A DNA stretch of 64,000 nucleotides from a virus: IMG/VR virus record IMGVR_UViG_3300028786_000006, positions 32,001-96,000 of that record; one strand, given 5' to 3'. The notes under the pieces are model-generated. The model ran no database searches and had not been told where the DNA came from. It was given only the letters and a program-made list of their open reading frames with translations. How positions within the stretch are numbered: position 1 is the first letter of the stretch; every line of letters begins with the position of its first letter. Positions 1 to 64,000 of the stretch are shown here, piece by piece. Made by a program: the position numbers and the translations under genes.

Positions 1-545
1 ACGCCGTGGTCCATCAGTTCCTTGACGCGGTCACCTTTAGCCCAGGGCGTGGTAAAACAGTGAGCCACCTTGGTGTAGCTGTTGTAGATCGCGATCTCGG
101 TGATCGGGAACTCCGCCTGGTCTGGCTCAGGGAACGGCCCCTGGAAGATGTTACCCTCTTCGTCAACGCCACCAGAGAAGGTCTCGATGTCGAGGTAAGC
201 AACACGGATCTTGGACGCATCGTACTTGATGGTCGAGCTGCTGAAGTTGTGGGCGATGAACTGGAAGTCAAACGACTTCATCCCGAACATCCGGAACCCG
301 GTAACGCCTTCGTACTGCTCCATGAACTCGCGACATTCGCGGATGGATTCAAAGTCAACCTGCTTCAGCTTTACGCCGTCGAGGGACACGAATGGCGTCT
401 CAACCCCGGCGGCGGCCGGAACCCAGAGTTTGGGCTTGAACGGGTGTTTGGTGACGCCTTGCTCGCCGGTCTCGCTATTGGTCCAGCGGTACAGGATGTT
501 CTGCCCACGTACGGAGACGTCGGTATAGAAAATAGGATCGCTCAT
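1..545 (-). CDS. gp43: DNA polymerase family B (T4 gp43-like), N-terminal part, runs off window start
   Basis: Not in ORF track; manual translation from ATG 545: MSDPIFYTDVSVRGQNILYRW...KYDASKIRVAYLDIET...FPEPDQAEFPITEI, matching the gp43 N-terminus and ExoI DIE motif. Confidence 0.92.
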   Translation of the reverse strand, partial: MSDPIFYTDVSVRGQNILYRWTNSETGEQGVTKHPFKPKLWVPAAAGVETPFVSLDGVKLKQVDFESIRECREFMEQYEGVTGFRMFGMKSFDFQFIAHNFSSSTIKYDASKIRVAYLDIETFSGGVDEEGNIFQGPFPEPDQAEFPITEIAIYNSYTKVAHCFTTPWAKGDRVKELMDHG

Positions 546-634
546 CGGTTTACCTGAATTAATTGTGGGTTCAAAGTGCCTATCCTCGCTATGTAAACGA
601 AGGCACGATTATACCCCACGGGGGAGGAGACTTT

Positions 635-1147
635 ATGGCCGGGTTGCTCGACACAATCACGGGCTTTGTTGGTGGTGGGCTGTTCAAGGAGGTCAAGGAC
701 ATCGTCCAGGATTATTGGCCACCTGACATTGCACCTGAGAAGAAGCTCGAAATGCAGTTAGCGCTGCAACAAGCTGAAACATCGAAAGAAATTGAGCTTG
801 GAAAGCTCATGAACGACCAGACGGCGGCCCTCACGCAGCGCATCAGTGATCTGGAAGGTACAGCGGCTGACCTGAAGGGGATTCCCATCCTCGGTCCTAT
901 CATGCTGTTCATCCGTGGTTCTCAACGCCCGGCTTGGGGCCTGGGTGCCATGTACGCTGACCTGATGTGGTTCAGCGGCCACTGGCAACACCTGACTGAC
1001 CAACAGGAGGCTGCGCTTTACCTGATCAACGCGTTGGTGCTTGGGTTTCTCTTCGGCGAACGTGCTGTCCAAAACGTTGCTCCGCTTCTCGGGGATGTTT
1101 TCACGAAAGCGCGTGGCCCCAAGCCAGTAGATACCAGCAAGAAGTGA
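635..1147 (+). CDS. Holin-like membrane protein (3TM/GTA-holin type)
   Basis: GGAGGAG SD before ATG 635; coiled coil, RPAWG motif, C-terminal TM segments ending GFLFGERAVQ. Confidence 0.65.
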   Translation: MAGLLDTITGFVGGGLFKEVKDIVQDYWPPDIAPEKKLEMQLALQQAETSKEIELGKLMNDQTAALTQRISDLEGTAADLKGIPILGPIMLFIRGSQRPAWGLGAMYADLMWFSGHWQHLTDQQEAALYLINALVLGFLFGERAVQNVAPLLGDVFTKARGPKPVDTSKK

Positions 1148-1205
1148 CCTCGAATGCCCTCTCTGGGGCGTTGTTGGTCGGCCCAGGCGGTTACGCCTCC
1201 GGGAC

Positions 1206-1244
1206 AAAAAAGGGGAGCCAGCGCAAGCTGACTCCCCTTTTTCT
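1206..1244. terminator. Bidirectional intrinsic terminator
   Basis: A-run, GGGGAG-CAGC-GCAA-GCTG-CTCCCC stem-loop, T-run, between convergent genes. Confidence 0.85.
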
Positions 1245-1250
1245 TTGGGC

Positions 1251-2345
1251 TTACGCCCCGGCCAGCAGACGCTCGAATTCGTCGAGTTCGTCACCGGCAC
1301 TTTCGGCCTTCGGCGGCTCAACCTTTTCCACTACAGGTTCAGCGGCTTTGGTGACCGGCTGTTCCGTGGTGACAACGGTGTCAGCGACCGGCGGCTTCTC
1401 GTCCAGCTTGGGCTTTTCTTCCTCTTTCGGGGCGGCACCAAGCAAGTTGGTCGCACCGGCCAATTCGTCGACGCTCTTACGAGGCGCCGCGCCCTTGACG
1501 CTGAAGTCGTCTTCCAGGTTCATCACCTTGCACAGCAGGGTTTTGAGCGCTTCGTACGTCTTGAAGTTCTTGCGGTCGTAGAATTCCATGATGGAATACT
1601 GCTTCTTCCAAACTTCTTCCATCAGCTCGTCGCTTTCGAACAGCGGCCCTTTCTTGCCGAAGGACGCCAGCTTGAAGTCTGGAACGCGGGAGGTGCGACC
1701 GTTGAAGGTCTTCTCTTCCGAGGTCAGGTTCAAGATCAGGTTGGCACCTTCGATAATGTCGAACGGGTCAATCGGCTCGATGTTGTCGAACTGAGGCTTG
1801 GCAGCGGACTTCAGGATGTTGTCGATAGCGCGCCCGTATTTGAACAGGAACACCTTGCCTTCGTTTTCCGGGGCATTTTTGTCGCGAACGACATACAGGC
1901 CGCAGATGAAGTCTTCGCTCGGCAGGCGCTTCTTGAGGATTTCAGCGTACGCCTTACCCTCAACAGTTTCCTTGCCCATTTCATTCCGAACTTTCCAGTT
2001 CGGAGTATCCATCTGGCGGACCGGGCAATCTTCGCCGAAGGTCTGCAGACTGTTTTCTTTGTACCAACCGCCAGGGCCTTGGAACCAGTGGCTGACGATA
2101 CGGGCCGCCGGGGTCAGTTCGTCCCCATCCAGCTCACCAGCTTCGGCTTTAACCATATCCACATACGGGATAGGGAGCAAGCGCACGATGCTTTCGCTGT
2201 TACCCTTGGCGTCAAACGTCCACTTCCAGAAGCGGTCATCCTTCTGCCCGCTGTAGCCGCTGGTGGCTTCAATTTTCTTTTGAAGGGCCGCCATACCAGA
2301 TTGGCCATTTTGGGAACGTGTACGGAGTTTCGAGAAATCGACCAT
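1251..2345 (-). CDS. gp32: Single-stranded DNA-binding protein
   Basis: DDRFWK, IVRLLP, HWFQGPGGWYKENS, NEGKVFLFKYG, DPFD..EGANL motifs; acidic C-tail. Confidence 0.96.
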   Translation of the reverse strand: MVDFSKLRTRSQNGQSGMAALQKKIEATSGYSGQKDDRFWKWTFDAKGNSESIVRLLPIPYVDMVKAEAGELDGDELTPAARIVSHWFQGPGGWYKENSLQTFGEDCPVRQMDTPNWKVRNEMGKETVEGKAYAEILKKRLPSEDFICGLYVVRDKNAPENEGKVFLFKYGRAIDNILKSAAKPQFDNIEPIDPFDIIEGANLILNLTSEEKTFNGRTSRVPDFKLASFGKKGPLFESDELMEEVWKKQYSIMEFYDRKNFKTYEALKTLLCKVMNLEDDFSVKGAAPRKSVDELAGATNLLGAAPKEEEKPKLDEKPPVADTVVTTEQPVTKAAEPVVEKVEPPKAESAGDELDEFERLLAGA

Positions 2346-2422
2346 GCTTGATGTTTACCTGTACGCCCGTTAGAAGGTAAGAGGGTCCGGTATCCGGGCA
2401 ATAATCCGGCCCCAATTTTCGT

Positions 2423-2677
2423 TCAGACCCCGAAGAGGTCTGTCAGCGAAACCGTGGTGTTCTTTTCTTTGAGGAGGTTGAGGCTGGAGGCCTCGTGCTT
2501 GACTTTTTCAACCAGGGTGCTGGTCAAGTACGGCTTGATCGCTTCGATCTCGATGTCGTACTCGTCAGCCTTTTCGCAGATGCAAGCGATATGCGATTCG
2601 GACTCGCCCCGGTGGACTGCAAGTTCAACTTCTAAGCTGAACTTGTCAGGCGTGATTAGTTCTTGTTCAGGTTTCAA
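2423..2677 (-). CDS. gp33: Late transcription co-activator
   Basis: FSLEVE...DIEIEAIKPYL...EKVKHEA..LNLL; next to gp32. Confidence 0.85.
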   Translation of the reverse strand: MKPEQELITPDKFSLEVELAVHRGESESHIACICEKADEYDIEIEAIKPYLTSTLVEKVKHEASSLNLLKEKNTTVSLTDLFGV

Positions 2678-2918
2678 TGTTTGACCCCAGGTTGCCCTTT
2701 TTGATCAGGTCGAGCTTGTCGCGGAAATCGCGAGGAGTCTTCGACATCATGTCACCAACACCGGAGACGATATTGGGGCACCCGATCTTCATGTTGACGG
2801 ATTCGATGGCGTTGCACTCGGGGCATGGTTGGTCGCGGGGGGTATGTCGCAGGTCGACCTTAAAGATGGCTTCAAACGTGTGCTCGCACTTCGAGCATTT
2901 GTAGTTGTACAGGGGCAT
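2667..2918 (-). CDS. FmdB-family zinc-ribbon regulatory protein
   Basis: MPLYNYKCSKCEHTFE...PCPEC. Confidence 0.85.
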   Translation of the reverse strand: MPLYNYKCSKCEHTFEAIFKVDLRHTPRDQPCPECNAIESVNMKIGCPNIVSGVGDMMSKTPRDFRDKLDLIKKGNLGSNIET

Positions 2919-2992
2919 TCAGCGCTCCAGACATGTAGCAATTATGGGCCGCCGGGCTGGCAAGAGCAACAGTTCGGCGGCTCAAACGGGGG

Positions 2993-3922
2993 TTACTGAC
3001 TAAAGATTCGGTCGATCAGTTCAATCACGTATTCTTCAGACAGTTCGCGTTGCGGGCTACCATCTTCGGGCTTGGCGTGCATGGCTCGAATCAGCATCGA
3101 GAAGTAGTGGCTGTCGCAACCGTTGAGCTGGTCGGACAGCACCGCCGCGTCGGTGAAATCGATCTTCTTGCACTGGATGGCCATCTTGAGGATCTGGCCG
3201 GCGTTGATTTTCCAGTCACGCTTGAGGAACTTGCGTACGCGCAGGATGGAGCAGATCGGGTACAGTGAGCCGGTATATACCAGCGACCGCGACAACAGCG
3301 ACTCCATGGCCTCGGGCTTCAGCTCCAGGTGGTCATCGTGGTAGGTGTACCAGTTCTGACAGTGGATGAAGTCGTAGTTCTTGTGAATCTGGTCTGGCTC
3401 GCCGAAGAAGCGGATGATCAGCTGCACCTTGTTGGTCAGCGTTACCGCGTTCTGGCTCAGGAAGGTCGGCTGATAGCGCTTTTCTTCGCCATCTTCAGGC
3501 GACGGGCCTTCTACCGGGGCCAGCAAATCAGCCAGCTCGATTTCTTCTTCCTGCTCTTGCGCGTCGGTTTCGGTCTGACCAGCAACACCAGCGCCTGAGA
3601 CGCGGATCATGATGCGCTCTTCGGACTCATAGTTGATGTTGGTGAAGTTGTCTTCGAAGACGTTGATCTCGTAGTTTTCACCTTTGATCAACTGGAACCG
3701 CTTGACGTAGTATTCAGCTACGGCCCTGGCGGTTGCCTTCGTCTTGAAGTACACATCGAAGTCGTTCGGTGCGTTACCCAGGAGCAGGGAAGCAATGGCC
3801 CCGCCGGTAATGATGGTATCCTTGGACGCCAGGAGGCGAACGGATTCATCTTCAATCGAGCCGAGCCATTCTTGAATCTTGGCACGGAGTACACGTCTGA
3901 TCGTTTTGCGGCGGGCGCCCAT
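2993..3922 (-). CDS. Pol-beta superfamily nucleotidyltransferase (CCA/polyA-polymerase-like head)
   Basis: ITGGAIASLLLGNAPNDFDVYF (GG...DxD) and YDFIHCQ resembling RDFTINA. Confidence 0.65.
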   Translation of the reverse strand: MGARRKTIRRVLRAKIQEWLGSIEDESVRLLASKDTIITGGAIASLLLGNAPNDFDVYFKTKATARAVAEYYVKRFQLIKGENYEINVFEDNFTNINYESEERIMIRVSGAGVAGQTETDAQEQEEEIELADLLAPVEGPSPEDGEEKRYQPTFLSQNAVTLTNKVQLIIRFFGEPDQIHKNYDFIHCQNWYTYHDDHLELKPEAMESLLSRSLVYTGSLYPICSILRVRKFLKRDWKINAGQILKMAIQCKKIDFTDAAVLSDQLNGCDSHYFSMLIRAMHAKPEDGSPQRELSEEYVIELIDRIFSQ

Positions 3923-3931
3923 AGGTGGACC

Positions 3932-4396
3932 TCAGAGATTAGGGTAGACGGATCGAACCACAACCAGCGGGAGACCAGGGATCAGGGTCTGATGGTTGAA
4001 GATCGAGAGGATGATTTTGGCTTCGTTCGGGTGAAGCCAGTCCAGGATGTCGTTCAAGGCGTCCTGACGCAGACGCATGTTCCGAGCTTTGTCAGTGATG
4101 CGCTCGAGAGCCTGTACCACACCGAAGAAGGATTCGGTCGAGGCCACGTTTTCGAGGCGGCAACGGTAATCCGGGGTGAAGCCGGTCTCGCGAATGTCCG
4201 CGAACATGTCTACGGGACCGAAGGCGATCTGACAGAAAGACCTCATGGCCTTGGTGTCGTTCTCGCGCATGGCGGTTATACGCGCCGGGAGATCCTTGTG
4301 CTGGGTCACGTGTTGCATGATCTCAGACAAGGTGCCGATGCTCTGGCGGACTGAAATGGGTTGTTTCACTTCAACCACCAAACTTTTCGAAGGCAA
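3932..4396 (-). CDS. Conserved T4-superfamily hypothetical protein (DUF6433-like); start uncertain
   Basis: ILDWLHPNEAKII...PGL..VVRSVYP pattern; in-operon position. Confidence 0.55.
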   Translation of the reverse strand: MPSKSLVVEVKQPISVRQSIGTLSEIMQHVTQHKDLPARITAMRENDTKAMRSFCQIAFGPVDMFADIRETGFTPDYRCRLENVASTESFFGVVQALERITDKARNMRLRQDALNDILDWLHPNEAKIILSIFNHQTLIPGLPLVVVRSVYPNL

Positions 4397-4616
4397 CCAA
4401 CGTGGTCACCAGGATCGATACGCTGAGGCAGTACATGGCCGCGTTACCGAACCAACTGCCAGTGATGGTCAACAGGGTGTTGTCCACGGCCTTGTGAGCG
4501 ATGTAGTACTGGACGGCGTTGGTCACGAGGACGGCGCGGCAGCAGAACAGGGTGATCACGTAGGCCAGGGCGAACACGAGGACCAGTTGGAAGTACGGGA
4601 GTAGGTTGAGAATCAC
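4371..4616 (-). CDS. Small membrane protein
   Basis: GTG at 4616 overlaps the ruvC stop (GTGA); two hydrophobic segments. Confidence 0.55.
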   Translation of the reverse strand: MILNLLPYFQLVLVFALAYVITLFCCRAVLVTNAVQYYIAHKAVDNTLLTITGSWFGNAAMYCLSVSILVTTLVAFEKFGG

Positions 4617-5182
4617 AGTGGTTTCCCCTGGGTGATTTTGAATGCGGTGTCGAGGACTGCCCAAGCGTCAGTCAGGTCGTCGATTGGCTTGACGTACGGC
4701 TTGTCCAGTTTGACGATCTTGTGCATTTCGACCATGAACAGGTCGTTGAACGCATCGACCATGGCCTCCTTCTTCGAGTTACCCTTACCGCTGTGATGTT
4801 TCTTGACAGTGGAGGGCGAAGGAGGCGTGGCTATTTCGATACCGGCCTTCCAGAGCATCTGCTTGAGGGCGCCGCCGTTTTCCGCCATGTTGAACACGAG
4901 GCCGGACGACGAACCCATCGAATAGCCTTCAATGGCTACTTTCTGAACCCCGTGTTCCAACATGATATCCCTGGCCCAGAGCGCGTTGTTGTGATAACGC
5001 TCTTCGTCGCAGGAGTATGGTGGGAGGGTCTGGATGGTGACGTTACCGAAGCGCCCGGCCTTCGTCTTGTATTCGCAAAGGCTGAACATCTTCACGTTTT
5101 CAAACTTCAGGGGCTGGGCGCTGTCGTAAATCGCAATGGCCGGCGAGTTCATCGAATAATCGACGCCCGCAAAAACGGTCAT
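4613..5182 (-). CDS. ruvC: RuvC-like Holliday junction resolvase
   Basis: AGVDYSMNSPA, AIEGYS, PSTVKK..SGKGNSKKEAM, DDLTDA acidic motifs. Confidence 0.85.
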   Translation of the reverse strand: MTVFAGVDYSMNSPAIAIYDSAQPLKFENVKMFSLCEYKTKAGRFGNVTIQTLPPYSCDEERYHNNALWARDIMLEHGVQKVAIEGYSMGSSSGLVFNMAENGGALKQMLWKAGIEIATPPSPSTVKKHHSGKGNSKKEAMVDAFNDLFMVEMHKIVKLDKPYVKPIDDLTDAWAVLDTAFKITQGKPL

Positions 5183-5346
5183 TCCTCGTCACCATCTTCG
5201 ACAGGTTCTTCGGTTTGGGTTGCATCAACTACGTCCTGGCCGCCACAGATGGGACAGAATGCCGGTTGGTCTTCGCGGCGGGTCAGGACGTAGAAGGTTT
5301 CGTCGCAGTCAGCGCAACTCAACAGATGTTTGAAAGTGTTGGACAT
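5179..5346 (-). CDS. 55-aa zinc-ribbon protein (not in ORF track)
   Basis: MSNTFKHLLSCADCDETFYV...AFCPICGGQD...; GGAG SD; ATGA overlap with ruvC. Confidence 0.75.
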   Translation of the reverse strand: MSNTFKHLLSCADCDETFYVLTRREDQPAFCPICGGQDVVDATQTEEPVEDGDEE

Positions 5347-5361
5347 CGATACTCCGGGAGA

Positions 5362-5604
5362 TCAGTTTGAAAGAACGTGTTCCCGGAAAGAAGTGAAGTC
5401 ACCAATGTGACGCTCGTCCAGGAACACTTGAGGGAAAGACCGGGGCGGGTTGCCGCCTGCCTGCTCTACCTTAGCATTCAAATCTTCGCGAGTGAAATCG
5501 GTGTCCAGCTTGAGCACAGTATGATCAAGCTTACGCGCTTTGCACACAGTGATTACCTGGGTGCATTGCGGGCAGTTTTCCTTGGAGTAAATGATGTACC
5601 CCAT
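5362..5604 (-). CDS. Glutaredoxin
   Basis: CPQC, SFPQVF, IGDF; next to nrdAB. Confidence 0.92.
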   Translation of the reverse strand: MGYIIYSKENCPQCTQVITVCKARKLDHTVLKLDTDFTREDLNAKVEQAGGNPPRSFPQVFLDERHIGDFTSFREHVLSN

Positions 5605-5606
5605 GA

Positions 5607-6104
5607 TTACAGCTTGTTACCGTCGAGGCCGACAATGTCGGTGGCCGGGGTGGCGATCTTGACGGCGTTTTCGGAGCTGACCTGACTGGCTGCTTCTTTG
5701 GTCAGTTCGACCACTTTGGCACGCAGGCGGGCTTCGTCGCTGACAGCCTTGGCTTCGTACGCAACCTGGCCGAAATGAATCTGACCTTCGTTGGCACCGA
5801 AACCGGCGGCATGCGGGTCCATGTAGATCAGACCAAACTTGGTGGCGAATGCGTGGGAAGCAACGGCCAGGAAGTGGATGTCGCCGTCGAGGCTGACGGA
5901 AATGGCGTCGAACAGATCATCCTTGCCGTCCTGGTGGACGTCCAGGGCGATGCAGATGGTGCCGTACGGGCCGATCATCCACTTGGCACCTTTGTCGCCG
6001 TCTTGCAGCGTGAAGGTGAACTCCTGATTACCTTTGAAGGCTTCAGTGGCGTAGGCCTGGATTTCGTCGATGCGGGCCTGCAATTGTTCTGGGGTGCGGG
6101 ACAT
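5607..6104 (-). CDS. Hypothetical protein
   Basis: Phage codon usage, GGAG SD, tight packing. Confidence 0.7.
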   Translation of the reverse strand: MSRTPEQLQARIDEIQAYATEAFKGNQEFTFTLQDGDKGAKWMIGPYGTICIALDVHQDGKDDLFDAISVSLDGDIHFLAVASHAFATKFGLIYMDPHAAGFGANEGQIHFGQVAYEAKAVSDEARLRAKVVELTKEAASQVSSENAVKIATPATDIVGLDGNKL

Positions 6105-6195
6105 TCAAAACTCCGTTGTATCATGATTGGTTGAACGGGGCAAACTATACCCCGCCCGTGTTGTATCTCAAATGGTTTCTACGCTCAAACGGCGG

Positions 6196-7227
6196 TTAGT
6201 CCCACTCAAGACCTTTGTCTTGGTAGTCGAGCACTTTCGCCTTCTCGAAGAAGTTCGACTCGATCACGATGCCGTGCTGGCCCATGTAGTCATTGATCCA
6301 AGGCATGGTGTCCTTAGTGACCTCTGGGAACACACGTTGGAGGCTCAGAAGGTCACAACCTTCGTTGGCCAGGAACTTGGTGCCACCCTCGACGATCTCA
6401 GGGGTGTAGCCCGGCAACCCGCCGTCAGCGATGTGGAGGCCCCACTGGATTTCCAGAAGCGCGCCGGTCTTGATGATCTGACGGCAGTCTTCCAGCACTT
6501 CGGTAGTGAACAGCTCAGGACGCTCAGCCTTCAGGTCATGCCACATGTCGCTGAACAGGTAGGTGTGTTCAGTTTCGTCGCGGGCGATGTATCGGATGTT
6601 GTTGGACACACCCGGGAACTTGCCGCCGTTGCGGTTTTGGCTGAAGAACAGACGGAAGCCGGAGTTGAACATGATCTTCTCGATCACGATGTTACCGGCG
6701 ATGGCCCGCACGAAGTTTTCAGGGGAGTAGTCGTCACGCAGGAGCGAGGTCAGGCGCAGGACGTGCTCGTTCTTGTCAGCCAGCAACGGGTTGGTGCGGT
6801 ACAGGCTGTACGTTGCGTCTGGGTCCATCCCCAGGGTGTCCACGATCCGACCGTAGGTCAGGCAGTGAATCATTTCCTGTCGGGTCTGCTCGGTCAGAGC
6901 GAAGATGTACTCAGGGGTGGTGATGTGCTGCCCGATTGAGGTGGCCAAGGTGCTGAGCTGGATACCGTCCAGGTTGGACAGGAAGCCCAGGGCGCGCTGG
7001 ATTGCCTGGCGCAGCTTGGGGGTGGCCGCTTCATAGTGAGAGCGGTCGACGACCATCTCAACGTCAAAATGTGTCCACTGGTCGTGGATCATCTTTTCCA
7101 GGCGGCGGATCGGTTTGTCATACTTGCACGGACTCACCTTCATCATGTTGTCATTGACACCTTCGATGATACGGCGGTCTTCCAAGCGGACGAACTTCAG
7201 TTTTTCGGGTTGAGCGGTGCTCGTCAT
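6196..7227 (-). CDS. nrdB: Ribonucleotide reductase class Ia beta subunit
   Basis: LDGIQ, QEMIHCLTY, IEKIMF, RDETEH di-iron/tyrosyl motifs; start reassigned to ATG 7227 after GGAG. Confidence 0.93.
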   Translation of the reverse strand: MTSTAQPEKLKFVRLEDRRIIEGVNDNMMKVSPCKYDKPIRRLEKMIHDQWTHFDVEMVVDRSHYEAATPKLRQAIQRALGFLSNLDGIQLSTLATSIGQHITTPEYIFALTEQTRQEMIHCLTYGRIVDTLGMDPDATYSLYRTNPLLADKNEHVLRLTSLLRDDYSPENFVRAIAGNIVIEKIMFNSGFRLFFSQNRNGGKFPGVSNNIRYIARDETEHTYLFSDMWHDLKAERPELFTTEVLEDCRQIIKTGALLEIQWGLHIADGGLPGYTPEIVEGGTKFLANEGCDLLSLQRVFPEVTKDTMPWINDYMGQHGIVIESNFFEKAKVLDYQDKGLEWD

Positions 7228-7327
7228 TCTTACTCCGGGACAATGATACCACCAGTACAACGGGTCTGGTAGGAGGGGAAAGCACCGGAGGCGGCACGAG
7301 AGGCAGCCTCCGGGGTAGGTCAGGGTG

Positions 7328-9604
7328 TTACTGGCAGGACTCGCAAACTTCACCGCTGTCCTGGTGGAATTCAGGCTCTTCCTTCAGAACGACCGGTGGG
7401 TTATTCATGTCACCGTTCTGCTGTTCGCCGGAACCGGCTTCAGACTGGACCGGCTTGTTGCGCAGGTAATACGACGTCTTGTTGCCGCCGTCGTACATGC
7501 GGAAGTACCAGTCGTTCAGGGTGCGACCCTTGTGCTTCAGTGGGTCACGGTACAGGTTGGTGGACTGGCCTTGGTCGATCCACTTGGCGCGCACGGTGGC
7601 CGCGTCGATGATCCAGATCTGGTCAACTTCCCAGACGGTCTTCACCAGGTCAGGGCGGTTATACTTCGCCAGAGGGTTGATGATCTTGAAGTTCCCCGAG
7701 AGGTTCTCTTTGACCAGCACACGCTCGTTGATCGGCTGGGTGACTTCGGTGGTACCAACGATGTTGGCGATGGTCGCGGTAGGGGCCAGGGCGATGATGT
7801 TGCAGTTACGCATACCACCTTTGACGTACTCACGCAGCTCTTGCCACTCGGCTTCGCTGTACACAGACTTGGTCTGGTTACGGGCGGTGTCGATGGTCAG
7901 GATACCTTTGGACCACAACGAACCTTCGAACGACTCGTACGAGCCGCGCTCGCGGGCCAGTTCTGCGGACGCACGGATCGATTCATATGACATGATCTCG
8001 AACAGCTCGTCGGCCCACTTCAGGTGCTCTTCGCTTTCGAAGTCGATGCCACATGCAACCAGGGCCTCTGCGTAACCCATCATACCCAGGCCGATCGGGC
8101 GGTGCTTCATGTTGCTGTTGCGAGCCTGTTCGGTTGGGTAGAAGTTCAGGTCGATCACGTTGTCCAGGTTGCGGACAGCCAGGCGGATGGTCTTGCGCAG
8201 CTTCACGCGGTCGATCTCGCCATGCTTTACGTGCTTGGAGCCGTTGATCGAGCCCAGGTTGCAGACGAAGTGCTCGTCCTTGCTGTTGTTCAGGATGATC
8301 TCAGTGCACAGGTTGCTGTTGTGCACGACACCAACGTGTTGCTGTGGGTTGCGACGATTGGACTCGTCCTTCCAGGTGTTCCACGGCGCACCGGTACGGG
8401 TCAGGCGATCCAACATACGCTGCCACAGCTCGAAGGCTGGGACTTGCTTGCGGGCCAGGAAGTTGGCTTCAGCTTCCAGGTAACCACGTTCGAACTCTTC
8501 CCCCCACGTTTCGTGGAGGTGTGGTACGTCGTTCGGGCAGAACAGGGACCACATTTCCTTGTTACGAACCCGTTCCATGAACAGGTCAGGGATCCAGGCC
8601 GCCGGGTACACGTCACGTGCACGCAGGTAGTCGTCACCGGATTGCAGCTTCAGGTCTACGAAGTCAGGGAAGTTCAGGTGCCACACTTCCATGTACGGTG
8701 CGAATGCGCCCTTGCGCTTGCCGCCCTGGTCGACCGAGACCGCTGTATCGTTGTAGATCTTGATGTACGGGATCGGGCCGCTGGACTTGCCGTTGGTCGA
8801 CTTGATGTGCGAGCCCATGGCCCGTACCGGGGTCCAGTCGCTGCCAACACCGCCAGAGAACTTGCTCAGCAGGGCGCAGTGCTTGAATCCGTCGAAGATG
8901 TCAACGATGTCATCCTGGAACTGCGTACCGTAGCAGCTGGACATCTGGCTGTGGTTGGTGCAGCTGTTGAACAGCGTCGGGGTGCTGTTCATGAAATCGA
9001 ACGAAGACAGCAGGTGGTAGGTCTCGATCGCAGCAGCCGTCGGGTCTTTTTCCAGCAGGCTCAGACCCATGGCCACACGCATGAACATGTGCTGAGGCAG
9101 CTCATACACGCGGGAGCGCTTACCGTGCAACTGCGGAGAACGCAGGAGGTATCGGTCAGCGATGGTCTGGATGCCCTGGTACGTGAACTGGTCATCACGA
9201 TGGATGTGTTCAAATACCACATCACACAGAGCATCGATGTCGAAGAAGCCTTCGGACAGTACCAGAGGATTCAGGTGACCGAAGTTTACTCCGGTCTCCA
9301 GGTAGGTGCGGAGTTCGCCGTAGTGAGCAACGAACGTACCGGCTTCCTTCTTCAGTTCTTTGATCACGAAGCGGGCCGCGACCTTGTCGAACTCCGGGCT
9401 TTCTTCGCTGATCAGGCCGGCGGCGGTGTTCTTCAGCGCCACGTTGATCTCGGCGGTGGTCATATCATCGAAGAACTGCATGTTGAGGTTCGCCAAAAGC
9501 TCGGCGCGGTTGACGTTCAGGCCTTCGCACACCTCTTCAGCTTGGCGGGCGATTCGAGTGGCGTCAAAGTCGGCTCGATTACCGTCGGACTTGATTACTT
9601 GCAT
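7328..9604 (-). CDS. nrdA: Ribonucleotide reductase class Ia alpha subunit with ATP cone
   Basis: VIKSDG ATP cone, STPTLFN, SSC, NSNLCTEI, CNLGSIN, APTATIA, C-terminal CESC. Confidence 0.97.
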   Translation of the reverse strand: MQVIKSDGNRADFDATRIARQAEEVCEGLNVNRAELLANLNMQFFDDMTTAEINVALKNTAAGLISEESPEFDKVAARFVIKELKKEAGTFVAHYGELRTYLETGVNFGHLNPLVLSEGFFDIDALCDVVFEHIHRDDQFTYQGIQTIADRYLLRSPQLHGKRSRVYELPQHMFMRVAMGLSLLEKDPTAAAIETYHLLSSFDFMNSTPTLFNSCTNHSQMSSCYGTQFQDDIVDIFDGFKHCALLSKFSGGVGSDWTPVRAMGSHIKSTNGKSSGPIPYIKIYNDTAVSVDQGGKRKGAFAPYMEVWHLNFPDFVDLKLQSGDDYLRARDVYPAAWIPDLFMERVRNKEMWSLFCPNDVPHLHETWGEEFERGYLEAEANFLARKQVPAFELWQRMLDRLTRTGAPWNTWKDESNRRNPQQHVGVVHNSNLCTEIILNNSKDEHFVCNLGSINGSKHVKHGEIDRVKLRKTIRLAVRNLDNVIDLNFYPTEQARNSNMKHRPIGLGMMGYAEALVACGIDFESEEHLKWADELFEIMSYESIRASAELARERGSYESFEGSLWSKGILTIDTARNQTKSVYSEAEWQELREYVKGGMRNCNIIALAPTATIANIVGTTEVTQPINERVLVKENLSGNFKIINPLAKYNRPDLVKTVWEVDQIWIIDAATVRAKWIDQGQSTNLYRDPLKHKGRTLNDWYFRMYDGGNKTSYYLRNKPVQSEAGSGEQQNGDMNNPPVVLKEEPEFHQDSGEVCESCQ

Positions 9605-9672
9605 GGATACTCCTGTGGTTGAAACATGATCGCTAAGCAACCTCAGCGACCGATTAATCTATGGAGGACAAA

Positions 9673-10407
9673 ATGAGTCTGCCAATTCTACCCAAGGCCA
9701 CGTTCCCGTACAAGAACAAGTGGCTCAAGGGCGCTATTAAATTTCACCCTTTCACCTGCGGCCAGGAATCTATCTTGGTTCAAGTGAAGGATTCGGAAGA
9801 CCCGAAAGAAAAGCTTGTGGCAATCGCCCAAATTCTGGACGAGTGTGTTACCGGCGCTGACTCTCAGACCTTGCCGCTGTTTGCGGTTGAAGATCTGTTC
9901 CTGCGAATTCGCGAGAAGTCTGCCGGCGAAACCCTGTCGCTGACTTATGTATGCAGCAACGAGGTGGAGCTCCCAGAAGGCCCCGAAGGAGCCCTGGTCA
10001 AACGTTCGTGTAACACCCCGGTAAACGTGGTGATCAACCTCAAGGAAGTCCAGTTACAGCAGGAGGGCGAGCACATCACCACCTTCCAGGTGTCTGAAGA
10101 CATCGGTATCAAGATGACTTATCCGACCCTGAAGTCGGCATCAGCTTCGGACTCCAACCCGGCGGCCATCGTGCTGTCCTGCATCGAAAGCATCTTCGAC
10201 GCCGAGACCGTTTACCCGGCCGCTGATAGCACGCCTGAAGAACTCAAACAGTTCTACAACAGCATGCCGCTGTCAGTCAAGAACGAAATCAAACTCAAGT
10301 TCTTCGACAGTATGCCCACCCTGCGTTACACCATCAAGGCCAAGTGCCCGAAATGCGGTTACGACCACGTCCAGGAGATTGAGTCCCTCAACAGCATTTT
10401 CACCTGA
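9673..10407 (+). CDS. gp26: Baseplate hub assembly protein
   Basis: MSLPIL, FHPFT, LRIREKSAGE, IKMTYP, CPKCG; GGAGG SD. Confidence 0.88.
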   Translation: MSLPILPKATFPYKNKWLKGAIKFHPFTCGQESILVQVKDSEDPKEKLVAIAQILDECVTGADSQTLPLFAVEDLFLRIREKSAGETLSLTYVCSNEVELPEGPEGALVKRSCNTPVNVVINLKEVQLQQEGEHITTFQVSEDIGIKMTYPTLKSASASDSNPAAIVLSCIESIFDAETVYPAADSTPEELKQFYNSMPLSVKNEIKLKFFDSMPTLRYTIKAKCPKCGYDHVQEIESLNSIFT

Positions 10408-10580
10408 TGTTTGAATTGGAGCTCATTGAATATTTTGAGATTGGTCATATCCTGAAGCGTGATTGCGACATAACCCTCACCGAGTACAATGCGATGCTGC
10501 CATGGCACCGTGAAGTGTACACCACCCTCATCAAGCGGGATCAACAAGCCGAAGCACAACGTCAGACCGGGCGGAGGTAA
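10407..10580 (+). CDS. Baseplate hub assembly chaperone (gp51-like small protein; not in ORF track)
   Basis: MFELELIEYFEIGHIL...LTEYNAMLPWHREVY; TGATG overlap with gp26. Confidence 0.7.
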   Translation: MFELELIEYFEIGHILKRDCDITLTEYNAMLPWHREVYTTLIKRDQQAEAQRQTGRR

Positions 10581-10604
10581 TCCTCCCCCTCCCTGGCGGG
10601 TCTC

Positions 10605-10610
10605 TAATTA
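10605..10610 (+). promoter_or_regulatory. Late (gp55-type) promoter TAATTA
   Basis: TAANTA motif recurring 25-50 nt upstream of late genes. Confidence 0.55.
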
Positions 10611-10638
10611 GCTGAGACAACCAAATTCGGATACCGCT

Positions 10639-13600
10639 ATGATCGACAATCCTTCCCTGTTTTTTGGCACGGTTGAGGACGTAGACGACCCTCTCCAAGT
10701 GGGGCGGGTCCGCGTTCGCGTCGTCGCCATGCACTCTACCAACAAATCCCTAATCCCCACTGAATCATTGCCTTGGAGCCACGTCAGCTCCGATGCAAAC
10801 AACGCCGCGTTCGACGGCCTGGGCTGGTCCCCAACTGGTATTCAGGTTGGCACCGTGGTCTGGGGCTTCTATACCGATGGTGATAAGCTGGAACCGTTTG
10901 TCGTTGGCACCTATCATGGTGTCGGGGAGGACGGTACTCACGACGTGAACCCGTTGGCTCGGGGTATTGTTAGCCCCGCGATGGCAGCCAATAAGACGCA
11001 GTTCGCTACAGCGGGCGTCGGGGTACGGGCTACGAGTCCGAATAGTACTCCAGAGGAGGACGCCGGGCAAGCGCAAACCAGCTCTGGGGGCGCTGCCGAC
11101 CCGGCTTTAGCAGTCAAAAACGATATCTCGGCGAAACAGGCTGCTCAACTGGAAACGGTCAAGTTGACTGATGCCCAGGTTGCCACTCTGAAGTCCGTAT
11201 GCGCAGGTGACACCAAGAAGTATGCGTTCATGTGTAACGTGCTGTCAATCGAGAACCGGGGCAAGCCTGCCCCCTCGAACGCAGTCAGCCCGGCGGGCGC
11301 GGCGGGACCATTCCAACTGATGCCTGCTACGGCCAAGGCCGTGGGTCTCACTGGGGTTGGCGGTGCCAACGACGAACGGAACAGTTTCCCTGCTGCAGCC
11401 GGCGGCGTAAGCGACCTGTATGACGAACTGAATAAGCGATACAATGGCAACCGCCGGGGCATGTACGCCGATTATAACGGTGGTCCCAAGTTCGGCAAAG
11501 CCGAAGTGGCCGGTTCGCCGCTCAGCAACAGCGAGAACAATCAGTATGTGGCGATGGCCATGTACCTGGAAGAAAAGAACGGCACCTCCACGCCACCAGC
11601 CCAACCCAACACCGACCCAGATACCACCAACGAATTCGACCCGAACAAGTGGATGTCGATCGCTGAGAAGGAAATCGGTATCAAGGAGGTCAGCGGTTCT
11701 GGTGCGAACGCTCGGATCCTCGAGTACCACGCCCAGACCAGCCTCAATGCATCCAGCGACGAAACCCCTTGGTGTTCAGCGTTCGCATGCTGGGTGATGA
11801 AACAGGCCGGTATCGCTGGTACACGCTCCGCATCCGCTCGGTCGTGGGTGAACTGGGGTTCATCCCTGACTGGCCCCCGGTACGGTGCCGTGGTTGTCAT
11901 CACACGCGGTAACGACCCTCGGTTGGGTCACGTTGGCTTCGTCTCGCGGTTTGACAAGGACTATGTGTGGCTGCTCGCGGGTAACCAGACTGACTCGGTC
12001 AGCGTTGTACGGTTCAGCCGCGCCAACGTATTGGCCTACCGCTGGCCAGGCCCCACCAACACCCTGGAAGCGGTGTCTGAGGCTGAAGCCAACCCAACCT
12101 GGTCCCAACCTATCGGCGGTGCAACCGTCTTCGTCCCACCAGCCGCCGGGGCGCCGATCGTTGTTGGTGCAGGCCCGTACCCTCACAACCGGGTATTCCA
12201 GAGCAAATCTGGGCACGTGATCGAGCTGGATGATACGCCGGGCAACGCCCGGATGCATCACTACCACATGTCCGGCACCTTCCGTGAAGTACTGAACGAA
12301 GGCACCCTGACAGACAAGAGTGTTCAGGATCGGTACACAATCACCACGTTCAACAGCTATGAGATGGTCGGGAAGAATTACAGCCTGACGGTCAATGGCA
12401 CAGCATACCATCGGTATGGCGGCGCGGCGGTGTTTCACAGCGATACCACGCTCTTCCTGGAAGGTGGGTCCCGGGTCCAGGTAAACTCGCCACTGGTAGC
12501 ATTCAGTGAACAGATCGCGGCCCCTTCGGCTTCGTTCCAGGCTCTGGACGTGCTGGGTGTCATCGAGGGCACTTGTAAGAACGCCCTGTGGGCAGCCCAG
12601 GCTGGTAGCATCGGCGGCGCGGCCCAGGCCGTCATCAACAAGAATATCAACACCGCGATGGAGGCATCCGTCAAGGCCGCTCAGGACATGTCTGCTGACA
12701 AGTTCACCGCTTCCTTCGGGCCAACCCCTCCCGCCGCTTCTACGGCACGAGAGGGTGATATCTGGGTGCCTACCGGCGTTTCAGGTACACAAAGTGGACA
12801 GCAGATCTTTAAAGACGGAGCCTGGGTCCCAGATACCGAATCCAAGGTCAGGATGGTCCCAGTTACCGCCGCTGGTGAAGACGGGAAGCCGACCTACTTC
12901 ATCCCTGACTCAGCTACCCCGGTCACGGTCATCGCAGGTTCTTCTGAGCCTATCCTGTCTGAACTGGAGAAAGCTGAAGCTGGGCACATGTGGGTCAACA
13001 AGCTCACTGGTGTCGTGAAAGAATGGGCGCCGGTGGCAATGAAGTGGGCTGTGGTCGGTGGCATGGCCGCGAAGATTTACTCGGATGACACGAACAATGT
13101 TGGCGGGCAACCGGCCGGCGTGGTAGCGTCCAAGGCGATCGACGGTTACGAGAAGGCTGTTCAGGCCCTCAGCTCCCTGGCCAAAACGAGCACGGCACTG
13201 GATGGCCAGGTGAAGTCGTTCTACCAGGAATCTGAGCCAACCCCAGAGCAGAACGCGGCGGTGGGTGACTACTGGTTCGACGTCGATAACCAGTACCGGA
13301 TGTACGTGCTGACCATCGTGGACAACGCCCCTGTCTGGAAACGCGACGAGAGCGAAATTGGCATCTTGCTGAAGAACCTCTCAGGCCTTCAGACCGGTAA
13401 GTCCACCACATTCTTCCAGGAAGAAGACCCGACCCTCAACGTGGCCATCCGCGTAGCAACCGGCGACATCTGGTTCCAGCCCGAAGAAAAGCTGTCTCGT
13501 CGATGGGACGGTAGCCAATGGGTCCTGGTGAAAAGTAGCGGTGACTCGATCAACGGCGGTACGATCTCGAACACCAGCATCACCACCAATGCGAACGAGA

Positions 13601-14028
13601 CCCAGGAACGCCTGGTAATCGACTCCGCAACCAACAGCACCAGCTACTACGGCCCTGACGGTACAGGTACAGTCACCGAGCTTGCCCGAACCGGCGGCAC
13701 CAGTGAAGTGGGTACGGAGAGTGTCCAGAAACTCGGGAGCACTACCAGCCCGCTGATCGCACAGGAACTGGAAAGCTCTGCCACCGCGTTGAAGGTAACC
13801 GGTGGTTCAGAGTTCAACGGTCCAGTGTTGATCAAGGATGCGATGGCGACCACCAAACCATTGAAGGTCGGCCCATACATCATCGGTTCCGGTACGCCCC
13901 CGGCCGCCGCGTCTTACCCTTTGTCTATGATGATCTTCGCAACGTCAGACGCTACCCCGGTGGTGACTCCGTGCTACTCAGACGGTGTCAACTGGCGCAA
14001 ATTCAAAGACGACACGGTGTTCATCTAA
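10639..14028 (+). CDS. gp5: Baseplate central spike gp5 with SLT transglycosylase, CHAP/NlpC-P60 amidase and fibre-like extension
   Basis: OB fold (DDPLQVGRVRVR); IEN...AAGPFQLMPATA...YNGGP; DETPWCSAF...GHVGFV..GNQ; YPHNRV..SKSGHVIELDDTPG. Confidence 0.9.
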   Translation: MIDNPSLFFGTVEDVDDPLQVGRVRVRVVAMHSTNKSLIPTESLPWSHVSSDANNAAFDGLGWSPTGIQVGTVVWGFYTDGDKLEPFVVGTYHGVGEDGTHDVNPLARGIVSPAMAANKTQFATAGVGVRATSPNSTPEEDAGQAQTSSGGAADPALAVKNDISAKQAAQLETVKLTDAQVATLKSVCAGDTKKYAFMCNVLSIENRGKPAPSNAVSPAGAAGPFQLMPATAKAVGLTGVGGANDERNSFPAAAGGVSDLYDELNKRYNGNRRGMYADYNGGPKFGKAEVAGSPLSNSENNQYVAMAMYLEEKNGTSTPPAQPNTDPDTTNEFDPNKWMSIAEKEIGIKEVSGSGANARILEYHAQTSLNASSDETPWCSAFACWVMKQAGIAGTRSASARSWVNWGSSLTGPRYGAVVVITRGNDPRLGHVGFVSRFDKDYVWLLAGNQTDSVSVVRFSRANVLAYRWPGPTNTLEAVSEAEANPTWSQPIGGATVFVPPAAGAPIVVGAGPYPHNRVFQSKSGHVIELDDTPGNARMHHYHMSGTFREVLNEGTLTDKSVQDRYTITTFNSYEMVGKNYSLTVNGTAYHRYGGAAVFHSDTTLFLEGGSRVQVNSPLVAFSEQIAAPSASFQALDVLGVIEGTCKNALWAAQAGSIGGAAQAVINKNINTAMEASVKAAQDMSADKFTASFGPTPPAASTAREGDIWVPTGVSGTQSGQQIFKDGAWVPDTESKVRMVPVTAAGEDGKPTYFIPDSATPVTVIAGSSEPILSELEKAEAGHMWVNKLTGVVKEWAPVAMKWAVVGGMAAKIYSDDTNNVGGQPAGVVASKAIDGYEKAVQALSSLAKTSTALDGQVKSFYQESEPTPEQNAAVGDYWFDVDNQYRMYVLTIVDNAPVWKRDESEIGILLKNLSGLQTGKSTTFFQEEDPTLNVAIRVATGDIWFQPEEKLSRRWDGSQWVLVKSSGDSINGGTISNTSITTNANETQERLVIDSATNSTSYYGPDGTGTVTELARTGGTSEVGTESVQKLGSTTSPLIAQELESSATALKVTGGSEFNGPVLIKDAMATTKPLKVGPYIIGSGTPPAAASYPLSMMIFATSDATPVVTPCYSDGVNWRKFKDDTVFI

Positions 14029-14039
14029 GGAGGTGACTT

Positions 14040-14429
14040 GTGGCATCAACGCCTGCATACCGGGACTTCGACCTAACGTTCGGAGCCCACCCAATGTCCG
14101 GTGACGTAAGCATGAGGACTGACGCCGCTGCTGTGCTTCAGTCCATCAAGACCCTGGTTATGAGCATGGAGGAGGAAATCCTCTTTGCCCCCCAGATCGG
14201 CGGCGGGGTGTACAACCTGCTGTTCGACCTGGCCGGGCCGCTTACCGAGATCAACATCAAGAACCGTATCGAGGATACCATCAGGGCATTCGAGCCCCGG
14301 TGCGACCTCAAGACGGTGGTGGTGAACCGCTCGCCCGATGGGCACGGGTTTATCATCAGCCTGCTGTTCTTCATTCTCAACAACCCGGACCCGATCGAAG
14401 CGGTCATCCCGCTGAAGCGTCTCCGCTAA
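14040..14429 (+). CDS. gp25: Baseplate wedge subunit
   Basis: YRDFDLTFGAHP, AVLQSIKTLV, FEPR; GGAGG SD. Confidence 0.93.
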   Translation: MASTPAYRDFDLTFGAHPMSGDVSMRTDAAAVLQSIKTLVMSMEEEILFAPQIGGGVYNLLFDLAGPLTEINIKNRIEDTIRAFEPRCDLKTVVVNRSPDGHGFIISLLFFILNNPDPIEAVIPLKRLR

Positions 14430-14433
14430 ACGA

Positions 14434-14475
14434 CAAAACCCCCGCCCGGCTTGCGCTGGACGGGGGTTTTCTTTT
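14434..14475. terminator. Bidirectional intrinsic terminator
   Basis: AAAACCCCCG...TTGC...CGGGGGTTTT between convergent genes. Confidence 0.8.
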
Positions 14476-14479
14476 GAGG

Positions 14480-14758
14480 TCAGACAACTGTGGGACGCAT
14501 CACCTCGGTGAATTCCTTCAGGATTTGCTCGCGCTCCTCGCCGGTGAATGTATCCGCGTAGACCACCATTGCGTCACGCAATGCGATCTCCATCAAGTCG
14601 GCCATGAGCTTGGACTTGGTGATACCCAACTTATCGGTCAGCATGTTCAGACCCCGGTCGACCCCACCAGGGAGCCGAACCGTGTTCGACATCTTGGGTT
14701 CCTTGTTCGCTGCATTCACCAAACCTTCGACATACTGCTTCACGTTATTCGACAACAT
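14480..14758 (-). CDS. Ribbon-helix-helix-like DNA-binding protein
   Basis: NTVRLPGGVDRGLNMLTDKLGITKSKLMADLMEIAL pattern; GGAG SD before start near 14758. Confidence 0.55.
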   Translation of the reverse strand: MLSNNVKQYVEGLVNAANKEPKMSNTVRLPGGVDRGLNMLTDKLGITKSKLMADLMEIALRDAMVVYADTFTGEEREQILKEFTEVMRPTVV

Positions 14759-14800
14759 CACAATCTCCCAAGTGGCCCCGGTTGCCCAGGGCCGTATCAA

Positions 14801-15331
14801 TCACAGTTGTTTGAATTTCGCTTCCGACATAAACTTCAGATTTACATAAATTCTTGCTGGAAATTGGTTGAAAACCTTACCCTTCGAGGATACGTTCAGG
14901 ATCATGTCCTGCTCGATCCGCACGTTGTTGCCGTTCTTGATACCGACGATGGCGAAGCGGCAACCGTTGATGTGGAGACATTCAGCTTTTTCCAGCTCAC
15001 CCATCTTACCTTCGATCTTGTTGGCCCAGGCCATCACGGTTTCGGTGGCGTGTGCTACAGCCATGCGCTCTACTGCTTCTGGGTTCAGGGCGTAGATTGC
15101 GGCGCCGTCACGGGTGCGGTTGCGGCTACCTTCGACCGGGTTAGTGCAGACAACCACGCGGCGGACGGTCTCGGTCCAGAGGCTGTAATACTTGCTGTTG
15201 GACACGTTGTCGAAGGTGTTGGTGAATTCACCAACCAGGAAATCGTACTGCTGGCCGATCAGGCGGGTGTAGTTGGCGGTCAGTTCTGGGATGCGGGCTT
15301 CGAGGGCGGCTTTCAGGGCTTCGGATTTCAT
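14801..15331 (-). CDS. Hypothetical early protein
   Basis: GAGG SD; directly downstream of a strong sigma70 promoter. Confidence 0.75.
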   Translation of the reverse strand: MKSEALKAALEARIPELTANYTRLIGQQYDFLVGEFTNTFDNVSNSKYYSLWTETVRRVVVCTNPVEGSRNRTRDGAAIYALNPEAVERMAVAHATETVMAWANKIEGKMGELEKAECLHINGCRFAIVGIKNGNNVRIEQDMILNVSSKGKVFNQFPARIYVNLKFMSEAKFKQL

Positions 15332-15366
15332 GGCTAGTTCCTCAGTGAACTCGTTTCGATGGGCCC

Positions 15367-15395
15367 ATTATACCAGTGTTATTGAACCAGTACAA
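15367..15395 (-). promoter_or_regulatory. Early sigma70 promoter
   Basis: TTGTAC-17 bp-TATAAT with extended TG and A/T-rich upstream element. Confidence 0.85.
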
Positions 15396-15424
15396 CCCCC
15401 AAAAGTAAAATAGTTCAAACTATT

Positions 15425-15961
15425 TTACCAGTGACGCGGAAACTCCAGAACGTCACCGTCTTTTGCGCGAAGTACCCAGTTCTCGTCGATGCGCAGGAAC
15501 ACGCCCCGGTGTACGTCGCCATCGACCATCTTCTGGCAATACTTCGACACCCTGACGCCCCGGTCGGTCAGATACTTCAGACCATCGAAAGTGGATGGGC
15601 TCTTGTCCGACTTATAGAGCTGCTCGAACACCACGGCCTCGATCCTCGACTTGATGATCTCGCGAGCGCAGCCCAGGCAAGGCTCGTGGGTAACGACCAG
15701 CGTGGCCCCGGCGGCGGTTTCATGGATGTGGCGCAGCTTGTCTAGGCAGTTGATCTCGGCGTGGACGACATCTTCTTTGGTGACGTTGTTGATTTCACAC
15801 TCGTTGTCGTCTCCTGGGTATGTGCCATTATAACCACACCCCAGGGGGCTGTCGTGCTTGATCAGAACAGCCCCGACCTTGTTGCGCTTGGCTGAGCTCT
15901 GCATGGCATAGGCCCAGGCCGCTGCCATGTGGGCTCTCATGTTCTTCGGTTTGTAGCTCAT
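15425..15961 (-). CDS. cd: dCMP deaminase
   Basis: KVGAV, GYNG, HAE, EPCLGC. Confidence 0.93.
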   Translation of the reverse strand: MSYKPKNMRAHMAAAWAYAMQSSAKRNKVGAVLIKHDSPLGCGYNGTYPGDDNECEINNVTKEDVVHAEINCLDKLRHIHETAAGATLVVTHEPCLGCAREIIKSRIEAVVFEQLYKSDKSPSTFDGLKYLTDRGVRVSKYCQKMVDGDVHRGVFLRIDENWVLRAKDGDVLEFPRHW

Positions 15962-16566
15962 ACCACACCGCCCATGGCTTTCTGGAGGCGGAGGAAATCC
16001 AGTACCGAGTCATGGACAGGGTCATGGTAGACCATCTGTGGATAGTCCGACGGCTTCACACCGGCGTACCGGTCGTTGATGCCACAACCACGGAAGAAGC
16101 TGACGATCTCGGTGGTGTGGTGGTAGTGCCACGGCTCGCGGTCTTGCTGGCCACAGGTGATTTCGATGATGTGCTGGAGCTTCTTGAAGTCGAAGGCGTT
16201 CCGGTCAAACCACATCACCGAGCGCGGCTCAACCCCGAGCGAACGACAGAAGATGCTCATGGTGTCAGCGATCTTGTCCAGGGACAAGAACTCGGTTTCT
16301 GGGCGCACGGTGAAGGACTTCTCGCGGGCGGCGTCGGTTACGCTCTTGTCTTCACGCCACCAGTCGATGGTACGCTTCTCACGCACCCGGCCGCGCTTGG
16401 CCTGGTCCATCGGGTCTAACCGGAAGAACAGGCTCTGCTCTTGAGCCAGCTGGTCAAACGTGTAGTTCTTCGACAGATCAGCAACGACAAGCCCGACCGA
16501 CAGGACGATTGCATCGTCGTACCGGGCCAGGGTTTCAGTATCGAGCACGGCAATTGGATTTTCCAT
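15958..16566 (-). CDS. DEDDh 3'-5' exonuclease (DexA-like)
   Basis: LDTETL, TIDWW, FDF, HDPVHD; start at ATG 16566 after AAGGAG. Confidence 0.8.
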   Translation of the reverse strand: MENPIAVLDTETLARYDDAIVLSVGLVVADLSKNYTFDQLAQEQSLFFRLDPMDQAKRGRVREKRTIDWWREDKSVTDAAREKSFTVRPETEFLSLDKIADTMSIFCRSLGVEPRSVMWFDRNAFDFKKLQHIIEITCGQQDREPWHYHHTTEIVSFFRGCGINDRYAGVKPSDYPQMVYHDPVHDSVLDFLRLQKAMGGVV

Positions 16567-16574
16567 ACAGCTCC

Positions 16575-16874
16575 TTAATGTCGGTATTGAACCTGGCCGG
16601 CGATAGACCACGTAGGTTGGTTGATGCCGTCGTTGAACAGGCGGTACAGGTTGGGGTCAGGGCGGATGGCCAGGAGGGTCTCGTAATCTCCCTCTCCAGG
16701 GCTTGCATGTTTTGTGACGATAACGTTGGCCTTCAGCGGTAGACGCTCGTCCAGCTCCTGCAGGAAGTCCATGGTCTTCATCAATCGCCCTTGGATGTAG
16801 GCGGGCGGGTACTCTTTACAGACGAACGTGATATCACGAACACTGCCCGGCTCTTGAGGGACAGGTTTAATCAT
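16575..16874 (-). CDS. Hypothetical protein
   Basis: AAGGAG SD, operon position. Confidence 0.65.
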   Translation of the reverse strand: MIKPVPQEPGSVRDITFVCKEYPPAYIQGRLMKTMDFLQELDERLPLKANVIVTKHASPGEGDYETLLAIRPDPNLYRLFNDGINQPTWSIAGQVQYRH

Positions 16875-16931
16875 TCTTTGCTCCTTGGTAAATACACGAT
16901 AACCATCCGGCCACCCCTAGAGGAACCAGCC

Positions 16932-17258
16932 ATGATCATCACTAGCGAATACACCCCCGTGGCCAACGCGGCACTTGTCGAACTGGCCCAGCACAATCTC
17001 TTCCGCATCCACGTTGGTGTGAAGTATTACAACCTGGTCTCAGGTTCCTACGTCGAAGTCAACCCAACTGCTGGGTCCATCGATGTGACGGTTTCCAAGC
17101 CGACGCTGCGGGCTCCGAAACCTGTGGGGACGTTGGTGGCGACCGATAAGGTAACCGATCTTGTCAACGATGGCCCTATCACGGCGCTTCAAGCTTCGAA
17201 AAACGTGAACATCGCCGGGGCCACCCACTACAAGCTCGTCATCGTCACCGAGCGGTAA
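16932..17258 (+). CDS. Hypothetical late protein (beta-rich, possible virion decoration)
   Basis: Own TAAATA promoter (16889), GAGG SD, terminator at 17261. Confidence 0.7.
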   Translation: MIITSEYTPVANAALVELAQHNLFRIHVGVKYYNLVSGSYVEVNPTAGSIDVTVSKPTLRAPKPVGTLVATDKVTDLVNDGPITALQASKNVNIAGATHYKLVIVTER

Positions 17259-17260
17259 CA

Positions 17261-17295
17261 GAAAGGGGAGCCGGCTTGCGCCAGGCTCCCTTTTT
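17261..17295. terminator. Bidirectional intrinsic terminator
   Basis: GGGAGCC...TTGC...GGCTCCC-TTTTT. Confidence 0.8.
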
Positions 17296-17297
17296 CG

Positions 17298-19436
17298 TTA
17301 TTCAGCCAACAGAACGGTGAAGTCGTCGCGCAGCTGGTACTTGATGACCTTCTCGAAATATTCGCTGAATTCATCTTCGCGCTGGGTCACCACCATCAGG
17401 TTGGTGCTGTTGGCCATCTGGGCTTCGAACATGCCCATGAAGTCCACCACGCCTTGCTGGCTCAGGTTTTCCAGCACTTCGTCGAGGATCAGCAGGTTGC
17501 AACTGATCGAACTTTTCATCGAGGCGATTTCGCGCCAGGTGAACAAGATGGCCAGGTCGATCCGGCGCTGTTGACCGGTAGACAGGTCATACAGGTTCTG
17601 GTTCTTGCGGGTAGGGTCCGCCATCTCGATATTGAAGTCTTCGTCCATGACGAAGTTGATGTACATGCCCATGCCATCCAGGATCTCATTGACCCGGCGG
17701 TTGAAGAATGGGATGTACTGCTTCACCACGTCGGCCTTCACGCCGTTGTCCTTCAGGATGATCAGCAGGTCGCTGTAGTTCCGCACTTCCGCCTTCAGGG
17801 CGTCATACTTGGATACCAGGGCTTCCTTCTGGGTGTTCAACTCCTCCTGCTCAACTTTGAGCTTCTTCAGCTGCTCGTCAGCACCTTGGTCCAGGTTGCG
17901 TTCGATGATGTCGCGCTGGGTCTTGATCTCCGCCTGGAGAACCAAGATCTGGCCGTCCAACGAAGCAATCGCCGCGTTAAACTCATTCAGCTTCGTTACG
18001 AAGGCCATGTTGGCCTCTTTCAACGGCACCCTTTCGGCTTCGAGCTGGGCAGTTGCCGCCTTCCATTCAACCCGGACGCTGTCCAGGGCGCCTTCCATTT
18101 CAGAAGAGATACCCTGTACCACGGCCGGGCCGCTGAGGGCTTCCAGCGCCGCTGTTTGGTCGCTCACGTCTTTGGAGATGGCCGCGATTTCGTCTTCAGT
18201 GGCCTTCTTGGCGTCCAGGACCGCTTGCTCAGCCTCGGTCAGTTTCGGGGCCAGGCGCTCCAGACCAGAATTCACTTCAGCCGCGCTGGTTTCCATCTCA
18301 CCAGCAATGCGGTCTTTGTGCGCGTCAGGTACAACCTGCATGCAAGTTGGGCAATCACCCAACGAGCGGAAGCTGTTAGCCTTCGATAGTTCACCGCTCG
18401 CCTTGCGTTCCAGGTCACCCTTGATACCACGCATGCGGGTCAGTTTGGAGCTGGCTTCGTCCTGGGCGGCCCGGCCGCGAGCCGATGCTTCTTCAGTGCG
18501 GGTACGCTGATCGGTGTTCAGCGTACGCAGTTGGGTCTGGTGGGACAGGTTGATCTGTTGGATCCTGTCGCTGAAGCCCTTGCGGGTTTCTTCCAGGTTC
18601 GCATTGAACTGGTCATCGACGGTCTTGATCGATGTCTGGATCGCGGAAAGCTTGTCGGCTTCTACGGCTGCCTCTTCTGCCGTCTCCTGCCGCTTCGCGT
18701 CTAACCGGCTACGAACGTCACCCTTCTTACTGAGATCATCCTCGAGCGCGGTAATACGCTCCCGAGCGCTGGTTACGATGTCGCCCCGGTTCGTGTTGTG
18801 CTGCTCTACCAGCCGGGTCACTGAACTCAGCTTTTGGTCTACCGCGGTCATTTCAAACTCGACATCGCTGACCTGGCGGGCCAACACCTTCATGTCTTCC
18901 TTGGCCACTTCGTTCATAGAGCCGAAGATGCCGGTGCTGAGCATTTCGTCGGCCACGTGGCGGCGGGTACTGGCATCCATCTTGATGAACGGAACGAAGC
19001 GGTCACGGCCCAGGGCGATGACGTTTTCGAAGATGACGTGGTCGAAGCCCAGGACTTCCAGCAGACGCTTCTGGTTGTCCGTGTTATCGGAATCGTTCTT
19101 CCACAACTCACCTTCTTCGTGGACTTCGAACACTGCAGGCTTCTGGCCCCGGCGGACCAGGTAGTTCTTCCCACGAGCTTCGAACTCAACTTCTACCAGG
19201 CTGTCCTTGTTGGACTTGCTGTTGATGAGGGAAGTCTTGCGGGCCTTCTCGCCGTACGCCTTGTCGAACAGGCCGTAGTACAGGGCCGAGATAGTCGTGG
19301 TCGACTTACCAGCGCCGTTGTCCACCGACACGACCAGGGTGGAAGGGTTCTCGATGAGGTCAACCTCAATGAAGCTTGCCCCCACCGATCGGAAGTTCTT
19401 GCTGCGGACCTTCTGCAGAATTACCTTGTGGCTCAT
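17298..19436 (-). CDS. gp46: Recombination ATPase (Rad50/SbcC-like)
   Basis: NGAGKST Walker A, CPTC zinc hook, LSTGQ signature, LILDE Walker B. Confidence 0.95.
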   Translation of the reverse strand: MSHKVILQKVRSKNFRSVGASFIEVDLIENPSTLVVSVDNGAGKSTTTISALYYGLFDKAYGEKARKTSLINSKSNKDSLVEVEFEARGKNYLVRRGQKPAVFEVHEEGELWKNDSDNTDNQKRLLEVLGFDHVIFENVIALGRDRFVPFIKMDASTRRHVADEMLSTGIFGSMNEVAKEDMKVLARQVSDVEFEMTAVDQKLSSVTRLVEQHNTNRGDIVTSARERITALEDDLSKKGDVRSRLDAKRQETAEEAAVEADKLSAIQTSIKTVDDQFNANLEETRKGFSDRIQQINLSHQTQLRTLNTDQRTRTEEASARGRAAQDEASSKLTRMRGIKGDLERKASGELSKANSFRSLGDCPTCMQVVPDAHKDRIAGEMETSAAEVNSGLERLAPKLTEAEQAVLDAKKATEDEIAAISKDVSDQTAALEALSGPAVVQGISSEMEGALDSVRVEWKAATAQLEAERVPLKEANMAFVTKLNEFNAAIASLDGQILVLQAEIKTQRDIIERNLDQGADEQLKKLKVEQEELNTQKEALVSKYDALKAEVRNYSDLLIILKDNGVKADVVKQYIPFFNRRVNEILDGMGMYINFVMDEDFNIEMADPTRKNQNLYDLSTGQQRRIDLAILFTWREIASMKSSISCNLLILDEVLENLSQQGVVDFMGMFEAQMANSTNLMVVTQREDEFSEYFEKVIKYQLRDDFTVLLAE

Positions 19437-20554
19437 ACCCGCTCCTCGGCGCGCTTCAGGACGTCAGCAGCAATCACCTTGAGGCGAGCCGCATCACTGA
19501 CCATTTCCTGGCGGTCGATGTAGTTGCTGACGACCTCGTTGGTCTTCAGGGTGTAGTTGATTTCGGAATGACCCGTACCGGCTTCAGTTTCAGCCTTCGT
19601 GGTTTCAACCATGATGGTCTTGTCGATCACCGCGTAGTCGATCAGCTCCAGCTTGTTGATGGCCGCGAGAAACTTCTTCATGTGGGCCGGCGTGCCGTGC
19701 TCGTTGATCAACACCTTCATTATGGTGCCTTTGAAGGCATCCAGCAATGAATCGTCAGTGTAGTCAGCCTTCGGGTCGTACTCGACCACAGAGAACATGG
19801 TCATCCATTCCGGGTTGTTGTTCTCGGTTTCTTCCATTGTGTCATGGTCGAGAACAGTGAAGCCCCGGTTGGCCCCGTCGACGTAATCGGCCCAGGTCAG
19901 GTGGTATGGTGCACCGATGTACCCGATGTTACGGCGGCGGCTGCGTGTGTGGTAATGGCCTGTCAACACCAGATCGAATCGATCGAAGATGCTGCTCTCC
20001 ATCCCATGCTCGCTCATGACACCGGAGTACATTGGGAACCCGGCCAGCTCAAGGTGGCCCACTACCACGTTTGCATCAACGGTGCGGAGGAACTCTAATG
20101 ACGCTTCGCGGTTTTCGTCGTTGATCCAGGGGAGCATGGCGATCTTGACGCCGTCCACCGGGGACACATACAGCTCAGCTTCGCGGTATGATTTGACCAG
20201 GCCGCCAGACAATCGATCAAGCAGCTCAACCCAGCTGATGCGGTTGGACTCACGGAGGGTGATGTCGTGGTTACCGGTGATGGCCATGATTTCGACGTCG
20301 ACGCCCTTGGCCTTCATCTGGTCCCGGTAGTTCTCCATCATTGGGAGCAACTTGGTGATGAGGAATTCGTAAACCCGGCCGTGTAGGGTCTTGCGGACAT
20401 CGAACAGGTCACCGACGAACACAACGCGAGCGATGCCCTGTTCGATCAGCTGGTCAAACATCCATTCCAACCACTGGGCCTGGAATTCCAGGAAGTGGTG
20501 ATTAGAGCTGCGAACCCCGAGGTGGAGGTCGCCAATCCATGCGGTACGCTTCAT
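19433..20554 (-). CDS. gp47: Recombination nuclease (Mre11/SbcD-like)
   Basis: GDLHLG, GDLFD, GNHD, GHLE, GHYH. Confidence 0.95.
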   Translation of the reverse strand: MKRTAWIGDLHLGVRSSNHHFLEFQAQWLEWMFDQLIEQGIARVVFVGDLFDVRKTLHGRVYEFLITKLLPMMENYRDQMKAKGVDVEIMAITGNHDITLRESNRISWVELLDRLSGGLVKSYREAELYVSPVDGVKIAMLPWINDENREASLEFLRTVDANVVVGHLELAGFPMYSGVMSEHGMESSIFDRFDLVLTGHYHTRSRRRNIGYIGAPYHLTWADYVDGANRGFTVLDHDTMEETENNNPEWMTMFSVVEYDPKADYTDDSLLDAFKGTIMKVLINEHGTPAHMKKFLAAINKLELIDYAVIDKTIMVETTKAETEAGTGHSEINYTLKTNEVVSNYIDRQEMVSDAARLKVIAADVLKRAEERV

Positions 20555-21243
20555 ACTTCAAGTGCCTCTTCAGACATATCAGGTTCTTCAGCAGCGAAGA
20601 ATTCATCGAAAATGGATCGCGCTTGCGGCGGGGCGGCGGCGCGGGCTTTTTCAGCGTTCTTGACCCGGGTCACTTCCATCTTCGCTTCATACTCAGCGAT
20701 TCTGGTCATGTAGTCCTGAGTGAAACCGGATTCTTCCAGGGTGGCCATGGTATCCACGTTGTCCATGTCGTCGCCCAGGGCGGCAAATCCACCGGCCATC
20801 TCGAACAGCTTCAGCTTGTAGTACTCTTGGCGCTGTTCCATCTGGATACGGTTACCGAAGGTGTTCATCACAATGCGAGTGATGTACGAGAAGGCGTTCG
20901 GCTTGCCGCTGCGAGTGATGGCGAACGGGTCGAAGTTGTGCAGGTATGCACAGCAGTTTTCGATCGCGTCTTCAATCATCTCTTCTTTGTAGCTGTACCG
21001 GTTGTAGTTGAACCGGGTCGCGATGTTGCGGCTGATCTTGAGGATGCACAGACCAACAAACTCTGGCATCTTCGGGCGCTTTTCGTCGCCATTGGCGGCC
21101 GCCGCGTTACACTTGATACGCCACTCGGATAGGGAAGCGCTCAGCTTCACGTTGTCGACATAATGCGGGCGGGCGGGCTCTTCGGCTTTCAGGCTGTCGA
21201 GGGTGAGGCTGTCAATATCTTCAATGTCAAACTTCTCAGCCAT
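20551..21243 (-). CDS. gp55: Late-transcription sigma factor
   Basis: HYVDN, YSYKEEMIEDAIENC..Y..NFDP, NAFSYIT. Confidence 0.95.
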   Translation of the reverse strand: MAEKFDIEDIDSLTLDSLKAEEPARPHYVDNVKLSASLSEWRIKCNAAAANGDEKRPKMPEFVGLCILKISRNIATRFNYNRYSYKEEMIEDAIENCCAYLHNFDPFAITRSGKPNAFSYITRIVMNTFGNRIQMEQRQEYYKLKLFEMAGGFAALGDDMDNVDTMATLEESGFTQDYMTRIAEYEAKMEVTRVKNAEKARAAAPPQARSIFDEFFAAEEPDMSEEALEV

Positions 21244-21718
21244 TAGATCTCCGTACGCACAGACCAGGGAGGTCTATGGTTTCTGTTGAGTTATCGGATC
21301 CCGCGTTGGCCCAAACATCAGCCAGTTCGTTATTGGGTTCGCCGCTGTGGCCACGCTCCCATTTGACGGTATGCATGGTTTCATCCCAGAGGGAATAAAC
21401 TTCCTTCCAAAGTTCAAGGTTTTTAACCTTGGCCCCGGCGGACGTCTTCCAACCCCTGTGCTTCCAGCCCTTCATGTATTCAACGATACCTTTCTGAACA
21501 TACTGACTATCAGTAATGAACAGCAGAGGGGTATCACCTTTCCCGAACAGGCGGAGGGGTCGAATGAGTGCCAATAGCTCGCCGATGTTATTCGTCGAGG
21601 GGGCTGGTAGGTGGCCATATACCACGTGTGTCTTGTCGCGGATTTGAGTTACGAACGCCCAGCCTGCGCACTCGGTAGTCCGAGGTCGAGAGGAGCCATC
21701 CGTGTGGATAGTGAGCAT
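21236..21718 (-). CDS. rnhA: Ribonuclease HI
   Basis: HTDGS, TNNIGEL, TDSQYV, VKNLELW, GHSG..NELAD. Confidence 0.93.
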   Translation of the reverse strand: MLTIHTDGSSRPRTTECAGWAFVTQIRDKTHVVYGHLPAPSTNNIGELLALIRPLRLFGKGDTPLLFITDSQYVQKGIVEYMKGWKHRGWKTSAGAKVKNLELWKEVYSLWDETMHTVKWERGHSGEPNNELADVWANAGSDNSTETIDLPGLCVRRSNG

Positions 21719-21745
21719 AAAGAGGCCTCTTGAATACAGGCCTCC

Positions 21746-21774
21746 ATTATACCACTCAAAGAGCTTCGGGGCAA
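21746..21774 (-). promoter_or_regulatory. sigma70-type promoter for the rnhA-gp55-47-46 operon
   Basis: TTGCCC-17 bp-TATAAT with extended TG. Confidence 0.75.
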
Positions 21775-21817
21775 CGAATTACGCGGCCCGAGCGGGGAGT
21801 TGAGCCAACTATCGGGC

Positions 21818-22603
21818 TCAAGGGACGGATACTGGATCCTGGGGGATTGCCTTGTAGATCAGGCAGGAGGTGTCGTTGGCCGTCAGGGTAACCAGGGCGT
21901 TAGAACCGTGTTGGTCGATTGCGATGGTGATCAACAGGTTCTCGTCTTCTGTCTCGGCGTTCTGGAGCGCGATGGACACCGAGAAGGACGGACATTTGAC
22001 GTCCAATGATGGTACGTTACTGACCGGCGGCGAAACCACCAAATCAGTTGCATACGTGTTATCCTGATTCACCCGGATCATCAGCGAAGCCTTACGGGTC
22101 ATCGCGGTCGTATCAGGGATGAGGTATGCACGCAGGTCCATATCGACCCAGATGGTGTCCTCGACGTTCGTGGGGACAATCATCTTGAAGAAGTTCACGC
22201 GCCCTGTTACCGAAGTGACAGGCTCGTTCATCACGCTGAGCTTCCGACCATTCTCAGATACCAGGCCGGTAATCGCCTGGTACGACTGCTTGAGGTAGGA
22301 GCCGTCGGATTGCACCTGGTAGAGCCCGCGCTTGCGGGGGTCAGGGTCGGCCGTCACGTAACCGATCGCGTCTTGAGGGAGCGGAGGGATCGTCTCAATG
22401 AGTGATTCGTATGAGTCGAACTCCACAATGGGGTGAAAATACCCCGTACTGGCCATTCGCCGGGCAATAGCCCCAATGCTCTCGACCGGGCCGTTGTCGG
22501 TCTGCATGATCCCATTGCCATTGATGAAGAAGTTGAACTTCTGCGACAAATTCTTGACCACGTCGAGCGCGTTCTGTACACTGGTTTCTAGGCTATTTCC
22601 CAT
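21818..22603 (-). CDS. Putative virion protein (tailspike-anchor-like N-terminus)
   Basis: Minus-strand TAAGTA at 22642-22647; NGPVESIGAIA and DPDPRKRGLY motifs. Confidence 0.6.
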   Translation of the reverse strand: MGNSLETSVQNALDVVKNLSQKFNFFINGNGIMQTDNGPVESIGAIARRMASTGYFHPIVEFDSYESLIETIPPLPQDAIGYVTADPDPRKRGLYQVQSDGSYLKQSYQAITGLVSENGRKLSVMNEPVTSVTGRVNFFKMIVPTNVEDTIWVDMDLRAYLIPDTTAMTRKASLMIRVNQDNTYATDLVVSPPVSNVPSLDVKCPSFSVSIALQNAETEDENLLITIAIDQHGSNALVTLTANDTSCLIYKAIPQDPVSVP

Positions 22604-22672
22604 GTTGAGGGTCTCTGAGCAGGGTTAAATACGTTCAACGATACTTACACGACCACCGTTCCGGGGATCGAC

Positions 22673-23413
22673 ATGCTACCAACCAAATACAGATCACTGT
22701 TCACCGGCACCGAGATCGATCAGATTCTCCAGTCGGTGCGAGACAAGATCGACAAGTCTGCAATCACACAAGACTTCAGCAGCGGCGAGGCGGACCAAGT
22801 TGTGTCTGCAGCGGCTGTCAAAGCCCTGTCAGAAGCGTTCGACAACACTTTCACCCCTACCGGCGTGAAGGAACTTCTGGCCCAGGCCCCTGACTCCAAC
22901 ATCTTCACCGATGACGACAAGCGCAAGGTCGATGCGATCAACGTCCAGTTCAAGGGCACCGTGGTGGACATTCCATCGCGTGACGCCATCGACACCGCCC
23001 AGTACACCGGGGGTGAAGTCATCCTGGTTCTGCGTACGGCGGCCCGCACAACTGAATTCCAGTGGTGGGACGGCCTGACAGACTCATGGGAGCCCGTGAA
23101 TGCCGGCGTGGGTGACATTGAGACGGTAGTTCTGCCGACTGGTACCACTGTCATCGCCGGGTACGACTCCACTCTCATCTCTGGAGTCAAATACGTCATC
23201 CACGGCAAATCCGCCACTGGGGATTCCCATATGGCGGAGGTGATGATCGTGAGCAAGGGGGTTGAGATCAGCTTCTCGGTCTTCGCTGAGGTGGTGGCCG
23301 GCGTTGATGCATTCTACCTCTCTGTCACCAAAACGGGCGACGAGGTCGAACTCAATGTTACGACCACCACGGCTCTGACTTCAATCACTATCTTGAAGCA
23401 AGCCGAGTTTTAA
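22673..23413 (+). CDS. Putative virion protein, short paralog of 53603..55618
   Basis: TAAATA at 22626; shares the GxEID..KSAITQxF N-terminus and C-terminal beta domain. Confidence 0.7.
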   Translation: MLPTKYRSLFTGTEIDQILQSVRDKIDKSAITQDFSSGEADQVVSAAAVKALSEAFDNTFTPTGVKELLAQAPDSNIFTDDDKRKVDAINVQFKGTVVDIPSRDAIDTAQYTGGEVILVLRTAARTTEFQWWDGLTDSWEPVNAGVGDIETVVLPTGTTVIAGYDSTLISGVKYVIHGKSATGDSHMAEVMIVSKGVEISFSVFAEVVAGVDAFYLSVTKTGDEVELNVTTTTALTSITILKQAEF

Positions 23414-24033
23414 GAATGCTTCGCACCCTTCCGGATCTTGTTCGAGCGGCCGTACCGGCGGGTGGTGTCGCGGATCGATTCGCTGGTGTCGATCAAAATG
23501 GCGTCGAGCTCAAAAACAGCCGGATCGATCTCATTGAGCTTGATCTGGTATTGCTTCTCGATGGCGGCTGAGAGGTCCTTCAAGGCATCCTTCACCCAGC
23601 CCTTGACCTTCTCTTCCTTCGACACGTAGGTCCCAGGAACGCACTTGTGGCGTGGGAGGCCGGCGAACAACTTCTTCTGCTTGATCAGCTCGTGGTAGAG
23701 CCAAGTCATGTGGCGGACGTACTGCTCGAGATACAGGCGGAAGTAGGACTGATGGCCCAGGTAGCAGCCCTCAAACTCGTCATCAGGGACCAGCGGGCAG
23801 TGATGCAGCCAAGGATTGCGGCCGATCGCCGCCGGGTTGAACGAATCGCCCAGGTCAAGGCTCACACGACCTTCCCAGGTCTCCGCTTTGCGGTTCCAGG
23901 TAGGGTTACGTCGGCCGACCACCTTGCCGTCAGGGGTGGCAGTGAAAAATTTGATACCGCGCAGAAAGCGGTCGTTCATTACACGAGGGCGGCGGGCGGA
24001 TTTGACGTTCTTGACCTGGACTTCGGCGTTCAT
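23410..24033 (-). CDS. Hypothetical protein
   Basis: 207-aa ORF with phage codon usage. Confidence 0.7.
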   Translation of the reverse strand: MNAEVQVKNVKSARRPRVMNDRFLRGIKFFTATPDGKVVGRRNPTWNRKAETWEGRVSLDLGDSFNPAAIGRNPWLHHCPLVPDDEFEGCYLGHQSYFRLYLEQYVRHMTWLYHELIKQKKLFAGLPRHKCVPGTYVSKEEKVKGWVKDALKDLSAAIEKQYQIKLNEIDPAVFELDAILIDTSESIRDTTRRYGRSNKIRKGAKHS

Positions 24034-24308
24034 AGTGTGACCCCAACGGAATTCAAATTGGTGGTGTAGTAGAGTTCGACAGCATTTTGAGCTGCGGTGA
24101 GGGTTTCGCGTTCTGTGTGGTTGAGGAGCGAATCAGGAATCGTGAGGCACAGGGATTCAGTCAAAACCGACAGTTCGTACATCTTGTCACGGAAACCATG
24201 GCTTTTCCGGTCTTTAGCCGGGGTGGCGTTGATCTCTTTGAGCAGTTTAGTCAATCGTTGCATGTGTTCAAACCAGGGCCGGGGCGGCGTGGCATGCAGC
24301 CAGCGCAA
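24030..24308 (-). CDS. Hypothetical protein (start uncertain)
   Basis: ATGA overlap with downstream gene. Confidence 0.5.
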   Translation of the reverse strand: MRWLHATPPRPWFEHMQRLTKLLKEINATPAKDRKSHGFRDKMYELSVLTESLCLTIPDSLLNHTERETLTAAQNAVELYYTTNLNSVGVTL

Positions 24309-24437
24309 AGGCCATCAAAGTGAGTTGAATTACGGCCTTCATTTGAAGGGTCCTCTATGTGTTCTATGGGGCCTAAATTACCTTAGAATCAGGGACTTAG
24401 ACAACATCCCCAGTACTCAACATCAAGGATCAAACTT

Positions 24438-24629
24438 ATGGGCCGTATCACCGAATTCAAACTACGTGCAGTTATCACTTCAACCGGTCAAGAGATTGAA
24501 GGTTTTTATCCTGTTCCACACTACGCCGAAATGGTTGAGTCTGGAATGAGCGAAGCTGAAATCCAGCTTGCGGTCATGGACGAATGGCTGGCAACCCAAG
24601 TGTCTATCGTCGAGGCCAAGAAAGTATGA
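24438..24629 (+). CDS. Hypothetical protein
   Basis: AAGGA SD; 63 aa. Confidence 0.6.
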   Translation: MGRITEFKLRAVITSTGQEIEGFYPVPHYAEMVESGMSEAEIQLAVMDEWLATQVSIVEAKKV

Positions 24630-24775
24630 AACCACATGCAGTCCTCATGGCTCTGCTGCTCGTCATCAACCTCTTGACGTTCGGTCAGTACCCCGTAACG
24701 CTCGAGCAACGATACCCGCGTTGGAACTCAAACGGCGCCCATTACATTGTTCGGGCACCTCGACATCGCTACTGA
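24626..24775 (+). CDS. Small membrane/signal-peptide protein
   Basis: ATGA overlap; MKPHAVLMALLLVINLLTFG. Confidence 0.45.
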   Translation: MKPHAVLMALLLVINLLTFGQYPVTLEQRYPRWNSNGAHYIVRAPRHRY

Positions 24776-24781
24776 AAAATC

Positions 24782-24816
24782 AAAAGGCCGACCTGGTTTC
24801 CCAGGTCGGCCTTTTT
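24782..24816. terminator. Bidirectional intrinsic terminator
   Basis: AAAAGGCCGACCTGG-TTTC-CCAGGTCGGCCTTTTT. Confidence 0.88.
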
Positions 24817-26325
24817 CTATTGGGCTTCGAAACGCCGTTTGGTCGTCTCATGCCCCTCTGCCTCATAGAACTCAGTGCGCTTGAGTGCATGCCTGACCGC
24901 GTAGTTGTTGCGGCCGGCGGTCCTCAAATCATCCACCAGGTCGTACAGGTTGGAGTAGTCCTTCGACTTGTGAAGACGCAGCACCCGCCCGATGGACTGG
25001 AGCACCCTCACGATCGATTTGGACGGGTGACAGAACACGATGTTGCGCAACCGCTTGATGCTGATGCCCGTGCTCACGCACCCATATGTCCCCAAGATGA
25101 TCACGCCATCCTCGGCTTCGGCTAACGCCTTGATCATATCCCGCTCACCAGTCTTGACGTCGCCGTGAATTACCTTGACGTCGAGCCCGGCTTCCTTCAT
25201 CAGCCCTTCCAGCAAGAGCAAGTGGCTATCCACGCGCTCGAACAGGAACAGGCTGTTCCCCTTCAAGGATCTCGCCAGATTGACGATGACCTTGTTCCGC
25301 CACTGATGTTCGAACAGGAATTCAACCTCCTGCTGGAACGACAGCGCTTCCCCGTCTTTCCCACCCCCGTTCACGTGTAACCGGTCGGCTATGTTGTATG
25401 ACAGCAACAGCTGACGCACATAGACCTTGGTCGCCCGGCCGCTATCGATCAACTCTTTGGTGGTGACCACCCGTTGCGCCGGCCCGAAGCACGCCTGTAC
25501 TGCAATCGGGTGCAGCTCGTTGTCCTTCAGCGTACCGGTCAGGCCGATGCGGATGAAAGCGTTCGTGCTGTAGTTGCAGATGTTGGTGAGCTTCTTGGCG
25601 GACGCGCCGTGGCATTCATCGACCAGCAGTACAGCCATCTGCTCGAAGAAATCGCGATCCATGTCCTGGATGGCTTGCCATGTGGAGATAAAGATGGGCT
25701 TCGGAGAGGCCTTCGTTGCGCCGTCCACGATACCATGTACCTTGGCAGCAGCGTTCCAGCCATTCCTCTTCGAGTAGTCCGAGAAGTCCTTCGAGAGCTG
25801 GTTCACGAGCTGGGCCGTCGGCACCACCACGATCTTCTTCATCTCAGGATACAGCTCGTCATAGAAGCGGTTGATCAGGTAGATGATCAGCGACTTGCCC
25901 GCGCTTGTGGCGGCCAGCAGCGTCAGCTTCTGATACTTGACAGTCAGGAACAGGGACTCGACCTGGTAGTCATATGGCGATATGGATTCGCCGTCTTCGT
26001 CGCTGATGTCCAACGAGTCGACCCAGGCCTGAATCTCTGCCCGGGTGATCTTGTTGATCAGGTTCTTCTGGAGCCCAGGGTCTACCGTGTAGGTGTACTT
26101 GGATTCCTTCAGCCACCTGAGCAGGATGAACAACAGCCCGGCCTGCATCTTGCCGGTCTTCTTGTCGTACATGCGCACAGTCCCATCCCACTTGTTCCAC
26201 TTGGTGGGCACATGGGTCGGGTCCAGGTACTTGAACGACTGATAGATGTCCTCGATGCAGCTGTCATCTTCGGCGGTTACCTTGATGAAGCTCTCATTCA
26301 GCGAGGTGATATGGAACTGGCCCAT
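24817..26325 (-). CDS. uvsW: SF2 DNA/RNA helicase
   Basis: WDG, ATSAGKS, STWQ, DECH, GLTGT, QSIGR.LR. Confidence 0.96.
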   Translation of the reverse strand: MGQFHITSLNESFIKVTAEDDSCIEDIYQSFKYLDPTHVPTKWNKWDGTVRMYDKKTGKMQAGLLFILLRWLKESKYTYTVDPGLQKNLINKITRAEIQAWVDSLDISDEDGESISPYDYQVESLFLTVKYQKLTLLAATSAGKSLIIYLINRFYDELYPEMKKIVVVPTAQLVNQLSKDFSDYSKRNGWNAAAKVHGIVDGATKASPKPIFISTWQAIQDMDRDFFEQMAVLLVDECHGASAKKLTNICNYSTNAFIRIGLTGTLKDNELHPIAVQACFGPAQRVVTTKELIDSGRATKVYVRQLLLSYNIADRLHVNGGGKDGEALSFQQEVEFLFEHQWRNKVIVNLARSLKGNSLFLFERVDSHLLLLEGLMKEAGLDVKVIHGDVKTGERDMIKALAEAEDGVIILGTYGCVSTGISIKRLRNIVFCHPSKSIVRVLQSIGRVLRLHKSKDYSNLYDLVDDLRTAGRNNYAVRHALKRTEFYEAEGHETTKRRFEAQ

Positions 26326-26357
26326 AGCGGCTTTCCGTTAGACTTCAATATTCTAAC

Positions 26358-27065
26358 TTAGGCCGCCTCTTCGAGCTGCTTTCTGAACTGTTTGACGCGT
26401 GCTGCCAACTTGGGCAACAGCTCTTTCCTGCGGAATTCAATCACCGAAGCGCGTGGTGATTTCTCAGTGGCGATGATGTTCACCAACCGGTCGATCCGGA
26501 TGCCAAACATCTCTTCGAACATCAGGCTGTAACACAGCAGCTGAAGACCGTAGTCCTCAATGTGTTCCTTACACTTGATTTGGTTCGAAGTCTTGTAGTC
26601 GATGATACACAACTCACCTTTCCAGACTGCTATCAGGTCTACCCGGCCGGCCAAGCGGAGCATTCTACTGAAAAGCGGTATCTCAATGGCGTAGACCTCA
26701 GTCACACTGTTCAAGTATGGCCGGATCTGATTGAAGAGGCTACGGTGTATGCCAGCAGACAACTCGAAGTCGGGAAGATTATTCAAGTAATCCTCGCACG
26801 CCTTGTGTACTGCTTCACCCCGCACTGCGCACCGCTGGGTTTCAGCGGAAGCGGCCTCAGCCCCCAATCTTTCGCGCCACTCATCTAGCCAACCATGGTC
26901 GCTGGTCTTGCCGAGAAAAGTGGTTACACTGTGATACTTGAATCCGTCCGGCGTAGTATACCACCTACCGGCGTCCGTTGTTACACATTCTAGTTCTTGA
27001 AACGCAAGCTCCTTGTGCTTGAACGTTGGTCGCTCAAGCTTCAGTGATCTGAGCGAGAGTGTCAT
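26358..27065 (-). CDS. PD-(D/E)xK exonuclease
   Basis: YHSVTT, RGEAVH, AGRVD, IDYKTS, QL..Y. Confidence 0.85.
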   Translation of the reverse strand: MTLSLRSLKLERPTFKHKELAFQELECVTTDAGRWYTTPDGFKYHSVTTFLGKTSDHGWLDEWRERLGAEAASAETQRCAVRGEAVHKACEDYLNNLPDFELSAGIHRSLFNQIRPYLNSVTEVYAIEIPLFSRMLRLAGRVDLIAVWKGELCIIDYKTSNQIKCKEHIEDYGLQLLCYSLMFEEMFGIRIDRLVNIIATEKSPRASVIEFRRKELLPKLAARVKQFRKQLEEAA

Positions 27066-27589
27066 CAGCGCGGCCCGGCAACCATGACGACTTTTGCTGA
27101 CTTGACCGAATCACGGTAGAGCAGCACTTCCTGGGCCTGGGCGAAGTATTCCCAGTCATCCATGTCGTCGAGTTGGCTGAACCCTATGATGTCGGTGAGG
27201 TTCGTGGTATCGCAGATCACTTGGTCTAGCGTTGCGTCGAACTCAATGACCAACCCAGCTACGCCTTCCTGGGAGTAGCTCTCTGCCACGGCGCGACTTT
27301 TGGTGGCGTGTAGTGTGACCTGGGAGCCAGACGGCGAGAGGAAGCGCTCGGGGACTTCGTCACCGGCCTTGAGTTGGTAAAACTCTTCAGCCTCCTGCTT
27401 AGTCATGTTGGCTATACTCAACCCACGAAACAGCTTGTAACCATCGCCCTTGGCGGTTTGGGACAAGAATGTTAGGACTTCATCGCTAGGCATCGCGCCG
27501 TTGCGGCTGGCCAAGGTCACAAGGTGGAGGAACGTCACCGCTTGCTGAACCACGTTCTCGCTTTCCAGGAACTGTGTGAATGTTTTCAT
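27065..27589 (-). CDS. Putative internal head protein with ADP-ribosyltransferase-like fold
   Basis: Capsid-targeting-like MKTFTQFLESE; LFRG...HATKSRAVAESY...QEVLL. Confidence 0.6.
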   Translation of the reverse strand: MKTFTQFLESENVVQQAVTFLHLVTLASRNGAMPSDEVLTFLSQTAKGDGYKLFRGLSIANMTKQEAEEFYQLKAGDEVPERFLSPSGSQVTLHATKSRAVAESYSQEGVAGLVIEFDATLDQVICDTTNLTDIIGFSQLDDMDDWEYFAQAQEVLLYRDSVKSAKVVMVAGPR

Positions 27590-27599
27590 GCTTCACCTG

Positions 27600-28100
27600 T
27601 TACGTGCCGGAGGTAAACCGCTTGTAATCGAGAATGGTCTTGACATCGTAGCCACGGGTCTGAAGGCACTTGATGCCATTCTCGATCGCTTTGACACGAT
27701 GCTCAGCTTCGTTGATCAACCGGTTCATGTTGGTGATCATTGGGTCAGCATCGATGTACTTGTCGACGTCGGACTTGATCACAGTTTCTTGCAGGGGATG
27801 CTTGCGATAGAAGTCACTCGGCAGCTTGCCCTGGTAAAACTTCCACCGGTTCAACCGCATCGTCTTCAGGGTGTCCTGGAGGCGCTTCAGCTTCGTACCT
27901 TCGCTGTAGAACAACCGCTGCATCCGCGACATGTTCTTGGGGCCGTTCATCATTGCAATGTCGAGGTTGTCAGTATCAAAACTGGTGTACCTCTCGACTT
28001 CATCAAGCACTTCCTCGGTCCGGTCTTGGGACTCGACGAGCATCTGATTAAAATCGTTCTGTTGGTTGTCAACCGGCGGCGAATCGGTGCTCACTAGCAA
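27600..28100 (-). CDS. uvsY: Recombination mediator
   Basis: RWKFYQGK, KSDVDKYIDAD, RGYDVK..LDY..F..G. Confidence 0.88.
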   Translation of the reverse strand: MLVSTDSPPVDNQQNDFNQMLVESQDRTEEVLDEVERYTSFDTDNLDIAMMNGPKNMSRMQRLFYSEGTKLKRLQDTLKTMRLNRWKFYQGKLPSDFYRKHPLQETVIKSDVDKYIDADPMITNMNRLINEAEHRVKAIENGIKCLQTRGYDVKTILDYKRFTSGT

Positions 28101-28570
28101 TCCTCACATGGGTCATCTACGAAATCGAAATAGGTGTATTTGATGCTGGCCATCGTGGTCACATCAGGGATTTCGCTGTTGGTGTCAGTGTCTACCTGGG
28201 AAAGACCATAGGCGAACGCATCGTAGAAGACGACGGCCACGCCTTGCGGGTTCTTTTGGTTGTCCAGGAGTTGGACGGTGATGTCTACACGCTTGGCGAC
28301 GCCCTGATCAACGCTTTCGTTGACCCAGTTGTACATCTTGCGGTAGTTGCGGAAGCGGGAGTCAATGAAAAACTCCAGCATCATTTCTTCGTACTCGATG
28401 CGATCACCAGTGTCGGTGACCATGATCTTTCCGGGAGACGGCAATTGTACCGGTGTTGCCATGAAACCGGGGATCGGGCAGGTTCGGAGTTTAAACGTGA
28501 CGTCGTCCATCCCGGGAATGGTTGCGATCCAATTGCCCGAGGCGAAGTTGTTGAGGTTCTGTTGGGTCAT
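28094..28570 (-). CDS. gp3: Tail tube terminator/tail completion protein
   Basis: IPG, GDRIEYE, IDSRFRNYRKMYNW, gp19-like fold pattern. Confidence 0.85.
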   Translation of the reverse strand: MTQQNLNNFASGNWIATIPGMDDVTFKLRTCPIPGFMATPVQLPSPGKIMVTDTGDRIEYEEMMLEFFIDSRFRNYRKMYNWVNESVDQGVAKRVDITVQLLDNQKNPQGVAVVFYDAFAYGLSQVDTDTNSEIPDVTTMASIKYTYFDFVDDPCEDC

Positions 28571-28648
28571 GGAGGTGGGTCCAGGATGGGTGATGTTCTA
28601 GTTAGGGTATCCGGTCTTCCTCTCATGTACGCGTACGCGGTTGTTTAT

Positions 28649-28753
28649 TATTAATACATTGGACATTTTAATCTTTGAATCATTTACACTCAGGTAATTT
28701 TTAAATGTACAATGTATTAATATATTCATTGGACATTTTAATTTTTGAATCAT
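28649..28753. repeat. AT-rich direct and inverted repeats (origin-like)
   Basis: 27-bp direct repeat 28657-28683/28727-28753 (1 mismatch); 23-bp inverted repeat 28649-28671/28700-28722 (2 mismatches). Confidence 0.85.
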
Positions 28754-28853
28754 CAATCCTCCTTTCATTTTGAATGTTTACTTCCTCAGTTATTAATCTA
28801 ACCCTTTGAAAGTATTGATTAACATGATTAACCCGCGAAGCGGTTGTTTCCAG

Positions 28854-29162
28854 CACCACAATGGTCGGAGGCCCAGTCTAAATGCCTGTCAGGCTTCCTC
28901 GAATGCCGTCTCAAGGATTTTATGTGACATCTCAAGGGTATGTCGCGCCCATAGTAACAAGGACTCAAGGAGGTGACTATACTCCCTCAATGGGTTTCGC
29001 TGGTCCAACACCTCAAACGCGGTTGCTGTTCCCAAGAACGAGGTCGCGCCAAACCTGGTTCTTGAACCAACAAGTCAAACGCCCCGCTTGCAACCGTCGA
29101 GGAACCGAGTAAACTGCAAATTCCTAGCGAGAACACTGTTAAGCAGCGTCGACCATCTGGTG
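28854..29162 (+). ncRNA. Candidate structured non-coding RNA (~310 nt)
   Basis: Nested helices with G-U pairs on the + strand; no credible ORF; terminator downstream. Confidence 0.55.
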
Positions 29163-29231
29163 TAAGGAGTAAGAGCCATGAAGCGTTAATCAGCCTGTCC
29201 CCATCATAACTGCAAACGAGCTATACCCGTG

Positions 29232-29263
29232 AAAAAGCCCTGGCCTTGCGCCGGGGCTTTTTC
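29232..29263. terminator. Intrinsic terminator
   Basis: AAAAAGCCC-TGG..TTGC..CCG-GGGCTTTTT. Confidence 0.8.
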
Positions 29264-29292
29264 GTTTCCGGTCTTCGAGTTCTCGTGACCAT

Positions 29293-29298
29293 TAAATA
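29293..29298 (+). promoter_or_regulatory. Late promoter TAAATA (portal operon)
   Basis: gp55-type -10 element 39 nt before the portal ATG. Confidence 0.7.
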
Positions 29299-29336
29299 CC
29301 CCAAACTGGTCTACATCGCCCAGAAAAGGGTATCAC

Positions 29337-30953
29337 ATGACATCAATCAAAGATTTTAACCCGCTGGGGTCCGGTGGAAAGCTGATCAAGGCCGGCCTAT
29401 CCCAGTATGATCAACACGCCAGTCCTGACGAACGCATCAAGGTCAGGAACCAGGAGCTCACCAAGGGCCGGGAACAAGGTGTTCAGTCCATCGACGCCTT
29501 CGGGTTCGGTACGACAGCACTCCCGCTCGGCGTAGTCGATTTCACTGACACCAAAGAACTGATCGGTGAATACCGTTCGATGGTGGTTCAGGAATCTACC
29601 GTGGATTACGCGGTCGACGACGTAGTGAACGAAGCTGTCAGTGTCGACGAAGACGAAGCGCCGATTACACTCGATATGTCGAATGTAGAGGGCATGTCTG
29701 AAGCCGTCAAGAACAAGGTCAAAGATCGCTGGGATCACATCTGCCAACTGCTCGACCTCAATGACAACGTTTATGAACGTTTCAAAGAGTGGTATGTAGA
29801 TGGGCGGGCGGCGTACCACCTTGTGTACGACAATGACAACCCAGGCGTCAAACGCTCACTCTCGAAGATCGAACTTCTGGACCCACGGTTCGTCAAGAAG
29901 ATCATCAAGAACGTGGTCAGCTCGGATCGACTGACTGGCGTCAAGCAGGTCAACGCCACCAAGCAGGTGTATGCGTACAACCCGTCTGAAGAGAACACCA
30001 ACTCTGGTTCATCGTTCTCGCCAATCTACAACTTCTCAGGTCGCACCTTCGCCGAGCTTGACCCGGCCTACGTGGTGTTCTTCCACTCTGGCATCATCAG
30101 CGCTGACGGCTCTCGCATTCTCGGCCCGCTCGAGAAAGCCCGCAAGCCTCTGAACAACCTGAAGATGGTCAAGGACAGCCTGGTGATCTACCGGTTGACC
30201 AACTCCACAGAGAAGCGCGTCTTCTATATCGACTGTGGTGACATGGGTAAGACGGCGGCTGAAGAGCACGTCAAGAAGCTGATGAACCGCTACCGCAACC
30301 GGCTGTCGTATGACCCGGCCACCGGTAAGGTGAAAGGCTCGTCCTCCCGCATGACCATGATCGAAGATTTCTGGATCCCACGGAACTCTGACGGTAAAGG
30401 CACGCAAGTCGACACCCTTCAAGCAGGCCAAAACCTGGGCGAAATGGACGACGTGCTGTACTTCCAGAAAGAACTGTACCGTTCACTGAACATCCCGGTC
30501 TCCCGCCTGAACGAAGAAGGTGGCCTGGTCGGTGGTCGCATCGCCGAGATCACCCGCGACGAATGGAAGTTCTCGAAGTTCATCAACCGCTTGCGCCGCC
30601 GCTTCAGTGCTGGCCTGATGGAAGTCCTGCGTCGTGAAGTCATCGCCCAGCGAATCATGACCGACAAAGAATGGGTCGTCATCGAACCGTTCATCAGCCT
30701 GATCTACGCTTCCGACTCCTACATCCGAGAGCAGCGCGAATCCGAAGCCCTGACTGAAAAGCTGGGTTCCCTGGATGTCGCTGACCGGTACGTCGGGAAA
30801 TACTTCAGCAAAGACTTCGTGCTGCGCAACATCATGCGCTTCAGTGAGCAGGAATGTATCGAACAGAAGGCCATCATCGTCAAAGAGAAGGCGGCCGGTG
30901 AGTATGACCCAATCGTCGAACCCGAAAATGAAGGCGGCGGTTTCCCAAACTAG
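29337..30953 (+). CDS. gp20: Portal protein
   Basis: WYVDGR, DSLVIYR, EKRVFYID, EDFWIPR, LYRSLNIPVSRL, ITRDE.KFSKF. Confidence 0.97.
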   Translation: MTSIKDFNPLGSGGKLIKAGLSQYDQHASPDERIKVRNQELTKGREQGVQSIDAFGFGTTALPLGVVDFTDTKELIGEYRSMVVQESTVDYAVDDVVNEAVSVDEDEAPITLDMSNVEGMSEAVKNKVKDRWDHICQLLDLNDNVYERFKEWYVDGRAAYHLVYDNDNPGVKRSLSKIELLDPRFVKKIIKNVVSSDRLTGVKQVNATKQVYAYNPSEENTNSGSSFSPIYNFSGRTFAELDPAYVVFFHSGIISADGSRILGPLEKARKPLNNLKMVKDSLVIYRLTNSTEKRVFYIDCGDMGKTAAEEHVKKLMNRYRNRLSYDPATGKVKGSSSRMTMIEDFWIPRNSDGKGTQVDTLQAGQNLGEMDDVLYFQKELYRSLNIPVSRLNEEGGLVGGRIAEITRDEWKFSKFINRLRRRFSAGLMEVLRREVIAQRIMTDKEWVVIEPFISLIYASDSYIREQRESEALTEKLGSLDVADRYVGKYFSKDFVLRNIMRFSEQECIEQKAIIVKEKAAGEYDPIVEPENEGGGFPN

Positions 30954-30964
30954 GAGGTTCCTGA

Positions 30965-31414
30965 ATGGAGCTCAAGCTTACCCGGAAGGCCCAGATCGGT
31001 GATGCCACAATCGGCAACCTGACGTCTGACACCGGGATCAAATGTTTCACCCTGGAAGACATCGGCCGCGACAGCAAGGTCCACGGTCAGACGCGCATCC
31101 CGGCCGGCAAGTACGAGGTCAAGTTCCGGGAGGTGATGTCTGGTAAGACCACCAGCTACCGCAAGAAGTATCCGTGGTTCAGTTGGCACCTGGAGCTGCA
31201 AGATGTTCCGGGTTATCAGTACGTCTACATCCACGTGGGTAACACCGCGACGGATACCGAGGGATGCATCCTCGTTGGATCCTCCTGGGATGGCAAGAAG
31301 CCCTTTGTCGGGGCATCTGGCGTTGCCTTCACGGTCTTGTACCAGGCCGCTCGAAAGGCACTAGAGAGCGGCGAAAAGGTGACGATCGAAGTTCGAGATG
31401 AATCTGCTGCATAA
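30965..31414 (+). CDS. DUF5675-like protein, candidate endolysin/peptidase
   Basis: FTLED, RIPAGKY, LQDVPG, IHVGN...TEGCILVG. Confidence 0.75.
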   Translation: MELKLTRKAQIGDATIGNLTSDTGIKCFTLEDIGRDSKVHGQTRIPAGKYEVKFREVMSGKTTSYRKKYPWFSWHLELQDVPGYQYVYIHVGNTATDTEGCILVGSSWDGKKPFVGASGVAFTVLYQAARKALESGEKVTIEVRDESAA

Positions 31415-31449
31415 GTAACCCATAACACCATTCATTGAGGGTAGATCCC

Positions 31450-31674
31450 ATGAGTCAAGCAGGAAAGATTCTGGAGGCCCTGGCCTCCGGTAACAAAGAC
31501 GAAGCCCTGGCCCTGGCCAAGCTGCACATGACCGAGAGCTCCTCGGAACTGATCGCGGCCGGCACCCAGTACATCCTCCAAACCGCAGTGGACACCTACA
31601 CTGACGGCACTTCCGGTGACCTCAACGAAGAAGAGGAACAGGAAGAAGAGGAGGAAGAAGAGGAAGAGGAGTGA
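31450..31674 (+). CDS. Acidic prohead core protein (gp67-like)
   Basis: Position after portal, poly-Glu tail, TAAGTA at 31412. Confidence 0.7.
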   Translation: MSQAGKILEALASGNKDEALALAKLHMTESSSELIAAGTQYILQTAVDTYTDGTSGDLNEEEEQEEEEEEEEEE

Positions 31675-31946
31675 TGGAACATTTCCAGACCTTTCTCGAA
31701 GCCTACATCTTCCGTGTTACGGCGGCCGGGCTAAAGACCCGAAAGCTGACCTGCCCCAAGGGCTATCAGCCCAATCAGGACGGGTCTGCCTGTGTACCAA
31801 TCAGTGGTGACCAGAAGATGGTCATGCGAAAGGCTCACATTAAGGGCATCCGCTCCAAGAAGAAAAAGGGCGCCGGCTACATGCGCAAAGTTATCCGCCG
31901 CCAGAAAAAGGCGATGCGGATTCGGACCAAAGTTTTCAACCTCTGA
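31671..31946 (+). CDS. Basic prohead core protein (gp68-like), paralog 1
   Basis: FxxFLE leader, K/R-rich tail, CPKGY..DGSAC. Confidence 0.7.
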   Translation: MMEHFQTFLEAYIFRVTAAGLKTRKLTCPKGYQPNQDGSACVPISGDQKMVMRKAHIKGIRSKKKKGAGYMRKVIRRQKKAMRIRTKVFNL

Positions 31947-31955
31947 GGTGTCACC

Positions 31956-32222
31956 ATGATTGGTACATTCGAAGACTTTCTGCTCTGCGAAGCATACCAG
32001 GTCCGGGTGAACGCCAAAGGCGTGAAGACCAAACGCAAGAAGTGCCCACCCGGTTACAAGCTGTCCTCTGATGGTTCCCATTGCGTGCGTATCGGTGCTG
32101 CTGAGCATCTTCGCCGCGCCAAGGGCGCCAAACGGGGCAACAAGAAAATGAAGTCCAAGCGCTCCCTGATCAATCGAAACCGCGACAAAGCGATGAAGAA
32201 ACGTCATAGCATGGGCCTCTAA
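31956..32222 (+). CDS. Basic prohead core protein (gp68-like), paralog 2
   Basis: FEDFLLCE leader, KKRHSMGL end, CPPGY..DGSHC. Confidence 0.72.
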   Translation: MIGTFEDFLLCEAYQVRVNAKGVKTKRKKCPPGYKLSSDGSHCVRIGAAEHLRRAKGAKRGNKKMKSKRSLINRNRDKAMKKRHSMGL

Positions 32223-32235
32223 CGGAGAACTCAAG

Positions 32236-32883
32236 ATGGCTCTTCAGCTACTGATCGAAAAGAGTGAGTCTCGTCTTGAGACTCTGACTGAGAACACCTC
32301 TGACGGGCGTGTGATGTACATCGAAGGACCGATGATCATGACCGACGCGGTGAACCGAAATAAACGGGTCTACCCGCGCTCCGTCATGGAAGAATCTGTG
32401 GAGCGCTATATCGCCGACTATGTAAAAGAGCGGCGAGCCATTGGCGAACTCAACCACCCCGAATACCCATTTCCCGACCCGGCCCGCGCCGCGTTGAAGG
32501 TGGAATCACTGGAGTGGCGAGGGAACCTGGTTTACGGCAAAGCGAGGATTCTGAATAACGCTTACGGCGAACAGATCAAGTCCTTGCTCGAGGCAGACTT
32601 CAACCTCGGGGTTTCAACCCGTGGCCTGGGGGAAGCTGACGCGAACGGTTACGTCAAGCGCGGCTACATGATGAATGCCATCGACGCGGTCGACCGCCCA
32701 AGCGGGCAAGCGTGCTATGTAAACCAAGTGATGGAATCCGTTCAGTGGGAATTGAACGAATCCACCAACATGTGGATGCCTGTGCGTCTCGAAGAAACTG
32801 CGGCTGAGGCCTTGAAGGGCATTGGTCCTGACCTCGCTCGCAAGATCGAACGAATGTTCGCAAGCTTGTCGGCCACTAAATAA
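32236..32883 (+). CDS. gp21: Prohead protease
   Basis: NRNKRVYP, AIGELNHP, GVSTRGLG, DAVDRPS. Confidence 0.96.
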   Translation: MALQLLIEKSESRLETLTENTSDGRVMYIEGPMIMTDAVNRNKRVYPRSVMEESVERYIADYVKERRAIGELNHPEYPFPDPARAALKVESLEWRGNLVYGKARILNNAYGEQIKSLLEADFNLGVSTRGLGEADANGYVKRGYMMNAIDAVDRPSGQACYVNQVMESVQWELNESTNMWMPVRLEETAAEALKGIGPDLARKIERMFASLSATK

Positions 32884-32913
32884 ACCAGAACACCCCGGAT
32901 CACGGAGATATTC

Positions 32914-33783
32914 ATGTCCATCCTTCAACAATTGCTGGAAAGCAGCGAACTGCCTGCAGAGCTGATCGAAAAGACTCAGACTCTGTTCGAAGCCGCTGTC
33001 AACGAAAAGGTCGGCGAAAAACTGACCGAAGCAACCGTCCAGATCAAAGCTGATCATGCGCTGTTGCTGCAACAGGAAATCAAGGTCCAGACCAATCTGC
33101 TGACCGAAGCTGCCGAAGTCGAAAAAGTCGCGCTTCTGGCCCTGGTTGAATCCACCCTGCAGACCGCTGTCCTGGATTGGGCCGGCGAGAACAAGGTTGA
33201 GCTCGACGGCAAGATCAAGGTTCAGCTCGCTGAAAGCATGATCCAGGCAACCGCCGGTGTAATGGCCGAGCACAGCGTCGTCATTCCTGATGGCAGCACC
33301 TCGCTTCTGGAAGAGCAAGCTCTGCGCATCGAGCAGCTGGAAAGCACCCTGTTGGAAACCCTCCAGGAAAGCACCGCCGCCCACGAGCAGCTGCAGACCA
33401 TCCACCGCACCGCCGCCCTGAACGAATCGACCTCCAACCTGACCGACACCCAACGTGAACGCGTTGTGGCCCTGTTGGAAGGTGTTGACTCTGCCGATTT
33501 GGAGCAGTTTAAACGCAAGGTAGGTATTCTGGTAGAGGCCGTTATCGACCCAACCGGCGCTGCCGCTGCCGCTGCGAAAAAACTGAACGAGCAAGCTGCT
33601 CTGCCAGACGCTGCTGCACTGGCTGCTGCCGCTGCGAAAAAGCTGAACGAAGACGCTGCTGCCGCTGCTCTTGCCCTGGGCAAAGGCGACGGTCTGTTGG
33701 TCGAAAGTCAGCCGAACGCGGTTCCAGTTGTCAAGGTTCCAGAAGTAGATCCAGCGGTCGCCGGTTACCTGGCAAACCTCTGA
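32914..33783 (+). CDS. gp22: Prohead core scaffold protein
   Basis: LFEAAV, many (I/L)xE cleavage-like sites, position, TAAATA at 32877. Confidence 0.85.
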   Translation: MSILQQLLESSELPAELIEKTQTLFEAAVNEKVGEKLTEATVQIKADHALLLQQEIKVQTNLLTEAAEVEKVALLALVESTLQTAVLDWAGENKVELDGKIKVQLAESMIQATAGVMAEHSVVIPDGSTSLLEEQALRIEQLESTLLETLQESTAAHEQLQTIHRTAALNESTSNLTDTQRERVVALLEGVDSADLEQFKRKVGILVEAVIDPTGAAAAAAKKLNEQAALPDAAALAAAAAKKLNEDAAAAALALGKGDGLLVESQPNAVPVVKVPEVDPAVAGYLANL

Positions 33784-33798
33784 TTTAAGTCTGCCCAC

Positions 33799-33804
33799 TA
33801 AATA
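33799..33804 (+). promoter_or_regulatory. Late promoter TAAATA (major capsid)
   Basis: CTAAATACCC 41 nt before the gp23 ATG. Confidence 0.75.
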
Positions 33805-33844
33805 CCCACATCATCACCAAATCGATTTATCAAGAGGAACACCC

Positions 33845-35278
33845 ATGAGTGCTCGCATGATCACCGAATCCCAGCGCCAAAAGTGGAAGCCGGTGCTGGA
33901 TAAGGAAGCGTCTCCGTCCAAAGGCCTGAGCCGCGAAGACATCTTCTCCCGCTTGCTGGAAAACCAGGAAGTGTGGTGCAAACAGAACCTGTCGGAAACT
34001 TCGCAAGTTCTGAACGAATCCGGCGAACCGATCAACCAGATCGGCGTTGCTGACGGTGTATCCGGTGCGGCTGGTTCGATCAAAACCTGGACCCCGACCC
34101 TGATCAAGATGGCCAAGCGTCTGCCGCCAAACCTGGTCGCGTTCGACTTCTTCGGCGTACAGCCGATGACCGGTCCTGATGGTCAAGTGTTCGCCCTGCG
34201 TTCGCGCTACAACGACAACGTGGGTGCCGGTGAAACTGGCGTCAACTTCAACGACTCGGAAGCACTGGTCAATGAAGCACTGACCGGCTTCAGCGGTAAC
34301 GGCGTTGCACAGACCGGCGACACCTCGGGCTTCCCGCAGGGTCACATGTACAAGAACGGCGTTCAAGTGCCAGCAGCCAACCCAGCCTTCGGCCAGGGTA
34401 TGGGCGTTGACGCTGCGCAGAAACTGGGTTCGACCTCGCCTTGGTCGAAGATGGGCATCACCATCGAGAAGAGCGGCGTGACCGCCAAGTCTCGTGGCCT
34501 GTATGCTGACTACAGCCATGAGCTGCGTCAGGACATGCTGGCCGTTCACGGTGAAGACGTGGATTCCATCCTGACTGAAGTTCTGCTTCAGGAAATTCAG
34601 GCTGAAATGAACCGTGAGTTCATCCGCACCATGAACGTTGCAGCTGAGTTCGGCTACAGCGGTACTGCGTACGACCGCAACGCCGGCGACACCGGTTGGG
34701 ATACTGTTCGCCGTGCAGGCGTACTGAACATCTCCACCGACCTGGACGGCCGTTGGGCTCTGGAACGTTGGAAAGGCTTGCTGTTCCGCATCGAGCTGGA
34801 AGCCAACGCCATCGCCAAGCGCACTCGTCGCGGCAAAGGCAACAAAATGATCACCAGCTCCAACGTCGCATCCGCAATGATGCTGACCGGCATGCTGGAC
34901 TTCTCCCCGGCGCTGGCTGGCCAGGGTGACATGGTCGTTGACGATACCGGTCAGACCTACGTCGGCAAGCTGGCCAACGGTGTTGATGTCTTCATCGACC
35001 CATGGGCTGAGCTGGATTACTTCACCATCGGCTACAAAGGCCAAGGTGAACTGGATGCCGGTGCGATCTTCTGCCCGTACATCCCGATCGAGATGTACCG
35101 TGCGAACGATACCGACTCGTTCCAGCCGCGCATGGGCTTCAAAACCCGTTACGGCCTGATCGCGAACCCGTTCGTGAGCAAGACCGCAGCTGGTGTTGAC
35201 CTGGCTGGTAAAGGCCTGGGCGCCCAGGAGAATAGTTATTTTCGTAAGGTGGCTGTATTGAATTTGACTCAGTACTGA
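33845..35278 (+). CDS. gp23: Major capsid protein
   Basis: GVQPMTGP.GQVFALR, AKSR, ELRQD..AVHG, TRRGKGN, FQPRMGFKTRYG. Confidence 0.98.
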   Translation: MSARMITESQRQKWKPVLDKEASPSKGLSREDIFSRLLENQEVWCKQNLSETSQVLNESGEPINQIGVADGVSGAAGSIKTWTPTLIKMAKRLPPNLVAFDFFGVQPMTGPDGQVFALRSRYNDNVGAGETGVNFNDSEALVNEALTGFSGNGVAQTGDTSGFPQGHMYKNGVQVPAANPAFGQGMGVDAAQKLGSTSPWSKMGITIEKSGVTAKSRGLYADYSHELRQDMLAVHGEDVDSILTEVLLQEIQAEMNREFIRTMNVAAEFGYSGTAYDRNAGDTGWDTVRRAGVLNISTDLDGRWALERWKGLLFRIELEANAIAKRTRRGKGNKMITSSNVASAMMLTGMLDFSPALAGQGDMVVDDTGQTYVGKLANGVDVFIDPWAELDYFTIGYKGQGELDAGAIFCPYIPIEMYRANDTDSFQPRMGFKTRYGLIANPFVSKTAAGVDLAGKGLGAQENSYFRKVAVLNLTQY

Positions 35279-35288
35279 GTCGGTTCGG

Positions 35289-36140
35289 TCAGCCTCTAAC
35301 GAGTAACTGAAACGAAAAGGGGAGTGGCGAAAGCCACTCCCCTTTTTCTATTGCGGGTCGAAACCCCCACCCCATTTCAGCCCAGGTCTTACCAACGTGG
35401 GCTAGCTTTTCTTCTGGTGATAGGTCCCAGTTTGACTGAAGGGCGTGAGCCGTGATCGCCTTGGCGTTTAGAACTCGACAACGGTTCAATATCCCAGTCG
35501 GGCTTTTCATCGCGTGCGCCCTCATCGCATCTTCCTTGGTGTCAAACCTGCCTTTGGGTGTGACCCAATGACCGACGAAAGCGTTGCTCTTTGCACCCCG
35601 GCGTACACCAGTGTTGAAGTGTCGATACTTCGACTTGTCCTTGGCCTCTTCCTTGGACACCATGACCATCTTCTCATCGCTGAGCCTGACCATGGCCACC
35701 TGACCCAACATGATACCCGCGTACCTGTCTGGTTCGGAGTCCATCTGTCCCTGGGTCAGCCTCACCACCTTGCCCGTCTGTGTATCAAGGCGAGTGATGA
35801 TGCCATCCATCTTGGCCGACGACTTCTTTGAGTGGATCGCCCTGGCCTTCTCGTAATCACGGGATCGTCGTTCCTCGATCCTGTAGTCGTATCGCTTGCT
35901 GTTACACATACTGAAGAATGCGAACTGCAGGCCATGACTGTCGGGGTACGCCCGGCGCAATAGCCTGTGAGCTATGAAGTGTTCACGCCTCGTCAGCTTG
36001 ATGAGGTTGCCGGGGCTGTCGTCCCCACCGAGGCATCTGGGGTTGATATGGTGGCGCTCTATTCCGGTCCCGCGTGGGATGCTTCGAGCGGCACGAGAGG
36101 AGATGAAGCGATGGTATCTGTCGTGGTAATGTCTATTCAT
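35289..36140 (-). mobile_element. Free-standing HNH homing endonuclease
   Basis: ERHHINPRCLGGDDSPGNLIKLTRREHFIAHRLL; antisense to the structural operon. Confidence 0.85.
35315..35347 (+). terminator. gp23 terminator (overlapped by HNH 3' end)
   Basis: AAAAGGGGAGTGGC-GAAA-GCCACTCCCCTTTTT. Confidence 0.9.
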
Positions 36141-36218
36141 ACCGGTAGCTTACTCAACATCTAGATTATGAGCAAGTTCACTATGTACCGTATAGGCCAA
36201 ACATCAGAGGAACACACC

Positions 36219-36503
36219 ATGCATCCATTTCTCAGCGACAAGCGAATGCTGGTCGAGAACATTAACCCGATCAACCGAGCGCTGTACAGTTCCAAAGACC
36301 CGATTGCCGACCGCGCCCGTAAGATGATGGCCTTGCAGAAGGTGACCAAAGATGTCACCGGTAAGTCCAGCATCAAGGACGGCAGCATGTACATGTCCGA
36401 CGTTGACCTGAAGAAAAAGACCGGCAAGTATACCAAGGATGGCAGGGTGTACGGCGCGGTCAAGGTCGAGAAGGTTTGGTACCTGACTGGGCAGTTGAGC
36501 TGA
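36219..36503 (+). CDS. Hypothetical basic protein
   Basis: GAGG SD before ATG 36219. Confidence 0.6.
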   Translation: MHPFLSDKRMLVENINPINRALYSSKDPIADRARKMMALQKVTKDVTGKSSIKDGSMYMSDVDLKKKTGKYTKDGRVYGAVKVEKVWYLTGQLS

Positions 36504-36506
36504 TTC

Positions 36507-36728
36507 ATGAGCCACGACCTGAAGGTCCAGGATGAGCCAGGCCTAGTCCGTAAGGGCGGGAATCCTGGCGTCATATCCAATGTCGATTACGAGGCGTTCC
36601 AGGCATACCAAGCCCGGCGCCAAAAGCTAATGACGGATCAGGAACGCATCCAGAATCTGGAGCAGAAGGTTGATGACCTCGGCTCCAAGCTCGACCTGAT
36701 TCTGAACCATATCAAAGGAGCCAACTGA
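36507..36728 (+). CDS. Small coiled-coil neck-associated protein
   Basis: Typical small gene before gp13; C-terminal heptads. Confidence 0.65.
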   Translation: MSHDLKVQDEPGLVRKGGNPGVISNVDYEAFQAYQARRQKLMTDQERIQNLEQKVDDLGSKLDLILNHIKGAN

Positions 36729-37477
36729 TGGCCAGATTGAACAGCCGCGAGGACATGGTCGACTACATCATGAAGCGCCTGGGTTCGCCCGTAATTCAGG
36801 TCAACGTTTCGCCTGACCAGGTGGAAGTGTCGATCGACGAGGCCATCCAGCTCTTCGTGATGCACCACCGTGATGGCTCCGAGGAGACCTTCTACGCGTA
36901 CAAGATGACCGCGCAGGATATCACCAACGGTTACCTCCCGGTCCCAGACAGCATCTACGACATCATCGAGGTGATCCCGAAGGGTGTTGGTATTTCCAAC
37001 ATGGACTTCGCCACCGTCGAATGGCAGATGGTCAACAGCCTGATGAGCCAGGGCCGTAGCTTTGTGCCGATCGGACTGGCAGATTACAACGCGACCCGCA
37101 TGGCGCTGACCAACGTCAACATCATGGTCGGCACGTACAACCAGGCGTTCGTGTTCAAGAAATACAAGCGTCACGTGGTGCCTCAGTTCCCGACATCTGA
37201 AGGCCAGGTCATCTGCTTCCGGTGTTATGAACAGATCAACCCTGATGACGAAGGCAACTCAGCAGCCTGGGACGACCAATGGCTGAAGGCGTACGCCACT
37301 GCGGCGGTCAAGGAGAAGTGGGGCCTGATTCTGAAGAAGGCCGACGGCATTCGTTTGCCGGGTGGTATCACCCTGAACGGCCAGCAGATCTATGATGAAG
37401 CGGTCGACGCCAAAGAGAAGCTGATGGAAGAGCTTCGCAAGAAACACGAACCCCCTGCTGACTTCTTCATAGGCTGA
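36728..37477 (+). CDS. gp13: Neck protein
   Basis: RLGSPVIQVNV, WLKAYATA..K.KWG, LPGGITLNG. Confidence 0.95.
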   Translation: MARLNSREDMVDYIMKRLGSPVIQVNVSPDQVEVSIDEAIQLFVMHHRDGSEETFYAYKMTAQDITNGYLPVPDSIYDIIEVIPKGVGISNMDFATVEWQMVNSLMSQGRSFVPIGLADYNATRMALTNVNIMVGTYNQAFVFKKYKRHVVPQFPTSEGQVICFRCYEQINPDDEGNSAAWDDQWLKAYATAAVKEKWGLILKKADGIRLPGGITLNGQQIYDEAVDAKEKLMEELRKKHEPPADFFIG

Positions 37478-37481
37478 ACCA

Positions 37482-37979
37482 ATGAAATCTTTCAACCATT
37501 TTCTGTGCGAACAGACAGGCCGGGCGCTGATCAACGGCAAGGGCCTGAACGCATTGTTCACCAGAGGCCTGGGTAGCTACTCCAAGACAAAGGTCAAATC
37601 GGGGAAGTTTTTCTTCAAGAAACTGTTGGCAACCCCGACCGAAGTGAAGGTCGAAATGACCTTCTCGTTTATGCCTGGTGACGAGAAGGGTGGGTACTCC
37701 GAAAACGGGTTCGCCACCGTCCGTCGCATCCTGGATTCTGAGTTGCAGGATGCCGGCCAGGTGTTCAATAATACTCAGAATACTCCTCAAAGCCTGGCCT
37801 TTCACGGTAAGTCTCCGGTGGAGTACCACGGTAAGACCGAGCTGACCCAGAAGACCCTGGATATGACGTTCGCGATCAAGCGTACAGGTATCGTGTCTGA
37901 CCTTCTGGGGTATCTTTCCGATACACCGCTGGGTAATGCCGAACTGTACGTCGCAACCATCACCAAAAAGCTGATCTGA
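37482..37979 (+). CDS. Putative internal head protein of unknown function
   Basis: Capsid-targeting-like MKSFNHFLCE; inserted between gp13 and gp14. Confidence 0.65.
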   Translation: MKSFNHFLCEQTGRALINGKGLNALFTRGLGSYSKTKVKSGKFFFKKLLATPTEVKVEMTFSFMPGDEKGGYSENGFATVRRILDSELQDAGQVFNNTQNTPQSLAFHGKSPVEYHGKTELTQKTLDMTFAIKRTGIVSDLLGYLSDTPLGNAELYVATITKKLI

Positions 37980-37984
37980 ACGAA

Positions 37985-38014
37985 GGGCGGCGCCGGGCAA
38001 CCGGGCCGCCTTTT
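37985..38014 (+). terminator. Intrinsic terminator
   Basis: GGCGG..CCGG-GCAA-CCGG..CCGCC-TTTTT. Confidence 0.75.
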
Positions 38015-38056
38015 TCGTTTGACGTCTAAGTACAGAAAACTTCAGAGTGCCTGAAC

Positions 38057-38761
38057 ATGGCCGTGAACCAATATTTCAACCATTTCAACCGGCAATCTGA
38101 ACAGAAGCTGGTTGAGGACTTGCTCATTGAAGCGGTCCAGGCCCGTGGGGTCGATGTCAAGTACATCCCCCGTGAGCGCTTCGGCGACGACTACTTCCTC
38201 GGCGAAGCCCCCATCTCGGAGTTCACAGACTACTACACCGTCGAAATGTACGTGGAGTCCGTCCAGAATTTCAACGGCGACGGCGACATGTTCGCCAAGT
38301 TCGGGATCATGTTCCAGGACAAGACCGAGCTGTACGTCATCCACAGCCGGTTTACCGCCGAGCTGTTGGCTGCTGACATCGAGCGGCCGCGTGAAGGTGA
38401 CCTCATCTACCTCCCCTTCTCAAACAGCCTGTTTGAGATCAACAAGGTGAAGTATGACGAGGAGTACTACCAGACCGGGATCAACTTCGGCTTCCGCCTG
38501 GTTTGCAACCTGTTCGAATATTCACACGAGAAGATGGACACCGGTATCCCCGACATCGACGACATCAATCGCATCCACGAACGCAACCCGGTGGATGGTA
38601 ACGAAAGTGAAGTTGAAGTAGTACAGACTGGGTTCTTTGCCCAGGACGGCGCGGCGATGACCAAAGAGGCCGTCGGAAACTTCAAATCGTTCGACCCGAA
38701 AAACCCGTTTGGTGAATACGACCCAGACGCTCGCCACGAAAGGGGTGATGGCTCATGCTAG
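38057..38761 (+). CDS. gp14: Neck protein
   Basis: EQKLVEDL..E, YIPRE, FAKFG, RPREGDLIYLP; TAAGTA at 38027. Confidence 0.95.
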   Translation: MAVNQYFNHFNRQSEQKLVEDLLIEAVQARGVDVKYIPRERFGDDYFLGEAPISEFTDYYTVEMYVESVQNFNGDGDMFAKFGIMFQDKTELYVIHSRFTAELLAADIERPREGDLIYLPFSNSLFEINKVKYDEEYYQTGINFGFRLVCNLFEYSHEKMDTGIPDIDDINRIHERNPVDGNESEVEVVQTGFFAQDGAAMTKEAVGNFKSFDPKNPFGEYDPDARHERGDGSC

Positions 38762-39573
38762 CCAATCAGCATTTCTACCATGGGTCCATCCGCCGGTATA
38801 CCGTGCTGATGGGGAGCCTGTTTGACGGCATGACCATCCGGCGTAAGGCCGGGACCAAATCTGAATTGGTGCCTGTCCCGGTCAGTTACTCTTCTGGACA
38901 GGCATACCTGAAGTATACAGGTGAGCGTGACTCCCGGGAGAAGGACATCCCCCGGGTCAGTAAGATCCTACCGGCCCTGGTGTTTTCCCTGACCAGCTTC
39001 TCGTTCGACCCAATGCGCAAGCAAAACTCACGAGAGCGCATCCAGAACACCGTGAACAAAGGTGACGGGTCAGTCACCAGCTACGTCTTCGGGCGTGTAC
39101 CGTACGACTTCGAATATGAGGTCGCGGTGAAGACTAAGAATATGGATGACATGCTGCAAATCGTTGAGCAGATCATCCCATATTTCGACCCTTCGCTGGT
39201 GATCAAGATGGATGACTTGCCGGCCACCGACCTGGATGCTCACCAAGACATCCGGATAGAGATGACCAACGTCCAAATCGACGACATCTACGAAGGTGAC
39301 ATGGAAGACCACCGGATGGTCGAGTGTACTATGAACTTCATCCTCCATGGATTCCTGTACAAGCGGGTACTGTCCGGCGCCTCAATCGAGAAGCTGAACT
39401 ATCGCTATACCACGGATGGGTCTGGAGACCAAACTTCCCTCGAAGATCTGTTCAGCGCCAAGGGTGAAGAGACCCCGGTGGAAACCGCCGCGCGACTTCT
39501 GAGCAACACTCTCGAGGGTGAACTATTTGCCCGTGTCAACGTGAACGCCGGGCTTGCTGAGGATCAGCCATGA
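38755..39573 (+). CDS. gp15: Tail sheath stabiliser/terminator
   Basis: FYHGSIRRY...G.LF, VPVSY, VPY, QIVEQIIPYFDP. Confidence 0.94.
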   Translation: MLANQHFYHGSIRRYTVLMGSLFDGMTIRRKAGTKSELVPVPVSYSSGQAYLKYTGERDSREKDIPRVSKILPALVFSLTSFSFDPMRKQNSRERIQNTVNKGDGSVTSYVFGRVPYDFEYEVAVKTKNMDDMLQIVEQIIPYFDPSLVIKMDDLPATDLDAHQDIRIEMTNVQIDDIYEGDMEDHRMVECTMNFILHGFLYKRVLSGASIEKLNYRYTTDGSGDQTSLEDLFSAKGEETPVETAARLLSNTLEGELFARVNVNAGLAEDQP

Positions 39574-40187
39574 AAGATGATGACGAAAGCGGCGAACGCC
39601 CGTCGATGAAAGCCACGCTCGGGTTGGTTGTGAACAACGACCCGCGCAGCAAGAACATCCGGGATGTCACCGACGACCTGGACCGCCTGACCCGCTCTCT
39701 CGCGGGTGATGGTATGGACATCAAGAGCTTCGGGCCTGGCCAGGACGATGACGACGAAGAGCCCCTACTGGAAGAGGCTGAGCTGGTAATTCTGGCCAAA
39801 CCGAGTTCGGTGATGGACTACCGAGAGTCTGATGTCAGCGAGGACTACCGGTACAGCCGTCAGATGCTCTATACGCTCCTCCATGAAGGAGGCTTGGCGT
39901 TGGCGTCAGCCTTACGGCTTGCGAAGCAGAGCCAGCACCCGAGGGCATTCGAGATCGTCAACAGCATGACCAATACCATGCGCGATCTCACCAAAGACCT
40001 GATGGTTCTTCAGAAAGCCTTCAACGACGTCACAGCCGGCAAGGAAGAGATGAAGAAGTTGCCGGGCGCGGTAGACGGCCAGGCGGCCTTGCCTGAACAC
40101 GAGAAGAAGATGTCAGGGACGACTGCAGACATCCTGAGGCTCGTGAAAGAAGCCCAAGGGGTGACGAGTGAGCAAAAGACAAACTGA
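39570..40187 (+). CDS. gp16: Terminase small subunit
   Basis: DYRYSR, QHPRAFE, GTTADIL. Confidence 0.9.
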   Translation: MKDDDESGERPSMKATLGLVVNNDPRSKNIRDVTDDLDRLTRSLAGDGMDIKSFGPGQDDDDEEPLLEEAELVILAKPSSVMDYRESDVSEDYRYSRQMLYTLLHEGGLALASALRLAKQSQHPRAFEIVNSMTNTMRDLTKDLMVLQKAFNDVTAGKEEMKKLPGAVDGQAALPEHEKKMSGTTADILRLVKEAQGVTSEQKTN

Positions 40188-41877
40188 ATATGCGCCTTTC
40201 AAGCAGGGGTTCCCGGTAGCCGACGTCAGGCTTCCAATGGACAAGACGTACCGGGATAACCCCCAGATTAAGAAAGCTGATGTTGTCCTAGACCTGAATG
40301 AAGAACAGGTCATGGAACTCATCAAGTGCATGAACGACCCGATTTACTTCTGTCGTAACTATGTGAAGATCAGGACCACGGACGGTAAGATTCAGAACTT
40401 TGAACCTTACCCGTACCAGATCGAACTGATCAAGATGATGGTCGAATGTCGGTTCGTTGCCGCGCTGTTCGGGCGTCAGCAAGGTAAGACCACGACAGTA
40501 GGCGCGGTGATTGCCTGGTTCGGCATCTTCAACGAAAACCAGGACATGGCCATCCTCGCGAACAAGGGTGACCAGGCTCAGGAAATCGTTAGCCGTATCC
40601 AATTGGTGATCGAAAACCTTCCGTTCTTTATGCAGCCAGGTGTGCGCATCTGGAACAAACGATCCATGGAGCTCGGTAATGGCACCCGGATCTTCTCTGC
40701 TGCTACATCGGCCAGCTCCATCCGGGGCCGGTCCGTGTCCTTCCTCTATATCGACGAAGCGGCACACATCGCCAATGACATGGAATTCTATGAGTCCACC
40801 TACCCGGTAATTTCGGCTGGTGAAAACTCACGGGTGGTTATGACCACCACACCGAAGGGTGCGAGGGGGATGTTCTATCACCTCTATACCCAGGGCGAGA
40901 AAAAGCTCAACGATTACGCCACCATCAAATCGATCTGGAGCGACGTACCGGGTCGGGGTGAGAAGTGGAAGGCGACCACGCTGGCCAACATTGGCGGCAT
41001 GGCTCAGTGGCTCCAGGAATTCTGTTGTGAGTTCATCGGTTCCAGCGGCACGCTGATCAACCCTGAAGTTCTTCAGAGATTACAGTTCTCGAACCCCCTG
41101 AAAGAGTCGAAAGACGGTCACACCAAGATCTATTCTGAGGCTCGGGAAAACCGTAAGTACATCGCCATCGCTGACTGCGCCGAAGGCGTCGAGCAGGACA
41201 GTTCAGTACTCACAATCATCGATGTGGAAGAAATCCCATATCAGGTCGTGGCCAAGTACAAGAACAACAAGATCAGCCCGCTGCTGTTTCCATACACGAT
41301 TGTCAGCATGTGTAAGCAGTATGGCGGTTGCCCGGTCCTTGTCGAGTCCAACAATGACGTCGGTGGCCAGGTCACATACATCCTGAAGTACGAACTCGAA
41401 TACGAGGGAACACTGGGGTGCACGACTGACCGCAAGGGCCGTGAACTGAAGATCGGCGGGTACGGCGCCAAGCCTGGGGTCAAGACGACCCGGAAGGTCA
41501 AGAACGTTGGCTGTTCCAACCTCAAGACCCTCGTGGAAATGGACAAGCTGGTCCTTCACGACGAAGACATGCTCCAGGAACTGGGGACATTCATCGAGAA
41601 GAACAACAGCTACGAGGCCGACGACGATTGCCACGACGATTGCGTCATGACCTTGGTCCTGTTTTCGTGGTTGGTGAAACAGACATTCTTCATGGACTAT
41701 TCCAACAGCAACATCGTGACCAACCTGTATGACACCGTGGTGTCGGTAATGGATGAAGAGCTTCTTCCATTCGGGTTCATCGTCGATGCGGCTGAAGACA
41801 ACGAATCGGAATACAGAGAATACATGGGGATCAGGATCCACGAAGGTGGTTCCCTCGATGAATTCTTTCAGAACTGA
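40168..41877 (+). CDS. gp17: Terminase large subunit
   Basis: RQQGKTT, LYIDEAA, TTPKG, QEFCCEF, HDDCVM. Confidence 0.97.
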   Translation: MSKRQTEYAPFKQGFPVADVRLPMDKTYRDNPQIKKADVVLDLNEEQVMELIKCMNDPIYFCRNYVKIRTTDGKIQNFEPYPYQIELIKMMVECRFVAALFGRQQGKTTTVGAVIAWFGIFNENQDMAILANKGDQAQEIVSRIQLVIENLPFFMQPGVRIWNKRSMELGNGTRIFSAATSASSIRGRSVSFLYIDEAAHIANDMEFYESTYPVISAGENSRVVMTTTPKGARGMFYHLYTQGEKKLNDYATIKSIWSDVPGRGEKWKATTLANIGGMAQWLQEFCCEFIGSSGTLINPEVLQRLQFSNPLKESKDGHTKIYSEARENRKYIAIADCAEGVEQDSSVLTIIDVEEIPYQVVAKYKNNKISPLLFPYTIVSMCKQYGGCPVLVESNNDVGGQVTYILKYELEYEGTLGCTTDRKGRELKIGGYGAKPGVKTTRKVKNVGCSNLKTLVEMDKLVLHDEDMLQELGTFIEKNNSYEADDDCHDDCVMTLVLFSWLVKQTFFMDYSNSNIVTNLYDTVVSVMDEELLPFGFIVDAAEDNESEYREYMGIRIHEGGSLDEFFQN

Positions 41878-41937
41878 AGCCCGCGCCTAAGTATCCGACA
41901 CTGCTATCAATCTGCGTGAACAACGAGGACCATCTCA

Positions 41938-44376
41938 ATGGCATTTTCCGTATCACCTTCCGTCGAGTTCACCGAACGCGACGCATCGGTATACGCGGAC
42001 CCACAGGTAGACGTGATCGGCGGTATGCCCGGCGTCTTCCTGTGGGGTCCAGCAAACGTACCGACCCTCATCACCGGCGGCGAACGCAATCTGGTCGACG
42101 TCTTCTACAAGCCGAATGACGAGACCTACCTGAGCTTCTTCGTGTTGGCCGACTACCTGTCGTACAGCTCGAAAGCCCAAGTGATTCGTTGCCTCGGCCC
42201 AGCGGCCCGCAACGCCGTACCGGAAGGCCAAGAACCTGTCAAAGTCGAAAACGACGATGACGCTGAGACCACTCAGCTGCCTGGCTACGACTTCTACGCT
42301 CGCTTCCCGGGCGCCCTGGGCAACGGCCTGTCGGTCGAAATCTGCGGTAAAGATGAATACGCCGCCTGGGAATTCCGTGGTTCGTTCAACTACACCCCAC
42401 AGGTAGGTGAATACCACATCGCTGTGATCGACACCACCGGCGCGTTTACCGGCGAAGGTGCGGCTCAGCAAACCGAAGGCCTGAACCTGAGCGGTAAAGT
42501 CGTTGGTGGCACCTACGAAGCTTTCACCCTGGCGGTGACTGCTGCGGCCCCAATCGCTTCCGGTAAACCTGAGATCATTCAGGTGCAGCTGGCAGGCGCG
42601 ACCACTGGCACCACTGTGACCATCCTCGGTCAAGCTGTTACTGTGAACGTCGGTGAAGATGCTTCGGTTGTAGCCGGTAAGGCTGAAACTCTGCTGAACA
42701 GCCTGCCAGCATTCGCGGGTGTTGTTCGTACTGGTGCAACCCTGGTTGTCACCTACGCCGCGAACACTGACCAGTCGCCTGTGCCTAACGGCGTGGAAAA
42801 CGGCATCACCAAGACGCATAGCGTGATTCAGCAGGGCAACAACACCAGCGTGATCGCCCTGGGTGGTACCAACGTGACCCTGACCGATGGCTTCACCGCC
42901 GCCGAAGTCGTGGCCGCCATCGCTACCGCCCTGACCGCTGACCCGGCTGTCAAGGAAGTTACCGTCCAAGGCACTAACGTCATGGCGAAGCGCTCTCCAG
43001 CTGCTTCTCTCGTGCCGATCGTGGAGTTTAATGCTGGTGGCCTGGTTATCGAGCCGACCATCACGACTCCTGCCAATACCGCCACTCCGGTGACTGTATT
43101 CGGTATTGTCGTGCAACTGGCCGACGGCGACACCCCTGGCCAAGCCGCGACCAAAATCGCGTCTGCTATCACCACATCCCCTGATGTGGCTAGCGCGACC
43201 GCTGCGGGTTCCACTGTCGTGTACCTGCGCAAGACGAAAGGCCGCAAGGTTGCCCTGACCGGTTTCGCCTCTTCGGGTCTGATCGGTACTGTCAACGTCC
43301 GTCAGACTGGTCGCCTGGGCTCGGTGCTCGAGAAATACGAGCTGATGAACGCCACCAAGGGTTCGAAGCACGCGAACGGCACCAGTGCTTACTTCGTGGA
43401 CAGCATCAACCGTAGCTCTCGCTATGTACGTGTTGGTGATGGCAGTGTTCTTCTGAGCACTCGCAGCGTGGCCTTCCTCGGCGGCGTCGATGACAACGTG
43501 AACGTGAACCTGACCAGCGGCTTCAACGAGTTGCTGAACAGCGAACGTCTCTCGGTGGACAACATCATCGCCGGCGCGGTAAGCGTTCAGGAACAGAAGG
43601 TCGCGTTCGACACCGCTGAATCCCGTCGTGACTGCATTGGCTGGGCTTCCCCTCCGATGGAAGCGGTGGTGAACAACCGCCAGAACGAAGTCGCTGCAGT
43701 CGTCGAATGGCGTCTGAACGAGTTCAACCCGAACACCTCCTACGGTGTGATGGACTGCAACTGGGCACTCATCTACGACAAGTACAACGATGTCAACCGC
43801 TGGATTCCTTGCTGCGGTGGCACTGCTGGCCTGTCGGCCCGGACTACCATCCTGGGCGAAGCGTGGTTCAGCCCGGCCGGCTACACCTACGGCCGTTACA
43901 AGAACTACATCCGCCTGGCATGGTCACCTGAGAAAACGCAGCGCGATGAGCTGTTCAAGAATCAGGTTAACCCGGTCATCAACGATCTCGGTAACGGCAT
44001 CGTGTTGTTCGGTGACAAAACTTCGATCACTCGCCCGAGCTCTTTCGACGCCATCAACGTCCGGAAGCTGTTCATCTTCCTCGAGAAGACCATGGCGAAC
44101 ATGGCGAAGTTTTACCTGTTCGGCATCAACGATGCGTTCACCCGCAAACAGTTCCTCGCGGCGGCCAACCCGCTGTTCCGAACTGTCCAGGGTCGCCGGG
44201 GCATCACCGACTTCCGCATCATCTGCGACGAGTCGAACAACCCAGGCGATGCGGTCGACCGGAAAGAGATGAACTGCGCGTTCTACGTGAAGCCAACCCT
44301 CTCCATTCGGAACATCTACCTGAACTTCGTCAGCGTCGGCCAGTCCGTCAGCTTCGAAGAAGTGGAAGGCATCTGA
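41938..44376 (+). CDS. gp18: Tail sheath protein with inserted repeat domains
   Basis: SPSVEFTE.D, YDKYNDVNRWIP, WFSPAG, INVRKLF; TAAGTA at 41888. Confidence 0.96.
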   Translation: MAFSVSPSVEFTERDASVYADPQVDVIGGMPGVFLWGPANVPTLITGGERNLVDVFYKPNDETYLSFFVLADYLSYSSKAQVIRCLGPAARNAVPEGQEPVKVENDDDAETTQLPGYDFYARFPGALGNGLSVEICGKDEYAAWEFRGSFNYTPQVGEYHIAVIDTTGAFTGEGAAQQTEGLNLSGKVVGGTYEAFTLAVTAAAPIASGKPEIIQVQLAGATTGTTVTILGQAVTVNVGEDASVVAGKAETLLNSLPAFAGVVRTGATLVVTYAANTDQSPVPNGVENGITKTHSVIQQGNNTSVIALGGTNVTLTDGFTAAEVVAAIATALTADPAVKEVTVQGTNVMAKRSPAASLVPIVEFNAGGLVIEPTITTPANTATPVTVFGIVVQLADGDTPGQAATKIASAITTSPDVASATAAGSTVVYLRKTKGRKVALTGFASSGLIGTVNVRQTGRLGSVLEKYELMNATKGSKHANGTSAYFVDSINRSSRYVRVGDGSVLLSTRSVAFLGGVDDNVNVNLTSGFNELLNSERLSVDNIIAGAVSVQEQKVAFDTAESRRDCIGWASPPMEAVVNNRQNEVAAVVEWRLNEFNPNTSYGVMDCNWALIYDKYNDVNRWIPCCGGTAGLSARTTILGEAWFSPAGYTYGRYKNYIRLAWSPEKTQRDELFKNQVNPVINDLGNGIVLFGDKTSITRPSSFDAINVRKLFIFLEKTMANMAKFYLFGINDAFTRKQFLAAANPLFRTVQGRRGITDFRIICDESNNPGDAVDRKEMNCAFYVKPTLSIRNIYLNFVSVGQSVSFEEVEGI

Positions 44377-44425
44377 TTAACCGGGCCGGGGAAACTCGGC
44401 CCAACACCCATTCAGGAGAATATCC

Positions 44426-44956
44426 ATGCCTAACATCGCTGATTTCTTGGCGAGTATCTCGTCTGGCGTTCACCGCCAGTACAAGTACCGGGTAACCGTC
44501 AACTTCCCGCCTACCGTCGGGGACAATGACACCACCCGTACTGCGTCGCTCCTGGCCAAGTCTACCTCGGTGCCCCAGAGCATCCTTGGTGAGATCGTCA
44601 TCAACTGGGGTGGTCGTGAGATCCCGTTGCCGGGCGACCGTACCTTCCCTGAGTTTACGCTCAGCTTCATCAACACCAACGACTACGACGTGCGGAACGC
44701 CTGGGAATCCTGGTCTGAAATGATCAACGGTTCCGAGTCCAACACCGCCGGTGTCATCGATCCTGATGACTACATGCGCGACGTCACGCTCGAGATGCTC
44801 GGCCCTACCGACAATGTCATCAAGACCTACGTTCTCCAGAACGCCTGGCCGAAAGAAGTGGGTGCCATCGCCCTCGACATGACGTCTCTTGACAGTTTTT
44901 CAGAATACGATGTAGTGATGCGTTACATCAACCTGGCGTCTAACGTCACTCGTTGA
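44426..44956 (+). CDS. gp19: Tail tube protein
   Basis: GREIPLPGDRTF, RNAWESW, NAWP..VG. Confidence 0.95.
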   Translation: MPNIADFLASISSGVHRQYKYRVTVNFPPTVGDNDTTRTASLLAKSTSVPQSILGEIVINWGGREIPLPGDRTFPEFTLSFINTNDYDVRNAWESWSEMINGSESNTAGVIDPDDYMRDVTLEMLGPTDNVIKTYVLQNAWPKEVGAIALDMTSLDSFSEYDVVMRYINLASNVTR

Positions 44957-45054
44957 TCCTTCGGGCGCAAAGCCAACCGCCCCTGACGGCTATGGTTGGT
45001 GGAGGAACCCAGGTGGCCATCAGGGGCTACGCTGGGTGAGACCTCGAAGAAACA

Positions 45055-45090
45055 AAAGGGAGCCAGCGCAAGCTGACTCCCTTTTTCTTT
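45055..45090 (+). terminator. Intrinsic terminator, near-copy of the 1206 terminator
   Basis: AAAAGGGAGCCAGCGCAAGCTGACTCCCTTTTT. Confidence 0.85.
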
Positions 45091-45170
45091 GCCTGAATGG
45101 TTCTAGTTGAGCGAAACTAGCTCGCACCTAATTATTCACAGTATGGGTATCCACACCACAGGAATTCAGT

Positions 45171-48100
45171 ATGTCCGATATCGACACAAGTAACGCGCCC
45201 TACTACGATGATTTTGACGCGGACAAGGGATTCTTGCGAGTCCTGTTCCGCCCGAAGTCGGTCCAAGCGCGTGAGCTGACACAGGCTCAAACCATTCTGC
45301 AGGAACAGGTTAACCGCCTGGGCCGGCATCTGTTCACCGAGGGGGCTATGGTCATCCCTGGTGGTATTCGCATCAGCAGCCAGCAGGACTACGTCAAACT
45401 GACGTTTATCTCTGGCTCGGTGTATGACGACATCGTTGACCGCACCGACATGGTCGTGTCCTCTGTCGTAAGCGGCCTGACTGCCAAAGTCAAGAAGGTT
45501 ATCCCAGCCGAAGGCGAAGACCCACCGTCGATCTTCGTGGAGTACACCAACTCCGGCTCGGACAACATGACCAAGAAGTTCTCGGTCGGGGAAAGTCTGA
45601 AGTTCTCTATCACCGTGGACAGCGTCAACCAGAACATCGCGAACGCTCGTTCGGATGCAGTAGGCTTCGGCACCTGGGCTCAGGTAGCGGCCGGCGTTTA
45701 CTTCGTGCGCGGCTTCATGGTTCAGAACGCAGCCCAAGACGTGGTGGTGTCGAAGTACACCCAGGACTCGTCCAATCGTATCGGCTTCAATGTTGTCGAA
45801 AGTATCGTCACCGAAGACGACGACGACAGCCTGCTGTCGAACGCCCAGGGTACTCCCAACTTCAAAGCGCCGGGCGCTCATCGCCTGAAGATCGAACTGA
45901 AGCTGGCGACCGTGTCCACGGATTCGGCTGTCGACGACAATTTCATCGAGCTCGCTCGGGTCGAAGACGGTGAGACCAAGGAGCTGGTGGTTGACACCGA
46001 ATACGCTCAGCTGATGAAAACCCTGGCTCAGCGCACTTACGAAGAGTCTGGTGACTACAGCCTGGGCCAATACGATTTCGTGCTGCGTGAGCACATCAAG
46101 GACTCCACCCATCCGGATGGCGTGTTCTCTGATGACAAGGGCGGCGACGAGTCGAAATTCGTGTTCGGTGTCAAGCCGAGCATCTCGTATGTCAAGGGCT
46201 ACCGGGTTCAGAACATCGCGACTGATTACGTCCCTGTTGAGAAGGCCCGCGACACCAATTTTGTGAACAACGCCGTGAGCTCGGCGATCTACCAGAACTA
46301 CCTGATCATCACCGGCATTCACAGCTTGCCTCCGACCGACATCCGGAAGAAGATCAGCCTGCATGATGCCCCGATCGTAGCCGGCAACACCGCCGGTTCC
46401 ATCATCGGCACCGCCCGCGTTCGCGCCATCCAGTTCGTGGCCGCCGGTTCCATCAAGGTGTTCCTGACCGACATCAAGATGAACAGCGGTAAGACGTTTA
46501 GCCAAGTACAGGGTCTGCGTTATACCGATGCTTCCAGCCTGTTCGGTGCAACTGTTTCCAGTGCTTCCATGTACGGTAGCAACCAGAACACCATGCTGTT
46601 CCCGTTGCCTTACCCGGCGACCAAGTCCCTGAAGCGGGCCGGTGCATCTGACACCACCTACGCGGTGACCCGTCAATACACGGTGACCACCAACGCATCT
46701 GGCGTTGCAACGGTTTCTCTGTCGTCCAACGAAACCTTCTCGACGCCTAACCAGGTCGAGTACCTCCTCTCCGCTACCGGGGCGGCTAACACAGGCGGCG
46801 CAGTAGCTTGGGCCGAGGGTCTGTTTGTACTCAGTGGCAGCCCCGTAGGACGTTCGATCACCATCAACGCCGGTGTGGGTAACGCGAGCAAGACCTTCGT
46901 GGCGAACGTGGTGGTTATCAAGCAACAACCACTGGAGAAGACCAAGACCAAGACCGTCAAGGTCGACGTCGTCACATTCACAGCCGAAACGTTCAAGGCT
47001 CTGACGAAGTGTGATGGGTTCAAACTGAACTCGGTTATCAACGACGCCACCGGCGAAGTAGTGACCAACAGCTACAACTTCTTCAATGGTCAGACTGATA
47101 ACGGTTACCGGGTCTGTGAGTTGCGCAGCAAAAGCGGCGCGGTCACCGGCGTTTTCCAGGTCACCTACGAATACTTCGAACACAGCCTTGGCGACTTCTT
47201 CAGCGTCGACTCGTACTCGAACGTGAATTATCAGGACATCCCGACTTACATCTCGTCTTCTGGGGCAGCTTATGAACTCAGCGATTGCTTGGACTTCCGG
47301 GCTCTCTACGATGCTTCTGGTGAAATCACTTCGGTTACTTTCGCTGGTGACGTTATTCGCCCTAGCGATACTGTGCGTGTTGATGTTGAGTACTATCTTC
47401 CTCGGCGCGATAGTGTATATGTGTCTTCTGATGGCACTTTTGGCGTTGTCAAAGGCGTTCCTGGTGATGAACCAGTATACCCGGAAGTGCCAACGGACTC
47501 GATGAAGATTGCTGAGCTGACTATCTCAGCTTACACCTTCGACCCGCTCAACGTCATCGTCCGCTTGATCGACAACAAGCGCTACACCATGCGCGACATC
47601 GGCAAGCTGGAACGTCGGATCGAAAACCTCGAGTACTACACCACTCTGAGCGCCATCGAATCGAAGGTCAACAAGACCCAGATCATTGACCCGGTAACCG
47701 GTAATGACCGATTCAAAAACGGTTTCGCGACTGACGGTTTCAGCGACTTCCGCCTGTGCGACCTCGACAGCGAAGAGTTCATGTTTGCCCTTGACCTCGA
47801 CGCAACCGTAGGCCAACCGGCATTCAGCCAGTTCCCTGGCGATATGGAATTCGGGTCCGGGGCCAACCATGCGAAGGGCCTGGGCCTTGTGAGCAAGTCT
47901 TACACGCTCAAGAAGACCATCGAACAGCCGTACGCGACCCGCATGATCAACGTTAACCCGTTTGCAGTGTTCACATGGAACGGTTACGTGAGTCTGAACC
48001 CAGCGTCGGACTTCTGGAGGGACGTCTGGTACTTGCCGCCGGTCATGGTCAACCAAACGGTCGACAACCGGGGCGCGGCCGTACAGGGCACAGTGGTCAA

Positions 48101-49991
48101 CCAATGGCGGTCGAGCTGGAAGAATCGGGACCTGAACACCCTGACTACAGTGACCACGTTTTCCGAATCCACTTCGGTGAGTATCGCGGACAACTTCATA
48201 CAGAATGTGGTCTACACATTCATGCGGGCTATCGGTATCGCGTTTTCTGGTACGTGCCTGCGCCCGTTCACCCGAGTGTACCCGTTCTTCGAGGACAAAC
48301 CTGTTTCGGCCTTCTGTCGACCGGCCGGTGGTGCTAACGGCCAAGCCCTGGTCACTGACGGCTCCGGCGCAATCAATGGGGTGTTCTCGGTACCAAACAC
48401 TTCAGCGAACAACTTCCGGACAGGAACCAACGTGTTTCGCCTTACAGACCAGGCGGATGATTCTCGCAACCCTAATCTGCTGACCACATTTGCTCAGACC
48501 ACGCACGCATCTGGTGGTTCGATCGATTATCGGCAGCAGACCGTTACTTCCACCCGCATCCTGTCGTTTACTGAATCTTCGTCTCTGACCACGGTGTACC
48601 AGAAGGATCCAATCGCTCAGACTTTCTGGGTCACGTCTACCGGCGGCGAGTACCTCGCGGCGGTTGATATCTTCATGGCCACGAAGTCGAGCACGATTCC
48701 CCTGATCGTGGAACTGCGGACTGCGGAAAACGGTTACCCAGGCGGCGATGCCCTGCCGTTCGGTCGTAAGGTGTTACTGCCTTCTCAGGTCGCCGTCAGC
48801 GCTAACGGGATGACGCCAACCCGAGTGACGTTTGATGATTTGGTTTACTTGGAACCTGGGCGCGAGTATTCTATCGTTCTGATGGCGGACACCCAGGAGT
48901 ACAACGCTTGGATCTGTCAGATGGGTGAAACCGTGTTGGGTACTACCCGCTCAGTTTCGGCACAACCAAACCTGGGATCGTTCTTCGTGTCTCAGAACGG
49001 CACCACTTGGACCGCCAACCAGAACCAGGATATGAAGTTCACCTTCTACCGGGCGCTGTTTAATACTGACGACACGGTGGTGACCTTCAATAACACGGCT
49101 CCTGTTTACCGCCCGGCCAAAGGGTTTAACCCGATAGTGACTGTTTCGGGAAACAGCCGCATCGTGTTGTCCCAGGCTACACACGGTTTGAAAGCTGGTG
49201 ATACTTGCATCATTCGCGGTGCAGTCGGCGGTAACGGCTTCAGCTCGGCCCTCCTGAACAAGTCTCAGGTGGTTGAGAGCGTCTCTGGGGATGATGTCAC
49301 CATTAACCTTGGCACTCTAGCGACCGCGACGGGGAACATCGGAGGGGATGCCGTAGAGGTGCTCTCGTCCTACCCTTTCAGCTTGCTCTACGCCAACGTG
49401 AACCAGTTGATCCTGGACGGCACTTCGGTTGAGTGGAAGGTGGTCGCCAAGAACCAAAGCAACCGGGGGCTTTCATCGCCGTTCTCGTTTACACCGGGCG
49501 AAAACCATGGCATGGACGCAGAGTCAGTGATTCAGGTTGGTGGTGACCTTCAGATGACTGCAACGCTGAAGACCACCCGCGATAACCTGAGCCCAGTGAT
49601 CGACCTTGACGGCTTCACCGCCGCCCTGGTACAGCCTCGAATCAACACCGACGTGTCCAACCCGCTTTGCCGGTACGTCACCAAGGATGTGAAGTTCGAT
49701 ACCCCAAGCACCACCGCCAAGATGTATGTCGGTGCGTTGTTACCGGGCGCGACCACCATGAAGTTCTACTACAAGTTGATCAGCACCGGCAGCAGCGCGG
49801 CCAGTGGTACTTGGGTGGAGCTTGCACCTTCGGCTGGGATTGTGAACGACGATATCCGGTTCATGGAGTACACGTACAACCTGACTGGGGTCGGCTCATT
49901 CAGCGGCTTCAAAGTGAAGATCGTTCTGTTGGGTGATGACCCGACCAACGTTCCTAAGCTGTCAGACTTCAGAGCCATCGCTCTGGCGTAA
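45171..49991 (+). CDS. Large baseplate/virion protein (VrlC/DUF4815-like)
   Basis: PYYDDFD..K..RVLFRP..VQARELTQ.Q, APGAHR, RTYEESGDY, RYTMRDIGKLE.RI.NLEYYT.LS, DPIAQTF; TAATTA at 45129. Confidence 0.9.
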   Translation: MSDIDTSNAPYYDDFDADKGFLRVLFRPKSVQARELTQAQTILQEQVNRLGRHLFTEGAMVIPGGIRISSQQDYVKLTFISGSVYDDIVDRTDMVVSSVVSGLTAKVKKVIPAEGEDPPSIFVEYTNSGSDNMTKKFSVGESLKFSITVDSVNQNIANARSDAVGFGTWAQVAAGVYFVRGFMVQNAAQDVVVSKYTQDSSNRIGFNVVESIVTEDDDDSLLSNAQGTPNFKAPGAHRLKIELKLATVSTDSAVDDNFIELARVEDGETKELVVDTEYAQLMKTLAQRTYEESGDYSLGQYDFVLREHIKDSTHPDGVFSDDKGGDESKFVFGVKPSISYVKGYRVQNIATDYVPVEKARDTNFVNNAVSSAIYQNYLIITGIHSLPPTDIRKKISLHDAPIVAGNTAGSIIGTARVRAIQFVAAGSIKVFLTDIKMNSGKTFSQVQGLRYTDASSLFGATVSSASMYGSNQNTMLFPLPYPATKSLKRAGASDTTYAVTRQYTVTTNASGVATVSLSSNETFSTPNQVEYLLSATGAANTGGAVAWAEGLFVLSGSPVGRSITINAGVGNASKTFVANVVVIKQQPLEKTKTKTVKVDVVTFTAETFKALTKCDGFKLNSVINDATGEVVTNSYNFFNGQTDNGYRVCELRSKSGAVTGVFQVTYEYFEHSLGDFFSVDSYSNVNYQDIPTYISSSGAAYELSDCLDFRALYDASGEITSVTFAGDVIRPSDTVRVDVEYYLPRRDSVYVSSDGTFGVVKGVPGDEPVYPEVPTDSMKIAELTISAYTFDPLNVIVRLIDNKRYTMRDIGKLERRIENLEYYTTLSAIESKVNKTQIIDPVTGNDRFKNGFATDGFSDFRLCDLDSEEFMFALDLDATVGQPAFSQFPGDMEFGSGANHAKGLGLVSKSYTLKKTIEQPYATRMINVNPFAVFTWNGYVSLNPASDFWRDVWYLPPVMVNQTVDNRGAAVQGTVVNQWRSSWKNRDLNTLTTVTTFSESTSVSIADNFIQNVVYTFMRAIGIAFSGTCLRPFTRVYPFFEDKPVSAFCRPAGGANGQALVTDGSGAINGVFSVPNTSANNFRTGTNVFRLTDQADDSRNPNLLTTFAQTTHASGGSIDYRQQTVTSTRILSFTESSSLTTVYQKDPIAQTFWVTSTGGEYLAAVDIFMATKSSTIPLIVELRTAENGYPGGDALPFGRKVLLPSQVAVSANGMTPTRVTFDDLVYLEPGREYSIVLMADTQEYNAWICQMGETVLGTTRSVSAQPNLGSFFVSQNGTTWTANQNQDMKFTFYRALFNTDDTVVTFNNTAPVYRPAKGFNPIVTVSGNSRIVLSQATHGLKAGDTCIIRGAVGGNGFSSALLNKSQVVESVSGDDVTINLGTLATATGNIGGDAVEVLSSYPFSLLYANVNQLILDGTSVEWKVVAKNQSNRGLSSPFSFTPGENHGMDAESVIQVGGDLQMTATLKTTRDNLSPVIDLDGFTAALVQPRINTDVSNPLCRYVTKDVKFDTPSTTAKMYVGALLPGATTMKFYYKLISTGSSAASGTWVELAPSAGIVNDDIRFMEYTYNLTGVGSFSGFKVKIVLLGDDPTNVPKLSDFRAIALA
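47311..47505 (+). CDS. Candidate overprinted two-TM membrane protein in the +1 frame (alternative ATG 47272)
   Basis: Hydrophobic ORF coinciding with a local spike of T-ending codons in the host gene. Confidence 0.5.
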   Translation: MLLVKSLRLLSLVTLFALAILCVLMLSTIFLGAIVYMCLLMALLALSKAFLVMNQYTRKCQRTR

Positions 49992-49995
49992 AACC

Positions 49996-50031
49996 AAAAA
50001 AGGGGAATGGCTTGCGCCATTCCCCTTTTTT
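49996..50031. terminator. Bidirectional intrinsic terminator
   Basis: AAAAAAGGGGAATGGC-TTGC-GCCATTCCCCTTTTTT. Confidence 0.9.
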
Positions 50032-50062
50032 ATTGCCTGTTACCCAGAGTGGTTGATATAGA

Positions 50063-50785
50063 TCAACGCTCGAAGAAGTACCCCAAGATGTAGACGGTAA
50101 CACCGCCTGTTGAAGTCGCCGTGTTTTTGGCCTGAAATCTACCGTTGGAACCGATAGGAATATCCAATTTAGCGATGACACTGGCGCTAACGCTGGACAG
50201 CCAATTAGGTCCGGCCAGCGCGTTGACTTGATCAACGTTACCGAATACTACGGCGGCGGAGCCGGCGGAGACGCTGGTACAAGCCGTATGCGCAGTAACT
50301 GGGATGGCGGCGGCGGGGTCGATATCGTAAGTGGTGGTGGTTGTACCGCCCGCAAGTACGATGAAAGGTGCTACGCCTGCGTTGGCCACCAGGTAGTACA
50401 TCTGCCCAGTTGACGGGTAGTGGATGAACTTTTGCAGGGTGTTGGAGGCCCCGGCCAGCGCGCTGCCGATGTACCGGCGCGAGCTATCGCCAGTCTTCTG
50501 AAACGCAGAACCTGACACCCGTACCGGCGCGGTCGTGGACATCTCAATATCACCGACACCGGCATTTTCATACAGGTAGAAGTGATAAAAAGTTGCCGCC
50601 GTTAATGACAAACCGGTAAGCGCTTTGTCAGTGCCGAGTTCTACAGCTTTATTCAGTGACGGAACGTAGGCACTGCCTGCCTGTACCGTAAGGGCGTTGG
50701 CTGAGACGTATACCAGGCGTAAACCCTCGATGAACCCTTTGCCCATACCACGTAATTTGGCCGAAGCCCTTTGGATGCTACCCAT
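50063..50785 (-). CDS. Tail fibre/receptor-binding-associated protein
   Basis: FIEGLRL, SRRYIGS, beta-rich with GYFFER end; last gene of the fibre cluster. Confidence 0.6.
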   Translation of the reverse strand: MGSIQRASAKLRGMGKGFIEGLRLVYVSANALTVQAGSAYVPSLNKAVELGTDKALTGLSLTAATFYHFYLYENAGVGDIEMSTTAPVRVSGSAFQKTGDSSRRYIGSALAGASNTLQKFIHYPSTGQMYYLVANAGVAPFIVLAGGTTTTTYDIDPAAAIPVTAHTACTSVSAGSAAVVFGNVDQVNALAGPNWLSSVSASVIAKLDIPIGSNGRFQAKNTATSTGGVTVYILGYFFER

Positions 50786-50827
50786 TTTCAGATTCCCGGA
50801 AGCCGCCCTTTTCAGGGCGGTTATTGA

Positions 50828-51553
50828 TTAGAACCAGCGGCCCCATGCCGTGTACGTTATGGTGTAGTTGGCAGAGGCTTGTGAAACCGCTGACATGAGC
50901 ACGCCTGTTGGTGTCAGGGATGCTGTGGCGGAAGAGATGGTTGACCACCAAGTGGCCTGTGTGCCGTTACCGCTAGAAAAAACTATTTCGTTGGGCACAG
51001 CCGTAAATGGCTGTGCCCAACTTAAAGCTGCCTCAAGGGCCACTGTAGTGAATAAGGATCCTGTTGACCCAGTTAGTGCCCGAGTTACGGCGACTCTACG
51101 ACTGCACATCATAGTGCCGTCAGCCCACTTGGTCCAACTACCATTGGCGTTGGTGCCTGTTTCGATAATGGCGCCAGTGGGCACACCCCCGACCTGTGAT
51201 ACAGTCCCCAATACCTTGGCGTCGGATTCCGACTTGGTATAGCAGTTGGCCACTAAGAACGACCCGAATGCAACCACTTGCACCAAGTCCCCGAGCGCTG
51301 CCCCTTCGACCAACACCACAGACGTCCCGGTTGTGGCCGCATAATCAACCGTTTTCTGGAGGATGAACCCGTTGAGCGCGACGATGGTTGATCCTACAGT
51401 GTAGGCCAGGCTCACGCCATTGACGTCAGCCCCGCTGAACGAAGTCTGCCCCGCCGTCGCGTTGTACGAGTAGTGAACCATGGTGCTACTGGTGGCCGCA
51501 ACTAGAGCATCAAACTCTTTGCCCAGGCCGGATAAACGTGCTGCCCTTGTCAT
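50828..51553 (-). CDS. Short tail fibre with XD-like adaptor domain
   Basis: ATAGQTSF...NG...GD.V module; GTNANGSWTKWADGTMMC...AWGRW tip. Confidence 0.75.
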   Translation of the reverse strand: MTRAARLSGLGKEFDALVAATSSTMVHYSYNATAGQTSFSGADVNGVSLAYTVGSTIVALNGFILQKTVDYAATTGTSVVLVEGAALGDLVQVVAFGSFLVANCYTKSESDAKVLGTVSQVGGVPTGAIIETGTNANGSWTKWADGTMMCSRRVAVTRALTGSTGSLFTTVALEAALSWAQPFTAVPNEIVFSSGNGTQATWWSTISSATASLTPTGVLMSAVSQASANYTITYTAWGRWF

Positions 51554-51615
51554 TGTTGAACCCTTTGTGTTCGTTGCCGGGAACCCGCTCCAAGGGGGCG
51601 GGTTATTCGATGCCT

Positions 51616-52050
51616 TTAGCTCGGGGTTTCAGTTACGGTCGGACCCTGAAGCCCAAGGGCCGGTAATTCGAACAGAAACTGTTTGACGGTTGGTTGGGTG
51701 CGGTTGCCGGCTTCAACTGCAGCCAGCTGGGTGTAGCAGTAATCCCAAACCAGCGAGCGCCAGGCTCGGAACGCCTTACCGTCTTTCTGAAACTTAGTCA
51801 CTGCTGGTTCTTCAGCATACGTGACCGCGTTGATGATGTTGTCGTAGCCATAGAGCTTGGCCGCTGAGTCGAGGTGGTTCTGAACGGCCACCTCATATTC
51901 CTTTTCAGTAGCGTCAGGCAGCCCCCACTTACCGGTAGCCAGGGCAACAAACGTCGGGTCTGTGCGCTCCGTTTTCATGGTGATCCAGCCTTCAGGGCAG
52001 ACACCATCGTACTGTTGGAGGGATTGTCCTACTTTAGCGAAAACTGCCAT
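51616..52050 (-). CDS. Tail fibre assembly chaperone
   Basis: HLDSAAKLYGYDNI..A..Y, FRAWRSLVW; follows the fibre gene. Confidence 0.8.
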   Translation of the reverse strand: MAVFAKVGQSLQQYDGVCPEGWITMKTERTDPTFVALATGKWGLPDATEKEYEVAVQNHLDSAAKLYGYDNIINAVTYAEEPAVTKFQKDGKAFRAWRSLVWDYCYTQLAAVEAGNRTQPTVKQFLFELPALGLQGPTVTETPS

Positions 52051-53564
52051 TACACTGCTCCTTTAGACTTCCAAACTTTGACTCGTGATGGTAGAGAAGT
52101 AACAGTCCCTGTCGTCCCAAATGGGTCCCCCATGCTGGAACTATCTACCTTGATGGCCGTAACCCCTGTTTGGACGACAATACTACCCCCGTTGAGCTGG
52201 TTTGCCGCCGCGCCATACGAGGATGGAGACGAAAGTTGAAACCCTGGGTTACCCCACACCCCACCATATAGAACTTCCAATTGGCACATGACATGATAGC
52301 CAGGGAACGGGTTCGAAATCACATACCGGCTATTGACACCAATGTTGGCAGGGGAAGCCTGAGTACCGCCGTTAGGGTAAACGATGGTAAAATCGACCTG
52401 GCCGTTCAGAGTCTGAAAAGCGGCGTTCAGAACAGCGTAATCCGTTGCCAGCTGGGCGGCGTTGGCCGAGCCAGGATTGACTACTGCACCGAACAGTTTG
52501 ATCACCCAGCAACCGGTGGCACTGATCGGTCGGGATTCAGAACCACCGGAATTGTTGATCGTGATGCCTGTGGTCTTGCTGCCTGTGTTGGTTGAACCAG
52601 CAATAGCGCTGAACACGCCACCAGCTGTATACGCGGTGCCTGTTGTCACACCCATTGAGTGGAAGTGACCTGGGTCATTGATTGTATGGCCGTGGTCGAG
52701 GTTGCTAGACGATTGAATCACACCCGCAATGGCCGCCGACAACGTACCATCACCCCGCATGAACACAGCGCCCAAGCTACCAGCCGCTTTACCGTTGTAA
52801 TCTGGCATGCGGAACGTAGTAGAACCATCACCTACCGTGAAAGAACCGCGCTGTGTTGGGTCAGCGGTCCAGTTGGCTTCAGTGACGACAGGCATTTGGC
52901 CGCCGAGAATGGCCGTCGTCGCATCAGGGTAGGTGGCCCGAGAAACGGTTTGGCCGTCGGCCGGTACTCGACCGGCCGGAATCGCGGCCCGCAAACCAGG
53001 CCACCATTCAACGTGGAACATCGGTACAGCTGAGGCCAGGATCTTGGCGTCTGCTTCCGCTTTGGTGTAGACGTTTGCGATGTTGAACGTATCGAAGGCA
53101 ATAACCTGAAGGATGTCACCGGCCTGTAGACCAACACCAACGACAACGCTCGTGCCAGTGGAGGCGGTTACATCAGTGCCCTGGGAGAGAGCCACGCCGT
53201 TGACGGAGATAATCGTCGCTGTTGGAACATACCCCAGGTTCACGCCGTGAATGTCAACGCCGCTGAAGGTCGTCTGGCCAGCGCTGGCCACGAACTCATA
53301 CGTCACCAGGGTGCCGTTGATGCTGCCGATACCCAGGGTTACCCAGCCGCCGGCGATGTAACCTTCAAACTTCCCAGTTTCGGTGTTAGCCCGGAGGATA
53401 CCGTCGACGGGCGCCGGGTCACGGGCAGCGGTGTTACCAGAGGTGAGAACCAGGGTGCCCACCATGGTGAGCTTGCCGTTTACCGTGACACCCTTGGCAA
53501 ACGTCGAATCTTCCATGGACCACAGCCCATGCTTTACTTTGAATGGAACTTTATTGACAGCCAT
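52050..53564 (-). CDS. Tail fibre with XD-like and collar domains
   Basis: ASAGQTTF module; PADGQTVSRATYP, GDGSTTFRMPD, FMRG, H.H repeats, ESRP. Confidence 0.85.
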   Translation of the reverse strand: MAVNKVPFKVKHGLWSMEDSTFAKGVTVNGKLTMVGTLVLTSGNTAARDPAPVDGILRANTETGKFEGYIAGGWVTLGIGSINGTLVTYEFVASAGQTTFSGVDIHGVNLGYVPTATIISVNGVALSQGTDVTASTGTSVVVGVGLQAGDILQVIAFDTFNIANVYTKAEADAKILASAVPMFHVEWWPGLRAAIPAGRVPADGQTVSRATYPDATTAILGGQMPVVTEANWTADPTQRGSFTVGDGSTTFRMPDYNGKAAGSLGAVFMRGDGTLSAAIAGVIQSSSNLDHGHTINDPGHFHSMGVTTGTAYTAGGVFSAIAGSTNTGSKTTGITINNSGGSESRPISATGCWVIKLFGAVVNPGSANAAQLATDYAVLNAAFQTLNGQVDFTIVYPNGGTQASPANIGVNSRYVISNPFPGYHVMCQLEVLYGGVWGNPGFQLSSPSSYGAAANQLNGGSIVVQTGVTAIKVDSSSMGDPFGTTGTVTSLPSRVKVWKSKGAV

Positions 53565-53602
53565 CTACCTTTCCCTTTCCAGGTATGATTGGGGTGTAGC
53601 CC

Positions 53603-55618
53603 TCACAGGAGGGCTACGGTCTTGAGTGAGAAGGAACATGAGCCGGTGTTCGGTAACACGTTCAGGATCACGTTGTTGCCGCTGACAGAGTACGAGAGGG
53701 TCATGAGGTCAGGGCCGACTTGCCCATACTCAGTTACATAGACTTCGGCCGCGCCGTCATGAGCCAGAAGCACCTCTACCACCTGACGAGGCCCGCCGGC
53801 TGTCGCAACGCAGCTGATGATGAACTTACCGCCCTGATAGACAGTTTTGTCTATGCTGGTAATGGCCGTACTCGTCGTGATGTTGGTCAGAAAGACGTTG
53901 GCTGCGTACAACGAAGCGACCTTGGCGTTCAAAGTCTTCAGGTTGACAGCGTCGTTGTCCGCAACCGGATCAGCCAACCAGTTGATCTGCTTGGCAGTAC
54001 CGGCGCTTGTGCCCATGGCCACCGGCACTGCCATCAATACAGAAGTGCTCTGAATTCTGACCTTCTCAACCCCAGTAACACTGAAACCAATACCGGTGCC
54101 AATGTTGAACATACCGTCAGCCGGGTATCCATTGAAGTTCAGAATCGGGAGAGCTGCTGTGCCCTGCTCCAACACCAATTGCTTCTTGGCGGAGATCGCC
54201 GTGGGTGTGACCCGCAGAACATCAACACCGCCCGGCCTGATTGCCACCAGGGTCGGGTCAGCAGCGATTATGTCAACATCGTTCGTTCCGCGGATACGAA
54301 CTGTCGAACCACGCACCCGTGCTTCGTTGGTTGCACTGAGCAGGACGTGGCGGGTTGCGCCGTCCAGGTAGTCAGTCAGGTAACCCAGTGAGTTCAGGGA
54401 GATGTATTTCCCCGCCTTGGTGAAGAGGCCTGTGGACTTGACCGAGAACACCTCTTGACCGGAGACCTGATGAACCACTTCACCGGCCAGGGCGTACGCG
54501 CCTGTGGTTGCGTCGCTGAAATTGTATGAGAGGGCACCGGTACTGCCGTCCTGGAACGTAGCCGATCCCAGGATTACCGGGTTCAGGCGCGGTAACTTCT
54601 TGTCATCCAGGTCCGAGATCGCAGTTTCGGTGTCAACTGTAGAAGCCTGGATGTCTTTCTTGTTCGCGTTCAGGCGGTCGTACGTGACCATCGAGGACCT
54701 GTAGTCACCGTAGGCGGCAACGACCATGCCCTGGCGATACGAACCCTGGGCCCCGGCAAACGAAACGACCTTGGACTGGTCGCGGAGCAGAAGCCATGCA
54801 CTACCAGACCAAACAACCGAGTCTCCCTGCCTGAACAGCTCAGTTGTTCCATCACCGACGATGTCAGCAGACCCGTCAGCAGACACCACATACTGAGAAC
54901 CATCCGGGCTGTCACCAGTCGGCGTTACTGGCGCGACAGCTTTCGCCAGGGTGGCATTGAGCGCATCACCGGCAACCGCGTTGGTGCTTGGGTCCCATGT
55001 ACCGCGAATCCTCAGACTCTTGGTGAGTCCACCCAAGAATGCAGACTTCTTGATCTTCCTGAGCAACCCGTCGGTCACACTGTGGAACAGCAGCTCATCC
55101 TCTTGGGCCGCTGTACCCGCCTCCGGTGTACCTGTGATGTCGACACGCAGCTTCGCGTTCGCGTCGTTCGTGGTTAATTTCAGACCGGGGATGAAGTCCA
55201 GTTCAACTTCGATGCTGTTGGGGGAACCCGCAACAAATCGAAGGCCCTTGCCGGCGACGTTGGTGTCTACGGCGCGCTTGTCCATGTACTCCTTGGCCAC
55301 CGCCCCGCGCCCGCCAACTGGGTCCGTCGCAATCGTAACCTCCTGGCCACTCGGGACGGTCAACCCAGAACTGAACAGCGCCGGGGCGAGGAAGTTCTTT
55401 TCGCCCTCGATCGACTGGGCCATGTCGTTATTGACGAAGCGTTCGTACAGGATGTCGACCAGGCGCTTCAGTTCGTGAGACATGGCCGAGGACGGTACGT
55501 GGTCTTCAAGGTTGGTTTCGAACGATTGGGTGATGGCGCTCTTGGGGATCAGGTAGTCTACCCGCTCAAGCCGCTCGTCGATCTCCTCACCATTATACTT
55601 GGACAGAAAGTCAGACAT
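53603..55618 (-). CDS. Baseplate-anchored fibre/adaptor protein
   Basis: Directly after gp7-like gene; fibre motifs LADPVADNDAVN, GTAALP. Confidence 0.7.
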   Translation of the reverse strand: MSDFLSKYNGEEIDERLERVDYLIPKSAITQSFETNLEDHVPSSAMSHELKRLVDILYERFVNNDMAQSIEGEKNFLAPALFSSGLTVPSGQEVTIATDPVGGRGAVAKEYMDKRAVDTNVAGKGLRFVAGSPNSIEVELDFIPGLKLTTNDANAKLRVDITGTPEAGTAAQEDELLFHSVTDGLLRKIKKSAFLGGLTKSLRIRGTWDPSTNAVAGDALNATLAKAVAPVTPTGDSPDGSQYVVSADGSADIVGDGTTELFRQGDSVVWSGSAWLLLRDQSKVVSFAGAQGSYRQGMVVAAYGDYRSSMVTYDRLNANKKDIQASTVDTETAISDLDDKKLPRLNPVILGSATFQDGSTGALSYNFSDATTGAYALAGEVVHQVSGQEVFSVKSTGLFTKAGKYISLNSLGYLTDYLDGATRHVLLSATNEARVRGSTVRIRGTNDVDIIAADPTLVAIRPGGVDVLRVTPTAISAKKQLVLEQGTAALPILNFNGYPADGMFNIGTGIGFSVTGVEKVRIQSTSVLMAVPVAMGTSAGTAKQINWLADPVADNDAVNLKTLNAKVASLYAANVFLTNITTSTAITSIDKTVYQGGKFIISCVATAGGPRQVVEVLLAHDGAAEVYVTEYGQVGPDLMTLSYSVSGNNVILNVLPNTGSCSFSLKTVALL

Positions 55619-56495
55619 TGTTTACCTCAGCATTCTTCTGGAGATGCACTTTGAACCCAGCTGGGTGGAAATTGGTCAGGAAAATAGTCCTGAAGAAGAA
55701 ATCGTATTCAGCGGGGTCGCGGTTCGTGAGGATCACGTAGGTGAACTCGTTGAACACCTCGTCGTCCCGCAAGCGCTTGGCGCTGTCCAGAACCATACAG
55801 TCGTCGGCAACCATGATGTCGACCTTTGGGTTGTAGGTCTCGATCGTTTCACCGAAGAAGATGTTGAAGAACAGCTCAGCGGCCTTTTCAGTACCTCGGA
55901 TGGCGTAGATGTGGTTCAAAAGCTTCAAAAGCCTGATGTTATCTAGTGTTCGATAACGTTTCGGATTTTCACTGTTGAACACCACCACGTTTTCACTGTC
56001 CGAGGTATTGAACGGGTCGTATGACGCGGTCAGGAGGTGGCTGTAGTTCTCGATGAGATTGTCTGCAGTCTTCGCGAAGTTGAACGAGCTGAACCACTCG
56101 TTCATGTGCTTCTCGTTGACCCGAGTCGACTCCATAGGGCGGTCGCTGTGGTCGGAGAACGACTCGCCATCAGCGGTTTCGAACTCTTCGAAGCGACGCT
56201 CCATGCGGTAGTCATCAGCCAGGCGGTCGGCCTCAGTACCCGGCGGCGTCTCCCTGATCTTGTCAATCAGCGGGCTTTGGCCCGCGAGAGACTCTTCACC
56301 AGTCCGGATGAACCCATCGATGTCGATCTTCTGCCAGCTGGTGTCAGACTTCAACATTTCCAGCTCGCCGGGGGTAACGTTGTCAGTGCGATGGAGCCAC
56401 TCGTAGTACCCCTTCAGGAACGCCACGAAATCCGGGTAGTGTTCTCTGAAGTGGGACGGGAGTTGCGACTCGATCCGGAGGGATTGGTTAGGCAT
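55611..56495 (-). CDS. Baseplate wedge protein (gp7-like, short)
   Basis: QLPSHFREHYPDFVAFLKGYYEWL, RGTEKA, HPAGF; start reassigned to ATG 56495. Confidence 0.8.
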   Translation of the reverse strand: MPNQSLRIESQLPSHFREHYPDFVAFLKGYYEWLHRTDNVTPGELEMLKSDTSWQKIDIDGFIRTGEESLAGQSPLIDKIRETPPGTEADRLADDYRMERRFEEFETADGESFSDHSDRPMESTRVNEKHMNEWFSSFNFAKTADNLIENYSHLLTASYDPFNTSDSENVVVFNSENPKRYRTLDNIRLLKLLNHIYAIRGTEKAAELFFNIFFGETIETYNPKVDIMVADDCMVLDSAKRLRDDEVFNEFTYVILTNRDPAEYDFFFRTIFLTNFHPAGFKVHLQKNAEVNNV

Positions 56496-58257
56496 TGCTC
56501 GATACCAGGTTGATGGACACCGTGTTGACTTCGATGATGTCGCTGCGCAAGGCGTTGATGTTCTGGTCGTAACCAGAGCTGGTGGCCTTGACAACCACGA
56601 AATCTCCGATCAGCTTGTTGGGCCGGAACTTCACGAGGTTGACAACGCCAGTCAGGTAGTTTACTGAGCCCGCGCTGCCCATCGATTTGACCTCAGTACC
56701 CTTGGTTTTCATTAGCTTCAGAACACCCAGGCCGTCGTCGATGATCCGGTAGGTGTACCCCATGTCAGCATCAGACACTGCGAAACCTGTGATGATGACG
56801 CTATTGGGCTTCAGATCTTTGTTGAAGTTGATGCTGTAAGCGCCGGCGAAGTTCAGTTCAGGAACGACATGCTTCTCGTACTCGACCTGGGTCACGTTAC
56901 CACTGAAGGAACGATCGATGTTCTTGATGAACGCGGTCAGTTGCGACAGGTCGAAGTTGCGCCCGAAGCGCTCCAGGTTGTTCTTGGAGAAGGTTGTGAT
57001 GTAGTCGGCAACTTTCTTCTTCAGGGAGGCTTCGTCGAGACTGGTGGCGCTCGGGTTGTACTTGATCGTGCTGCTGACGTTCAGGTAGTAATACGTCGGG
57101 TCAACCGCGATCGGGGTCATGGACCCCACGTTGTGCTTCTTCAGTAGCTTGACCAGGTCAGCTTTCTGAAGGTCATCCAACACTTCCGAGCTGTGCGGCT
57201 TCACTGCCACAAAGGTGTAACCGTAGCGCCGTGGCTCGTTCTCTTCGCCGCCCCAGCTGATCACGTCATCGGCTTCAGGGTACAGGCGCTTGGTGATGAT
57301 CGCATAGTCAGAATCAACAACAGCGGCCCCGCCGGAACGGAAGTTGATCGGGGCAATCTTCTTGATCGACTCGATGCTCTCCTCGTCCGTCCCTCCGACG
57401 CTTCGAGCGCTTTTCTCGCTAACTGCTACGACGCTATACCCGCCGACAGAAGATGCCGCTGTGATGCCCTTGATGCCGTTACCGGCCACGCCTTCAGTCA
57501 CTAGGTAACGAGCCAGGATGACGTTGCCATCGGACAGCTTCTTCGACAGCTGGTCATCACCAAATTCCATCTGGTAGTAGCCATTGCGGCCCAGGGACAG
57601 ATAGTAGAGCTGATTCTGCGCGCCCAGGTCATACGGCGTCCGATAGCGGCGGTAGGTGTTCAGGGTGTCGATAGTGGATGAGACCATCACACTGACATCC
57701 AGGGTGTCGATGTCGATCGAGGTACTTGGGATTTCATATACGTCGATCGCGCTACCGAGAACGTCATACGAGTTGACGATCCAGGTGCCCTGCAGCAGTT
57801 TCACGTCGCTGAAGAGGTAGTTGCCGTCATCACCCAACACGGCAGAGTACTCGGTGTTTGGGCTGAAGCTGTACGGCGTACCGTCGCGGACTGCCATGAA
57901 CCGGGCGTCGCGCTTCATTACCAGCTCCGAGGGAGCCGTGAGAGGGTCTGGAGGCGTTACCAGCACATCTACCACGAAGGTGGAGGCCTTTTTAGAGCCG
58001 GGCGTATACGCCAAGATGGCACAGTTGGAGCCCACGTTGTTGCGTTGTTCAGCGGTGTCCAAGTGCAGCTCGTTGAAGAGCATGTTGTTGGAGAACGCCT
58101 GGTTGTTGGCGTTGTAGCTCAACAGCCGAAGGAGCTGAGTGATACCGGCGCCTTCAAAGTTATAATCTTTGAATTGATCTTGGGACTGGTAGAATCGCTT
58201 CAGCGAGTCCATGATGCCATCAAAGTCGAGATTGGTGAAAGTTTGGCGGGTAGACAT
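56488..58257 (-). CDS. gp6: Baseplate wedge subunit
   Basis: LDFDGI, FKDYNFEG, FGD, ESIESIK..AP, WGGEEN; TAAGTA at 58291-58296 (-). Confidence 0.95.
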   Translation of the reverse strand: MSTRQTFTNLDFDGIMDSLKRFYQSQDQFKDYNFEGAGITQLLRLLSYNANNQAFSNNMLFNELHLDTAEQRNNVGSNCAILAYTPGSKKASTFVVDVLVTPPDPLTAPSELVMKRDARFMAVRDGTPYSFSPNTEYSAVLGDDGNYLFSDVKLLQGTWIVNSYDVLGSAIDVYEIPSTSIDIDTLDVSVMVSSTIDTLNTYRRYRTPYDLGAQNQLYYLSLGRNGYYQMEFGDDQLSKKLSDGNVILARYLVTEGVAGNGIKGITAASSVGGYSVVAVSEKSARSVGGTDEESIESIKKIAPINFRSGGAAVVDSDYAIITKRLYPEADDVISWGGEENEPRRYGYTFVAVKPHSSEVLDDLQKADLVKLLKKHNVGSMTPIAVDPTYYYLNVSSTIKYNPSATSLDEASLKKKVADYITTFSKNNLERFGRNFDLSQLTAFIKNIDRSFSGNVTQVEYEKHVVPELNFAGAYSINFNKDLKPNSVIITGFAVSDADMGYTYRIIDDGLGVLKLMKTKGTEVKSMGSAGSVNYLTGVVNLVKFRPNKLIGDFVVVKATSSGYDQNINALRSDIIEVNTVSINLVSSNA

Positions 58258-58368
58258 CAGCCTAATCCTCTGAGTATAGAACGTCTCGGTTACTTACACT
58301 GGCCAACTTCCCCGTGCCCTTTAAGTATCCGTAGAGCAACCCCACCAACTTTCTTCAGGTTCCCTCCC

Positions 58369-58698
58369 ATGGTAACGATTCAAATCGTCCCCATCATCGC
58401 GTGGCTGTTTGTACTGGCCAAAAGTGTCAGAATTATCAGCCTCTGTAAGTGCAAGGTGAACCCGAAGCGCAAGGAAGCGGCTATCATTCTCACCAGCGCA
58501 ACGGCCGCCGTGTTTTCAATCGGCCTACAGCTTGACATCATGTTCAACGGCTCTCGATACCTCGACAGCGTTGTCATAAACCGAATGATGGTCGCAGTCT
58601 TCCTGTTGTTTGCGCTTTGGGATATCTTCATTCTGAAGTACATCACTGAGACTTCCAACATCTGCGTCAGACGAAAGGAAGCCCCCTGTGAGCACTGA
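58369..58698 (+). CDS. Three-TM membrane protein (lysis-associated?)
   Basis: Starts MVTIQIVPII after late promoter TAAGTA 58322; overlaps the holin start. Confidence 0.6.
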   Translation: MVTIQIVPIIAWLFVLAKSVRIISLCKCKVNPKRKEAAIILTSATAAVFSIGLQLDIMFNGSRYLDSVVINRMMVAVFLLFALWDIFILKYITETSNICVRRKEAPCEH

Positions 58699-59023
58699 AA
58701 CCTTGATTTTCGAACTTTCCGAGAAGGCGCAGCGCTACCTGTCGGTGGGCATCGTGTCGGCAATTGGTGGTATCGCCAGTTACCTGTACGAGCACGTGAA
58801 AGGTGAACGCGACTTCTCCTTCCTGTCGTTCCTGACCATGATCTTCCTGGCATTCTTCGTCGGTAACGTCCTGGGTGAGTTCATCCCCCACGACATGAAG
58901 TCGCGTGATGGAATCCTGATGGTCGCTGGCTTCTCGAGCTGGCCTATCCTGGACGCCCTCAAGTCCAACGGCAAAAAGATCGCCGAGGCCGTCTTCAGCC
59001 GTGTCCTCAAGATCTTCAAGTAA
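58688..59023 (+). CDS. Holin (LydA-like)
   Basis: GGIASYL..., three hydrophobic segments, AGFSS..ILD, basic C-terminus. Confidence 0.7.
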   Translation: MSTETLIFELSEKAQRYLSVGIVSAIGGIASYLYEHVKGERDFSFLSFLTMIFLAFFVGNVLGEFIPHDMKSRDGILMVAGFSSWPILDALKSNGKKIAEAVFSRVLKIFK

Positions 59024-59230
59024 TAAATTCGTCAGGGGCCGCCCCGCTACGGCCCCATGAATCCTTTGAGCTACCCGAACACCAAATCGATTTACAGATC
59101 AACACCCGCCCGCTACCCTAAAGCCCAAACGCAGAGACAGATTCGATAAGGGCTCCTTGAGCCGCCCCGTGCTTTGCCTGGCCGCACGCCTTGAGTATAC
59201 TGCGTCGACCAACATATCATGGATCCTGTT

Positions 59231-59524
59231 ATGGAAATTGAAATCCGTTCAATCGGCGTGGGCTGGAATAAGGACCGCCAAAACGAAAAGAAATGGCGTG
59301 TCAAAGTTACTGGCACAGTCAAATGCCGCGAGGCCACTGTTCAATTCACCCTCTTCAAACATCGCGGTGAGGCCAGTTCTTTGAAGTTCTCTGCGGGCCG
59401 GTTGTTTGAGGTGAACATGGCCCCTGCTTCTCGCATGGAACTTGCGCTCAAAATCAAGGCGCACTGTGAGAAGCACTTGACCGAGCAAATTCAAATCATT
59501 ATGCGCACAAGGTCTCCACTATGA
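59231..59524 (+). CDS. Hypothetical early protein
   Basis: After a TTGCCT-16-TATACT promoter-like element; start 59219 or 59231. Confidence 0.6.
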   Translation: MEIEIRSIGVGWNKDRQNEKKWRVKVTGTVKCREATVQFTLFKHRGEASSLKFSAGRLFEVNMAPASRMELALKIKAHCEKHLTEQIQIIMRTRSPL

Positions 59525-59682
59525 GAGTGTCCGTGGGTAAACGCCCTGTCGTGTACTTGACCAACGGCCCGTACGCCGGGCGAACCGTTCGAGCCAATGC
59601 GAACCGCAGCCTTCAGATCCGCGTGAACGGCTTCTTCGGCTATTACTGTGATGGGGCGTGGGTTGATGCTATACCCTCTTGA
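59521..59682 (+). CDS. 53-aa hypothetical protein (not in ORF track)
   Basis: ATGA overlap; MRVSVGKRPVVYLTNGPYAG... Confidence 0.5.
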   Translation: MRVSVGKRPVVYLTNGPYAGRTVRANANRSLQIRVNGFFGYYCDGAWVDAIPS

Positions 59683-59775
59683 GCTGTTGATGCATTGCCT
59701 GATGACGTATGGCCGGCCTATCGTTTTATTCGCTTACGCCGTGGCCTCAACCGTCACATTCATTTGGAGTTGAAC

Positions 59776-60111
59776 ATGAATCAAACCGAAGAGCCCAAAG
59801 AGCCCGATACCCGGGACATACTTGAAAAGCTCACCTCGTGGAGAAAGGAATTGCCCGGTATCTGGTACGGTAACCCCGTGATTGAAGGTAGCATCGACGA
59901 AATCAAGCGTCTTCGCACCGAAAATGCTGAGTTGCGCGGCGAACCCGCCCCCAACTTCTCGAACCTCGACCGCATCAAAAACCCGCTGGGGTACTGCCCG
60001 CACTGCCATAAGCCCGGTAATCGGCGCGAGAAAAGCATCAACGGCAACGACACCTGTGACGGCGGCCACGTCTACCCGTCTTCCGCAGCCCTTCAACTTC
60101 TGACCGAGTAA
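59776..60111 (+). CDS. Hypothetical protein with C-terminal Zn-finger
   Basis: GGAG SD; CPHC...C..GH. Confidence 0.65.
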   Translation: MNQTEEPKEPDTRDILEKLTSWRKELPGIWYGNPVIEGSIDEIKRLRTENAELRGEPAPNFSNLDRIKNPLGYCPHCHKPGNRREKSINGNDTCDGGHVYPSSAALQLLTE

Positions 60112-60116
60112 CCACC

Positions 60117-60449
60117 TTGAGCAAATCTATCGTAACCCTGATCATCGCGTTCGCCCTGGTCGTTGCTTCCCAGGTCTGGCCCCACTTCATCCGCAACGAG
60201 CAAACGGTGACGGTCAACAAGACCGAGCAACGCTGTGAAGCTCAGAAGACCTGCAAGTACCTGGTCTTCACCGACAAAGGCGTGTACAAGAACACCGACA
60301 CCTGGTTGGAGTTCAAGTGGAACAGCTCGGACATGTACGGTGATTTGGTGGCCGGCAAGTCCTACACCATCAAGTCCTACGGCTTGCGCTGGTCGTTCTT
60401 CAGCTGGTATCCGAACATCGTCAAAGCCACCCCGGTGGCCGCGCAATGA
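60117..60449 (+). CDS. Membrane-anchored protein (DUF1523-like)
   Basis: N-terminal TM; YLVFTD..V.KNTD...KWNSSD...YG.R...SWYPNI. Confidence 0.65.
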   Translation: MSKSIVTLIIAFALVVASQVWPHFIRNEQTVTVNKTEQRCEAQKTCKYLVFTDKGVYKNTDTWLEFKWNSSDMYGDLVAGKSYTIKSYGLRWSFFSWYPNIVKATPVAAQ

Positions 60450-60739
60450 GGGCGGTTGAACTCGGAACTGGCAAGTTCATCCTCTCGTTCGGTATGGCAA
60501 CTCTGAGCACTAACGGTAAAGTGCAAGAATGCCTGCGCATGCTCCACGTCGGCGACCGTGGGTTTGCCCCTGGGGAAAAGTTAGGTGAGCACATCAGCGA
60601 ACTCGAACTGGCCTCTATGGCGGACGACAGCAAGTCGGTGGCGATCCTTTTCCGTACCCCGGAAGACCGCAAGCGCCTGATTGATTACCTGTCGCAGATT
60701 CCTTTTGAAGCGACGGTAAATACAGCCCCAACAGCCTAA
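60446..60739 (+). CDS. Hypothetical protein
   Basis: ATGA overlap. Confidence 0.6.
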   Translation: MRAVELGTGKFILSFGMATLSTNGKVQECLRMLHVGDRGFAPGEKLGEHISELELASMADDSKSVAILFRTPEDRKRLIDYLSQIPFEATVNTAPTA

Positions 60740-60765
60740 CCCCACCCATGTAGGAGAGCCGCCCG

Positions 60766-61224
60766 GTGCACATAATCCAAGACATCCTGACCGTGATCAA
60801 CAACCTGATTCTTCCGGTTGGGAACCTGGGATACACCCGTGGCTCAATGCCTCAGATCGACAGCGACCGGGTCGACGAGTTCATTGAGTACCTTCACCAA
60901 AACGGGGTTGAAGTATCGCCCGTGAAAGTTCGAACCAAGATGCTGCGCTTGACCCAGAACGAGGTCAACAAGCTCAAAGTGTTTGAAGTCATGCAGCGGT
61001 TGCGGAAGGGGTACAAGCTCCCTCCGTTCTTCTACTCGAAGGACTACTATGTGCTCGACGGCTCACACCGCTTCGTGGGCCAGTTCAACCTCGACAAAGA
61101 AAAGCCAGTGCCTGCGTGGAAGGTCGACATGCCAATGCAGCAGCTGATCAAACTGGCCAACCTATTTTCTGGTGTCCGCCACCGTACCGTGTCGGACCGC
61201 AAACTTGAGAAACCGAAGAAATGA
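60766..61224 (+). CDS. ParB/Srx-like N-terminal domain protein
   Basis: RGSMPQI, YVLDGSHRF; AGGAG SD; TAAATA at 60717. Confidence 0.75.
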   Translation: MHIIQDILTVINNLILPVGNLGYTRGSMPQIDSDRVDEFIEYLHQNGVEVSPVKVRTKMLRLTQNEVNKLKVFEVMQRLRKGYKLPPFFYSKDYYVLDGSHRFVGQFNLDKEKPVPAWKVDMPMQQLIKLANLFSGVRHRTVSDRKLEKPKK

Positions 61225-61676
61225 AACAGCTCGCCCCGTTTGACCCGGCCCGCCTCAAAGGCGTCCCGGAACAGATCGTCTCAATGATCAAACTGACTGA
61301 GGCCGGCACTTCGGCCTTCGTTATCGGCTGGAACGGTGAAGTGATCGGCTGGGCGAACTCTTACACCGAAGCCTTGCGGTTGCTTGTCAGTGCCAAATCC
61401 ACTACCCTGGTCGCCGACATCAACCGGCTATGCATCGAAACAGTCACCGCGATGGAGCACAAGCTCCTGGTGTCGGAGTTGAAGCGTAACTTTCAGGGCT
61501 CGTGGGCAAGCCCTGACTGGCAAGAAACGTTCAATGAACACTTCATTGAGCATGTCAAGAAGGGCGACCCAATTGACGTCATCATCTACGGCGCCTTCGC
61601 GGCATACCACGGCTGGTCTCTTGAACAGACTATCCCTGAACCGGTGTGCCTGCCCTCCCCAACCCAGGTCATTTGA
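61221..61676 (+). CDS. Hypothetical protein
   Basis: HVKKGDPIDV motif common in phage hypotheticals; ATGA overlap. Confidence 0.65.
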   Translation: MKQLAPFDPARLKGVPEQIVSMIKLTEAGTSAFVIGWNGEVIGWANSYTEALRLLVSAKSTTLVADINRLCIETVTAMEHKLLVSELKRNFQGSWASPDWQETFNEHFIEHVKKGDPIDVIIYGAFAAYHGWSLEQTIPEPVCLPSPTQVI

Positions 61677-63350
61677 ATGCTCCAGTACGTCGAAATTCCA
61701 ACGGACGAGGAGATCGCTAACGCGGTCAACATGTTGTTCCCGTTCGCTGTGGCCAACCCAGGCCAAAAGGAAGCTATCTTCCTGGCCTGCCAGGCTATCT
61801 TTCAGGGGATCCCTCACGTAATCATTGAGGCCCCCACCGGCACCGGCAAGTCCGTGATCGCTACCACGATCCACAACGTCATCCACGCCTTCGACCCCAA
61901 GTTCCGTACCAGCATCTCCACTGCCACCAAAAACCTGCAGATGCAGTACCAGCACACCCCGAAGGCTGACATCTACGACCTGATGGGTAAGACGAACTAT
62001 TCCTGTCCGATCGGTTGCGGCCCGTACAATTCACCAAAGTGCCGTAGCACCGTCGGGCAGAAGAAGTGTATCCCGAAGAACGCCTGTCCGTACATCACGC
62101 GCCGGTTGCGTTGGACCATGTCAGCCCAGCTGCGGTCGACCAACAACAGCTTCATGATAGAGGCTTGTACAGAGATCATCTGCACCGATGACACCCGCAG
62201 CGACCTGACCGTCCTGGACGAGTGCCACAAGCTGGAAGATCACCTTCTCGACCACACCACGGTCAAGATCACCGAGGCCGAGATGTATTCGATCTCGAAC
62301 ATGTTCGCCGACCTTGAGATCCTTCAAAAGACGCGGGACTACATTGACAGCCTGGCTGAATATGAAGTCGGTACTGTGATCAAGGTTCAGGGACACTTCC
62401 GCAATACCCTGATGGCTCTGTCGTCGGCCATGTCTGAAGCCCACCAACGCCTCAAGGTAATGGTTGAGCGCGCCAAGGCCAACGGGTCGGACGCCGGCCA
62501 GCTGATTTATGAAGCGATCAGCGAGCTGCAGGGCATTGAAGACAAGGCCAAGCTGTTCACCGACACCGAGTCCTCCTGTGTGATCCTGCAAGAGCGCGAA
62601 GTCAACGGCCAGGGCGTTACCATCAAGCCAGTGTTCGCTGCTGACGTGAGCGAGTTCGGGATGTTCCGGAAGGGCGACTACCACGTCCACATGTCTGCGA
62701 CTATCTGTGGCACCAAGGAGTATGCCCGTTCGTTGGGTATCGCCGAGGGCGACTACAAAGAGATTCAGATCGACAATCCGATCCCGCTGGAAAACCGCCC
62801 GGTACACGTGGTTCCTGTGGTCAAAATGACCGGCGGCCAGGATGACTTCAAGATCGCTGAATTGGTCAAGCACATTGACAACATCATCGACTCGCACGCC
62901 GGGCAAAACGGTATCGTCCACACCGTCAGCTACAAGCTCGCCGAGGCCATCTACGCCAAGTCGCGCCACAAGAAGAACATGTTGGTCAGCGGTAAGGTCA
63001 AGGACATCATGGAGGCCCTGGTTACCAACAAGGGGCGCGTGATCCTTTCGCCGTCAATTGAAGAGGGCGTCGACCTCAAGGGTGACTTGAGCCGATTTCA
63101 GATTCTGGCCAAGGTGCCGTATGGCTATTTGGGCGACCCACTTGTCAAGCTGCGCAGCGAGCGGTATCCTTCCAGCTATGCTCGGACAGCCATCTTGAGG
63201 ATTGTCCAGGCCTGTGGCCGTTCGGTACGGGGTATTGATGACTCGGCCGACACTTATATTCTTGACTCATCTTTTGAACAACTGCTGACCCGGAACTCTG
63301 ACTTGTTCCCAGTGTGGTTCAAAGAAGCACTACATTTCCATGAAGTGTAA
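61677..63350 (+). CDS. DinG/XPD-family helicase
   Basis: EAPTGTGKS, GKTNYSC + Cys cluster, DECH, MSAT, EGVD, KVPY, QACGRSVR. Confidence 0.9.
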   Translation: MLQYVEIPTDEEIANAVNMLFPFAVANPGQKEAIFLACQAIFQGIPHVIIEAPTGTGKSVIATTIHNVIHAFDPKFRTSISTATKNLQMQYQHTPKADIYDLMGKTNYSCPIGCGPYNSPKCRSTVGQKKCIPKNACPYITRRLRWTMSAQLRSTNNSFMIEACTEIICTDDTRSDLTVLDECHKLEDHLLDHTTVKITEAEMYSISNMFADLEILQKTRDYIDSLAEYEVGTVIKVQGHFRNTLMALSSAMSEAHQRLKVMVERAKANGSDAGQLIYEAISELQGIEDKAKLFTDTESSCVILQEREVNGQGVTIKPVFAADVSEFGMFRKGDYHVHMSATICGTKEYARSLGIAEGDYKEIQIDNPIPLENRPVHVVPVVKMTGGQDDFKIAELVKHIDNIIDSHAGQNGIVHTVSYKLAEAIYAKSRHKKNMLVSGKVKDIMEALVTNKGRVILSPSIEEGVDLKGDLSRFQILAKVPYGYLGDPLVKLRSERYPSSYARTAILRIVQACGRSVRGIDDSADTYILDSSFEQLLTRNSDLFPVWFKEALHFHEV

Positions 63351-63359
63351 AGGAAACGC

Positions 63360-64000
63360 ATGAACTTCAAAGACTTCGCAGCCAAAGACCTCAAAGAGTT
63401 CTCGATCTATGCCAACGTGCGGACGATCCCCTCGATGGTGGACGGCCTGAAAGTCCCCCAACGGAAGGCGCTGTTTGGCGCCCTCCACCACGGTGGACAG
63501 ACCACGGTTGCCCGTATGGCCAACCACGCCGCTGAAGTGACGTCGTATACCCACGGCGAAGAGAACATGGGCGACACCCTGGTGATCATGGGTCAGGACT
63601 TCCCTGGGTCCAACAACATGCCACTGATCCAGCGCAAGGGTCAGTATGGCACGATCCTGGACCGCAAGGCTTCGGCCGCCCGGTATATCAAGGCCAGCGT
63701 TCACCGCGAAAACTTCGATCTTCTGTTCTCCAAGGACGACACCCCGATACTGCAAATGCTGTTTCAGGAGGAGCAGTACGTGGAGCCGGTGCATTACCTG
63801 CCCTGCCTGCCCCTGGCGTTGATCAACGGTGCTGACGGGATTGGGGTAGGCTATGCCACCTCGGTCTTCCAGCACTCTGTCAAGGACGTTCGAAGGGCTG
63901 TCAAGGAGGTGATGGAGCACGGCGCGGTTGTAACGAAGCTGGTCCCACACTTCAACGGCTACAAGGGTACTGTCAAGCGCCTTGAGAACGACCAGATCGA
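63360..64000 (+). CDS. gp52: Type II topoisomerase breakage-reunion subunit, partial (not in ORF track)
   Basis: Manual translation: RTIPSMVDGLK..QRK, YTHGE, GSNN.PL, GQYG, ASAARYI active-site Tyr. Confidence 0.93.
   Translation, partial: MNFKDFAAKDLKEFSIYANVRTIPSMVDGLKVPQRKALFGALHHGGQTTVARMANHAAEVTSYTHGEENMGDTLVIMGQDFPGSNNMPLIQRKGQYGTILDRKASAARYIKASVHRENFDLLFSKDDTPILQMLFQEEQYVEPVHYLPCLPLALINGADGIGVGYATSVFQHSVKDVRRAVKEVMEHGAVVTKLVPHFNGYKGTVKRLENDQI

Follow-up and report, generated by a model that had tools for sequence, protein, structure and literature searches.

Inside vriC, which encodes a structural protein in a large tailed phage, we identified a hidden open reading frame (ORF) of 77 codons in the +1 frame (47272..47505, plus strand) which, judged by sequence comparison, is an unannotated, deeply conserved overprinted membrane-protein gene. 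Codon-level comparisons showed that this predicted +1 frame evolves under purifying selection at the protein level and that, within a single phage clade, its initiation signal is conserved. The 77-aa ORF is very probably a real, translated gene. An earlier note, made from the letters of this DNA alone, had proposed a selected membrane-protein gene nested in vriC, and this prediction is now strongly supported by the lack of stop codons in relatives, by synonymous constraint, by a start codon with a Shine-Dalgarno (SD) sequence and by a T bias that depends on codon class. Unless stated otherwise, positions refer to the window, i.e. the whole 64,000-nucleotide stretch of DNA that was analysed.

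Results

The window belongs to a phage genome of 162,341 bp that is Ackermannviridae-like, related to Pseudomonas phage Cygsa01 and equipped with morphogenesis genes of the T4 superfamily. Its host is probably a pseudomonad, as suggested by Cygsa01. The gene vriC (45171..49991, plus strand) represents the ancestral frame and encodes a VriC/VrlC-type DUF4815 protein of 1606 aa (PHROG 358/877, PF16075) that is 63.7% identical to its Cygsa01 counterpart and about 38-40% identical to VrlC of Ackermannviridae. It aligns with a solved DUF4815/ORF65 chain (PDB 9euf) and is thought to be baseplate-associated (PMC11721090). In Cygsa01 the 1606-aa vriC (L001, 6001-10821) is absent from the GenBank annotation, apparently because of a tRNA-Ala call inside the gene on the opposite strand, and the hidden ORF is likewise unlisted. 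The interval between the tail tube gene and vriC (44957-45170) spans only 214 bp with a strong hairpin at 45054-45085; in relatives this interval holds one to three minus-strand genes.

The earlier note had pointed to a patch of vriC codons ending in T (T3 patch), and its counts were exact: between 47310 and 47468, 34 of 53 codons end in T and 3 in A, and from 47538 onwards 3 of 51 end in T. The gene-wide mean is 20% (317/1607). The patch reached a binomial p of 7.8e-11, compared with 3.2e-4 for the next best of 32,156 50-codon windows, and is the sole strong T3 outlier among the predicted genes of the genome. The +1 ORF from 47272 to 47505 is open and its 77-aa translation reads as previously given. 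Openness by itself is weak evidence because synonymous recoding often leaves the frame open (6-42%). Nevertheless, no other +1 stretch that all six distinct genomes of the clade keep open is as long (78 codons; next 42). The basic residue 61 and the stop codon are fixed by invariant codons of the main frame and are therefore no independent evidence.

Our comparison set comprised nine genomes (the phage studied here, Cygsa01 and seven metagenomic contigs), six of which are clearly distinct. Stops in the +1 frame of relatives had been named beforehand as the finding that would speak against a gene, and none was present across the nine clade genomes. All nine share the start (ATG or TTG) and an identical stop and have kept the T3 patch together with a run of 35-39 residues free of Asp, Glu, Lys and Arg; Cygsa01 carries the same patch and the same 77-codon ORF. 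The VriC proteins of the clade are 62-70% identical to ours, with fourfold sites 36-42% identical and thus near saturation, and the tree path to Cygsa01 amounts to 0.73 substitutions/site (VriC). The next relative, L092 (VriC 58%), has no T3 patch, no SD and stops in the +1 frame; it retains the ATG and the first 12 codons of this frame (vriC offset about 2092). The absence of the ORF from this sister genome may reflect loss or the ancestral state, both of which are compatible with the tree.

Of 122 other VriC homologs, none had a T3 excess at p<0.01, and in none did the core KD exceed 1.75. The hidden ORF has a narrower range than its host frame and is confined to one clade. Ten of the 122 distant homologs, all of Ackermannviridae type, have an open but polar +1 frame (about 70 codons in L086, L175-L177, L182, L184, L186, L187, L196 and L197). 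The region therefore seems predisposed to an open +1 frame, and the open polar frame may correspond to a pre-overlap state. A family-wide gene was ruled out: the enterobacterial Ackermannviridae often have an open frame, but one of polar character, and its start toggles between ATG and ACG in near-identical genomes. Since the feature is absent from the sister genome and the distant homologs, its distribution points to de novo overprinting.

Regarding initiation, the start at ATG 47311 favoured by the earlier note was not confirmed. This second in-frame ATG (47311..47313, plus strand) is kept in three of the six distinct genomes and is ACG in the other three; it has no SD (-2.5 kcal/mol) and is probably not the main start. 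The conserved start lies upstream at 47272 and is ATG in eight genomes and TTG in one (L091). The ATG is maintained through a TAT codon of vriC, while TAT makes up 12-38% of the Tyr codons in these genes; in L091 the VriC residue has switched to Phe, encoded by the rare TTT. The SD of the hidden gene (GGGG, 47262..47265, plus strand) falls on a GGG glycine codon in five of the six distinct genomes, and this codon is retained even though glycine is encoded by GGG in no more than 7-22% of cases in these genes. Two genomes show compensating changes of the SD: in L088, VriC has a Lys at this place and the DNA reads TAAGGA, and the strongest SD of all (-10.7 kcal/mol) belongs to L091, in which the start is the weaker TTG. 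Across the clade, SD energies at 47272 range from -4.7 to -10.7 kcal/mol, the median of the genome's predicted gene starts being -5.2. The description of this SD as weak was thus not supported, as the energies are within the range of the predicted starts. Moreover, seven off-frame start codons are conserved in vriC and only that at 47272 has an SD in all genomes.

The third position of a vriC codon is the second position of the +1 codon. In NCN codons, the choice of this base decides between Leu and Pro, Arg, His or Gln in the +1 frame, and in NGN codons T or C decides merely between Val and Ala, a swap of little consequence. Within the core of the ORF, NCN codons end in T in 43 of 46 cases and never in C or G, compared with 21% elsewhere (OR 54). 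NGN codons end in T in 18 of 46 cases, compared with 33% elsewhere (OR 1.3). The pattern was seen in each clade genome separately and not in L092. Enrichment of T in NCN but not in NGN codons argues for selection on the +1 protein and against an effect of base composition. As Gly and Arg codons are spared, a T-rich element, an imported tract or tuning of codon speed is unlikely.

Recoding with gene-wide codon usage matched the observed hydrophobicity at p <= 5e-5 in each genome. When the T content was matched as well, p values were 0.06-0.24 for extra hydrophobicity and 0.002-0.18 for avoidance of polar residues. This residual signal is modest, as expected, because T is the very means by which the frame becomes hydrophobic. 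Fourfold-site identity over the ORF was 0.77 versus 0.48 +/- 0.06, the highest of the gene, with a maximum of 0.62 elsewhere (10 pairs). In one pair, position 3 differed in 6/76 codons of the ORF versus 462/1530 (p 7e-6). Constraint at position 3 varied between pairs, from p 4e-6 to non-significant (L001/L091, p 0.55), and a cruder scan over all codons gave a mild dip at the ORF that is common to other windows. The lowest synonymous divergence of vriC lies over the ORF, which is the constraint that the earlier note had expected from a selected gene.

The predicted 77-aa protein begins with a polar or amphipathic N-terminus of 21-25 residues with Arg/Lys at positions 18-25. It is followed by an uncharged hydrophobic core (residues 22-60, 47335..47451, plus strand; 26-60 in the Cygsa01 subgroup) that may form one long or two short membrane helices, and by a basic C-terminal tail. 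The net charge across homologs is +5 to +9. The core has a mean KD of 2.1-2.5 in the clade and a hydrophobic moment of 0.02-0.17, i.e. it is uniformly hydrophobic and not amphipathic. Two non-overlapping segments of 17-19 residues gave favourable or near-neutral insertion estimates on an approximate energy scale. The N-in/C-in hairpin with two transmembrane (TM) segments suggested earlier fits the hydropathy and is plausible; AF2 returned a single long helix (pTM 0.45) and no hairpin. The features together suggest a location in the inner membrane.

No homologs of the protein were found in a set of 5.8 billion proteins or in the ESM Atlas, and there was no match in Pfam, PHROGs or NCBIfam, holin and antiholin families included. 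A tblastn search of phage sequences returned only the locus of Cygsa01 itself. Such an absence of homologs is as expected for a de novo gene. The lone match of an exhaustive profile search, P0124, was dismissed as a spurious tandem repeat. Besides, no likeness to the phage's own LydA-type holin was detected.

The motif YTAA[ATG]TA occurs at 11 sites in the genome, 10 of them 31-59 nt ahead of starts on the same strand. The genes that it precedes are mostly virion genes and include those for portal, scaffold, major head, head closure, sheath and hub lysozyme, vriC and the holin cassette, with sites at 10604, 22625, 29292, 32876, 33798, 38026, 41887, 45128 and 58321 and at genome position 115313. 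No site is found inside vriC. We infer that the motif is a T4-type late promoter. The copy upstream of vriC (45128..45134, plus strand), similar versions of which precede vriC in relatives, probably directs synthesis of the mRNA on which the hidden ORF lies, and the hidden gene would therefore be late.

The late motif at 58321 is followed by a 109-aa multi-TM protein (58369..58698, plus strand), with a homolog in Cygsa01 and a gene of likewise 109 aa at the equivalent place in L092. Directly downstream lies the conventional holin candidate, a LydA-family holin of 111 aa (58688..59023, plus strand; PF16083 above cut-off, E 2e-7; PHROG holin), 11 kb from the hidden ORF. This holin has homologs in phiW-14, RSP15, nACB2 and L092, all of which lack the hidden ORF; Klebsiella phage May and pf16 yielded no homolog. 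The holin homologs of Cygsa01, phiW-14, RSP15, nACB2 and SH-Ab 15599 are annotated only as hypothetical. A candidate cell-wall-hydrolase endolysin (genome 131094-131516, in the interval 130693-131516; 76% to the putative endolysin of Cygsa01) lies far from the holin and has no signal or N-terminal anchor. No Rz-family spanin was matched in the genome. Only one lipobox ORF is present (108 aa with an SD, genome G000 147185 onward), and no i-spanin-like gene is adjacent to it. As the earlier note had stated, the hidden protein does not fit an o-spanin: lipobox scans miss the ORF, its host gene encodes a DUF4815 protein and no Rz-family match was found in the genome. Its suggestion of a holin is weakened by the LydA-family holin, which is also present in relatives without the ORF.

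Discussion

We propose that ribosomes on the late vriC mRNA would start internally at the SD and ATG 47272 and translate the +1 frame. The product would be a 77-aa inner-membrane protein with an uncharged core of 35-39 residues and positive charge on both sides, probably folded as a tight hairpin with both ends inside. Synonymous positions of vriC would have been fixed as T because T is the middle base of the +1 codons for Leu, Ile, Phe and Met. In the weakest step of this scheme, the protein would act at the stage of lysis and tune or assist the older LydA-type holin/endolysin system, possibly as an antiholin, as a second holin-like subunit or as an Lcc6-like helper.

A lysis-stage accessory membrane factor is thus our tentative assignment, made by analogy and with a probability that we place somewhat below even. 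It is the simplest reading of a late, non-essential, small cationic membrane protein beside an existing holin. Since the LydA-type holin is older, the hidden gene would not be the sole holin; moreover, the sister genome and older relatives have the holin cassette but not the ORF, and their lysis thus does not depend on it. The late motif common to vriC and the holin cassette counts in favour of an accessory role in lysis, whereas the 11-kb distance to the holin, the single helix predicted by AF2 and the lack of likeness to holin families count against it.

Alternatively, the gene could encode a protein that, like the single-gene lysis proteins phiX174 E and levivirus Sgl, inhibits the envelope independently, or one that substitutes for spanins. 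We regard this as unlikely. Such a protein would target a host membrane enzyme or fill in for the spanins that the phage appears to lack, judging by the missing Rz-family match and by the lipobox ORF without an i-spanin-like partner. Its net charge of +5 to +9 would also fit. On the other hand, the phage already has a holin and a cell-wall hydrolase. Disruptin-type peptides are amphipathic, unlike the uniformly hydrophobic core described here. The mode of origin and the size class agree with those of E and Sgl proteins (PMC8227390, PMC7693330), and spanins were not found in the related phages May and Mutine either (PMC6509524, PMC6509533). Relatives without the ORF, however, also miss spanins.

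Less likely still is a late membrane protein for superinfection exclusion or receptor masking. T4 Imm has about 80 aa and two TM segments, and the hidden protein is similar in size and hydrophobic core. Exclusion functions are lineage-specific and easily lost, which fits the absence of the ORF from L092. However, no Pfam family was matched, Imm included, and exclusion genes are normally early, whereas the hidden gene has a late-type motif alone upstream.

It is improbable that the protein takes part in morphogenesis as a membrane anchor or chaperone for baseplate assembly that is co-expressed with VriC. The ORF is carried by the vriC mRNA itself, and assembly of the T4 baseplate hub employs membrane-associated helpers. 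Yet VriC homologs in 122 other sequences do without the ORF, and a newly arisen factor would more likely be accessory than obligatory for assembly.

We give even less weight to explanations without a protein, in which the patch would stem from an element at the DNA or RNA level, from tuning of vriC translation or from an ancient recombinant tract. A +1 frame that is open by chance is common, both in recoded sequences and in distant homologs (10/122), and T3 bias alone turns any +1 frame hydrophobic. But 93% of the Ser, Pro, Thr and Ala codons end in T while Gly and Arg codons are not enriched in T, and there is no excess of A. Both the start and the SD have been maintained, with compensatory changes. 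A recombinant tract, which the earlier note had considered as a possible refutation, was rejected in view of the codon-class specificity of the patch and its persistence where synonymous sites are saturated. No credible Rfam match and neither promoter nor terminator were found at the patch. An antisense gene was rejected as well: although the in-register minus frame is open, it lacks a start codon ahead of the patch, and the other minus frames and the +2 frame contain stops there. Programmed frameshifting, which would yield a truncated VriC of about 700 aa with a membrane anchor, is hardly credible: an SD-like element can stimulate +1 shifts, as in RF2, but a +1-frame stop two codons ahead of the start in seven of nine genomes argues against entry by frameshift, there is no conserved slippery site, and what is conserved is an ATG/TTG at initiation spacing from the SD.

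Tiny phages offer textbook cases of overprinted membrane-protein genes (phiX174 E, levivirus Sgl). Among the nested genes of large tailed phages, the well-known ones are mostly spanins encoded within the gene of their partner. A literature search gave no report of the vriC-embedded locus described here. The comparative support is unusually complete, as it combines a codon signature unique in the genome, a compensated ribosome-binding site, a sister genome without the gene and distant relatives whose open but polar frame may reflect the stage before the overlap. The broader idea, that a protein controlling lysis or attacking the envelope was born de novo in an essential baseplate gene of an uncompressed large tailed dsDNA phage, kept through deep divergence and missed by all gene callers, is possible but doubtful. 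If it is true and the protein supplies a missing step of envelope disruption or timing, lysis factors would gain a new class, and 'missing' lysis genes of other large phages could be sought with the codon-class T3 test. Related Ackermannviridae have been annotated with missing holins and spanins (PMC6509524, PMC6509533). Hidden late membrane genes bear on this gap, but the ORF itself is not conserved in those Ackermannviridae. The proposal is testable in the cultured phage Cygsa01 because a single silent base change in vriC abolishes the start codon.

Several known systems resemble the hidden gene in part. Class II holins, pinholins and two-TM antiholins share with it a length of about 70-80 aa and possibly also two TM segments, a basic cytoplasmic tail and late timing. 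They differ in that the hidden ORF has no profile match, no endolysin neighbour and no conserved dual start; it lies outside the lysis cassette, and whereas pinholins pair with SAR endolysins, the endolysin candidate here has no N-terminal anchor. With regard to exclusion proteins of the Imm type, there is no match in Pfam and the only motif upstream is of late type. A further parallel is offered by Lcc6 of LambdaSo and releasin gp25 of Mu, likewise small TM proteins, which are required in addition to a holin or in place of one (10.1101/2024.01.23.576932; PMC9239132). Lcc6 is a TM factor of 65 aa that is encoded away from the lysis cassette and acts at the holin step (10.1101/2024.01.23.576932). 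In contrast to the hidden ORF, both are stand-alone genes with one TM segment and serve SAR endolysins, while the endolysin candidate here has no anchor. The hidden protein does not match the releasin family (DUF2730), and the phage has a holin.

Lambda Rz1 is also a fully nested, out-of-frame and late expressed gene of a tailed dsDNA phage. However, Rz1 encodes a lipoprotein and is nested in the gene of its partner in the lysis cassette, whereas the hidden ORF is embedded in a baseplate gene and shows neither a signal-peptide/lipobox layout nor a periplasmic domain. Embedded TM lysis genes in the +1 frame are common in leviviruses (PMC7693330). The Sgl genes in rep (+1) are small SD-preceded TM ORFs in a large gene that are lineage-specific and without homologs, as in our case (PMC7693330). 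They belong to ssRNA phages without holin-endolysin systems and turn over fast, whereas the hidden ORF persists across about 0.7 substitutions/site of VriC. In phiX174, E is the only lysis gene of a 5-kb ssDNA genome under compression, whereas the phage studied here has 162 kb. E and Sgl proteins are sole lysis genes, and here a LydA-family holin and a cell-wall hydrolase are present. The uncharged core of the hidden protein is about twice that of E, and no sequence similarity was found. Nevertheless, the E gene of phiX174, too, is a de novo overprint in the +1 frame that lies entirely within a morphogenesis gene expressed late (D), and in both cases T at the third codon position of the old frame gives rise to a Leu-rich TM sequence when read in the new one (PMC8227390).
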